A DNA stretch of 43,305 nucleotides from a virus (Duplodnaviria > Caudoviricetes), in the IMG/VR virus record IMGVR_UViG_3300030376_006694, positions 1-43,305 of that record, one strand, 5' to 3'. Below are positions 1 to 43,305 of the stretch, in pieces (position 1 is the first letter of the stretch; each line of letters opens with the position of its first letter). The notes beneath the pieces are model-generated. The model saw only the letters and a list, made by a program, of their open reading frames with translations. It searched no databases and had not been told where the DNA came from. Both the position numbers and the translations under genes were made by a program.

Positions 1-135
1 TATAGGTATATAGGTGCATATGATGCTGCAGATACATTTGATGGAGAAATTGATGATGTTTGTATATATCATGATGAATTGAGTGCAGCAGAGGTATTAA
101 GAAATTATAACGCAGGTAAAAGGAGTCACAGATAA
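1..135 (+). CDS. 3' end of the LamG tail-fibre gene (duplicate of the end of 40259..43261)
   Basis: Frame 1 reads YRYIGAYDAADTFDGEIDDVCIYHDELSAAEVLRNYNAGKRSHR*. Confidence 0.9.
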   Translation, partial: YRYIGAYDAADTFDGEIDDVCIYHDELSAAEVLRNYNAGKRSHR

Positions 136-179
136 TGGCACATTATGAAATGTATTTTTGTTTACCTAGCAGTGCATAT
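1..179. repeat. Terminal direct repeat, left copy (circular assembly overlap or terminal redundancy)
   Basis: Matches 43127..43305 except position 48 (A vs T at 43174) and position 131 (G vs A at 43257). Confidence 0.95.
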
Positions 180-485
180 GATAGTGCTGTTGGGACTAAA
201 ATTAAAGCACTATATCCAATAGTAGAATCAGTAGCAGAAGATGGTACTGAAACATATAAATCATCTCCTACATGGAACGATATAATCTTTACAGGTAAAG
301 TAGGTGTACCAAAATATTCACATGATGATTCTTATTGCATTATTAAGGGTGAATGGTCTATGAAGGATGGTGTATTATCAGAATTAATAGCACTAGGTTC
401 AGGCGTTGCATATCCAAACTTTAGTGTATTAACAAAGTCTGAAGCTCAGACATTAGCAAAAAGTTCAACCTTTACAGGAGAATAA
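135..485 (+). CDS. Hypothetical protein following the tail fibre (possible fibre chaperone or accessory)
   Basis: 116-aa ORF with TAATG coupling to the fibre gene; function inferred from position only. Confidence 0.7.
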   Translation: MAHYEMYFCLPSSAYDSAVGTKIKALYPIVESVAEDGTETYKSSPTWNDIIFTGKVGVPKYSHDDSYCIIKGEWSMKDGVLSELIALGSGVAYPNFSVLTKSEAQTLAKSSTFTGE

Positions 486-893
486 ATGAGCAAATTAATA
501 GATTCAATCAAGCTTTCCGAGGGATATAGGGCTAAAGTCTACAAAGATACTCTTGGCATAGACACCATAGGGTATGGATTTGCCGTAAAAGACCTTGTTC
601 TAGAAGAGGATGTATGTGATATGATATTAGACAGAAAACTTGAAGATTTAATAGAAAGCGTAAATAATAAATTTGTATTTATAACTGAACTACCAGTAGA
701 AGCACAGCATGTTGTATATGAAATGGTTTACCAAATGGGTGTTTCGGGTGTATCTAAATTTAAAAGGTTTCTTGAAGCATTAGAAGAAAGAGATTATGAA
801 TGGGCATCTATAGAGATGTTAGATTCAAAATGGGCAAAACAAACACCTAACAGAGCAAAAAGATTAAGTGATATTATAAAGGGGTTGGCGTGA
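486..893 (+). CDS. Endolysin, T4-type phage lysozyme (GH24)
   Basis: Catalytic E-x8-D-x5-T motif in SEGYRAKVYKDTLGIDTIGYG; C-terminal SKWAKQTPNRAKRL motif as in T4 lysozyme. Confidence 0.92.
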   Translation: MSKLIDSIKLSEGYRAKVYKDTLGIDTIGYGFAVKDLVLEEDVCDMILDRKLEDLIESVNNKFVFITELPVEAQHVVYEMVYQMGVSGVSKFKRFLEALEERDYEWASIEMLDSKWAKQTPNRAKRLSDIIKGLA

Positions 894-1138
894 TGATAGA
901 TAAAAAGATTTCAGTTGGAACTCTCATAACAATAGCAACAATTGGAGGAACTGTATTTTTTACTCAAGGAGCTACATCTCACAGAATAGAATATGTTGAA
1001 AAGGAAACTTTTGAAAATACGGAATCAATTAAATCGATATCTAGAGAAGTTAATCAAAACAAGATAGACATAGGTAAAATAGAAACTAAAATAGATGAAG
1101 GGTTTAAAAGAATAGAAAACTTATTCATTGAAAACTAA
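890..1138 (+). CDS. Small membrane protein with coiled coil (holin or spanin-like lysis accessory)
   Basis: N-terminal hydrophobic segment ISVGTLITIATIGGTVFF followed by heptads; directly after the endolysin. Confidence 0.55.
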   Translation: MMIDKKISVGTLITIATIGGTVFFTQGATSHRIEYVEKETFENTESIKSISREVNQNKIDIGKIETKIDEGFKRIENLFIEN

Positions 1139-1147
1139 ATTTGGTAA

Positions 1148-1936
1148 ATTATCGGAAGAAAAAAGAAAGATAAAGGCGTAGTTAAACGAGCAATCGTTAC
1201 TCCAGACAAGCACTTTCCATTGCACGACATTGATGCAATAAGTGTTTTAAAGAAAACAATAGAGATAGTAAAGCCCGATATATATATAGACTTGGGAGAT
1301 GTTGGAGAATGGTCAGCTTTTAGTGCTTGGAAATACAAGCGTAAGAAAGCTCCACCTTTAGAATTTATGATTCCAGAAATGGAACAAGATGTTAATGAAG
1401 TAAATGCAGGAATGGACTGGATAGACGAATCTCTTGATAAAGTTAATTGTACACAGAAATATATTACCGAAGGCAATCATGACAACTGGCTTAATATGGC
1501 TGTTGAAAAATATCCATATATTCCACAGTATAAATTCAAGAATGCCGTTAATCTTCGTGATAGAGGATATGTGTACTATCCTTTTGGTAAGCATCTTAAG
1601 ATAGGAAAACTTTATTTTTATCATGGACACCAATATGGAGGTCAGTACCACACATCTAATCATCTTAGGAAGCTAGGTTGTAATGTTATGTATGGACATT
1701 GGCACGATTTACAGCAAATGAGTGCTACACACATGGATGGTCCTAAGTCTGCTTGGAGTATAGGATGTTTAAAAGATATGGGTCCAGACAGTAATGAATG
1801 GCTAGATAATAGAAGAATAAACTGGGCACATGCATTCGCTATAGTTGATTATTATGAAAAAGGACAATTTACAGTGCATATTATACAGATAATAGATGGA
1901 AAAACATCTCTTTGGGGAGAACTTATAAGAGGATGA
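1148..1936 (+). CDS. Calcineurin-like metallophosphoesterase (start uncertain)
   Basis: Motifs PDKH (1202-1213, upstream of the listed TTG start), DLGD, EGNHD, YHGH and YGHWH; frame open from 1148. Confidence 0.85.
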   Translation: MIGRKKKDKGVVKRAIVTPDKHFPLHDIDAISVLKKTIEIVKPDIYIDLGDVGEWSAFSAWKYKRKKAPPLEFMIPEMEQDVNEVNAGMDWIDESLDKVNCTQKYITEGNHDNWLNMAVEKYPYIPQYKFKNAVNLRDRGYVYYPFGKHLKIGKLYFYHGHQYGGQYHTSNHLRKLGCNVMYGHWHDLQQMSATHMDGPKSAWSIGCLKDMGPDSNEWLDNRRINWAHAFAIVDYYEKGQFTVHIIQIIDGKTSLWGELIRG

Positions 1937-2022
1937 TTGAATCAATAGCAACACTAGCATTTTTTTTTACATTTATAATATATTTATACATACTATGCAC
2001 GTATATAAAGGATGATGATTAA
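1933..2022 (+). CDS. 29-aa single-TM micropeptide
   Basis: MIESIATLAFFFTFIIYLYILCTYIKDDD*; ATGA overlap with the upstream stop and GAGG upstream. Confidence 0.5.
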   Translation: MIESIATLAFFFTFIIYLYILCTYIKDDD

Positions 2023-2024
2023 GA

Positions 2025-2324
2025 ATGGATGTCTTGTCAATACTAGACCAATATGGAATACCTTTAACTGTCGCAATAGCGTTCGGGTATTTTATATGGA
2101 AACAGAATCAATTTATACAGCATACACTAATGGAAGAGCTAGAAGAATCTTTTAATCGACTAGAAGCTATTACTATAAAGCTTATAGATGCCCAAAAACA
2201 GTCTTTAATGGAACAAAAAGAGATTAAAGCTAGTTATCATGCCATTGTAGAAATTTTGTCCAGTTTAAGCGGAAATGGTCTTAAAGATAAGTTTGTTAAA
2301 AAGAGACGAGATAGGGACTATTAA
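2025..2324 (+). CDS. Holin-like membrane protein (BhlA-like layout)
   Basis: ILDQYGIPLTVAIAFGYFIW TM helix, coiled coil and basic C-terminus. Confidence 0.6.
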   Translation: MDVLSILDQYGIPLTVAIAFGYFIWKQNQFIQHTLMEELEESFNRLEAITIKLIDAQKQSLMEQKEIKASYHAIVEILSSLSGNGLKDKFVKKRRDRDY

Positions 2325-2563
2325 TGCTCCCTTTATATTTACTGAAATTTCTGACTCCAAAGAATATTAAAAAAATATCCCAAGTTTTTGATTATGTATT
2401 TAAGAAAAACGAATTGGATAATAAGATGGATGGAGTTATTAAAAAGGTCGAAGAGATAGATAAAGATGTTAAGAAGCTGAAGAAAAAATCTCATTCTCCT
2501 AAAACATATATTGTGTGTGATAAATGTAGTTCTAAAATAAAACAGTACGAAGGTACAGATTAA
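2324..2563 (+). CDS. Hypothetical coiled-coil protein with C-terminal CxxC
   Basis: 79-aa ORF, TAATG-coupled. Confidence 0.6.
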   Translation: MLPLYLLKFLTPKNIKKISQVFDYVFKKNELDNKMDGVIKKVEEIDKDVKKLKKKSHSPKTYIVCDKCSSKIKQYEGTD

Positions 2564-2574
2564 GGAGAAGTATA

Positions 2575-2784
2575 ATGAAGTTTTTTGAAAGTTTAATTAG
2601 CGAACATAAAGATGTTATTATTGAAAAGATATTTGACGATGAGCTACAAAAGAAGTTGGTCGATAAGTTAAATGAGAATATAGACATTCCTTTTATTTCT
2701 GAAAAAACAGAAGAGAAACATTTAAATGCTTTATACGATGCTGTAGAAGGCTTATTAAAGGAAGTCTTAAAAGAAAAGTTGTAA
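2575..2784 (+). CDS. Hypothetical protein
   Basis: 69-aa ORF with strong AAGGAG RBS. Confidence 0.7.
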   Translation: MKFFESLISEHKDVIIEKIFDDELQKKLVDKLNENIDIPFISEKTEEKHLNALYDAVEGLLKEVLKEKL

Positions 2785-2789
2785 TCCTC

Positions 2790-3095
2790 TTGGAGAACTA
2801 TTTAAAGATATGCGGTCATTACTATAAGGTTAAGTTCGTAGATAACTTAACAGATGCAGGTGGTGACCGACATGCTTGGGGTAGAATCCACTCCGCAAAT
2901 CAAGTCATTGAAATAGAATCTAACTGTAGTAATAGTAAGAAAAAAGAGTCTTTAGTGCATGAAGTAATACATGCTATTGAGTCGAGTGTTGATTTAGGGT
3001 TGAACGAAACAGAGGTATGTGTTTTGGCTAACGCTCTATTCCAATTAGGGTTAGGTGATATTCTGATTGAAAAACTAGATACTTCTAATGATTAA
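2790..3095 (+). CDS. HExxH zincin-like metallopeptidase (ImmA/IrrE-like)
   Basis: ESLVHEVIHAI motif plus downstream E (LNETEV); TTG start. Confidence 0.7.
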   Translation: MENYLKICGHYYKVKFVDNLTDAGGDRHAWGRIHSANQVIEIESNCSNSKKKESLVHEVIHAIESSVDLGLNETEVCVLANALFQLGLGDILIEKLDTSND

Positions 3096-3238
3096 AAATT
3101 ATCGAAGTAATCTATATTTTTTATCTCTTTAATAGCCTTTAAAGCTATATCAGTTCGACCAGAATCATTTATAGCCTCTAGTGCTTCTAATGCTATAATA
3201 AGCTTCTTGTTCGTCTTAGAGAATGAATCAGCCAACAT
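3092..3238 (-). CDS. Hypothetical protein (48 aa, MLADSFSK...)
   Basis: Likely start 3238 overlapping the stop of 3228..3386; the provided longer ORF begins at 3310. Confidence 0.5.
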   Translation of the reverse strand: MLADSFSKTNKKLIIALEALEAINDSGRTDIALKAIKEIKNIDYFDNF

Positions 3239-3386
3239 ATTTTTTTCTGTTTCCAGTTGAAATATATATTCTTGTGACATATGTTTCTCCGTTTTTTTGT
3301 TTATAAGCAAAGGGGAATTGACTCCAATAATTTCTAGGAATGTTTATACTATCTGGATATTCCATATTATATGCAGTAATTATCAT
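3228..3386 (-). CDS. Hypothetical protein (52 aa, MIITAYNMEYPDSINIPRNYWSQFPFAYK...)
   Basis: Absent from the ORF track; GGAGG RBS upstream. Confidence 0.6.
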   Translation of the reverse strand: MIITAYNMEYPDSINIPRNYWSQFPFAYKQKNGETYVTRIYISTGNRKKYVG

Positions 3387-3412
3387 TGCACAATCCTCCA
3401 TTATATTTAATG

Positions 3413-3868
3413 CTATAGGTTTTCATTTGTTTCTTTTAAATAATAAGCCATAACTATGGCATCAGATGTGTCTAGGGTCACTTTTATATCTGGGTGATAT
3501 TCTAATGCAATCTCTTTTAACCTTCTTTTCCTTTCTGTCTTATTCTTAGGTAGAGGTTGATACATCTTCATCCATTTTTGAGGTGAAACGAGTATGTAAG
3601 GAATTTTTAAAGCGGAAAGGATTCCTTGCCATTGACCATAGTTATTTCCAAACTTGAACGTACTCGCAACACCTTGTCCTGGAAAGCTATGAACCGCTTC
3701 AATAATAGCTATTGTATTCTTAGTAGAAATATCAGATATCAGAGAAGCCATTTCTTTAACAGTAGGAGGACATTTATAAGCCTCTAATATATTTCCATCT
3801 AAAAGGGCAACTCCTCCTTTAATTCCAGGGTCGACCGAGAGATATTGTTTATTGGTGCCTTTTCGCAA
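3413..3868 (-). CDS. RuvC-like Holliday junction resolvase
   Basis: SVDPG..GG, AIIE, FKFG..YG, PQKW and DTSDAI acidic motifs. Confidence 0.85.
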   Translation of the reverse strand: MRKGTNKQYLSVDPGIKGGVALLDGNILEAYKCPPTVKEMASLISDISTKNTIAIIEAVHSFPGQGVASTFKFGNNYGQWQGILSALKIPYILVSPQKWMKMYQPLPKNKTERKRRLKEIALEYHPDIKVTLDTSDAIVMAYYLKETNENL

Positions 3869-4371
3869 CTTCTACTCCTTTTATTTATTTCAGTACAAAG
3901 TAAACTTGCTCCCATTGAGCAGTCCAACTTCTCACTCTTAGAATATTCTCTAATACAACTTAATGGACTAGCATCTGGCAAATTTGGAGACCAGTTTTTA
4001 CTAGCATCACAACTACATCTACCAGTAACAGAAGTATAGCAATATTCACCTTCTGGTAAGTAATTTAAGGAAGTAACTACAGTTTTACCAATAAAAACAC
4101 CAAGTATAACTCCAGTATCTCCGCACAATTCACAGTTTTCATTGTTTCTATAGCTTTCAACTTTACTTTCAAAACTACCATATTTAGCAAGAATTTCTTT
4201 GCACCTAGGTAATGTGTCCCTTTCATTGGTTAGTTCCTTAATTGCCCTAGTTAAGAGCGTTATATCGCATTCGTAGAGCCTTTTAACATAGTGTTCTACT
4301 AAAGGTTTGTTTTTGTAAGGGTCTCTATTAAAATCTAGAAACAGCTCACTTATTATTTCAATCTTAGTCAT
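3799..4371 (-). CDS. Putative helicase loader or replication accessory protein with Cys cluster
   Basis: Directly downstream of the initiator; N-terminal helical domain ending LPRCKEI, then CELCGDTG...CSC. Confidence 0.5.
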   Translation of the reverse strand: MTKIEIISELFLDFNRDPYKNKPLVEHYVKRLYECDITLLTRAIKELTNERDTLPRCKEILAKYGSFESKVESYRNNENCELCGDTGVILGVFIGKTVVTSLNYLPEGEYCYTSVTGRCSCDASKNWSPNLPDASPLSCIREYSKSEKLDCSMGASLLCTEINKRSRSCEKAPINNISRSTLELKEELPF

Positions 4372-4377
4372 ATTTAT

Positions 4378-5058
4378 TTACCCGTATTTTTTTAGTTTAT
4401 TGAGCCAATCGCTCTGATTTTGAGTATTACTATAGTTTCCTTCCAATACCTTCATCATGTTTTTAGGTTGTATAACCCAATCAAAGGTAGCACTCCACTC
4501 ATCGCTTCTTCCAGAAAGAAAGTCAGATTCATTAATCTTTTGTATATAATCATCCCAAAATGAATGTTCTGAGTTTTCTTTTATTCTAGATATTAAGCTA
4601 TTAAGCCTTGCTCCTTTGATACTCATAACTTTAGGCACAGTCGAATTTTCAAATACTTCATTCCATTTGTTATGTATGTAAGTAATAGTTTTATTATATT
4701 TAATATTACTTTTATTATTCTTTTTATTATTATGTAACGATTTTTCGTTATAGGTATTACGATTTTTCGTTATAGGTATCTTGTTTTTCAAATATACCTT
4801 TCTCAGATTTCCTTTAGACCTATTTACATCCACTCTGACATATCCATATTTGCATAAACCAGACATCCAAGTTGATATTGTGTTCTTACTTACATCATAA
4901 AGGTCAGAAAAGTATTTGTTTGATGCCCAACAATACCCACTTTGATTAGATAGAGCAGTAATCTCAGCATATAAAAGCTTCTGAGAAGATGATAGTCTAT
5001 TGTCGTATCTCACCTCTGCAGGTATTATTGCATAATAATTTGTCTCAAGTTTAGCCAT
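4378..5058 (-). CDS. Phage replication initiator (N-terminal winged HTH, lambda O-like organisation)
   Basis: YYAIIPAEVRYD..LS...KLLYAEITAL...GYCWASNKYF; C-terminal SDFLSG...ATFDW...KVLEGNY; internal iterons. Confidence 0.85.
   Translation of the reverse strand: MAKLETNYYAIIPAEVRYDNRLSSSQKLLYAEITALSNQSGYCWASNKYFSDLYDVSKNTISTWMSGLCKYGYVRVDVNRSKGNLRKVYLKNKIPITKNRNTYNEKSLHNNKKNNKSNIKYNKTITYIHNKWNEVFENSTVPKVMSIKGARLNSLISRIKENSEHSFWDDYIQKINESDFLSGRSDEWSATFDWVIQPKNMMKVLEGNYSNTQNQSDWLNKLKKYG
4683..4779. promoter_or_regulatory. Putative replication origin: two 21-bp iterons plus AT-rich tract
   Basis: ACGATTTTTCGTTATAGGTAT at 4737-4757 and 4759-4779 (22-bp period), adjacent to a nearly pure A/T stretch at 4683-4733, inside the initiator gene. 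Confidence 0.75.
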
Positions 5059-5627
5059 TATGAACCCATTTTAGTTTCTAGCTTTTTATATAAAGCTTGT
5101 GCTTGATTATATGTTATATCTTTTTCAATATAAGACAATGCATTATCCTTTTCATCTGGACTTAATGTGCATTTATCTGATTCAAGCATCTCTCTTATCC
5201 TTTTAATCTGGCTAGGATTAGACATAACCTCTGGAAGGTCTTCTCCCGCATAGATATATAAACCTAAGCCATGCAAGGCAATTGCTTTCGCTAAACATCT
5301 TTGTATTGATGTATTAATATGAAAAGCGTTAGGTTTAATTATAGGGCTGTTCCTATTGTCTAATACTGGGTGAACTTGAGTTCTTTTTACTCCATCAACA
5401 TCAACTGTTACTTGTACAAAATAACCAGTCTCTGTTTTCATGTATGGTTGGTCGATACCTTCTGGCGTTTTAAAAGTATGTACATCCCATGTCGCATTAG
5501 GGCAAACCTTTAATAGTTCTTGAACAGCAAAACTCCAACTCAAGTAACTAAAGTTCCCCTTTTTCTCTACATATTTAGACACGTTGATTTGATTAAGTGT
5601 GCTAAAAGCATTATCTTTCTTTGTCAT
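5058..5627 (-). CDS. Single-strand annealing protein, Sak/DUF1071 (Rad52-like)
   Basis: VEKKG.FSYLSWS.A, PVLD.RN and INTSIQRCLAKAIALHGLGLYIYAGEDLP signature. Confidence 0.9.
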   Translation of the reverse strand: MTKKDNAFSTLNQINVSKYVEKKGNFSYLSWSFAVQELLKVCPNATWDVHTFKTPEGIDQPYMKTETGYFVQVTVDVDGVKRTQVHPVLDNRNSPIIKPNAFHINTSIQRCLAKAIALHGLGLYIYAGEDLPEVMSNPSQIKRIREMLESDKCTLSPDEKDNALSYIEKDITYNQAQALYKKLETKMGS

Positions 5628-5707
5628 GTTTCTCTCCTTGTTGTTAAAATTAAATGGGCTACTGACTTAGCTAAGGAGTAAGATTTCACCCATTGTACGG
5701 GACAATA

Positions 5708-5941
5708 TTAAAATGGAATATCGTCAGTCGTTGTTGCTTTTTGACTAGTAGTATTTTCTTTAGGTAGATTAAATGATAATCCAAAATACTTAGTTCCCTT
5801 TTTAGACTCATTTATCCATGCTGAGATATAATACTCAGTCCCGCCAATACTAGCCTTTCCAGTATAGTCTGGTCTCTTTTCGTTGTCACCTTTGTCGTTC
5901 TTAAAAAGAACTCCAGACATATCTTTTTGTTGTTCAGCCAT
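5708..5941 (-). CDS. Small ssDNA-binding protein (DUF736-like)
   Basis: GVLFKND...KRPDYTG...YYISAW...GTKY; acidic DDIPF C-terminus; next to Sak. Confidence 0.75.
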   Translation of the reverse strand: MAEQQKDMSGVLFKNDKGDNEKRPDYTGKASIGGTEYYISAWINESKKGTKYFGLSFNLPKENTTSQKATTTDDIPF

Positions 5942-6164
5942 TGTTTTTCTCCTTCCATGTTTTATACTTTTTGTTTTGTTTGTATTTACTTCCGAAAGCC
6001 TCCTTATAAGAGCAGTCAGTACATATTAAGCCTAGATATTTATCACTAAACAGGCTGTGCCAATGGTAAAACTGGTGATTCGTTTTGTATTTATCACATG
6101 AATAACACCTTTTAGTGTGTTTTACATTTTCAGCCTTTACATTCGATGACATATCATTTGCCAT
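5934..6164 (-). CDS. Small Zn-finger protein
   Basis: CYSC...CTDC. Confidence 0.6.
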   Translation of the reverse strand: MANDMSSNVKAENVKHTKRCYSCDKYKTNHQFYHWHSLFSDKYLGLICTDCSYKEAFGSKYKQNKKYKTWKEKNNG

Positions 6165-6333
6165 AGTATATCTTATCTCTTCTCGACTTTATAGTTGCAA
6201 GACCTTTTTCGCTAGGTGTCCAAGTACCATAATCTCCCATTTTAACTTTTTTACCTACATTCTTCTCGCCTATAGCAAGAAGATTATCGTACATCCTAAC
6301 GAGCTCATTTATAAGTCTCTTATTTCTTAGCAT
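6154..6333 (-). CDS. Hypothetical protein (59 aa, MLRNKRLINELVRMYDNLL...)
   Basis: Below the ORF-track cutoff; fills the gap in the operon. Confidence 0.55.
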   Translation of the reverse strand: MLRNKRLINELVRMYDNLLAIGEKNVGKKVKMGDYGTWTPSEKGLATIKSRRDKIYYGK

Positions 6334-6454
6334 TCTTTTTTTTCCTTATTTTCCTTTTAGGTTTAGCTCCAATTCCAGATACTGCCTTCTTCAACTCTTT
6401 CATTATTGACCTAATAGAACTAGGTAGTGTGGCATTTTTCATTTTTACTCCTTT

Positions 6455-6667
6455 TTATTTGTCTTTCTTGACCATACATCTATCATGTAGGTAGGCTTCA
6501 ACCCACCAACAACCATTAGATGCCTCTTTAATTTTTTTTATTTTAATCTGATGAGGAGTAAGATTGCTTTTTTTATTGTTCTTCTTCTTGTTTTTTCGAC
6601 ATGATTTTATAGCACTCATCCTTCTTTCTTCTGAGAATTTAGCTAACGTCACCTTCTTTTTCTTCAT
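6455..6667 (-). CDS. Basic hypothetical protein
   Basis: 70-aa Lys-rich ORF with GGAG RBS. Confidence 0.6.
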   Translation of the reverse strand: MKKKKVTLAKFSEERRMSAIKSCRKNKKKNNKKSNLTPHQIKIKKIKEASNGCWWVEAYLHDRCMVKKDK

Positions 6668-6812
6668 TTTCTTCTCCTATATAACATAAATAAAATGCAT
6701 TACAACTACTGCAACTTAAATTACTAACAATCCCTTCTCCTTCCATACCATAATCTTCATAGCTGTGGTCTCCACCCCATATCACTTCGCTTTTACAATG
6801 CCAACATTTCAT
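6639..6812 (-). CDS. Small Zn-ribbon protein (57 aa, MKCWHCKSEVIWGGDH...CSSC)
   Basis: Two CxxC pairs; absent from the ORF track. Confidence 0.7.
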   Translation of the reverse strand: MKCWHCKSEVIWGGDHSYEDYGMEGEGIVSNLSCSSCNAFYLCYIGEENEEKEGDVS

Positions 6813-6813
6813 A

Positions 6814-7110
6814 TTATTTAATCTCTGGTGTGTTGCGACTTATTTCTCGCAATTCTTTTTTTGACATCCCAGTCCACTTCGTTCTAACTTTTCTTTCTAA
6901 ATGCGAATAATTTGACCAGAAAGGATATTTTTCTTTATCATTGTCACACCCTTTTGACCATTCTGCATGAAGTAGCACCATAGGTCTATTAATTTCCCTA
7001 TCGTCTTTTCCGTAATTTTCGCTCCATGCTACAATACAATCACTCCCATCTTCTTTAAAAAGTTCACCACATTTACTGCATCTCATTTGACATCCAAGCT
7101 TTACTCTCAT
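6814..7110 (-). CDS. Hypothetical Cys/His protein
   Basis: CSKC...H...C; AGGAGG RBS. Confidence 0.65.
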   Translation of the reverse strand: MRVKLGCQMRCSKCGELFKEDGSDCIVAWSENYGKDDREINRPMVLLHAEWSKGCDNDKEKYPFWSNYSHLERKVRTKWTGMSKKELREISRNTPEIK

Positions 7111-7122
7111 TTTACCTCCTTT

Positions 7123-7398
7123 TTATTTAAACCTTATTTTAGTATTATCGTATCCACGCTTCTTCCAATACGCTTTTCTAGCCTTACTTTCAAATACATT
7201 GTCATGCATATCTCTTGGTCTTAAGAACCATTCTCCCTCGTGAAGTTTTAAATCAGATTCATCCCATTGACATATCTCATACTTCTTTTTAGGATATGGT
7301 CTGGGATTTGCACAATTCCAAGCTTCATCCAACAATGATGATAATGTCATATAAGTATATGCTTCAATCATTATGCTGAATATTATTAGAGAACTCAT
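7123..7398 (-). CDS. Hypothetical protein with hydrophobic N-terminus
   Basis: 91-aa ORF. Confidence 0.55.
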   Translation of the reverse strand: MSSLIIFSIMIEAYTYMTLSSLLDEAWNCANPRPYPKKKYEICQWDESDLKLHEGEWFLRPRDMHDNVFESKARKAYWKKRGYDNTKIRFK

Positions 7399-7405
7399 TT
7401 ATTTA

Positions 7406-7588
7406 CTAGTCATCTGCTTTTTCAATATACAAAATTGATGGGTTAGCACCATCATAAGGTCCACCAAATCCAAATGATATTTTAAGCTTATCATTTAACT
7501 TCCAACCTAATTTAGACCAAGCCTCTTTAGGTAGATTAATTTTATTTCCAGATGTACTTCTTAGTGTTACGTGTTTATAGTATTTCAT
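7406..7588 (-). CDS. AbrB/MazE/SpoVT-like DNA-binding protein
   Basis: SGNKINLPKEAWSKLGWKLNDKLKI matches the swapped-hairpin pattern; AAGGAGAGG RBS. Confidence 0.65.
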   Translation of the reverse strand: MKYYKHVTLRSTSGNKINLPKEAWSKLGWKLNDKLKISFGFGGPYDGANPSILYIEKADD

Positions 7589-7712
7589 TTCCTCTCCTTA
7601 GTTTTGAGCATGGAAGCCATCAGCTCTACCTGTTTAATGTAGCATATTCCCATTGTGACCAGCTACTGACTCCCATTCTCTTTTCGACGAGGTAAACATC
7701 ACATTTACCTAA

Positions 7713-8075
7713 TTATGTCCACATCATCTCTCTTAAAACAAACCTATCAAATGGTGATAGTTTTCTTATCTTTTCAATAAGTTCAGCAAAATTCACAGAT
7801 GTATCATAAGAACTTTCATAATAATCTCCTATTTCTGCTTCCCAATGCCTCCTTGATGCTAAGTCTTTAGAGGATATCTTATAGTTAGGACTAGCTTTTT
7901 CAAGAAAGATAAGTTCCGTATCGTTGAATTTGCCCTCAAGTAGCTTTAAAGATTCCTCTCTTATAAAGGGAAATACCTCTACTGCACGTACACATCCTGC
8001 ATGATTGGTTTTATATTTATCTTTGTAATACTCTATAGCATTACTATCTATTCTTAATGTAGTGTTTATTTTCAT
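7713..8075 (-). CDS. Hypothetical protein with N-terminal ribbon-helix-helix-like segment
   Basis: TTLRIDSNAIEYYKDKY resembles the BrnA/CopG-type RHH start. Confidence 0.45.
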   Translation of the reverse strand: MKINTTLRIDSNAIEYYKDKYKTNHAGCVRAVEVFPFIREESLKLLEGKFNDTELIFLEKASPNYKISSKDLASRRHWEAEIGDYYESSYDTSVNFAELIEKIRKLSPFDRFVLREMMWT

Positions 8076-8109
8076 TGCACATCCCCTTGTAGATTAGTGT
8101 GATAATTTA

Positions 8110-8349
8110 TCATTCCTCCTCCTTCTTGTCAAGTTTTTTCTCAGCTTTTTTCTTGTTGTTTTCTGTTATCTTTTTAATATGCTCCTCAAACCCCTCTATA
8201 TCTCCGTTGTACATAATGTACTCATTTATAGTGTTCATCGTTAGATTTACATGATGACCAACTCTTTGAAGTTCGTTAACAATCATCTTTTCCATTGCTA
8301 ATATCCTGTCTTCAGCTTTTTTTATTCTTGATTTTTTTTGTTTCGGCAT
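8110..8349 (-). CDS. Hypothetical protein
   Basis: 79-aa ORF with AAGGAG RBS. Confidence 0.65.
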   Translation of the reverse strand: MPKQKKSRIKKAEDRILAMEKMIVNELQRVGHHVNLTMNTINEYIMYNGDIEGFEEHIKKITENNKKKAEKKLDKKEEE

Positions 8350-8507
8350 TATTTCTCTCCTTGTGTTTTGCTTTCCCTCATTACTTCTAACATTTTTTCA
8401 AAGTGTGGTAAATTATTCCAATCCCATTTTTTGTCCCTATATTTATCTCTTTGTTCATTGTTTACCACATGTAAAAAATCCTCTATAATTCCCTTTACTT
8501 GCCCCAT
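8349..8507 (-). CDS. Hypothetical protein (52 aa, MGQVKGIIEDFL...)
   Basis: Fills the gap, with RBS and TAATG coupling. Confidence 0.55.
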   Translation of the reverse strand: MGQVKGIIEDFLHVVNNEQRDKYRDKKWDWNNLPHFEKMLEVMRESKTQGEK

Positions 8508-8747
8508 TTATTTCTCCTTTTTATTTAACTTGTCAGTAAAACGATTCATTGCATCATCCCTATCTTTTAATATATCTTCGATACTTGGCTCTTCTTCATC
8601 TATATCTTCGCCTTGAAATAAGTTTATTTTAATAATTACATTGTCATCTTCTTCTGTTGGAAAATTCCAATTAAACTCCCTACCTCTTTGCAAGTCATAT
8701 ATATCTTCTTCGGATAGATTGACTTTAATGCTGTATTCTTTCATCAC
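8508..8747 (-). CDS. Acidic hypothetical protein
   Basis: 79-aa ORF with GGAGG RBS. Confidence 0.65.
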   Translation of the reverse strand: MMKEYSIKVNLSEEDIYDLQRGREFNWNFPTEEDDNVIIKINLFQGEDIDEEEPSIEDILKDRDDAMNRFTDKLNKKEK

Positions 8748-8944
8748 TCCTCCTCTGGTTTAATTACGCTCATGTAATAACAAATATCTTCCCACCTATC
8801 TTCAGAATCTGAAATATTTTCTTTAATCTCAAACTTATCTGATTCTGGATTAAGTGCTTGAAGTATATCAAATAACCTTTCCCAATCTGTTCTAAGGTCT
8901 ATTTTTATAGGCAAATCTGCAATGCTTTCTTTTTTATACATCAC
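8744..8944 (-). CDS. Hypothetical protein
   Basis: 66-aa ORF with GGAGG RBS. Confidence 0.6.
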   Translation of the reverse strand: MMYKKESIADLPIKIDLRTDWERLFDILQALNPESDKFEIKENISDSEDRWEDICYYMSVIKPEEE

Positions 8945-9087
8945 TCCTCCTTTTCCTTTATAATTATTTTAACTTTATTCCCTAATGAAGCTAATATTCT
9001 ACTTTCTAACTCATTAGCCATTTCGTCAAAATCATACTTACCATTTATTTGATAGTAAATTGGTAGGACTATAAAATTATCTTCCAT
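8941..9087 (-). CDS. Hypothetical protein (48 aa, MEDNFIVLPIYY...)
   Basis: Coupled overlaps on both sides. Confidence 0.55.
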   Translation of the reverse strand: MEDNFIVLPIYYQINGKYDFDEMANELESRILASLGNKVKIIIKEKEE

Positions 9088-9290
9088 TACTCCTCCTCTA
9101 TTTTAACTTTAGGAATATCCTTTGCATCATATATTTGAAGAAAAATCTCCACTATATCTGCATCGCTATCATATTTATATCCGTTTAGTCCATAGTATAG
9201 AATACTTTCTATTTGACTTATAGACATGTTTTCTGCCTCTCGCCGTGCAACCATTTGCTTCATTTTCTCATAATCTGGTTTTCTACTCAT
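9087..9290 (-). CDS. Hypothetical protein (MSRKPDYEK...)
   Basis: Likely start 9290 with GAGGAGG RBS and TAATG coupling. Confidence 0.6.
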   Translation of the reverse strand: MSRKPDYEKMKQMVARREAENMSISQIESILYYGLNGYKYDSDADIVEIFLQIYDAKDIPKVKIEEE

Positions 9291-9463
9291 TAATCTACCC
9301 TCCTCATTACTATCCAATCGCCTATATAGAATACGTGGTTGATTACTTTGTTGTATACTTGGTCATCTTTTAACTCGCCGTCTTCAAATAAATCCTCGTC
9401 TTCTAAGACCTCGTATCTGCCCGTATTTAGTTTAGATGTGTATTGATAATCATTATTACTCAT
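9290..9463 (-). CDS. Acidic hypothetical protein (57 aa, MSNNDYQY...)
   Basis: AAGGAG RBS; absent from the ORF track. Confidence 0.55.
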   Translation of the reverse strand: MSNNDYQYTSKLNTGRYEVLEDEDLFEDGELKDDQVYNKVINHVFYIGDWIVMRRVD

Positions 9464-9601
9464 TTGTTTTTCTCCTTTTCTAGTTTCTCTCTAAATGTTT
9501 CATACATTCCCTCTGCCCAAGTCTTAGTATATGAATTACTAGATTTCGCTTTTTTCTTCCAATATCTTACCATATCCCTAAGATATGAGATATGCTTTCG
9601 C

Positions 9602-9805
9602 TTACCCATTTAGTTTGTACTCGGCATACCTTTCTTTGCCTTGTTTGTTTAGGTTTACAATGTTCATATCGTCTTCGTGCCTTAATGTGTGTATAATTGC
9701 ACCAAGCCTCATTCCCATATCATTTTTTAGAGCCTCTAAAGGTGTTAATGTTTTACCAGACTTTAACCATTTTGAAACTCTATCCTTTTGTGTTTCTTTT
9801 TTCAT
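9602..9805 (-). CDS. Small winged-HTH DNA-binding protein
   Basis: TQKDRV..WLKSGKTLTPLEAL....RLGAIIHTLR...YAEY; likely start MKKETQ with AAGGAG RBS. Confidence 0.7.
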   Translation of the reverse strand: MKKETQKDRVSKWLKSGKTLTPLEALKNDMGMRLGAIIHTLRHEDDMNIVNLNKQGKERYAEYKLNG

Positions 9806-9946
9806 TGTTTCTCCTTTGTTTTTGGTATTCATAACGTTGTCTTTTATGGACCATTTTTATTGTTATGTGTGTGTAGTCATCTACTTTAAGATTCTTTCCT
9901 AAATGCAGGTCTTTTCGTGTTATATAGTCTATATATTCTGTTGCTC

Positions 9947-10102
9947 TCACTTCTTCTCCTCATCTCTCATTGCTAATTTCATTAATGCTATACCAAGAGC
10001 ATTTTCTAGAGCATTCGTTGATATGTTTTTATTTTTTCTTTTTTCTAGTTCTTTCTCTTGATTTTTCTTTATGTTTTTTATTTCTTTATCTAAGTCAAAC
10101 AT
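9947..10102 (-). CDS. Basic hypothetical protein (51 aa, MFDLDKEIK...)
   Basis: AGGAGGT RBS. Confidence 0.5.
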   Translation of the reverse strand: MFDLDKEIKNIKKNQEKELEKRKNKNISTNALENALGIALMKLAMRDEEKK

Positions 10103-10111
10103 ATTTACCTC

Positions 10112-10429
10112 CTAGTTATATTTTAGTTCTACATTGAAAGGCTCTACATTATTGCCCAAATCAAAGTTTTCCATAAAGTTCTTGATTCCATACCAATCCT
10201 CATCATCTACTGGAAATAAGCTATACTCATCATCGCTTTTATCGTGATTCCAATAACGTATTTCATCATAATCAACCTCAACATCTATGTCATCGAGTTC
10301 TATACTAGTCATATCTTCTATTTCACTCTTTATTGCACGTCTTAATGCTAGTGCGATTGGGCAATTACACGGGTCTTTTCTTGTTCCTTGCCTTATATCA
10401 TCTTTAGTTACTTCAACTATAATACTCAT
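10112..10429 (-). CDS. Acidic hypothetical protein (DPCNCPIALAL)
   Basis: 105-aa ORF with GGAGG RBS. Confidence 0.7.
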   Translation of the reverse strand: MSIIVEVTKDDIRQGTRKDPCNCPIALALRRAIKSEIEDMTSIELDDIDVEVDYDEIRYWNHDKSDDEYSLFPVDDEDWYGIKNFMENFDLGNNVEPFNVELKYN

Positions 10430-10569
10430 TTGCTTTCCTCCATTTTTTGTTCTTCAATTACATTATCCCAACATTCTTCGCACCAACCTCTTTCAAAATT
10501 CCCATTATAGTCGTGTAGAGCCATACTAAGATTAGTATCATCGCATCTACAACATTTTCGCCTACTCAT
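10426..10569 (-). CDS. Small Zn-finger protein (47 aa, CCRC...CEEC)
   Basis: AAGGAG RBS and ATGA coupling. Confidence 0.55.
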   Translation of the reverse strand: MSRRKCCRCDDTNLSMALHDYNGNFERGWCEECWDNVIEEQKMEESK

Positions 10570-10857
10570 TTACTTTTCTCCTTTTATTTTTAATGCTTTA
10601 TTTATTTGGCTATGTATTATATCTTGCAAAATAAATTCATCATCTTGTTCATAATATTTAGAATCTAGTAAGTTGTGTTCAAACATTTCATCAACACATC
10701 TTATTGCAATATTCCTTGTATTGTCATTATCTAAACCCCTTAATTGGTCATATAAACCAATAAATTTATCTAGTAACTTTAAATACTCTTCTTGCCCATC
10801 TCCAGTTAGTATGTTCTCGATATTCGTCATTTCATCTGCTATTTCTTGCCTATTCAT
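10570..10857 (-). CDS. Hypothetical protein
   Basis: 95-aa ORF with AAGGAG RBS. Confidence 0.65.
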   Translation of the reverse strand: MNRQEIADEMTNIENILTGDGQEEYLKLLDKFIGLYDQLRGLDNDNTRNIAIRCVDEMFEHNLLDSKYYEQDDEFILQDIIHSQINKALKIKGEK

Positions 10858-11000
10858 TTACTTTTCTCCTTTCTGTAAGATTTACTTTGTTTTGATTGTT
10901 CTGATTCATATTCAGAGCCAATCAGTGAAGCTACTGCCCAACCATTAGGAGTGGAATTATATTTCTTCCTCCAATATGCAACTCTTCTCCATATACTCAT
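10854..11000 (-). CDS. Hypothetical protein (48 aa, MSIWRRVAYWRKKY...)
   Basis: ATGA overlaps on both sides. Confidence 0.5.
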   Translation of the reverse strand: MSIWRRVAYWRKKYNSTPNGWAVASLIGSEYESEQSKQSKSYRKEKSK

Positions 11001-11419
11001 TTACTTTTTACCCAATAGCTGTTAGCTTTCCACTCTCTGCAATCCCAAGTGTCGTTTAAGTTGCCGTCTACCAATGTTGTTAAATGTTTACAAGTGTGGA
11101 TAATAACATTTTGCCCTTGAAAAAATTTAGCGATGTTTTTGACTTTATATTTTTTGTTACCATTTTTAAGTGGCGATTTCCTTGTCCAACCTTTACTTTC
11201 TAAATACAACCGATAGGTCTTTCTGTCGTTAGGCATAAACCCAATCTCTTTCGCTACCTCAAACAAACCATCTCTCACTTCTAGATAATCTTGTTCGGTT
11301 GCTATTGCTATCGCTCTAACAACACAATCACTTGCTCTGTCTTTTTTTAGCTTAGTGGGGTAATACTTTTCTCTACCGCCGTGATTTTTAATATATTTCA
11401 TTTTTAACTCCTTTGTCAT
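10997..11419 (-). CDS. Putative papain-fold (C39-like) Cys-His-Asp protein
   Basis: DCVVRAIAIAT ... KHLT ... DTWD. Confidence 0.55.
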   Translation of the reverse strand: MTKELKMKYIKNHGGREKYYPTKLKKDRASDCVVRAIAIATEQDYLEVRDGLFEVAKEIGFMPNDRKTYRLYLESKGWTRKSPLKNGNKKYKVKNIAKFFQGQNVIIHTCKHLTTLVDGNLNDTWDCREWKANSYWVKSK

Positions 11420-11433
11420 TTTAACTGCAATAC

Positions 11434-11466
11434 ATATTACAATACTATAATACTTAAATGCAACAC
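11434..11466 (-). promoter_or_regulatory. Sigma70-like early promoter
   Basis: GTG-TTGCAT (11458-63), 18 nt spacer, TAATAT (11434-39). Confidence 0.55.
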
Positions 11467-11492
11467 ATTTCTACTTTATAGAGGAGAAATAG

Positions 11493-11717
11493 TTACTTTT
11501 TATCCCAAAACCAATCAAATGATTCGTAGTATTTGTTGTTAAATTCCTTATTATCACTTATTTTGTTGCCTTTTTTTTCTTTATATTCTATAAAACAATC
11601 TTCGCAATAATCAGCATGAATATTTTTTCTAATATAAATTACCTCACTATCGCATAACTCATCATTGCATTTATCGCAATGTATTTCTATATATCCACTA
11701 TCTAGATGTTTTATCAT
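11493..11717 (-). CDS. Small Zn-finger protein
   Basis: CDKC...CEDC. Confidence 0.65.
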   Translation of the reverse strand: MIKHLDSGYIEIHCDKCNDELCDSEVIYIRKNIHADYCEDCFIEYKEKKGNKISDNKEFNNKYYESFDWFWDKK

Positions 11718-11956
11718 TTTGCTAGTCCTCTTTTTAGTTTATTAACACTCTTCCTATATAAACATTCCATTTTTGTTTTTTCTGCTTCAATCTTATTGAC
11801 TACCTTATCGATTTTAGTATTCCACTCATCCTCGAACTTTTGTACTAATATTGCTCTTTCTTGGTATGTAAGAATATTTTCATCTTCTTCAAAATTGTAT
11901 ATTCCATAATACATACAGATGACATCTATCTCTGATTCTGACCACGCTATCTCCAT
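11714..11956 (-). CDS. Hypothetical protein
   Basis: 80-aa ORF with GGGAG RBS. Confidence 0.6.
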   Translation of the reverse strand: MEIAWSESEIDVICMYYGIYNFEEDENILTYQERAILVQKFEDEWNTKIDKVVNKIEAEKTKMECLYRKSVNKLKRGLAK

Positions 11957-11957
11957 T

Positions 11958-12101
11958 TTATTTTCTCCCTTTTATTAAATTCTCTTTTTTAGCTTGTTTT
12001 ACTTTATCCCAATGTTCATAGTCTACAAAACCATATTCTTTCTTAATTCTGCCGTTTTTGGCTATTGTAACGTTATTCCATATCTTTTTAGCTAAGTTCA
12101 T
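11958..12101 (-). CDS. Hypothetical protein (47 aa, MNLAKKIW...)
   Basis: ATGA coupling and AGGAG RBS. Confidence 0.5.
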   Translation of the reverse strand: MNLAKKIWNNVTIAKNGRIKKEYGFVDYEHWDKVKQAKKENLIKGRK

Positions 12102-12265
12102 TGATATAATCTCCTATATTTTTCAATTTCTTTTTCAGTTCCTCTGACCATTGTTACATTTGGATTAAAAAACCCGTTATATATACAAGTCCATCCTTTA
12201 TTTTGATACATTTCAGCTTTTTTCATTCCCTCTAAGCTATCAATATTAATCAATTTCTTTTTCAT
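12098..12265 (-). CDS. Hypothetical protein (MKKKLINIDSLEGMKKAE...)
   Basis: Likely start 12265 with GAGG RBS. Confidence 0.55.
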   Translation of the reverse strand: MKKKLINIDSLEGMKKAEMYQNKGWTCIYNGFFNPNVTMVRGTEKEIEKYRRLYQ

Positions 12266-12266
12266 C

Positions 12267-12482
12267 TTAAAACCTCTCTTCTTTTGTGTAGCCGTACTCA
12301 TTAGCTACGTAATTTATATGTTTACTTGTTGTTACAGAATACCATTTTTTTACTATGATTCTTCTATTTTCGTGGTCTATCTGTGCTACGTTGGTTAAAT
12401 AGCTGAATATATTATCATCACTTACCAATAAATTCTCTTTATATTTATCCATTTTTTCTAGGTTGTTTAATTCTACTTTCAT
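12267..12482 (-). CDS. Hypothetical early protein (SYLTNVA...WYSVTTSKHINY)
   Basis: Motif typical of small phage early proteins; AGGAG RBS. Confidence 0.7.
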   Translation of the reverse strand: MKVELNNLEKMDKYKENLLVSDDNIFSYLTNVAQIDHENRRIIVKKWYSVTTSKHINYVANEYGYTKEERF

Positions 12483-12509
12483 TTTATTTATCTCCTATTT
12501 ATTTATTAA

Positions 12510-12737
12510 TTAATCTGCCCAAGCTTCTAAAGCTAATTTGCATTCTTTTATAGTTGGTACCCAAAAACAATGAGCTTCCAATTCAAAAAAATCAAATTCT
12601 TTATCATGAATCATTTCATCTACATCATACCCATTTGAAACACAATGATTAGAGCATCTAAAATAAGTTGTTTCACCATCTCGTTTCATTGAGAATATTT
12701 TATAACCTTTGAAATTTTCTATTGTTTTGACTTTCAT
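12510..12737 (-). CDS. Hypothetical protein (MKVKTIENFKGY...)
   Basis: Start 12737 with GGAG RBS. Confidence 0.6.
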   Translation of the reverse strand: MKVKTIENFKGYKIFSMKRDGETTYFRCSNHCVSNGYDVDEMIHDKEFDFFELEAHCFWVPTIKECKLALEAWAD

Positions 12738-12742
12738 TTTAT

Positions 12743-12925
12743 TTATCTCCATTTATAATTTTTATTAATATGATTTTGTAATAGATTCCAATAATTAACA
12801 TCTGCAACAAATATTGATTTTTCGCCCAATATATATTCATCTGCTATTTCGTTCGCACATACAATATCTCCACAATCACCTAAATCTCTTAAATTACCTT
12901 TATCAGTTAATGCTAAATATTTCAT
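12743..12925 (-). CDS. Hypothetical protein
   Basis: 60-aa ORF with GGAGG RBS. Confidence 0.6.
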   Translation of the reverse strand: MKYLALTDKGNLRDLGDCGDIVCANEIADEYILGEKSIFVADVNYWNLLQNHINKNYKWR

Positions 12926-12926
12926 T

Positions 12927-13106
12927 TTATTCTTCCTCCATTTCTGTAATTTGTTCTAAGCTTCTATATCCGGTACGGCTATACAATATAGATTCTAAGC
13001 TATCTAAATTAGTCCCATTTATTGAGCAAACAAGAGATATTTCATCTTCTGTTGCTATCTGTAACTCTGTTAAATAATCGTATAATTCTTCTATTTCTTT
13101 ATCCAT
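12927..13106 (-). CDS. Acidic hypothetical protein (59 aa, MDKEIEELYDYL...RTGYRSLEQ)
   Basis: AGGAG RBS; absent from the ORF track. Confidence 0.65.
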   Translation of the reverse strand: MDKEIEELYDYLTELQIATEDEISLVCSINGTNLDSLESILYSRTGYRSLEQITEMEEE

Positions 13107-13129
13107 TTTTCTATTCTCCTATTTATTAT

Positions 13130-13432
13130 TTATATTTGATTAATTTCTTTTATATCTACTATTCTTAACTCTAACAATCCATCATCTCCAGAAATCCAAA
13201 TTGTTGGAAATTGGCTGTATTCATCCACATACACGTCATATCCCTCATAAATACTAATTTGTTCAATATCTTTTTTTATAATATCAGTCCAAAATGGCTT
13301 TGTGTTTTTATTGTATCTTAATACGTTAGAGTTCCAAACATCTTTTTTAATTTTACTTGCTATCAATTCTATGTCATCCAAGTTAGTTCTGCATAGAACT
13401 TGATTGTTTTTTTCTTTTATAATTAGCTTCAT
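13130..13432 (-). CDS. First early ORF, hypothetical (MKLIIKEK...)
   Basis: ATG at 13432 with GAGGG upstream. Confidence 0.6.
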   Translation of the reverse strand: MKLIIKEKNNQVLCRTNLDDIELIASKIKKDVWNSNVLRYNKNTKPFWTDIIKKDIEQISIYEGYDVYVDEYSQFPTIWISGDDGLLELRIVDIKEINQI

Positions 13433-13446
13433 TATTTGCCCTCGTT

Positions 13447-13522
13447 TGGTTAGCACCTAGAGAAGGAGTCGAACCCTCATAAAACAACCCTAGAATATAA
13501 ATATTCCGTTTATTACTAGGTG
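13447..13522 (-). ncRNA. tRNA-like element (acceptor stem plus T-arm, no recognisable D-arm or anticodon)
   Basis: CACCTAG/CTAGGTG stem, GAGGG-TTCGACT-CCTTC T-arm, trailing CTAACCA. Confidence 0.55.
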
Positions 13523-13892
13523 TATGTTCTTAGTCGTTGTTATCAATAACCCACTTAAACGCCACCCTCAAAAACTAGGTTTCAAAGGCTAAGTTTATAT
13601 AATTGCACGTTGTGTATTATATTTAATTTGTCATAGTGTCCATCAAAAAGAACCCCTCTCGGATATTTTAAATACCCTTTAGCTCGGTTTCCCTCCGAAC
13701 GTGCCTCAAATCTACTACGTTTTTTCTATCCTTGGTGAGTGGTGATACAGTTTTGAGATATACTCTAAACCTTCTATTTCGTATAGTTATAAAGCCTAGC
13801 CTTATCCACTACACACGAAACAATAATTTCTCACTACTCATTTATCCAATTAAATCTATTCAATAGAAATAACCTTCAATTGTGTTGGTCTA

Positions 13893-13961
13893 TGTCAAAA
13901 AGCGTTAGCCGTATTTCTTGGCTACCATACGTTAAGACACTAGCCCTACCAATTGCAACAC
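13893..13961 (-). promoter_or_regulatory. Early promoter followed by a hairpin and boxA-like antitermination site
   Basis: GTG-TTGCAA (13953-58), 18 nt, TAACGT (13929-34); hairpin TAGCC-N9-GGCTA (13906-24); CGCTTTTTGACA (13893-904). Confidence 0.55.
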
Positions 13962-14194
13962 TTATTTGTAATACATTAAAATAATTAAGGAATATTTGAC
14001 AATAAATAGGCACGTACACGCGTAGGAGGTTCTCGACGAGAGATTGCAAACGCGAACTCAACGTGGTTCCCGTACGCGAACGGAGCATCGAGGGGGGTGG
14101 TCCTATATATATTGCCCACCATCCATTTTTTACACTATTTTTGAAAAGAGGTACTCAACGAGTTGCTAGTTGTTTGGGACTTGCATTTGATTAT

Positions 14195-14583
14195 TAGGAG
14201 AGAGGGGGCTAAATATTATTTTATACTACATTTGACAAAGGGATGTATTACCTAGCCCCCCAGCGGAGTTTTATTTAAAATACTATACTTTTCGTATGTG
14301 TCTGGTGGATGTTTGAGCTTAAATTGGATAGAGACATCCTTACCCCTTATTATAAGTAAGGACGCGTCTCTTTTCCTTTTCATGTGCCTGGAGCCATGTT
14401 TATCGCTTTAGGATATACTACTTAAGTATATTTAGTAGTAATGGACAGTTTTCATTATTGTATATACACAGTGAAACTACCTTGACTGCCTTCGACCTGG
14501 TAATCCGCTTTGTTTCATCCCCTTTTAGTAGCGGCTTTTAAAGACTGTATGCTAAAAGTATTGAACCAACCCATACAGCGCAC
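14195..14583 (-). ncRNA. Candidate large structured non-coding RNA
   Basis: No ORF of 60 aa or more; several helices, some needing G-U pairs that favour the minus strand; promoter TTGGAA-18-TAAGTT with extended TG at 14588-14617. Confidence 0.55.
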
Positions 14584-14638
14584 TAGTAACTTAACATAAT
14601 TATCTATTAAGTTCCAAGAATTTTGTGTATATTAATAT

Positions 14639-15481
14639 GTGGAAGTAAAATGTAGAAATAAAACATTTAATGTATATTCCTTAGAAGAAGCAGAAGAATT
14701 AGGAATAAACCCGATAAAAAAGTGGCGAGAAGCCCAAGTTGATGATTGGGTAGAAACGTGCGATGAGAAAGTTCTACAAGTTATAGGTAGAAGGACTGAA
14801 AATAAAAAAGGTCGCAAGCCTGTAGATATTATTAGAATTGGGTACGGAGAAGTGCCATGCTATAAAAAACATATATATGCGCATCAATACCCAGATTATA
14901 ATTATGATAATATGTTTGAATACAATCTTGTTCGTGACCTAAAGCCTACTTCACTACAAGCAGATTTTGCTCGTAAGCTTGCTAAACATGGCAAATTAGA
15001 CAAACAAAACGATTTTACGAAGGAAAGCCTTATCGACACATATCAAACTGTATATGAAGATAATAATCCAAACACATCGTTAAAACGAGCAAGAAGAATA
15101 TTAACAAAGAAAAGCGTTAGGAGGATGATGAGCGAGTTAATGAAAGATAGATTAGAGAATGTTGGCCTAGATGATGATTATATTGCGGCGGAATACAAAG
15201 AATTTATCGATAATAAGAAAATACCACCAAATGTTCGCTTAAATGCTTTAAATAGAGTAAGCACATTACGTGGCCATGATGATAAGAAGGTTGAGTCGCT
15301 CGAAGGTAGTACAATGATTCAGCTAGAAGACGGAGACAAAAAGCTATTAGCTGTTGCTAGGAAAATGCTGTCAGCAGACGAAATAGATAAATTCCTTGAA
15401 CAAGGAGAAATAAATGGAATTAACAAGCAACAATCACCCAGAGAAGGAGATAGAAGTAAGCCTAGACGTGGAAAGCGGTAA
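14639..15481 (+). CDS. terS: Putative terminase small subunit
   Basis: Position upstream of terL; SLKRARRILTKKSV and VRLNALNRV helical motifs. Confidence 0.55.
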   Translation: MEVKCRNKTFNVYSLEEAEELGINPIKKWREAQVDDWVETCDEKVLQVIGRRTENKKGRKPVDIIRIGYGEVPCYKKHIYAHQYPDYNYDNMFEYNLVRDLKPTSLQADFARKLAKHGKLDKQNDFTKESLIDTYQTVYEDNNPNTSLKRARRILTKKSVRRMMSELMKDRLENVGLDDDYIAAEYKEFIDNKKIPPNVRLNALNRVSTLRGHDDKKVESLEGSTMIQLEDGDKKLLAVARKMLSADEIDKFLEQGEINGINKQQSPREGDRSKPRRGKR

Positions 15482-15617
15482 TTTATATGTAGGAAGCTCT
15501 TGTTATGAGCTAGAAGATGATGTATTAGATGTCATTGATTCTTTAATGACCGAATTAAACGTATTGGAACTAGCATTATATCACAATGTAGGTTCTAGCA
15601 TGAACGCTAAATCATGA
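15414..15617 (+). CDS. Acidic hypothetical protein
   Basis: AAGGAG RBS; ATGA coupling to terL. Confidence 0.6.
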   Translation: MELTSNNHPEKEIEVSLDVESGNLYVGSSCYELEDDVLDVIDSLMTELNVLELALYHNVGSSMNAKS

Positions 15618-17248
15618 TAGATTATAATCTTACAAAAGAAGAAAAGCGTGAAATAGTAAGAAGAATGTATTTAGACGTATTTTTCTTTGCTAAGATTATA
15701 CTTGGAGATGAGAAGCAGCCTATGCACTACCATGTTAGGTGCGAATCACCTCCTTTCCATAAAGAAGTCATAGATACCCTTATTAATTTAAATGAAGGTG
15801 AGAAATTAGCAGTTGTTGCTCCTAGGGGACATGCGAAATCTACCCTTATATCCCTAATATTCCCATTGCATAGAATATTATTCGGAGAAGAAAGGTTTGT
15901 TCTCCTGATATCAGAATCAGAAATGCAGTCTAAATATTTATTACAGACCCTTGGAGATGAAATAGAGTATAACGAAAAACTACACTACTTCTTTGGCAAT
16001 AGAATGGGAGATGTATGGGGAAAAGAAGAAAAAGAAATAATAACAGAGTATAACCCCGATGGAAGTGCGGCTGCAACATGTAAAATAATGGTTCGTGGTA
16101 CTGGACAAAAAGTTAGGGGACTTAAATATGGCGCATATAGACCAACGCTTACCATTATAGACGATGGTGAGGGTGATGGCAATGCAGCGACTCCTATGCA
16201 GCGTGATAAATTTAGAAGATGGATTGATACTTCAGTTGTTCCAGGTTCAGATGACGGAAAAATTGTATTTATTGGAACAATAGTAGATGAAGAAGCGTAC
16301 CTTAATACTGTAGCTGGTTCTAAAGCCTATAATAAAGATGGTAAAAAAATAATAAAAGGCTGGAAAGGCTTATTTTATCAATCTATCCTGCAAAACACTA
16401 AACCGCATGAGTTTATTGCATCAGGAAAGGAAATAAATGATAAAGACAAAAATCCAAGCGTTTTATGGAAAGAGCGTAGACCTTATTCATGGCTTGTGGA
16501 ACGAAGAGAGGAAGCAAGAGCTAAAGGAGACATTGGATACTTTTTCCAGGAATATCAAAATGTACCCATGGACGACTCTTTTAGAGTATTTAAAAAAGAC
16601 GACATACAATATTATGATGGTTATTATACTCGTGAAGGTGATATTGATTATATTAATGTTAAAAATGGTAGCGACAGTCTTAAAGTACCTGTTAATATTT
16701 TTATGGGAGTTGACCCAGCATCTTCGGAAAACATTAAAGCTAACTACACTGTAATAATGGTGGTAGGAGTTGATGCGGAATTTAACGTTTATGTTATAGA
16801 CTACTTTCGTGGCCAAGTTTCCCCAATGGATGGAGCAGAAAAAATATTCGAATTGTGCGAAATGTACAACCCTAAATATGTAAATATAGAAGAAACAGGA
16901 CATGTTATGTTAGCTGACTATATGGAAAAAACATCCAAGAAGACTGGAAAATACTTGCATATTAATAGAAAAAAAGCAATTCAGAAAAAATTCTATAGAA
17001 TTAAATCTATGCAGCCCATGTTTGCATCTAAATCAGTGTTCCTTAAAAATGAGCACTATGATTTGCAACAAGAGTTGCTGGGTTTTAAAGAACACGCAAC
17101 GTCAACTAAAGATACCCTAGATGCATTACGATGGGCGACTGATGATATTTACGCTCCCAACTTAGAGTTATCAGAGGGTGGAGAGTGGCAATATCCTGAA
17201 ATGTCTATAGGAGCAGACTGGGAAACTGGGGAATTAATATATAATTAA
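15614..17248 (+). CDS. terL: Terminase large subunit
   Basis: Walker A APRGHAKST, Walker B IIDD, FIGT coupling motif, nuclease motifs GVDPA and DTLDAL. Confidence 0.93.
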   Translation: MIDYNLTKEEKREIVRRMYLDVFFFAKIILGDEKQPMHYHVRCESPPFHKEVIDTLINLNEGEKLAVVAPRGHAKSTLISLIFPLHRILFGEERFVLLISESEMQSKYLLQTLGDEIEYNEKLHYFFGNRMGDVWGKEEKEIITEYNPDGSAAATCKIMVRGTGQKVRGLKYGAYRPTLTIIDDGEGDGNAATPMQRDKFRRWIDTSVVPGSDDGKIVFIGTIVDEEAYLNTVAGSKAYNKDGKKIIKGWKGLFYQSILQNTKPHEFIASGKEINDKDKNPSVLWKERRPYSWLVERREEARAKGDIGYFFQEYQNVPMDDSFRVFKKDDIQYYDGYYTREGDIDYINVKNGSDSLKVPVNIFMGVDPASSENIKANYTVIMVVGVDAEFNVYVIDYFRGQVSPMDGAEKIFELCEMYNPKYVNIEETGHVMLADYMEKTSKKTGKYLHINRKKAIQKKFYRIKSMQPMFASKSVFLKNEHYDLQQELLGFKEHATSTKDTLDALRWATDDIYAPNLELSEGGEWQYPEMSIGADWETGELIYN

Positions 17249-17301
17249 TTATAATACTTTGAAATGTGTATTAAAAGTATTTATTTTATGAACGAGGTTT
17301 T

Positions 17302-19320
17302 ATGTTAAATTTAAAAGATTTAGAAATACCAGAAATTGATGCTAGCGATATTCGTGACGAATATACTATATATGAAAGCGAATCAAGTGAGTATCGAAAT
17401 CAAATGGCAGAAGATGAAGAGTTCTTTCTAGGAAAACAATTATCTGAAGCTCAAAAAGATTATTTAATAAGTGTAGGACAACCCCCCGAATCAAATAATA
17501 AAATTAGGCCTGCTGTAGAGCAAGTTCTTTCAAATATTGCATCGGGCAAGCCTGAATGGGACATTGAGCCTGTCGGGGATATGGATGGAAAGTTTGCATC
17601 TATATATAACCAGTTAATGGATAATATATGGTACAACTCAAATGGTGATTCTCAATTTCGTTCGGCATGTAAAGATTTTATAGTTAAAGGAATAAGTTAT
17701 CTTCATATATATCCTGATTATCATTCTGAGAGAGGACTAGGAGCTTTAAAGGTTAAAAGAATTAATCCTGAATCTATATTTGTAGACCCGAACTCTTCTA
17801 TGTCTGATTTTTCTGATGCAACAAGTATTATATATTCAGACTTGCATACAAAAGAATCCTTAAAAATATCATTCCCTGATTTTGCTGATGAAATAGAAGA
17901 AGCTAGAGAAGATTATTATAGAAATGAAATAACGACAGGGAAGTACGATAGAGATGCAATATTTACCAGAGGAGATGAGACGGAAGATGCTCAACCTAAA
18001 GTTAGAAAATTTGTAAGATTTTCAAAAGTAAGTATTCCTATGGCAATGTTAACTGAAGCAGCTTCAGGGAAACAACAAATATTTGGAAAAGAAGATTATA
18101 AAAATTTTACAGAAGACCCAAGATACGATGAATTAATTAAAAAGAATGCGATAATAGAAAAAATAGTATATGAAACAAAGGTTAGAGAAACGTGTGTTAT
18201 AGGAGATGTAGTATATTACGATGAGATACTACCTATATCTAATTATCCTATAGTACCAGCATGTAATGAATATGTAGGCACACCATTTCCTTCAGGAGAT
18301 GTAAGACATGCTAAAAGCCCTCAAAGGATGCTAAATAGAACTGAGGCATTATTAATATCGCACACAAGTTCAACAACAAATTTTAAATTAGTAGTAGAGG
18401 ATGGAGCTATTGACCCTAAAGAGCTGCAAAAATGGAATATACCAAATGCAGTTATAAGGGCAAACCCAGGAGCATTAAGAGAAGGTAAGATAAGAGAATT
18501 TGCCCCACCTGCTGTTTCCTCTCAACTATTCCAAGAAAAAGCTAGATACGAGCTAGATATTGAGCAAGTATTTGGTGCTTATAAGTATATGCAAGGATAT
18601 GGTGGCGCATCTCCAGGAACAGTAGGAGAGGCTAGAATTATAGAAGATGCGGTTTCAAGAAAACAAAATTGGAAGATATTGCCTATTTATGATATGTTAA
18701 CAAATGCTGGTAAAGTGGTTGTAGATTGGATTCCTCATGTTTACAATCAAGAGAGAGTGTTACGAATGACTGACGAGTATGGTGGAATGCAAGAAGTATC
18801 AGTCAACCAATCAGTAGTTGATAGATATGGAGATATCGTAAAATTATATGATATGACATCTAATACAGTAGATATTAGGGTTGTAATAGGCTCTACAAGA
18901 GCTAAGTCTGCAGAAGCAGAACTACAAAAAGATTTACAATTACTAGGAGCTGGGATTATAGATAAAACTCAAGTAATAATGAATATGAAAACTGATATAG
19001 ATAAACAAGGCTTATTACAAAGAATGAGTGAAATATCACAATTATCACAAAGAGTTCAGGCTCTAGAAGAAGAATTAAAAGCTAAGGATGGTGACTTACA
19101 AACACGAGAACGTGAATTGTTCCACACTAAGATGAGAGCAGAAATATCAGAGGCTACTAAACCTGTAATACAGGCGCAGTCTAATATAAAAGCTCAAGCT
19201 AAGGTGGAGTCAGAGCGACAACGTGCAAAAACAAAACAAGTTGAAACAAATTTAGCTAGTGCTGAAAAAGCGGTTAACTCAGAACAACCAGCCTCTGTTC
19301 CTGATATAGGAATAGGGTAA
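17302..19320 (+). CDS. Portal protein (P22-like, with long C-terminal coiled coil)
   Basis: NKIRPAVEQV, SIFVDP, YPIVP and SPQRMLN motifs; follows terL. Confidence 0.88.
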   Translation: MLNLKDLEIPEIDASDIRDEYTIYESESSEYRNQMAEDEEFFLGKQLSEAQKDYLISVGQPPESNNKIRPAVEQVLSNIASGKPEWDIEPVGDMDGKFASIYNQLMDNIWYNSNGDSQFRSACKDFIVKGISYLHIYPDYHSERGLGALKVKRINPESIFVDPNSSMSDFSDATSIIYSDLHTKESLKISFPDFADEIEEAREDYYRNEITTGKYDRDAIFTRGDETEDAQPKVRKFVRFSKVSIPMAMLTEAASGKQQIFGKEDYKNFTEDPRYDELIKKNAIIEKIVYETKVRETCVIGDVVYYDEILPISNYPIVPACNEYVGTPFPSGDVRHAKSPQRMLNRTEALLISHTSSTTNFKLVVEDGAIDPKELQKWNIPNAVIRANPGALREGKIREFAPPAVSSQLFQEKARYELDIEQVFGAYKYMQGYGGASPGTVGEARIIEDAVSRKQNWKILPIYDMLTNAGKVVVDWIPHVYNQERVLRMTDEYGGMQEVSVNQSVVDRYGDIVKLYDMTSNTVDIRVVIGSTRAKSAEAELQKDLQLLGAGIIDKTQVIMNMKTDIDKQGLLQRMSEISQLSQRVQALEEELKAKDGDLQTRERELFHTKMRAEISEATKPVIQAQSNIKAQAKVESERQRAKTKQVETNLASAEKAVNSEQPASVPDIGIG

Positions 19321-19342
19321 CTGAAAGAAAAGGAGCATCGAA

Positions 19343-20224
19343 ATGTCAGACGACCAAACCCAACAAGTAGAAGAAACTAACGAAGATAACCTTAATTTAG
19401 TTGATGTTTTACAAGACTTCAATGAAGCAAAAGGCTCTTCAGAAGAACCTGTCGTAGAAGATTCTGCGAAAGAGGAAGTTCAGTTAGAAGAATCAAACGT
19501 TGAAGCCGAAGAGGAAAAGATAGTAGATAGTAAAAGTTGGTTAATAGAAAATAAGTTCGAAGATACAGATGAAGGAAGAGCAAATCTTGCTAAGTCATAT
19601 CGTGAACTGCAAAGCAAAATAGATAAAGATAAAGTGGAGATTAATAAAAAAGCTGAAGACCTAGAGCGACTAGAAAAGCTAGATTCTTTATTAAAAGAAA
19701 ATCCTAATGTAGTATCTGCAATGAAGGATGCTTTAAATGAAGAACAAAAGCAAGTTGACGGACCACCACAAAAGCCAGAAAGCTATGACATCCTAGATGA
19801 AAGTATAGATGGGACAGAGTCAAATGCATGGAGAACAAAACATGATGAGTGGCTTATAACTCAAGGAAGGAAGCAAGCTGTTGAAGAAGTTAATAACTTC
19901 AAACAAGAAATAGCTTTAAAAGAATCTCAGATGAAAGAACTTGCTGAATTGCAATCTATGGGTATGAGTGATGAAGAAATAGTAGATTATAAAAACTTTA
20001 TTTCTTCTGAACAAAACCTAACCAATGAAACACTAGTACAGGTATATCGCTTCCTTAAAGGCAACAGAGCAGAGACTAATAAAGAAACTAATGTAGAACA
20101 GCCTATTGTAGAAAAAAGGACTACAGCTGCTGCTACTACAGGTTCAACTCCTCCAGTTAAAAAAACAGCTGACAAGGAAAAGGAAGATTTCTTTAATGGT
20201 ATTATGCAATTTAGTAGACAATAA
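19343..20224 (+). CDS. Capsid scaffolding protein
   Basis: Acidic coiled coil with LAKSYRELQ; lies between portal and MCP. Confidence 0.8.
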   Translation: MSDDQTQQVEETNEDNLNLVDVLQDFNEAKGSSEEPVVEDSAKEEVQLEESNVEAEEEKIVDSKSWLIENKFEDTDEGRANLAKSYRELQSKIDKDKVEINKKAEDLERLEKLDSLLKENPNVVSAMKDALNEEQKQVDGPPQKPESYDILDESIDGTESNAWRTKHDEWLITQGRKQAVEEVNNFKQEIALKESQMKELAELQSMGMSDEEIVDYKNFISSEQNLTNETLVQVYRFLKGNRAETNKETNVEQPIVEKRTTAAATTGSTPPVKKTADKEKEDFFNGIMQFSRQ

Positions 20225-20252
20225 AAAATAACCTTAAGGAAAGGAGACAGAA

Positions 20253-21782
20253 ATGTCAACAACAACATATGGAGCAGGAACAGCGTTACAGTTTACTGAT
20301 GGTTCGCAACGTCAGGTACTGGAACTCGGTTCTAAAATCCACTATTATAATCCTTCCGTAACTCCTTTATTGACACTAATGGGTCGTATGTCAACGGCAG
20401 TGACTCCTGTGCCAATTTTTGAGTGGATGGAAGACGAATACATGATGCAAAAATCAATTAGAGTAGACTTTGCTGGAGGAACAGCAGGGGCAAACTCTAA
20501 TACTGCAGTTTTATCAGATACCGCTACAAGTGGTGTTAATGGTGAAAATGTAGTTGTAAACTTTAGACAAGGTCAACATGAAGCACTAGAAGTTGGTGGT
20601 ATATACAAAGCAACTTTAACTGGTACTGGGGCTTTAGCTGCTGACGTAACTCACTTAATATGTATTGCAATCGGTGAAGATTGTAATATTACAAATGCAG
20701 CTCATACGCAAGCTCAGTTTTTGCCTGCGCACAAGCATGCTTCATTAAATGCATATAATACAGAAGCTATAGCAGGTGGTACAGATGTTATAGGATTTAA
20801 TGTAGATACTACTTTAGACCTTACATATGTAGCTACTGCTGGTTTATTTTATGACAATGCTACTGCAACTTCATATTATGGATACAACATTCATAGTGGA
20901 AGTAATGGTTTTGGCGAAATAAATTTTGCTGATGCTGACTACTTTATGGTTGAAGGTGGTGCTGGTCAATATGCTGAGGGTGCTGCAATTGGAACGGAAA
21001 CCAGAAAAAAAGTAAGACGATTGAAGAATTGTACTCAAATCTTTAGAGAGCCTTACACAATTACTAATACTGCGATGGCTGCAAAGCATTATGGTGGTTC
21101 AGAGTTAGCTAGATTACAAGCAAGAAAACTTGCTAAAATTAAGTCTGATATTGAATTTGCTATGCTTACTAATGGTGATATTAGTTTAGATGCATCTTCT
21201 GAAAATCCTAAGCGAACAATGGCTGGATTTGGACTAGGTCAATCTGCTGGAGCTGGATTTGTTAAGTCACTTGATGGTAGAGGCGATGGTAATCTTCAGC
21301 TTGATTTTGATGGTGCCGGACTAGATGAAATGGATGCAGCTGTAGAATATGTATTCTCTGATACCATGGAAGGTTCTTTGGAGAAAACAGTTCTTTGCTC
21401 TAATAAGTGGTTGAGATTTATTACAGCTCTTGGTAGGCAAGGTATTGGAGTAGGTGGTACTCCTGTAGCATCTAATGGAGCGACTCTTAATATTGACTCA
21501 GGCGCTTCAAATGCAACTGCTGGTTTACAGGTTACAAAATATCAAGGACCTGTAGGAGTATTAAACTTCGTAGCTCACCCAATGTTAAGAGGCGAGTATG
21601 AAAATCTAGCTCTTGCAGTTGATATGGCAAATGTAGACCTACGACCTTTAGCATCAAGAGATATGCAGCTTAGAAGCGATATCGTTAATGATGGTAGAGA
21701 TGGTAGAACTGATGAGTGGTTAATGGAAGTTGGATGTGAAGTTCGTAACGAACAGACACACGCTATCCTAAAACTTACTTAA
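20253..21782 (+). CDS. Major capsid protein (SU10/DUF5309-like HK97 fold)
   Basis: TPLLTL, FEWMEDE, NCTQIFR, DIEFAML.G and HPML motifs; strong RBS. Confidence 0.88.
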   Translation: MSTTTYGAGTALQFTDGSQRQVLELGSKIHYYNPSVTPLLTLMGRMSTAVTPVPIFEWMEDEYMMQKSIRVDFAGGTAGANSNTAVLSDTATSGVNGENVVVNFRQGQHEALEVGGIYKATLTGTGALAADVTHLICIAIGEDCNITNAAHTQAQFLPAHKHASLNAYNTEAIAGGTDVIGFNVDTTLDLTYVATAGLFYDNATATSYYGYNIHSGSNGFGEINFADADYFMVEGGAGQYAEGAAIGTETRKKVRRLKNCTQIFREPYTITNTAMAAKHYGGSELARLQARKLAKIKSDIEFAMLTNGDISLDASSENPKRTMAGFGLGQSAGAGFVKSLDGRGDGNLQLDFDGAGLDEMDAAVEYVFSDTMEGSLEKTVLCSNKWLRFITALGRQGIGVGGTPVASNGATLNIDSGASNATAGLQVTKYQGPVGVLNFVAHPMLRGEYENLALAVDMANVDLRPLASRDMQLRSDIVNDGRDGRTDEWLMEVGCEVRNEQTHAILKLT

Positions 21783-21795
21783 TAGTTAGTTAATA

Positions 21796-21827
21796 ATATA
21801 AGGGGGGAAGAAATTCCTCCCTTATAT
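21796..21827 (+). terminator. 14-bp GAAA-tetraloop hairpin after the MCP gene (attenuator or stabiliser; no U-tract)
   Basis: ATATAAGGGGGGAA-GAAA-TTCCTCCCTTATAT. Confidence 0.65.
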
Positions 21828-21847
21828 CATATAAAAAGGTGTAAATT

Positions 21848-21943
21848 ATGGCAAGTAAAATTATGAAGAAAATGGCTATGAAAGCTAAGAAAGTAAAAAA
21901 AGCGAAAAAAAAAGGCAAAAAGATTTATAAAATAAGTTACTAA
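21848..21943 (+). CDS. 31-aa lysine-rich micropeptide
   Basis: MASKIMKKMAMKAKKVKKAKKKGKKIYKISY*; AAGGTG RBS; TAATG coupling to the next gene. Confidence 0.65.
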   Translation: MASKIMKKMAMKAKKVKKAKKKGKKIYKISY

Positions 21944-22893
21944 TGAGATATCAAGAAGCATACGAACTAATACAGGTATCATTAGACTCTCAGGGTTTAG
22001 TGAAATTTCCTATTAGTGAAAAATTAAAAGGTCAGTTTTTTGATTCAGCTGTGAAAGATATTGCACATAGAGTTGTTCGCAAGGTGAATATGCAGTCATT
22101 TACGGCAGGAGGGGATAATTTTGTATTTACTAATGCAGATTATAGCGGGCAGGTATATAAAGTAGAATTAGTAGATTCTGACTCTAATTCATCGAACAAT
22201 AAAAAGGTAGTTCCATTTGTCCCTGAGTCTGCAATGATAAGTGATGATGATAGCAATGTTACAAATGTAGGATACTTCTTAAAGACTGATGTTTCAAGAG
22301 ATACTATAGACGATACTTCTGTTTTTGGCACGGCCAGCGTAAGTGTTAATACTTTAACTATAAATTCTACTTCAAGGCATCATCTTACAAGCGGAGATTA
22401 TGTAATTTTATCAGAAGTAATAGCAGATGGAAGTAGTTCTGTAGCTTTAAATCAAGTATTTTATGATGAATTTGTAAATGGTAAAAGGTTTGCAGTCACT
22501 GTGAGTGACTTAGATACATTTACCGTTACAGTAACAAGCGATTCAACAGCTGCTTCAGCAATGGGGGCAGATACAATATCAGGCAGATGGGTTGAAGATA
22601 CTCAAAAAATATATTTTACTAAAGATGTTTCGGGGACTGTTAAAGTTTATTACTATTCTACCCCAGAAGTTAAAAATAATATAACAAGCATGATAGACCT
22701 TCCAGACTCGTTAATACCAGCAGCTATACATCATACAGTAGGTCAATGCTTAGAGCTTTCAGGTGCATTGCAAGTAGGAGCTGGGCATAGAGCATTAGCT
22801 GCAGGATTAGAGGCAGATTACTTAAGAACATCAAGAGCTAAAGAGGCTATGCAGGATATATTACCTCTACCATTACAGGACTTTGTATTATAA
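21943..22893 (+). CDS. Head-tail adaptor-like structural protein with inserted beta domain
   Basis: Position after MCP; IDLPD..IPAAIHH motif; HHLTSGDYV...DTFTV insert. Confidence 0.6.
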   Translation: MRYQEAYELIQVSLDSQGLVKFPISEKLKGQFFDSAVKDIAHRVVRKVNMQSFTAGGDNFVFTNADYSGQVYKVELVDSDSNSSNNKKVVPFVPESAMISDDDSNVTNVGYFLKTDVSRDTIDDTSVFGTASVSVNTLTINSTSRHHLTSGDYVILSEVIADGSSSVALNQVFYDEFVNGKRFAVTVSDLDTFTVTVTSDSTAASAMGADTISGRWVEDTQKIYFTKDVSGTVKVYYYSTPEVKNNITSMIDLPDSLIPAAIHHTVGQCLELSGALQVGAGHRALAAGLEADYLRTSRAKEAMQDILPLPLQDFVL

Positions 22894-23708
22894 TGGCAAC
22901 TTACCAAGCAAGAATAGAAGATTTAATAGGGACTCCAAGCGCAGGAGCAGATGCGCAATTACTAACTGATTGCTTAACTGATTCTGCGAAAGATATAATT
23001 AATTTAGCTCCAGTCAATGAATTGTGGGCTCTGTCAGTATTGTCAGCTGATAAAACAAGCAATGGAATTACTTTAGCTACAACTGGGATTAAACTTTTGC
23101 AGGTAGAAAGAGAAAATGGTGTAGATGGTCAATATGTAATATGCAAAGAAGTCCCCATGTCATATGAGCGTAAAGTTCAAGATTTAAATAGCATGTTTTA
23201 TCCAACTAAACAAGAACCTGTATTTTTAAGAAAAGAAAATAAGATTTATGTATATCCAGCCCCAGGAGCAGACCCTAATGCATTCAAATTTACTACAGTA
23301 GCATTTCCAAGTATTGATTACAATGAATCTATGGGCGACAATGTATTCCCTGTAGATTGGGATGCAGCTTTAGTATATGGAGCTGCACTAAAATGTTGTT
23401 CAAGGTTAATGTCTGATGTTACAGTAGAATATAATGATGCAACTACAAAGGCACAAAATTTAATTGATGGCTCTGATATGGCTGGAGATAGCAATACAGC
23501 GGAAAGCGCACAATACTGGCTATTAGATGAAGATATAGAAATGGTTAATGCTACTATTGCTACAGCATCTTCAGAGTTATCAAGAGCTCAAGTATTATTA
23601 AGTAAAAAACAGTCCTTAGCGCAAGATATAGAACATATAAAAGTATTATATAGAAGCGCTATAGAAACTATATTCCCATCACAAAACCCACAACAGCAAG
23701 GTAGCTAA
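22893..23708 (+). CDS. Tail adaptor/connector protein
   Basis: KIYVYPAP and FP..W..ALVYGAA motifs typical of podovirus adaptors. Confidence 0.65.
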   Translation: MATYQARIEDLIGTPSAGADAQLLTDCLTDSAKDIINLAPVNELWALSVLSADKTSNGITLATTGIKLLQVERENGVDGQYVICKEVPMSYERKVQDLNSMFYPTKQEPVFLRKENKIYVYPAPGADPNAFKFTTVAFPSIDYNESMGDNVFPVDWDAALVYGAALKCCSRLMSDVTVEYNDATTKAQNLIDGSDMAGDSNTAESAQYWLLDEDIEMVNATIATASSELSRAQVLLSKKQSLAQDIEHIKVLYRSAIETIFPSQNPQQQGS

Positions 23709-23710
23709 TT

Positions 23711-26700
23711 ATGCCCAAAAGTATTTATGACCTTAAAGATTTTTCTGGAGGGCTAAATACCCGTATAGATAAAAGAGATATTCCCGATACAGACTTTGCC
23801 AACACCCTTGGCTTTTCCTTTGATACACCAGGTATTATAAAAATGATGGATAGAAGTAAAAGGCATAAATATGATGGCTCTACATTTGTTCCTCAACTCG
23901 GTGATAATAATTATAAGTTAGAAGAAGGGTATGGTGCTGCATTCGTATCTTGGGATAAAGCAGCTCAATGGGTTGTTTTAAGAACAGGTGAAAGTCAAGA
24001 TGTAAGCGGTTTAAATAATACTTATTATTTAAGTAACAATACGGACTCTGGTGGAGATTGGGACACTGATGATACTTTTTTTGTTTTAAAAGTTATTAGT
24101 GTTAATAATTCTGCAGTAGCAGGAAATAAAACAATAACTTGCTATGTTATAAAACCAGGAAATTCAACAACTAGTTTACATACTGCTTTTTCTCAACAAG
24201 CTACAGTTAGCTTAAAGAAATCAACATCTATAGATGGTACAAGTGCTAGTACAGGAATTGATATAACATCAACAGAGGGTACGGAAATATTAAACAATCC
24301 AAGTTTCACTTCTACAGCCAATTGGACTTTAGGAGGAACTTCTGGGACAAATGCATGGGGAATAACGGGAAACGATTTAGTATTAACTGCCAATACTGGT
24401 CTTGTTAGTGGAAATCCGCATTATATATATCAGCCCTCATCTAGTATGGCTACATCTAGTGAGCTGGAAGCTGGAGGCTTATATACTTTAAAGATAACAT
24501 TTGATGCAAGCGCTAATCTTTCAGCAGGTAAAAGCTTTGATGTCTTGTTTGGAAGTTTTCAGCCATGCGCAACTATTAATCAAAGCGACATATCGTCTAT
24601 TGATGGGGAAGATGTTGTTTATAAAACAATTAAAGCAGGTAGTGCAGTGCAAATCCTTGGTCTCTTGTTTGCAACTACAGATGGGACTATGGGGGCTACT
24701 GCAGAAATAACGGAGATATCTTTAAAACGATTTGCCGTTTCATGGGGAAGCTCTGATAATTGGACAAATGATACAATAAATGATAGTAGTATATTTTTAT
24801 ATAATTCATATGATGAGTCTATAGACCAGTTTAATTATACTACAAAAGCATGGCATCAAGTAATGAAAGAATCTACTACAGATGCCAATACTTTAGAACC
24901 CTTAATATTATTAGACGACGATAGTAGTGCTACAGTTGAAATTAAACCTATAATGTATGCAGTAGACGGCGCACTTAGAGTTGTAGATACTAACTTTAAA
25001 ACACAAAACGATGCCCTGTCAGCCGCAAGAAAGCCTTGTGAGAGTAAATGGATTGGATATATATCAAGAAAATACTTTAATGATGAAAGTGTTTATACTA
25101 AATGGCATGCTACACACATGGATATTAAAGCTCCTACTGATGGCTATATATACGAAGATAATCATCCATTAAATTCTACACAGCTAGCTGATGGCTTTAT
25201 TAACATGAAAGTTAATAAAAGAAAACCGAACGACCAGATTACAACATGGGAATCATGTGAAGATTCAGATGGATGGTATGCGGGAAAAAGCAACAAGCAA
25301 AACTTTAACTTTAATTTTCCTATATCTAGGCAAGCTTTTGATGTTAGTTATCCTGACTATCCAGTTCCTTTAAATCAAGATGGGACAGAAAGAAATGCAG
25401 TAATGGGGTTAGCAGGTCGCTCTATAAATCAAGCTAAATTTATTTTCCAATATCATAGTGGTACAGATGGAACAAGCAACCCTTCTGAAGCATTTGATAA
25501 AGCTATAGACTTATCATCATCAGGTTCTAGTTCTATATCATTTGACTTATTTATACATCCAGATGCTTTAGCAAATTTAAGGACTGATAATTTTGCAATG
25601 TCTGTATGGATTGGAAATCTAGGGGATTACCCCGCAAGTCTTGGAGCTGAATTTGACGAAACATTCGATGGAGATTTTGATGATTCTACTGTTGCAGCAA
25701 TTAAGTTTGAATTTAATAAAGAAGATTTGACAGAAGGCTGGGGAACATACTCTGTAGATGCAAATAGATTTGATAAAGTTATTGGTTCTTTTGATGCAAA
25801 AAATGTAAAAGACTTTGTACTATATTTATATCCAAAATATCAAAGTTTTGGAACTTTTGGAGATATACTTAATTTGCCAGCAATTGGAGATGCATCTAGT
25901 GATGATAATTTAGCTTTAAATGTTCCAACTCTTAGATTTAAAGGCTCTGCAGGTGATGCAATTAATAGATATAGAGAGTTTACAAATGATGTAATACTAG
26001 GGTTAATAACAAAAAATGTTCATATAGTTAAATTAGAATGGAATGAAGAGGATTCTTATTGTTTAGATAATTTTGTAATGGATATTTCTGCAGAAAGCAG
26101 TAGTAGTGATGGGGGAATGGCTCATTATACTAATCATTATGATGGAACTAATGGTGTAATTTCAGGAATTAAACAAAATGATGATTCTACTACCATAACA
26201 GGAAGTGCTTTAAATAATCATTTTCAAGTAGGTGATTTAATTATGTTCTTTTTACATGATAATGCATATGATAATGCTAGCTCAATATTAGATATAAGCT
26301 CTTCAGATAATGAAAATAAATATGAATTTGCAACTATTACTGAAGTTGATACAAGCGGTAATACATTAAGAGTATCAGTTGGACATAATGATGGAGACTT
26401 ACTTACTCATCAAATGACAAATGCTGATGTAGCTTTAACTATTAGTGATGCTGTTGATAGTAAAAATAGATTTGTAGTATTAAGAAAAACAGCAGATGGG
26501 TCAGGAAACAAACCTATTAAAAACTTGCCATACGCAATAAGTAATATTAGGTATGGAAAAAAGTCGTCTGGTGAGTGGAATGGAAAATATAAGTTTTTTT
26601 ATAGCTGGGTATATGACGACAACCAAGAGTCAAAATTATTTGAATTTAAAATGCCTGCTAATGATTACAATATTACAAGTGCAACAGATACCAATGAAAT

Positions 26701-28741
26701 AACATTCAACGAAGAGACTGCATATATAAACTTTTCAATAAAAGAAGCGTCTATTAATGGTGGTTGGAATCATGCAACCGCAGGAAGTAAGCGTATATCA
26801 AAAGCAAATATATATTACACTAAAATGCTAGAAGAGGGTGAGTTTGGAGAATCTCCTCAAGTTTTATTAGGAGAATTAGATTTAAATAAAGGATTTAAAG
26901 TCTCTGGAGAATCAGAATATAACCAGTATCAAGGTGTAAATCCAGGGACATATGTATCTAAAGATTTAGTTATTCCAGTCACAGATGGAAGATTAGGAAC
27001 TGGCGCTAGTGGTGATGGAGATATTATTAGTAATGATGGAGATATTAATTTTGGAACATTTTCTGCTTATACTCCAGTTGCAAATGATAAAGTTAGAGTA
27101 AAAACAACAACGAAACAATTTTCTGATGATACTTTTTCTAGAGACTTTACAGTCAAAGAAATAATAACTGACAATGGTTCTACTAATGATACACTTACTG
27201 TTTATGACCCAGGGGATACAATAGATGATGCATCTACTGCAGATGAAGCTATTACAGTTTCTAAGATTCTTGATTACGAATTTCAGTATAACATAAGTGA
27301 GGGCGTAAAATCTTCCTCTTTGGTTGACTTTTCATCTATAAATGACATTCCCGTAGAAACACCTCCTGCTGTTGAATTATATGATTCTGTAGCCTTATAT
27401 TCTGATAAAAATATTGACTATAATAATGCTAAGTTTAAAGCGTATGCATTTAACGATAATTACATGTATATAGGTAATGTTCTACAAAATGGAGTAGTAC
27501 ATGGTGATAGAATATTAAAATCATTGCCAGGAAGAATGGATTTATTCCCTGAAGATAATTTTATAGTAGTAACAGAAAATGATGGGGATGAAATAGTAGC
27601 TCTTCAAGCCTTTAATGATAGATTGTTAGAATTTAAGAATAAAGTATTAAATGTTATAAATGTTTCTGGTAGTACTGAGTATTTAGAAGCTAGTTTTAAA
27701 CATATGGGTATTAAAGGTCATAATGCTGTATGCAAATCAAATCTAGGGGTTGTTTTTGCAAATGATAATGGAATGTATATATATACTGGAGAAGGAGAAC
27801 CTGCTAATCTAACAGCTAAAATATCATCATCTGACTGGACTACATTTGTAGATGGTCACTCGAATAAGCTGGCTTGTTTCTATGTTCCAGAACAAGAGCA
27901 AGTAGGAGTAGTTAATGGATATAAGCAGAGCGCATACTACCAAGATGTTTATTTATTTGACCTAAAAACAAAATCAATAACTAAAGGGCAAAGCATACTT
28001 GACTTAGAAAGAAACTACTCAAACTTTATGTATGACGACGTTAATAATAAGTGTATATGGATTAATCAAGATTTTGCTTCAAGCCTATCTTTGACCTATA
28101 CCAATACATTTGACAATACTTTAACAGACAATACTGTTACTCATTCAGCTATTAGTGCCGATGTTGGTTCTAGGAATATAGATACAAATGGTCTAGATGC
28201 GTTATATGATGGAGAAGCTGCAAACGTTGATACAAATGGGTCCCATGGATTTCTAGATGGATTATATGTAGATATAAACGATAATAATGCTGATAATGCT
28301 CACGATGGAACCTATAAAGTATTCAAAAGAGATGCTGATAAGTTTTTTATTCCAGCAAAAAGTGCAGAAATAGATAGAGAGGGAACTGTAATTCTTTCCA
28401 CTAGTCCTCAAGGCGTTCATTTAGAAACAAAGCATTTAGACTTTGGAAGCCCTAATGTACGGAAAAAAATACATAGCATTGCGATATCTCACAAAGGCTC
28501 TGGTGGAACTTTAGAGCTTCAGTATGAAATTACTAATGATTCAGGGACATCAGATTGGACAGATGCGGGAACATTGACTGATTATGATAATTATCAAAGA
28601 CAAGTATTCTCTATATCTTCAAACAATATATATACTATAGGGTTTAGGATTGTTGCCGATGGAACTTCCGCTGTTTCAGTCCCGTATGATTTCTCTATCA
28701 ATGATATGGGGATAGTATATAGGGCAAAGAATGTCAAATAG
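23711..28741 (+). CDS. Tail nozzle/tubular protein (P22 gp10/T7 gp12-like) with large inserted beta domains
   Basis: N-terminal DFSGGLN; propeller-like NDGDEIVAL...RLLEFK; C-terminal TKHLDFGSPNVRKKI. Confidence 0.7.
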   Translation: MPKSIYDLKDFSGGLNTRIDKRDIPDTDFANTLGFSFDTPGIIKMMDRSKRHKYDGSTFVPQLGDNNYKLEEGYGAAFVSWDKAAQWVVLRTGESQDVSGLNNTYYLSNNTDSGGDWDTDDTFFVLKVISVNNSAVAGNKTITCYVIKPGNSTTSLHTAFSQQATVSLKKSTSIDGTSASTGIDITSTEGTEILNNPSFTSTANWTLGGTSGTNAWGITGNDLVLTANTGLVSGNPHYIYQPSSSMATSSELEAGGLYTLKITFDASANLSAGKSFDVLFGSFQPCATINQSDISSIDGEDVVYKTIKAGSAVQILGLLFATTDGTMGATAEITEISLKRFAVSWGSSDNWTNDTINDSSIFLYNSYDESIDQFNYTTKAWHQVMKESTTDANTLEPLILLDDDSSATVEIKPIMYAVDGALRVVDTNFKTQNDALSAARKPCESKWIGYISRKYFNDESVYTKWHATHMDIKAPTDGYIYEDNHPLNSTQLADGFINMKVNKRKPNDQITTWESCEDSDGWYAGKSNKQNFNFNFPISRQAFDVSYPDYPVPLNQDGTERNAVMGLAGRSINQAKFIFQYHSGTDGTSNPSEAFDKAIDLSSSGSSSISFDLFIHPDALANLRTDNFAMSVWIGNLGDYPASLGAEFDETFDGDFDDSTVAAIKFEFNKEDLTEGWGTYSVDANRFDKVIGSFDAKNVKDFVLYLYPKYQSFGTFGDILNLPAIGDASSDDNLALNVPTLRFKGSAGDAINRYREFTNDVILGLITKNVHIVKLEWNEEDSYCLDNFVMDISAESSSSDGGMAHYTNHYDGTNGVISGIKQNDDSTTITGSALNNHFQVGDLIMFFLHDNAYDNASSILDISSSDNENKYEFATITEVDTSGNTLRVSVGHNDGDLLTHQMTNADVALTISDAVDSKNRFVVLRKTADGSGNKPIKNLPYAISNIRYGKKSSGEWNGKYKFFYSWVYDDNQESKLFEFKMPANDYNITSATDTNEITFNEETAYINFSIKEASINGGWNHATAGSKRISKANIYYTKMLEEGEFGESPQVLLGELDLNKGFKVSGESEYNQYQGVNPGTYVSKDLVIPVTDGRLGTGASGDGDIISNDGDINFGTFSAYTPVANDKVRVKTTTKQFSDDTFSRDFTVKEIITDNGSTNDTLTVYDPGDTIDDASTADEAITVSKILDYEFQYNISEGVKSSSLVDFSSINDIPVETPPAVELYDSVALYSDKNIDYNNAKFKAYAFNDNYMYIGNVLQNGVVHGDRILKSLPGRMDLFPEDNFIVVTENDGDEIVALQAFNDRLLEFKNKVLNVINVSGSTEYLEASFKHMGIKGHNAVCKSNLGVVFANDNGMYIYTGEGEPANLTAKISSSDWTTFVDGHSNKLACFYVPEQEQVGVVNGYKQSAYYQDVYLFDLKTKSITKGQSILDLERNYSNFMYDDVNNKCIWINQDFASSLSLTYTNTFDNTLTDNTVTHSAISADVGSRNIDTNGLDALYDGEAANVDTNGSHGFLDGLYVDINDNNADNAHDGTYKVFKRDADKFFIPAKSAEIDREGTVILSTSPQGVHLETKHLDFGSPNVRKKIHSIAISHKGSGGTLELQYEITNDSGTSDWTDAGTLTDYDNYQRQVFSISSNNIYTIGFRIVADGTSAVSVPYDFSINDMGIVYRAKNVK

Positions 28742-30530
28742 AAAGATAGATAGGTTATCGCACCTTAAATCAGATACCTCTCAAATAAAAAAGGGATTCC
28801 CTTCAAAGGAAGAGGGAGTAGAAGGCAATATAGAGCTTAGACATATTCCTGGCTATGGATTAGCCATTTTCGCATTTTCTGCGGGAAACTGGCACGTATC
28901 TAAGATGGAGCTTCAAAAGGTATCTAAAAGCAACAAAAAACTTGTTGTTGATGAAGTTAAAGTTAAAAAGGTATTAGACTTAGACAATAATGAAATTAGA
29001 AATTTAAATCCAGATAAAGTAAGAGGTGCGGAAAAATGGAATGATGCACATAAAAATCTTACTAGTGGTAAATATAAAGCTAAATTCGAAAGCGTGCAGC
29101 TTGGTGATGCTAGAGTTTCTATAGACAAAGACAATGTCATATCATTTTCTAATGTAAATGATGGAAACGACGTTGAGATAAAAACAAGAAGAGTAAGGTT
29201 TGATAAAACCGAATCGGAAAGTAGTCCGTCTATAGATGTAGCAGAAGGAGATTTGCATTACGACTCTTCAACTAAAGCTGTATATGCATCTAGTGGTGGA
29301 TTATGGGCTAATGCTGCCAGCAATTTTAACAGTGGCCAGACAAGTCAATTACTATTAATGGCAAAACATGCAGATTCAATTGTAAAATTTGCCGACAATG
29401 TCAATGTAAAATGGGTAGCAGGATATGACAAGCATGGAGCTACTACATTTACAGATGCAACATGTGATACTACTTCAGGAAATACAACTATAACATTTGA
29501 TGGGAGTGGAACAGCCGATTCTAGTGCTGTTGTAGGCATGCTTGTTTCAGGTACTGGAATCCCTACAGGCTCTGTTGTTAGTACAAAATCATCGGGTTCA
29601 ATGACAATTTCAGAACCTGCAACGGCCACTAACACAAATACCACATTAACATTTGCAGAGAACGACGGAAGATTTAAAATAAATACGGGTGCTAATTTAG
29701 CAGACCCAAGTTTGTTTGAGTTAGATACAAGTGGTAATTTAGAAATTGCAGGAACTCTTGATATAAAAGGAGCCTCAGCCAATCTTGGAGCTAATTCTTA
29801 TATGACTCTTGCTGAAAATGAAATTGATGTTTCTAGCGGAAATTTATTACTAGATGTAGCTGGGCAGATTACATTAGATTCTTTCGGAAAGATTATAAAT
29901 TTAGATGCTAATGGAACCACTTTGATGCAGTTTGATTTAAACAATACTATATTCAAGATAATGCATTCATCTGATACAGGAGATTATTTTCAAATAAATG
30001 TAAATTCGCAGGGAGCTACCACTATATCTACTCTTGATGACTCTGCCTCAAATGCACATTTGACTATAAATGCAGATGGACATGTTGAATTTGATGATTG
30101 CGCTGTAGGATTTGACAAATTCGTAGCAACATTTAGCACATCAAATATAATAGGGGATGGAAATGATTCAACTGATATTGATTTTAGACGTGGGAACAAA
30201 TATGAATTAGAATTGACCAATAATATTAGTGGTTCAAGTGAATTTATAAACCTTATATTTCCAGCTACTTCTGGTAATTTTTTATTAGTTTTATCTCAAG
30301 ATAATACTGGTACTAGAACTGTAGCAAGCACAGGTTGGGTAGTCTATCAATCCGATGGGGCTACTAAGGCTGTAAATGCAGCTTTTGCAAATGGAACAGA
30401 TGGCGAAGTTAGATGGGCGGGAGGTTCTGCCCCTACTTTAACCACAACTGCAGATAAAGCTGATATAATTTCTTTTTATTGGGATGCTGATAATGAAACA
30501 TGTTTTGCAACTATATCCCAAAATTTCTAA
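28731..30530 (+). CDS. Tail fibre/spike protein
   Basis: Beta-rich; VGMLVSGTGIPTG and QDNTGTRTV...WAGGSAPTLTTTADKADIISF fibre motifs. Confidence 0.75.
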   Translation: MSNRKIDRLSHLKSDTSQIKKGFPSKEEGVEGNIELRHIPGYGLAIFAFSAGNWHVSKMELQKVSKSNKKLVVDEVKVKKVLDLDNNEIRNLNPDKVRGAEKWNDAHKNLTSGKYKAKFESVQLGDARVSIDKDNVISFSNVNDGNDVEIKTRRVRFDKTESESSPSIDVAEGDLHYDSSTKAVYASSGGLWANAASNFNSGQTSQLLLMAKHADSIVKFADNVNVKWVAGYDKHGATTFTDATCDTTSGNTTITFDGSGTADSSAVVGMLVSGTGIPTGSVVSTKSSGSMTISEPATATNTNTTLTFAENDGRFKINTGANLADPSLFELDTSGNLEIAGTLDIKGASANLGANSYMTLAENEIDVSSGNLLLDVAGQITLDSFGKIINLDANGTTLMQFDLNNTIFKIMHSSDTGDYFQINVNSQGATTISTLDDSASNAHLTINADGHVEFDDCAVGFDKFVATFSTSNIIGDGNDSTDIDFRRGNKYELELTNNISGSSEFINLIFPATSGNFLLVLSQDNTGTRTVASTGWVVYQSDGATKAVNAAFANGTDGEVRWAGGSAPTLTTTADKADIISFYWDADNETCFATISQNF

Positions 30531-31081
30531 TGTCATTCAAAGATAATATATTAGAATTTAGTGATAATCAAATATTTGATACTTCTGTAGCTATAGAAGT
30601 AATGATGGATTGGGAGGCTCCTATTATGGAGAAGTGTGCTGAATATATCTGTCATAATAAAGGAGATGTGCTTGAAATAGGATTCGGAATGGGAATATGT
30701 GCTGATTATATACAATCGCAAGGAGTAAATAGTCATACAATAATAGAGCTACATCCACAGATTTTAGAGAAGTTAAATGCATGGGCTAGTGGTAAGTCTA
30801 ATGTAACAATAATTGAGGGAGATTGGGCCGATTTAAGCCTTACAGGTACATATGATGGTATCTTTCTAGATACATTTGGAGATGATAGTCTAGATAGTTT
30901 TAAAACATTTGCATTAAATAGAATTAAATCAGGTGGTAAAATTACATACTGGAATGAGCACTCATCTGAGGTAAACACTTATTCATTTGATTCTATATCG
31001 CATGAACAGATACCTGTTACTCCAGAAGCCAATTATTATTTTAATGATACCACTTATTATATGCCGAAAGTAATAGCTTAA
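30530..31081 (+). CDS. Class I SAM-dependent methyltransferase, Rmt2/GAMT-like
   Basis: VMMDWEAPIM, VLEIGFGMGI, HTIIELHP, GDW and YDGIFLDT; ATG at 30530 in a TAATG overlap. Confidence 0.8.
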   Translation: MSFKDNILEFSDNQIFDTSVAIEVMMDWEAPIMEKCAEYICHNKGDVLEIGFGMGICADYIQSQGVNSHTIIELHPQILEKLNAWASGKSNVTIIEGDWADLSLTGTYDGIFLDTFGDDSLDSFKTFALNRIKSGGKITYWNEHSSEVNTYSFDSISHEQIPVTPEANYYFNDTTYYMPKVIA

Positions 31082-31749
31082 TGCCAACTGTAGATTTATA
31101 TGGTACAGCTGCTGGAGATGGATATGTATCTCGTTCGTCTTCTACTGCTAGTTGGTCCGATGTAAGAGATAATACTACAGGTACAAGCTCTAATAGCAGT
31201 TCTACACACAATGGATATGCAATAAGGGCTACTGCAGCTTCTGGCAGGGGTGGAGGCACAGTATATAATTGTATAAGAGTATTTATATATATAGACACTT
31301 CCTCAGTAACGACATTACCTGAATCAGGATTATTAAGAATCTTTGGTGCTACTAGTGGAAATGCTGAAGTGATTGCTGTAAAAGCGACTCATGGGACATC
31401 TATTTCTACCGCTGACTTTGATGCTATAGAAGGATGGGACAATTTAGGCGGAAATCACGCAGGTGACGTTACTACATATGCTCCAAAACTTAGTTCTTGG
31501 ACTACATCTGGTTATAATGATTTTACATTAACAAGCGATGCATTAAGTGATATAAAAAATAACGACAATGTGCAAATTTGTTTAATGGATTTTCCGTATG
31601 ATTTAAGGGCAGCAACTCCACAAGCATCTGTAGATGCGAGTAATTACTGTGGATTGTTTTTTGCTGACTATGGAAGTAGTTCTAGAAGACCCTATTTAAA
31701 TTTACAATTTTCTGATTCTGATTCTATATTTTTTGGGACAAATTTTTAA
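31081..31749 (+). CDS. Ser/Thr-rich virion structural protein
   Basis: Beta-rich composition; TAATG-coupled within the tail operon. Confidence 0.6.
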   Translation: MPTVDLYGTAAGDGYVSRSSSTASWSDVRDNTTGTSSNSSSTHNGYAIRATAASGRGGGTVYNCIRVFIYIDTSSVTTLPESGLLRIFGATSGNAEVIAVKATHGTSISTADFDAIEGWDNLGGNHAGDVTTYAPKLSSWTTSGYNDFTLTSDALSDIKNNDNVQICLMDFPYDLRAATPQASVDASNYCGLFFADYGSSSRRPYLNLQFSDSDSIFFGTNF

Positions 31750-31805
31750 ACTATGAATAAAGAAAAATATTCACTAAATTACGTTATTTATTAAGAGGTA
31801 AAACT

Positions 31806-32552
31806 ATGTCATCAATCAAAATATCTGCAAAAGCTTTAACCGCATTATATCCTGATACGAAATTTGCAGGCGTTAAGAGAACAATGGCAAAAGTTTTTAA
31901 TAGGGTGCAAAAAAGCCAAGCAGAAACTAATCTTGCTGTAGATACTATCGAAAAAACATTTCAAACAAAGTTGAAGATTATGAATACTTTGTCTAATGAG
32001 GTGTCGGGGTATAATGATGCAAAAGAAGGTGGGTTTCAAGGTGGTCTCGTTAAATGGATAACAACTTCTCCAGAACTGCAAAAAACATATATAGAAAAAA
32101 AATACGATTCCAATGTTATTATTCCAGAGGTGCAAGAATCTGATAGAATTGAAAGTTTAGGGGGAGATTCAGAAAAAGACGTAATATCAAACCTAGAAGA
32201 CTTTACTAATGATGCAGCAAAATCCCAAGATTTAGATACTGTCATGCAGGATAATAAAGTAGAAATGCAAAATAATTCAGGAAATTTATCTCCCATTAAG
32301 GGCTTTCCTAGTTCAGATGAAGTTCAAATAAACAGACAAATAAACGATGAAACAAATAATAATCCTATAGATTTAGGGACAATGCCTACGATAGATGAAA
32401 TTATAGCTAGTAAAGATAAATCTCAAAAAATAGTAGATAACAGTACGAACGATGATGAAAAAGCAAAAGCACAAAATAATATAAATTGGATAGAAAAGTT
32501 TTATGAGAATGCAATTCCATTTAATGGTACGAAATTAGAGGACTTATATTAA
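31806..32552 (+). CDS. Putative internal virion/ejection protein
   Basis: Position at the start of the ejection cluster; GAGGT RBS. Confidence 0.5.
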   Translation: MSSIKISAKALTALYPDTKFAGVKRTMAKVFNRVQKSQAETNLAVDTIEKTFQTKLKIMNTLSNEVSGYNDAKEGGFQGGLVKWITTSPELQKTYIEKKYDSNVIIPEVQESDRIESLGGDSEKDVISNLEDFTNDAAKSQDLDTVMQDNKVEMQNNSGNLSPIKGFPSSDEVQINRQINDETNNNPIDLGTMPTIDEIIASKDKSQKIVDNSTNDDEKAKAQNNINWIEKFYENAIPFNGTKLEDLY

Positions 32553-33160
32553 TGGCTAATACTAGTGATTTATCTTCAGGTTTATTAGGAGGCCTTTCAG
32601 GGGCTGCAGGCCTTGCCTCTTTAGGTAAAAATGCTTTATTAGGGCCAGCAGGTTTTATAATAGGCGGTATTGCAGGTTTATTAGGCAGTAAATCTAAACG
32701 AGACCAGCAAAACAAGCAGATTAGAGCTCACAATAAGAAAATTGATAAGCAAAAAAAGCTAGTTAAAGGGCAACAAAAAGATGTTGGAAATAAAATGGCT
32801 GGAGTTGGAAACTATTTTGATGCATTAAGTGAATATCAAACCGATATAATAGATAAGAATGAAAAAAATGCATTAGATTCTTTCTTGGCTAGCACTGTAG
32901 GTCAGATTGAAGACTTTGCTGATGTTAGCGCAAGGACAGGTCTTGAGTCTTCCACTATAAATAAAAAAATATCTACTATAAGAGATTTAACTTCCAGTAA
33001 ATCTGAAGATATAAAAGAGTCTACAAGAGCTCAAAAGCAAGCTTTATCATTTGATTTAGCTGGAAAAAGAAGACAAATGGAGCAATCTGGAAGAAATTTA
33101 TGGCAAGATTTGTCCGACCAGTACGATTTATTGGGCGAAGAATATATGTCAGAAGTATAG
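32552..33160 (+). CDS. DNA ejection protein (P22 gp7/T7 gp14-like)
   Basis: Gly/Ala-rich hydrophobic N-terminus followed by coiled coil. Confidence 0.65.
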   Translation: MANTSDLSSGLLGGLSGAAGLASLGKNALLGPAGFIIGGIAGLLGSKSKRDQQNKQIRAHNKKIDKQKKLVKGQQKDVGNKMAGVGNYFDALSEYQTDIIDKNEKNALDSFLASTVGQIEDFADVSARTGLESSTINKKISTIRDLTSSKSEDIKESTRAQKQALSFDLAGKRRQMEQSGRNLWQDLSDQYDLLGEEYMSEV

Positions 33161-33168
33161 GAGTTTAA

Positions 33169-34389
33169 ATGGCGATAAGTGATGATATAAGACAGTTAGT
33201 TAAAAGAGAACAAGACATACAGGGCGTGTTAGGAGTATTAGACACTTATTTATCTAATAAATCTAAAGCACGTCAAGCATTTAAACCAGCTGTAGCTAAA
33301 AAAGTAGATTCTGGAGATTTATATAAATATGATATAGACGGAAAAACAGGATATATTCGAGAAAACGAACTTGATGATTTTACGCAAAAAAATCCTAACG
33401 CAAATATTGGCAAGGTGTCAACTTATAAATCAGACTCGAAAGAAGACCCACAGCCAAGTCTTAAGTGGACATGGAGAAATGAATCTGGGGAAACATTTTA
33501 TGGCTCAGAAGAAGAAGCTATAAATGCTAGAAATACAGGAGAAGCTGTTGTAATAGGAAAAACTACAGTTTTAAAAGATGACGAACAATTTAGACAAAAA
33601 TCAGATACATGGAAAAATCAAACTATAGCATTAATAGAGCAGAATAAAAACAATATGTCCGAAGAGGAATATCAAGCAAATCTCGATAGAGTTAATAATT
33701 CTACAGTATGGACTCAAGCATTACATAAAAATATTAAAGATGAATATTCTAAAGGTTTAGATAGAAATGTAAATGTATATGATACCAAAACAGGTTTATA
33801 TACTAAGATTAGCCAAGGGACATTAAATGAAGATGCTGAAAATAGATATCTTCAAAATAAAAATGAAGATGTAAAAAGAGCTTCTATGAAATTAGATGAC
33901 AAAAAAAAGTCTAATATTGCCAGAGGTAATAGAACTAATAATACTAAATCTTATAAAAGTATAATACAAAATTATACTGATAATAATGGGAATATTATAA
34001 AAGCAACTTTAGAAAAAAATGCATCTAAAGGTGACAAACAGGAACTTTATAGATTGCAAGAAGAAATATTTATAGACAATTTTCTGGTAGGCTCTCCTTA
34101 TTTAGAAAGAGATTCATTTAAATTCTATTCAGGAGACGATGGGCTAGATAATTTAGTTAATGATTTAATTAAAAATTTGCCAGAATATTTTTCTAGTAAA
34201 AAAAGTCGTGGAGAAAATACAGAGTTAGCTTTAAAATTAATAAATCAATCTAGAACTCAGTTTTTACAAGACCCTGAAGGTTATATTAAAAAAAATGGAC
34301 AACTTGTTGTTTTAAATAACGAAATTTTAGGTAATACTGGATTTATTACTACTATGATTAGTGGATTTGATAATCAATTAGGACAATAA
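33169..34389 (+). CDS. Putative ejection protein
   Basis: Hydrophilic helical protein between the gp7-like gene and the large ejection gene. Confidence 0.5.
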   Translation: MAISDDIRQLVKREQDIQGVLGVLDTYLSNKSKARQAFKPAVAKKVDSGDLYKYDIDGKTGYIRENELDDFTQKNPNANIGKVSTYKSDSKEDPQPSLKWTWRNESGETFYGSEEEAINARNTGEAVVIGKTTVLKDDEQFRQKSDTWKNQTIALIEQNKNNMSEEEYQANLDRVNNSTVWTQALHKNIKDEYSKGLDRNVNVYDTKTGLYTKISQGTLNEDAENRYLQNKNEDVKRASMKLDDKKKSNIARGNRTNNTKSYKSIIQNYTDNNGNIIKATLEKNASKGDKQELYRLQEEIFIDNFLVGSPYLERDSFKFYSGDDGLDNLVNDLIKNLPEYFSSKKSRGENTELALKLINQSRTQFLQDPEGYIKKNGQLVVLNNEILGNTGFITTMISGFDNQLGQ

Positions 34390-34391
34390 AA

Positions 34392-37300
34392 ATGGCCAAT
34401 CCTTTTGATGCTTTTAAAGATATTCTTAATGAGGAAACTCCAACTCAATCTCCTCCAGATACATCGTATGTAAAACCTGAACCTCCAGAAGTCCCTATAA
34501 AGGTTAATCCTTTTAGTGCTTTTGAAAATATATTAAAAGACAAAGAGGTTAACGCCTCTACAGAAGCAGAGCAATCTTACGATTTAATTAATACTAATCC
34601 AGACACTTTAATGACAAATGCTTTAGAATCCGTAAAAAGCGGCAATAATAGTATTTTAGAGCAAGATACTATAGAAGATATAGATTTTAAAAAAGCTTCT
34701 GAAAAACAGTATTCTCCGCCCCCTATTGACATTGTAGATTTAACTCCTAAGCCTGTTAAAAAATCTTCTGAAACTAAAATAGAAGACTTTAGAATTGATG
34801 ATTTTACGGATAAACTTGAATCTGTAAGAATAGATACTAAAGAAAAATTAAAAAAATATTATAAAACTAATGATGTAAATGATATGGATGAAGAGCTAAG
34901 AAAACAAATTTCAAGTTCTTTAGGCAAAGATGTTTCTATTGATAGTATGAAAAATGTTATATCTAAGTATGGTGGATATGTAGACAATGAAAAGGAATCT
35001 CTTGATGTAAAAATGACAGTAGATGAAAAAGGGAATCTTAACCCAGTCGTAAAAGAAGTATCTAGAATGAGTGACTTATTAGACCCCAGCTCTGAAGCAA
35101 TGAATCCTCTTCATAAAGCATTTCCTTTAATTACAGGAAAACCTTATGATGAAAATAATCCTGGAGCAGGGGTAACAGAGACACTAGAAAAAGAAGGTTA
35201 TTTAAATGAATCTCAAAAAATGGGGACACCTGCTGGCAAAGCTTATCCTTTATCAGTTTATTTAAAAGCTATTGTACATAGAGCTTTAGGAAGTGACCCT
35301 GAAGCTATGTATGAGCAGCCAGAAGATATTGTTGATACTTATAAGGGGGTTACGGCAAATGCGCTTGCAACTATATTAAATTTACCTTTTATACCTCTTG
35401 AAATGGCGGACCATGTATGGAGAGATGTGCAAGCTTCTGATGACCCTATAAATACAGCGTTAAATTCGACTGGCGAACTAACAGGAGAAGTATTAAAGTA
35501 TTTTGCTCATACGGCTGTAAATGTTTCTTTAGCAATATCTCCTTTTTCTACAGAAGAACAGCAAGCAAAAGGAAGGGCGGCTTTATATGAAGACCCTATG
35601 GGCCCTTTATTTACTATAATGGGTGGATATGGCGGAGTAAAAACAGGTGCTAAGATAAAAAAAGGCTTTAAAGAAGCTCCTGTTAAAGTCCAAACTGCTG
35701 GAAACAATTTAATGGCTGCATATCATTATTATCGTACTGGAACAAAGCCTCCTAAAGAATTACAACCTTTTGTAGATGTTTTAAATACTAACCCTAATGC
35801 TCCTGGAATAGCGCAAAATCTAATTAATGCTTTAGAAGGGGTTAAAGACTTAAAAAAACCTAAAGTAGAACCTAAAATAACTCCTAAAATAACTCCTAAA
35901 ATAACTCCTAAAGTTCCTATTAAAACCAAAACCCCTAAAAAGCTAAAAGAGTCTCAAAAGCCTCTTGAAGAACAAAAAAGTATTTTAGATGAAAAGATTA
36001 CAAAGATTAATAGAAAAAAGGACCTTACAAAATCTGACAAACAGGAATTATATGTATCTAAGATTAAAGAAAGAAATATAAAAAAGAAAATAGAATTTAA
36101 TAAAAAGACTGTAGAAGAAAGAAAGAAGATAATACGTAAACAAGGAAAATTAGAATACGAAATTACTGAAATAAAGAATGCCCTTAAAGAACAAAAAGAG
36201 TTTCTAGAGCCACGAGAAATTACGTCTAAAAAAGAAACAATAACAGAAAAGCTGAAAGAAATAGAACTTCTTAAAAGAGAACTTAAAAAATTAGAACCTA
36301 AAGGAAAAACTACAGAACTTCATGGCGGGTTTGGGCTCGCTAAAAGAGAGATATCAGAATTTACAAATTATATAAAAAATAAAATTAAACAAGGGGATGA
36401 AAATTTAGGGATTATTTACAACTCTTATTTTAATGAAAAAAACAAAAACTTTTCCGAATATGGTCTATTAAACGAAATGGCAAATAAAGTTCTTGTATTT
36501 CGAGACCGAGATGGTAAGTTAGTTGAATCTTTTGCTGCTCCACGCCAACAAAGAAAAACTCCAGAATATAGTAAGTTTTTAGATTTAAGAAATAAATTTA
36601 TTGGCGATGGAATGAAAATAAAACATGAAGTCTCAAATTTAATAGATGTAGTTTCAAGATACGAACAAAAAGACAAAAATATATTAATGGATTACTTAGA
36701 AGGTAAAACTGATATAAGCAATATTAAAGATGTTAAATTGCAAAAAGTAGGAAAAATAGTTAGGCATCGTCTAGATAATTATGGCAAAGAACTTGTTAAT
36801 AAAGGTTTAATATCTAAAGAAGCATATTCTAAACATAAAGGAGAATATTTAGCTAATATATATGAAGCTCATTGGGTTGGAAAATCACCAACTCAAACAG
36901 GAGTTCCTAAAATCAGGCAAGATTATAATAATCATAGAGCTGGAGTGTCAGAAAGTAGAAAACTAGAATTAGGAGAAAGGGTTTCTTTAGAAACTACTAT
37001 ATATGAATCTATTATAAGAGAAAAAAATGATTTACTAACTGTTGAATTTCTCAATCAAATACTAGAAAATCCTAAATGGGCCAAAAAAGAAAGCATTATT
37101 GAAGTGGGTGGTAAAAAATATGGTGAGATAGCTTTAGAAACAGAGTTGGCGAATGTTAATGCTGTAATTAGTAAGAAAAAATCTAATAAGCAGCCTGTAC
37201 CCAAAGAGACTCAACAACATGCTAATAATTTACAAAAAGCTTTAGATGCTCATAAAAAAAAGGTTTCAGAAGCGGAAGTATTATTACAAGAATATAATAC

Positions 37301-39098
37301 TATAGTTGCTAAAGAAAAAAGAGGTGATAAGTTAACTAAAGACCAGCAAAATATTTTAGATGCAGGTCCTCCTCCTCAATTTACATCCCCAGATTTTGTA
37401 AAAATTGAAGGTCAGGGATATGGAAATTTAAATGGTGTTTTAGTAGATAAAGGTATTGCAGAAAATTTACGAGTTACAAGAGGAGAGCAATGGGGTGCAG
37501 ATTGGATGAAAAAAAGAGATACCGCTGGAACTCCTTGGATTACTAAAGATAGACTAGTAAATGGATATATTAATTTTACTAATACATTTAAAGCTGCTAA
37601 AGTTCCATTTAATTTGCCTACTGTATCAAGAAATATGGTTTCTACCTCTTTTCAATTAAATCAAGCTAATATGTCTTTAACTCAGCAGATAAAATCTAGT
37701 CCTTCTATTATAAAAAGTATGAAAAGTAAAGATAAATCATATATGGAAGCTTTAGAGAATGGATTGTTTAAAGGAACTATGACTACAGAATATTTTCAAT
37801 TCTTAGAAAAATATACAAAAAATTTAACTGAAACAACTAAAAAAGGGGATTCTTATTTAAATGCTATTTGGGATGCTACCAAAGAATTTTCAGGCAAAAA
37901 AGCAAAAAATGTAACAGATTTTTATGGAGCAATTGATAATTTTTATAAATTTATGTATTATAAGCATTTAAGAAATCAAGGAAAAGGTGTAAAAGAGTCA
38001 GTAAGAACTGCTCAGGACGTAGTTATAGATTATAGCTTAATAAGTCCAACAATGGCTGCAATAAGACAGCATCCTGTTATAGGAATGCCTTTTATTACTT
38101 ATTCTCGAAAAATACTTCCAAGAACCATTCAATCTATACGAGAAAACCCTATGAGGTCAACAGCTATTATTGGGCTTCCTATTTTATATAGTCAGTTTGA
38201 ATTTTCTAAATATTCACTTCAACTACAAAATGAAAATTTTAATGAAGATACGTGGGATTTAATGCAAGTTGCAATGGGTGAAAGAATGAGAGAGAATGCA
38301 ATTGTGCTTCCGATGTTTGACTCTGAAGGCAGGCCTCAAGTTATGGATTTAACATATAATTTACCTTGGGGTAGTTGGCAAGAAGTAGGCCGTTCATTAA
38401 TTAGTCTTGCTTTAGGTGATAGTGATGATATAGTCGGGAGCTTGCAAGAAGTAGGCGGTGGAATTTCTAATAATTTTGGATTAATGCCAGGTCCAAGTAT
38501 GTATATGGCTATAAAGTTTGGAATAATTCCTACAGCTGGTGGAGGATATATGGAAATATATGATGCTTTAGATACTCCTACAGATAGGGCTTTATCAGTT
38601 GCTCAGTTTACAAGAAATTTACTTTTGCCTGGAATGTTAAATGAAAATGGAGCTTTAGATAAAACTCTTGAAACTGCTGGATTTAAACAAACAAATATAT
38701 ATGATACAAAACTAACAAGTGGTCAAGCAGCTGCAAGATGGATAGGACTCAATGTTTATCCTGTAGATATTGGCATGGGTACTTTAAAGCAAACAAAAAA
38801 GTTTACATATTTAATTGGGGAGTTACATAGAGACTTTAATAGAGAATTAAATGAACTTAAAACAACACAAGGAATAGAAGATGTAGATAAATTAAAAGAT
38901 GATATTCTTCAAAGATATATTCCTAAAATGATGCAAATATATGACGATATTTATGGGCCTATTATTGAAAAAACAACTAAAAAGCAAGGATTTGACTCTT
39001 TAAAAGAAATGGTTGAATCTAAATTGGACTATGGGAAAGAAGAAAATTATGATGAAAGTTGGGAAGATTACCAAAAAAGGAAGAAAAAATCCAATTAG
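34392..39098 (+). CDS. Large internal virion/ejection protein (large polyvalent protein-like)
   Basis: 1568 aa; NPF repeats at the N-terminus, coiled coils, IDYS...GMPFITY C-terminal motif. Confidence 0.7.
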   Translation: MANPFDAFKDILNEETPTQSPPDTSYVKPEPPEVPIKVNPFSAFENILKDKEVNASTEAEQSYDLINTNPDTLMTNALESVKSGNNSILEQDTIEDIDFKKASEKQYSPPPIDIVDLTPKPVKKSSETKIEDFRIDDFTDKLESVRIDTKEKLKKYYKTNDVNDMDEELRKQISSSLGKDVSIDSMKNVISKYGGYVDNEKESLDVKMTVDEKGNLNPVVKEVSRMSDLLDPSSEAMNPLHKAFPLITGKPYDENNPGAGVTETLEKEGYLNESQKMGTPAGKAYPLSVYLKAIVHRALGSDPEAMYEQPEDIVDTYKGVTANALATILNLPFIPLEMADHVWRDVQASDDPINTALNSTGELTGEVLKYFAHTAVNVSLAISPFSTEEQQAKGRAALYEDPMGPLFTIMGGYGGVKTGAKIKKGFKEAPVKVQTAGNNLMAAYHYYRTGTKPPKELQPFVDVLNTNPNAPGIAQNLINALEGVKDLKKPKVEPKITPKITPKITPKVPIKTKTPKKLKESQKPLEEQKSILDEKITKINRKKDLTKSDKQELYVSKIKERNIKKKIEFNKKTVEERKKIIRKQGKLEYEITEIKNALKEQKEFLEPREITSKKETITEKLKEIELLKRELKKLEPKGKTTELHGGFGLAKREISEFTNYIKNKIKQGDENLGIIYNSYFNEKNKNFSEYGLLNEMANKVLVFRDRDGKLVESFAAPRQQRKTPEYSKFLDLRNKFIGDGMKIKHEVSNLIDVVSRYEQKDKNILMDYLEGKTDISNIKDVKLQKVGKIVRHRLDNYGKELVNKGLISKEAYSKHKGEYLANIYEAHWVGKSPTQTGVPKIRQDYNNHRAGVSESRKLELGERVSLETTIYESIIREKNDLLTVEFLNQILENPKWAKKESIIEVGGKKYGEIALETELANVNAVISKKKSNKQPVPKETQQHANNLQKALDAHKKKVSEAEVLLQEYNTIVAKEKRGDKLTKDQQNILDAGPPPQFTSPDFVKIEGQGYGNLNGVLVDKGIAENLRVTRGEQWGADWMKKRDTAGTPWITKDRLVNGYINFTNTFKAAKVPFNLPTVSRNMVSTSFQLNQANMSLTQQIKSSPSIIKSMKSKDKSYMEALENGLFKGTMTTEYFQFLEKYTKNLTETTKKGDSYLNAIWDATKEFSGKKAKNVTDFYGAIDNFYKFMYYKHLRNQGKGVKESVRTAQDVVIDYSLISPTMAAIRQHPVIGMPFITYSRKILPRTIQSIRENPMRSTAIIGLPILYSQFEFSKYSLQLQNENFNEDTWDLMQVAMGERMRENAIVLPMFDSEGRPQVMDLTYNLPWGSWQEVGRSLISLALGDSDDIVGSLQEVGGGISNNFGLMPGPSMYMAIKFGIIPTAGGGYMEIYDALDTPTDRALSVAQFTRNLLLPGMLNENGALDKTLETAGFKQTNIYDTKLTSGQAAARWIGLNVYPVDIGMGTLKQTKKFTYLIGELHRDFNRELNELKTTQGIEDVDKLKDDILQRYIPKMMQIYDDIYGPIIEKTTKKQGFDSLKEMVESKLDYGKEENYDESWEDYQKRKKKSN
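35871..35912 (+). repeat. 12-bp tandem repeat x3.5 encoding PKIT
   Basis: CCTAAAATAACT x3 plus CCTAAA. Confidence 0.9.
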
Positions 39099-39144
39099 GA
39101 TAATATTTACAGAAGTATTAAATTAGGCTAGAATTTATAATATA

Positions 39145-39180
39145 TGTGCCCATGTCAACCCCTCTGGGCGGTAAGGCACA
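39145..39180 (+). promoter_or_regulatory. Structured 5' leader of the LamG fibre operon
   Basis: TATAAT at 39136-41, then TGTGCC...GGCACA stem enclosing CCC-CTCT-GGG. Confidence 0.45.
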
Positions 39181-39202
39181 ATAACAAACAAGAGAGGTAA
39201 TT

Positions 39203-39523
39203 ATGGCAAAAGTAGGAAACTTTCCTAGAATAAAGTCAAGATATTCTGTGCAAAAAGCAAGCAATTTGTCGTTAGGACAAGGTGGATGTTTATTCGAAGA
39301 TAGCACATCAGTAATTTCAGGCAAAACTATAGTAGCAATACAAGTAGTTTCAGATGCAACCTTTACAACTTTAACTCCTATAGATTCTAATTATATAGGG
39401 ACTTCTGGTGGCAATGGAGATGCTATTGATACAAGTAATATTTTTTCAGCAGGAATGACTATATATGGTCAATGGACTGCTTTTACTCTAGCTGGCGGTT
39501 CAGTTATAGCATATTTAGGCTAA
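39203..39523 (+). CDS. Small beta-rich virion protein (fibre or spike base)
   Basis: IVAIQ...GMTIYGQWT....GSVIAY; GAGG RBS. Confidence 0.65.
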   Translation: MAKVGNFPRIKSRYSVQKASNLSLGQGGCLFEDSTSVISGKTIVAIQVVSDATFTTLTPIDSNYIGTSGGNGDAIDTSNIFSAGMTIYGQWTAFTLAGGSVIAYLG

Positions 39524-39524
39524 T

Positions 39525-40259
39525 ATGTCACTAGGATTAGGAGCAAGCTTAGGGAAATCAGGACTCGTAGCCCCAGGTATCGTTACAGATAATCTGGTTA
39601 CAAAACATATGTATCCCGCAGGAGCAGTACAGCTAGTTAGTGATGGTGCTGCATATTTTGATGGTAGCGATAGTTATATTTCTGCTTCAAATCTCACATT
39701 TGGAACTAAAATGACATTTATGTGTTGGGCTAAAACACCGACTGGTGAAGATGGAGTATTCCTTGCAGCTAAAGATGGCTCTGGGAACTCTATTACATTA
39801 GGAACAATTAATGAATTAGTTGACGCTAGATTTGTAGGAACTAATACTATTAAAAGAAAGTCTGCTGCAAGTTCATGGGTACATAAGCAATGGAATCATA
39901 TTGCAGCTGTTTGTGACAGCGATACTGCAACTACTGGGCTAACTATATATATTAATGGGGTATCTTCAACTAGTTCTACAAGCAATAGTTATGGGGTACC
40001 AGGAGCTGCTGGAACATATATGGGGGCTATATACACTGGTTCTGCTTACAATAATGACCTAGAAGGTTATGTATGTAATATGGGAGTTTGGAATGAATTA
40101 CTTACTCAACCAGAAATAAAATCAATTATGTGGAAACAATATGCAGATTTAACAACAAGTGAAACAGATAATTTAATTAATTGGTGGGCATTAGATGAAG
40201 GCACAGGTACAAGTGTTGCAGATTCTAAAGGTTCATTAACAGGAGCTTTGACAGCATAA
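39525..40259 (+). CDS. LamG/concanavalin A-like domain virion protein
   Basis: AAYFDG..., TFMCW, WNHIAAV...IYING, WWALDEGTG. Confidence 0.85.
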   Translation: MSLGLGASLGKSGLVAPGIVTDNLVTKHMYPAGAVQLVSDGAAYFDGSDSYISASNLTFGTKMTFMCWAKTPTGEDGVFLAAKDGSGNSITLGTINELVDARFVGTNTIKRKSAASSWVHKQWNHIAAVCDSDTATTGLTIYINGVSSTSSTSNSYGVPGAAGTYMGAIYTGSAYNNDLEGYVCNMGVWNELLTQPEIKSIMWKQYADLTTSETDNLINWWALDEGTGTSVADSKGSLTGALTA

Positions 40260-43200
40260 TGGCAGGTTCATTACAAAAAATAGTAAAACCAACTAAATAC
40301 AGAGCAGTAGATACTTCTGGCAACAATAATCATGGAAAGATATATTCAGGTAGAGCATTACAATTTGATGGTGTTAGTGATAGGTTTGCTACAACTGGTG
40401 GTGGTACTGTTCCTGTTGCAGGAACAGGAATCGAAGGAGTTAATAAATTTTCAGATGGTGAATCATGGACTATGGCTGTATGGATATATTTAAATGGCCA
40501 ACAAGATTGTTTTGTAATTGGAAAAGACCAAGCTACAAGACCTCATCTAGTTTTAAATTTAGATAGTAGTGTACAATATCTTGAATTTAGAGCAGAAGAT
40601 TTAGGAAATGATACATATAGATTTGGAAAACTTCAAGAAAATACTTGGCATAGATTAGTAATAACTTCAAATGGAACAAGCCTTTCTGCTTACTCTAATG
40701 GTGCTTTAATTGGAACTATTGCAGATGGGGCAGCATCTATTGACTCTTCTGGTTCTTTTTCAAGCACTGAAATGTGGTTTACTGGATGGGGTGGTTCATA
40801 TGAAAGTAGCGGAATCTATGCGGTTTCTTTAGACGGAATGATGTCCGATGCTCAAGTATGGAATGTAGAGTGGAGTGCATCTGATATAGAATTTGACTAT
40901 CTAAACCCTGAATCTTTAGTATTGAATAATAGTGGTACTTCACTTACAGAATCTAATCTAAAACTTTGGTATCCCATGCAAGACGGAAATAGTGGGCAAG
41001 TGTCTTATAACTCTCAATATTACAGGATAATGGATGGAGCTAATCTAGGACTAAGTAGTGAAATGCTAACTAATACAGATTTTGAATCAGGAATATCTGG
41101 ATGGTCAGCAAAACAATGCACTTTATTGCATACATCTAAACAAAATATCATCTCTGGTTCTGGTAGCCTTAAAGTTACTTCTTTAGCTAATGCTGATGCT
41201 GGTCCTTATCAAAATATAGGAGCTTATGCAGGTGTAACATATAAAGTTTCAGGTACAATGCAATTATTGACTGGTAGTTCTAATGGCACTATAAAAATAA
41301 TTAATTCTACTAGCACTGGTTCTAGTCAAGATACTCTTTATAGCGGGGAAAGTGGAGGATTGATTTCAGGAGGAGATGCAGTTTCTTTTACAGCTTATGT
41401 TGTAGCATTAGATAGTCAACCCAGCATACAATTTGCATGTAATGTAGCTGATGGTTCTTTTGTATTAGATGATGTATCTGTTAAAGCTGTAAATGACAAA
41501 CATCATGGGATTACTGTATTTACTGGTTCTGAAGTAGCAGTAAATGGTGACATGGAAACATTCCCGACTTTACATGCTACAAATGATGATACTTTTACAG
41601 ATGAAAGTGTAGATGGAAGCCAGCAAGTAACAATGGTAACAGAAGGTACAATTAAAAATAGTGGTTCAAAAAGTGCAAAATGTACACTTGCTTCTGGAGA
41701 AACTACTGGATACATAACTTATAATAAAACAGATTACGTAGTAGGAAAAACTTATCGTGCACAAGTATTTATGAGAGCAGGAGGAAGTCAAACTATAAGT
41801 GCATTTCAAATGTTTGCTGATGACAGTATACGAGGAGAAGATGGAACAGATGGGACTGCTATAACACCAGATGAAGATTTTGCTATGGCTTATGTTGAAT
41901 TTATTGCATCTGCAACCACTATGATGATAAATATGAAATTTACTGGAACAGCAACACATTTTGCTTTTATAGATGATTTTAGTATAAAAGAAGTAGGTGT
42001 GTCTTCAGGCTGGTCAAGAGCAGACCAACAACTAGATATACCTCAAACAGCATTACAATCCTATAATCAAAAATTAGTATTTGGAGATACTTCTACAACT
42101 TGTGATTTTGGGACAACAGCTGAAACTAATATGGCCAATATAAATGATGGAAAAACTATTTCTTTTTGGATTAATCCATTTGAATTTAATAATGGTATGA
42201 TACTTGGCACTAATATTGCACAGAGTAGAATAGTTGCTTATAGTTCTACTGTAATACAGATGGAAGATGATGCTAATGCTGTAACTTTAGCATGGACTGT
42301 TCCTGAAATGGTTCTTGGAAGTTTATACCATATAGTAATCGTATTTAATGATAATGCAGGGTATAGCTTGTATATGAATGGTGAGTTTATATCAACACAA
42401 GACGACGATGCATTTTCTGGTATTGATATAGATGCAATTGGAGGTAAATCTAGTGGAGGTTCTGATAATTTTAATGGAATTATAGATGAAATTAGCTTCT
42501 GGGGTGCCGAGCTAACAGCAGCACAGGTGGTAGAAATTTTTAATGATGGAGTTGTGTTCGACTTAACAGATTCTTCTTCATATACCAATTTAAGTTATAG
42601 TGATTTAACTTATTACTGGAGAAACAATGGTCTTTCTGTTTGGCCAGAATTAAAAGCGGGAGCTAGCAATACAGAAGTCACTCCAAGTGTTACTAATAAT
42701 GAAATTATGATGCTTTCAGCAGGAACAGATTCTTCTAAAGATATCCAAGGATTTCCAATGAATAAGCAAAGGGATACTAATTCACTTAATTTAACTTATA
42801 CTGGCGCTTCTGATGGTTATGTAGATTTAGTAGAAGAAACAACAAGAGCATCTACAAGTGCTTTTAGTATTACTTTATGGGTAAAACCATCCCATGTTGG
42901 TGATAATAGATTTATAGGAAGCGGGGCAGACTATATTAGATTCAAAACTAGTTCTCAAATTAGAATAAGTGCAAATGGCTCTGTATTCAATATTTCGTTA
43001 TCTTCTGGTTCTTGGAATGTTAATGAATGGATTCATATGGGTATAGTAAGAGATGCTAGCGATGACGTTACTATGTATGTAGACGGAGCATCCCAAGATA
43101 CTGTAGCTATAGCTCAACCTTTTGATTATAGGTATATAGGTGCATATGATGCTGCAGATACATTTGATGGAGATATTGATGATGTTTGTATATATCATGA

Positions 43201-43261
43201 TGAATTGAGTGCAGCAGAGGTATTAAGAAATTATAACGCAGGTAAAAGGAGTCACAAATAA
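40259..43261 (+). CDS. Multi-LamG tail fibre/receptor-binding protein with CBM-like jelly rolls
   Basis: Three LamG units (WHRLVIT, YHIVIV, WIHMGIV; FxGxIDD/E) and two N.DFE/NGDME...DDVSVK/DDFSIK modules. Confidence 0.85.
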   Translation: MAGSLQKIVKPTKYRAVDTSGNNNHGKIYSGRALQFDGVSDRFATTGGGTVPVAGTGIEGVNKFSDGESWTMAVWIYLNGQQDCFVIGKDQATRPHLVLNLDSSVQYLEFRAEDLGNDTYRFGKLQENTWHRLVITSNGTSLSAYSNGALIGTIADGAASIDSSGSFSSTEMWFTGWGGSYESSGIYAVSLDGMMSDAQVWNVEWSASDIEFDYLNPESLVLNNSGTSLTESNLKLWYPMQDGNSGQVSYNSQYYRIMDGANLGLSSEMLTNTDFESGISGWSAKQCTLLHTSKQNIISGSGSLKVTSLANADAGPYQNIGAYAGVTYKVSGTMQLLTGSSNGTIKIINSTSTGSSQDTLYSGESGGLISGGDAVSFTAYVVALDSQPSIQFACNVADGSFVLDDVSVKAVNDKHHGITVFTGSEVAVNGDMETFPTLHATNDDTFTDESVDGSQQVTMVTEGTIKNSGSKSAKCTLASGETTGYITYNKTDYVVGKTYRAQVFMRAGGSQTISAFQMFADDSIRGEDGTDGTAITPDEDFAMAYVEFIASATTMMINMKFTGTATHFAFIDDFSIKEVGVSSGWSRADQQLDIPQTALQSYNQKLVFGDTSTTCDFGTTAETNMANINDGKTISFWINPFEFNNGMILGTNIAQSRIVAYSSTVIQMEDDANAVTLAWTVPEMVLGSLYHIVIVFNDNAGYSLYMNGEFISTQDDDAFSGIDIDAIGGKSSGGSDNFNGIIDEISFWGAELTAAQVVEIFNDGVVFDLTDSSSYTNLSYSDLTYYWRNNGLSVWPELKAGASNTEVTPSVTNNEIMMLSAGTDSSKDIQGFPMNKQRDTNSLNLTYTGASDGYVDLVEETTRASTSAFSITLWVKPSHVGDNRFIGSGADYIRFKTSSQIRISANGSVFNISLSSGSWNVNEWIHMGIVRDASDDVTMYVDGASQDTVAIAQPFDYRYIGAYDAADTFDGDIDDVCIYHDELSAAEVLRNYNAGKRSHK

Positions 43262-43305
43262 TGGCACATTATGAAATGTATTTTTGTTTACCTAGCAGTG
43301 CATAT
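43127..43305. repeat. Terminal direct repeat, right copy
   Basis: 177 of 179 bases identical to 1..179. Confidence 0.95.

Follow-up and report, generated by a model that had tools for sequence, protein, structure and literature searches.

A predicted pseudoknotted RNA family of tailed phages with a co-evolving pair of repeat arms

The locus and its features

The window considered here is a whole stretch of viral DNA, the 43,305 nucleotides of IMG/VR record IMGVR_UViG_3300030376_006694 (Caudoviricetes), which represents a near-complete (~99%) uncultured marine phage with a genome of ~43 kb. Early genes for a Sak annealing protein, a replication initiator, and a resolvase run leftward from ~13456, and morphogenesis genes for the terminase large subunit, a P22-like portal, and an SU10-type capsid run rightward from 14639. 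Between these two sets of genes, the original prediction placed an RNA of ~400 nt with its own promoter and many helices, transcribed away from the terminase genes and possibly acting as a switch, a packaging RNA, or an anti-defense RNA. The principal features around this RNA are the following.

14049-14151, plus strand: DNA-type motif CTCAACG..GGGGGG..TATATA..CAT..TTTTT (the G-run motif), kept in RNA-bearing and in RNA-lacking terS relatives
14204-14260, minus strand: GC-rich hairpin with a long loop, outside the family core; predicted in 11 of 12 long-form sequences while its sequence changes
14588-14617, minus strand: sigma-70-like promoter TTGGAA-18-TAAGTT with TG before the -10 hexamer; predicted transcription start near 14581
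14639-15481, plus strand: small terminase subunit gene (terS), divergent from the RNA and situated before terL and the P22-like portal gene
15614-17248: terL, downstream of terS

The assignment of terS is indirect. Neither PHROG nor Pfam gives a direct match to this ORF (14639-15481), and its homolog in phage G004 (23% identical) matches phrog_51, terminase small subunit, with an E value of 1.2e-6. Among 50,697 records of cultured phages, no match to terS was found and the DNA gave only seven short chance matches. Other observations concern the genes at this junction. Of the 65 loci that have a start codon at the match edge, 31 show a -10-like hexamer only 3-8 nt ahead of terS (14628-14641 in the window), which suggests a leaderless late terS transcript. 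One subclade has a small Lys/Arg-rich ORF of 76-90 aa between the RNA promoter and terS (402-674 in L010, ~960-1280 in L012, plus strand). In terL cluster 8 (L277:386), several members have 674-680 aa where others have 518, which suggests an intein or other insertion in the terL of the short-form clade described below. ARAGORN calls no tRNA gene in the window; a tRNA-like remnant at 13454-13522 on the minus strand, called by neither ARAGORN nor Rfam, combines an acceptor-like stem of 7 bp with a T-arm whose loop looks canonical, but it lacks a D-arm, its anticodon arm is irregular, and its folding z is -0.86.

Both promoter hexamers and all of the helices first described are present in the sequence. 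Promoter-like sites recur at this position across the family: a site scoring at least 9 and ending 13-24 nt before the conserved GGUUGG is found in 15 of 27 representative sequences, compared with 12% of shuffles, and the window's own site, which scores 8, is too weak for listing by the consensus scan. Rfam 15, whose families include ROOL, GOLLD, raiA, tmRNA, group I and II introns, and riboswitches, returns no match in the window at the gathering score and none at E<=10 within 13400-14750, in agreement with the expectation of an RNA outside the known families; ten homolog loci gave six sub-threshold matches and none at the gathering score. Folding of the stretch alone is slightly better than that of 100 shuffles, but equally so on the two strands (z -1.82 and -1.76, with 3 and 4 shuffles as good). 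As single-sequence folding is marginal and the strands are alike, the case for the element rests on its homologs, comparison of which demonstrates, at the level of sequence, the predicted fold and its strand, the position of the promoter, the concerted change of two repeat copies, and a patchy distribution.

Homologs and the conserved fold

Positions 14296-14581 of the minus strand are one member of a predicted RNA family that is absent from Rfam and common to dozens of phages. The first relatives came from terL loci, which yielded ten further loci with the element and two-sided changes in 20 of 42 predicted pairs. A pattern search of viral sequences with the 5' motifs gave at least 80 loci among the matches listed, 75 of these 80 being true homologs; 17 of 33 metagenome loci (from a 3'-domain pattern) and 2 of 11 genome loci (from the 5' pattern) were also true. 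With viral loci numbering at least 80, the family exceeds the count given. The homologs comprise 69 distinct sequences, some loci being redundant (the same phage twice), with an effective depth of only ~24 sequences, and 27 representatives picked at <88% identity were aligned. The patterns that retrieved most homologs fixed GGUUGG, five of the seven kiss positions, and AAGGGG, bases that were already invariant in 11 sequences found through the terminase protein. Attempts to reach beyond this set gave little: matches to the 3'-domain pattern outside known loci were mostly due to chance, and among patterns for divergent members one gave ten loci (three by chance, the rest known), another none true of 15, and a further one 25 loci, all on contigs already known. 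Relatives of the two RNA-bearing genome bins, 200 and 140 further genomes, contained no copy.

Two forms of the RNA are found, a long form of ~285 nt, as in the window, and a short form of ~230 nt that is without hairpin P6, giving a family core of 230-290 nt. The elements of this core, in order from the 5' end of the predicted transcript, are as follows.

14545-14578, minus strand: hairpin P1 (14572-14578 with 14545-14551); two-sided changes in each of the 7 pairs, with 99.5% of cells paired
14557-14571, minus strand: GGUUGG, invariant in 27 of 27 (in part because the search pattern required it), and a 3-bp mini-helix that closes a U-N-R-A-N loop
14522-14558, minus strand: loop-loop kiss, CUUUUAG 14552-14558 with CUAAAAG 14522-14528; paired in 27 of 27 at all 7 positions
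14505-14534, minus strand: hairpin P2 (14530-14534 with 14505-14509); 91% paired, two-sided changes in 4 of 5 pairs
14472-14517, minus strand: pseudoknot PK2 (14512-14517 with 14472-14477); 22-27 of 27 paired per position in the anchored alignment
14477-14503, minus strand: pseudoknot PK3 (14499-14503 with 14477-14481); 3 of 3 counted pairs with two-sided changes, 100% paired
14392-14497, minus strand: P4 (14493-14497 with 14392-14396) enclosing P5 (14485-14490 with 14444-14449)
14416-14440, minus strand: optional hairpin P6, long form only; two-sided changes in 11 long-form sequences
14326-14376, minus strand: 3' hairpin domain with GAGAC/GUCUC, an inner hairpin with AGGGG, and conserved CUCUAYC

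The 5' half is predicted to form a compact core in which three pairings cross between loops. In the 27-row MAFFT alignment, 93.3% of the 751 cells of this domain are paired and 21 of 28 pairs show two-sided change, so that P1, P2, and the pairings TGAAAC/GTTTCA and TTACC/GGTAG, all of which had been described from the window alone, are retained with compensatory substitutions. Controls in which the partners were slid are 30-46% paired, a comparison that favors the structure because the structure was derived from the same sequences. P4 is paired in 22-27 and P5 in 21-27 of 27 rows per position. The invariant GGG at 14519-14521 directly follows the kiss, and the mini-helix pair 14565-14559 reads U-A in 13 rows, C-G in 7, and U-G in 2, with 5 unpaired. 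A scan for variants at the fourth base of GGUUGG found none. The U-N-R-A-N loop is presumably T-loop-like.

Covariation was evaluated in the 69 sequences with an APC-corrected G statistic under two tree-based nulls. All column pairs were ranked; one row had first been placed in a new register, and three were left blank over the 3' domain. The top 13 column pairs are of two kinds, Watson-Crick pairs (in P5, the kiss, P1, P2, and PK3) and identities that link the repeat copies, and seven column pairs reach E<=0.02 under both nulls. The P5 pair 14488-14446 ranks highest (E 0), and the kiss pair 14553-14527, which is A-U in 58 sequences, U-A in 8, and G-C in 3, likewise has E 0 under both nulls. 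Three pairs of P1 reach E<=0.02 under both nulls, the P2 pair 14533-14506 has E<=0.02, and the PK3 pair 14500-14480 has E values of 0.18 and 0.02 under the two nulls. PK2 is 76% paired on the MAFFT alignment with 4 of 5 pairs changed on both sides, and no single pair of it is significant (E 2.5-7). The RNA is assigned to the minus strand because G-U cells outnumber A-C cells by 107 to 9. The homologs thus support the central expectation of a minus-strand, multi-helix, pseudoknotted phage RNA outside Rfam, led by a promoter, as a predicted transcript.

The long-range architecture first envisaged fared differently. Two pairings that would close the whole domain, and with it permit a two-state switch, do better than shuffled targets in the window sequence (p 0.01 and 0.02). 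Of the other 28 rows scored, a further row being too short, none has both pairings better than shuffles, and the pairings would break the best-supported pairs. A 6-bp core of a long-range pairing, AAAGGG/CCCUUU, survives in the five closest relatives listed without beating shuffles. The switch depends on these long-range pairs, which are kept in the window sequence only, and it is not upheld.

The hairpin at 14416-14440 (P6) covaries within the long form, but it is missing from the short-form rows; in one sequence (L151) the P6 region carries an internal 20-nt tandem duplication, showing that insertions are tolerated in P6. At 14326-14376 the hairpin domain itself is kept, but the inner register proposed earlier, GTCCTTAC/GTAAGGAT, is replaced by CCUUA/UARGG as the best-kept register, with five pairs of which two show two-sided changes; no pair of this domain, blanked in three rows, is significant by covariation. 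The GC-rich hairpin at 14204-14260 retains its shape in the long-form clade but lies outside the family core, and by eye no hairpin is seen at the same position in the short-form clade. It is regarded as a separate element since a counterpart, also recognized by eye, occurs in two RNA-lacking sister phages, and in the long-form clade it is possibly the 3' end of the predicted transcript. The length of ~400 nt first suggested is therefore reduced to a conserved core of ~285 nt, although the transcript may run on to this hairpin. Two likenesses to introns were set aside, one between group II domains V-VI and P4 with the 3' hairpin, the other between group I P7 and GAGACUA/UAGUCUC: the order is wrong, a bulged A is lacking, and Rfam gives no match.

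Genomic context and patchy distribution

The RNA stands back to back with a terS-family gene in 88 of the 94 true loci, in two phage clades whose terL proteins are ~31% identical. The six loci elsewhere are L141, L147, L156, L185, and two in genome bins, where GC-rich copies lie on prophage-like contigs; these two copies keep the kiss, the pseudoknots, and the repeat described below. L147 belongs to the phage G002, whose terminase and capsid families differ, and is situated ~2.4 kb from a putative terS and ~6 kb from a terL of another family. The genome-bin copies are situated in early or immunity regions, one of them downstream of a cI-like repressor (labels taken from translations). Flanking genes are on the opposite strand at terS-linked loci, at the first three of the named loci, and on the two genome-bin contigs. 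Each of eight genomes has a single copy.

Many relatives are without the RNA. It is absent from 79 terS/terL-relative loci and from all 17 whole records of sister phages of the same terminase family, 8 of them at least 90% complete. A quick terS tree requires three gains or losses, with two RNA-lacking phages nested among RNA-bearing ones at support of 85-90. Given these absences and this nesting, the RNA behaves, so far as sequence comparison indicates, like an accessory gene that is usually antisense to its neighbors. Several features occur at loci where the RNA is lacking. Six such loci share a conserved ORF of ~70 aa, ~200-240 nt before terS and preceded by palindromic repeats, and two others have tandem near-palindromic repeats of ~12 nt at 100-250 nt before terS. 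The ~70-aa ORF resembles what we take to be a DUF736-type single-strand-binding protein.

The G-run motif at 14049-14151 is by inference likely a packaging-start or terminus region. Because RNA-lacking relatives retain it, this motif is considered a separate, probably packaging-related element rather than a part of the RNA. A strict pattern for it is matched downstream of 35 of 78 homologs, 247-540 nt from GGUUGG. Runs of CA, GT, or CG dinucleotides lie upstream of the motif in relatives, and 48 of 78 terS loci are on contigs that end within 2.5 kb upstream, at scattered end positions.

Proximity to this motif raises a reading in which the RNA is a cis element belonging to the early leftward transcript or to the neighboring DNA site. 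Such a leader, antiterminator, or primer RNA would control read-through across the putative packaging site or help to start replication. In favor of this role, 88 of 94 loci place the RNA between terS and, where seen, the G-run motif, and in one subclade repeat copy 2 also resembles a ribosome-binding site ahead of an ORF. Yet the distance to the DNA motif varies (247-540 nt), sister phages keep that motif without the RNA, six loci are in other contexts, and a same-strand ORF downstream is confined to a single subclade (cluster c9, 16 loci), with none in the window or in other clades. A cis-acting element is accordingly judged quite improbable.

The long-lasting linkage to terS across clades with ~31% identical terL also bears on the earlier suggestion of a packaging RNA, here taken as one whose complementary loops could pair between molecules to assemble a ring on the prohead. 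The precedent is the pRNA of phi29, like the present RNA a small phage RNA with two complementary loops and, as the RNA here usually is, associated with packaging (PMC5066667). That pRNA, however, is essential and, in the account given there, described only for phi29-like phages of ~20 kb with a terminal protein (PMC5066667), whereas the present RNA is dispensable by its distribution and belongs to phages that encode TerS, TerL, and a P22-like portal; the window itself is a 43-kb genome with TerL, a P22-like portal, and a TerS-family gene. Since the RNA is also found far from terS in unrelated phage and prophage-like contigs, among them the copy ~6 kb from terL in G002 and the two in early or immunity regions, and since sister phages (0 of 17 records) do without it, a packaging function is very unlikely.

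Large phage RNAs provide another comparison, and in detail the RNA works like no described RNA. The ROOL and GOLLD RNAs are likewise encoded by phages or prophages and contain several pseudoknots and kissing loops (PMC12286853), and the three crossing pairings of the present RNA are a feature of this type. ROOL and GOLLD, however, have 659 to >800 nt, are often near tRNA islands, and are in Rfam, and the available account mentions no direct repeat in them (PMC12286853). The twin-arm RNA, by contrast, has 230-290 nt, a third to half of their size and below the 600 nt or more typical of them, no Rfam match, no true tRNA beside it and so no tRNA-island context, and a direct repeat that covaries. 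The function of ROOL and GOLLD is described as unknown, and ROOL is non-essential in one strain (PMC12286853).

No description of a twin-arm pseudoknotted RNA was found in the literature. The catalog of Fremin 2023 (PMC10690425), which holds 8,495 candidate structured-RNA motifs of 29-151 nt from IMG/VR, gave no motif or contig match in four supplementary files, and its alignments may hold a fragment. A preprint (10.64898/2026.09.22.753630), judging by its accessible part, treats other RNAs.

A candidate protein partner was also considered. The 99-aa membrane-type protein at 2025-2324 (plus strand), which has at least 1620 relatives and no Pfam match, is common to both RNA-bearing clades and the unrelated G002. 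Although 13 of 15 RNA-bearing virus records encode it, so do 2 of 11 that lack the RNA, and it is missing from both genome bins, so that it was rejected as a partner; more likely it tracks kinship or host rather than the RNA, and it may mark a common host group.

The repeat pair and its possible role

Flanking the 3' hairpin are the two copies of a direct repeat.

14382-14391, minus strand: repeat copy 1, CCAGGCACAU, directly after conserved GGCU
14296-14309, minus strand: pyrimidine tract Y-Y-C-W-C-Y (14304-14309) and repeat copy 2, CCAGACACAU (14296-14305)

This repeat, like the kiss, P4, and P5, had escaped notice in the window sequence. The same lineage-specific sequence of 8-12 nt appears on either side of the hairpin, the pyrimidine tract being present in 26 of 27 rows by eye. 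The copies match at no fewer than 6 of 9 positions in all 69 sequences. Across 15 lineages, identity between a lineage's own copies averages 7.7 of 9, compared with 2.8 between lineages, and identity of at least 7 of 9 is reached in 14 of 15 own-copy comparisons but only 4 of 210 cross-lineage ones. Copy identity covaries at 14386=14300 with E 0 under both nulls, and when placed on the terS tree the repeat changed several times within the short-form clade, both copies each time. The residual differences are also patterned: among 21 differences in 16 lineages, read from copy 1 to copy 2, there are 18 of G>A, 2 of T>A, 1 of A>T, none of A>G, and none between C and U. Some 11 of these 18 trace to a single ancestral position, giving ~7-8 independent events by our count, and in several lineages a single G stands at another position of copy 1. 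Copies are spaced 73-94 nt apart without helical phasing or reading frame, which points to an RNA rather than an array of DNA-binding sites. A repeat pair that changes in lockstep and shows this one-way substitution was found in no catalogued family. With the covariation in the core, it identifies what is, by comparison of sequences, a real, uncatalogued, and structurally well-supported phage RNA family with an unusual co-evolving pair of arms.

Direct repeats that change in step are understood to be a property of the antisense RNAs c4 of P1/P7 and CI of P4 as well, in lineage-specific form. In those systems the repeats are the targets of a guide loop in the same locus, whereas here no complement in a guide loop was found and there is no Rfam match. 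Neither covariation nor a longest-helix search revealed an internal Watson-Crick partner of the repeat, and no consistent antisense 11-mer exists in eight phage genomes, a search that guides of <=7 nt elsewhere in the genome could escape. In one host bin there are 6 other exact sites, compared with 4 for a control pattern, and none of them is in an Rfam RNA.

A repeat on either side of a folded unit could in principle mark the ends of a template. The RNA of DRT2 is likewise pseudoknotted, and its template, bounded by two direct repeats, is copied by a reverse transcriptase (RT) that jumps from one repeat to the other and makes tandem-repeat DNA (PMC12039810); on this model the RNA would serve an RT in trans, which would jump from copy 1 back to copy 2, and both genome bins do encode RTs, on other contigs. 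DRT2, as its report describes it, has a fixed three-base motif in the repeats, a unit whose length divides by three and whose frame is open, and an adjacent RT gene (PMC12039810), and none of these three is found here. PF00078 is present in 0 of 18 virus records and no RT Pfam match was obtained for the 53 ORFs of the window, searches that a very divergent RT could escape. Unit lengths fall in all three frames (6, 8, and 9 of 23, only 6 being divisible by three), and an open frame is present in 4 of 23 concatemers and missing from the other 19. In addition, the G of copy 1 against the A of copy 2 would leave a C-A mismatch on re-annealing. The likelihood of an RT template is accordingly slight.

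Alternatively, the core itself may act upon the copies, as a self-processing ribozyme or selfish RNA that cuts or joins the same position in both and frees the 3' domain as a monomer or circle. The invariant junction bases and crossing helices have a density reminiscent of ribozymes, and both copies follow a C-W-C-C context and could dock in turn. The known self-splicing and self-cleaving RNAs, to our knowledge, hold their substrate via an internal guide; no covarying internal guide is found in this RNA, and there is no Rfam ribozyme or intron match at E<=10. A self-processing role is thus considered distinctly unlikely.

More plausible, if still unlikely, is recognition by protein, both copies being bound or cleaved by one host protein, for example a defense ribonuclease with sequence specificity, which would cut out, or be trapped by, the hairpin between them, much as ToxI and pseudo-ToxI neutralize ToxN. 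Two similar sites do flank a single folded unit, the distribution is patchy, phage-borne, and lineage-specific, and a phage RNA that mimics an antitoxin is documented, providing a precedent for counter-defense by an RNA with repeats flanking a folded unit (PMC3475682). ToxI, however, consists of 36-nt pseudoknots in tandem (PMC3475682), whereas here two copies of 8-12 nt stand behind a separate conserved core and enclose a single hairpin of 73-94 nt, with one copy of the RNA per genome and no Rfam match. A decoy would also leave the large conserved 5' core unexplained, and the one-way G>A pattern would not be expected of it.

The one-way G>A differences are the pattern expected if both copies face a U in the same target, with copy 1 pairing slightly more weakly. 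The reading preferred here, tentatively and with less than even confidence, is that of an accessory RNA acting in trans, whose two arms base-pair with one host RNA. Its own promoter would drive a stand-alone RNA of 230-290 nt. The repeat copies would be single-stranded arms that pair in trans with the same RNA, presumably host-coded, with the weaker copy 1 (G-U) handing over to, or working beside, the stronger copy 2 (A-U), and the pairing would blunt a defense or redirect the host early in infection. As a structural guess, the invariant G tracts that flank the kiss may anchor the pyrimidine tracts before each copy so that the arms project from the core. An anti-defense or host-takeover role, one of those first proposed, is thus close to the best reading. 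Several points weigh against paired guide arms: the searches for a target inside the RNA, in eight phage genomes, and above chance in one host bin found none; a change between G and A is in any case an ordinary transition; similar covariation would arise if a protein recognized a short motif; and adjacency to terS in 88 of 94 loci is unexplained beyond inheritance.

A bolder form of this reading, in which the RNA represents a new class of phage guide RNA, is doubtful. Here a conserved scaffold with three pseudoknots would display a single reprogrammable sequence on both arms, each of tuned strength. Such an RNA might capture, silence, or cut a host RNA without a phage protein, be retargeted by changing both copies together, and have passed between unrelated phages and prophages of the sea. 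Should the arms prove to be guides, the RNA would constitute a protein-free, programmable phage RNA for host takeover or counter-defense. Whatever the role, this orphan family is compact and well supported, it occurs in at least three phage types and over a wide range of base composition, and its RNA is small enough for probing, self-cleavage tests, and cryo-EM. Moreover, the co-evolving copies, which likely serve to bind a host RNA or protein, point to a functional interface, such that whatever binds the arms is the partner.

Coding potential near the repeat is limited to particular lineages. A 43-codon frame that opens in copy 1 of the window was rejected, as it stops at once in the relative L001. 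In five loci of cluster c9, copy 2 reads as a ribosome-binding site before an ORF of 80-114 aa whose product has an N-terminal hydrophobic stretch.
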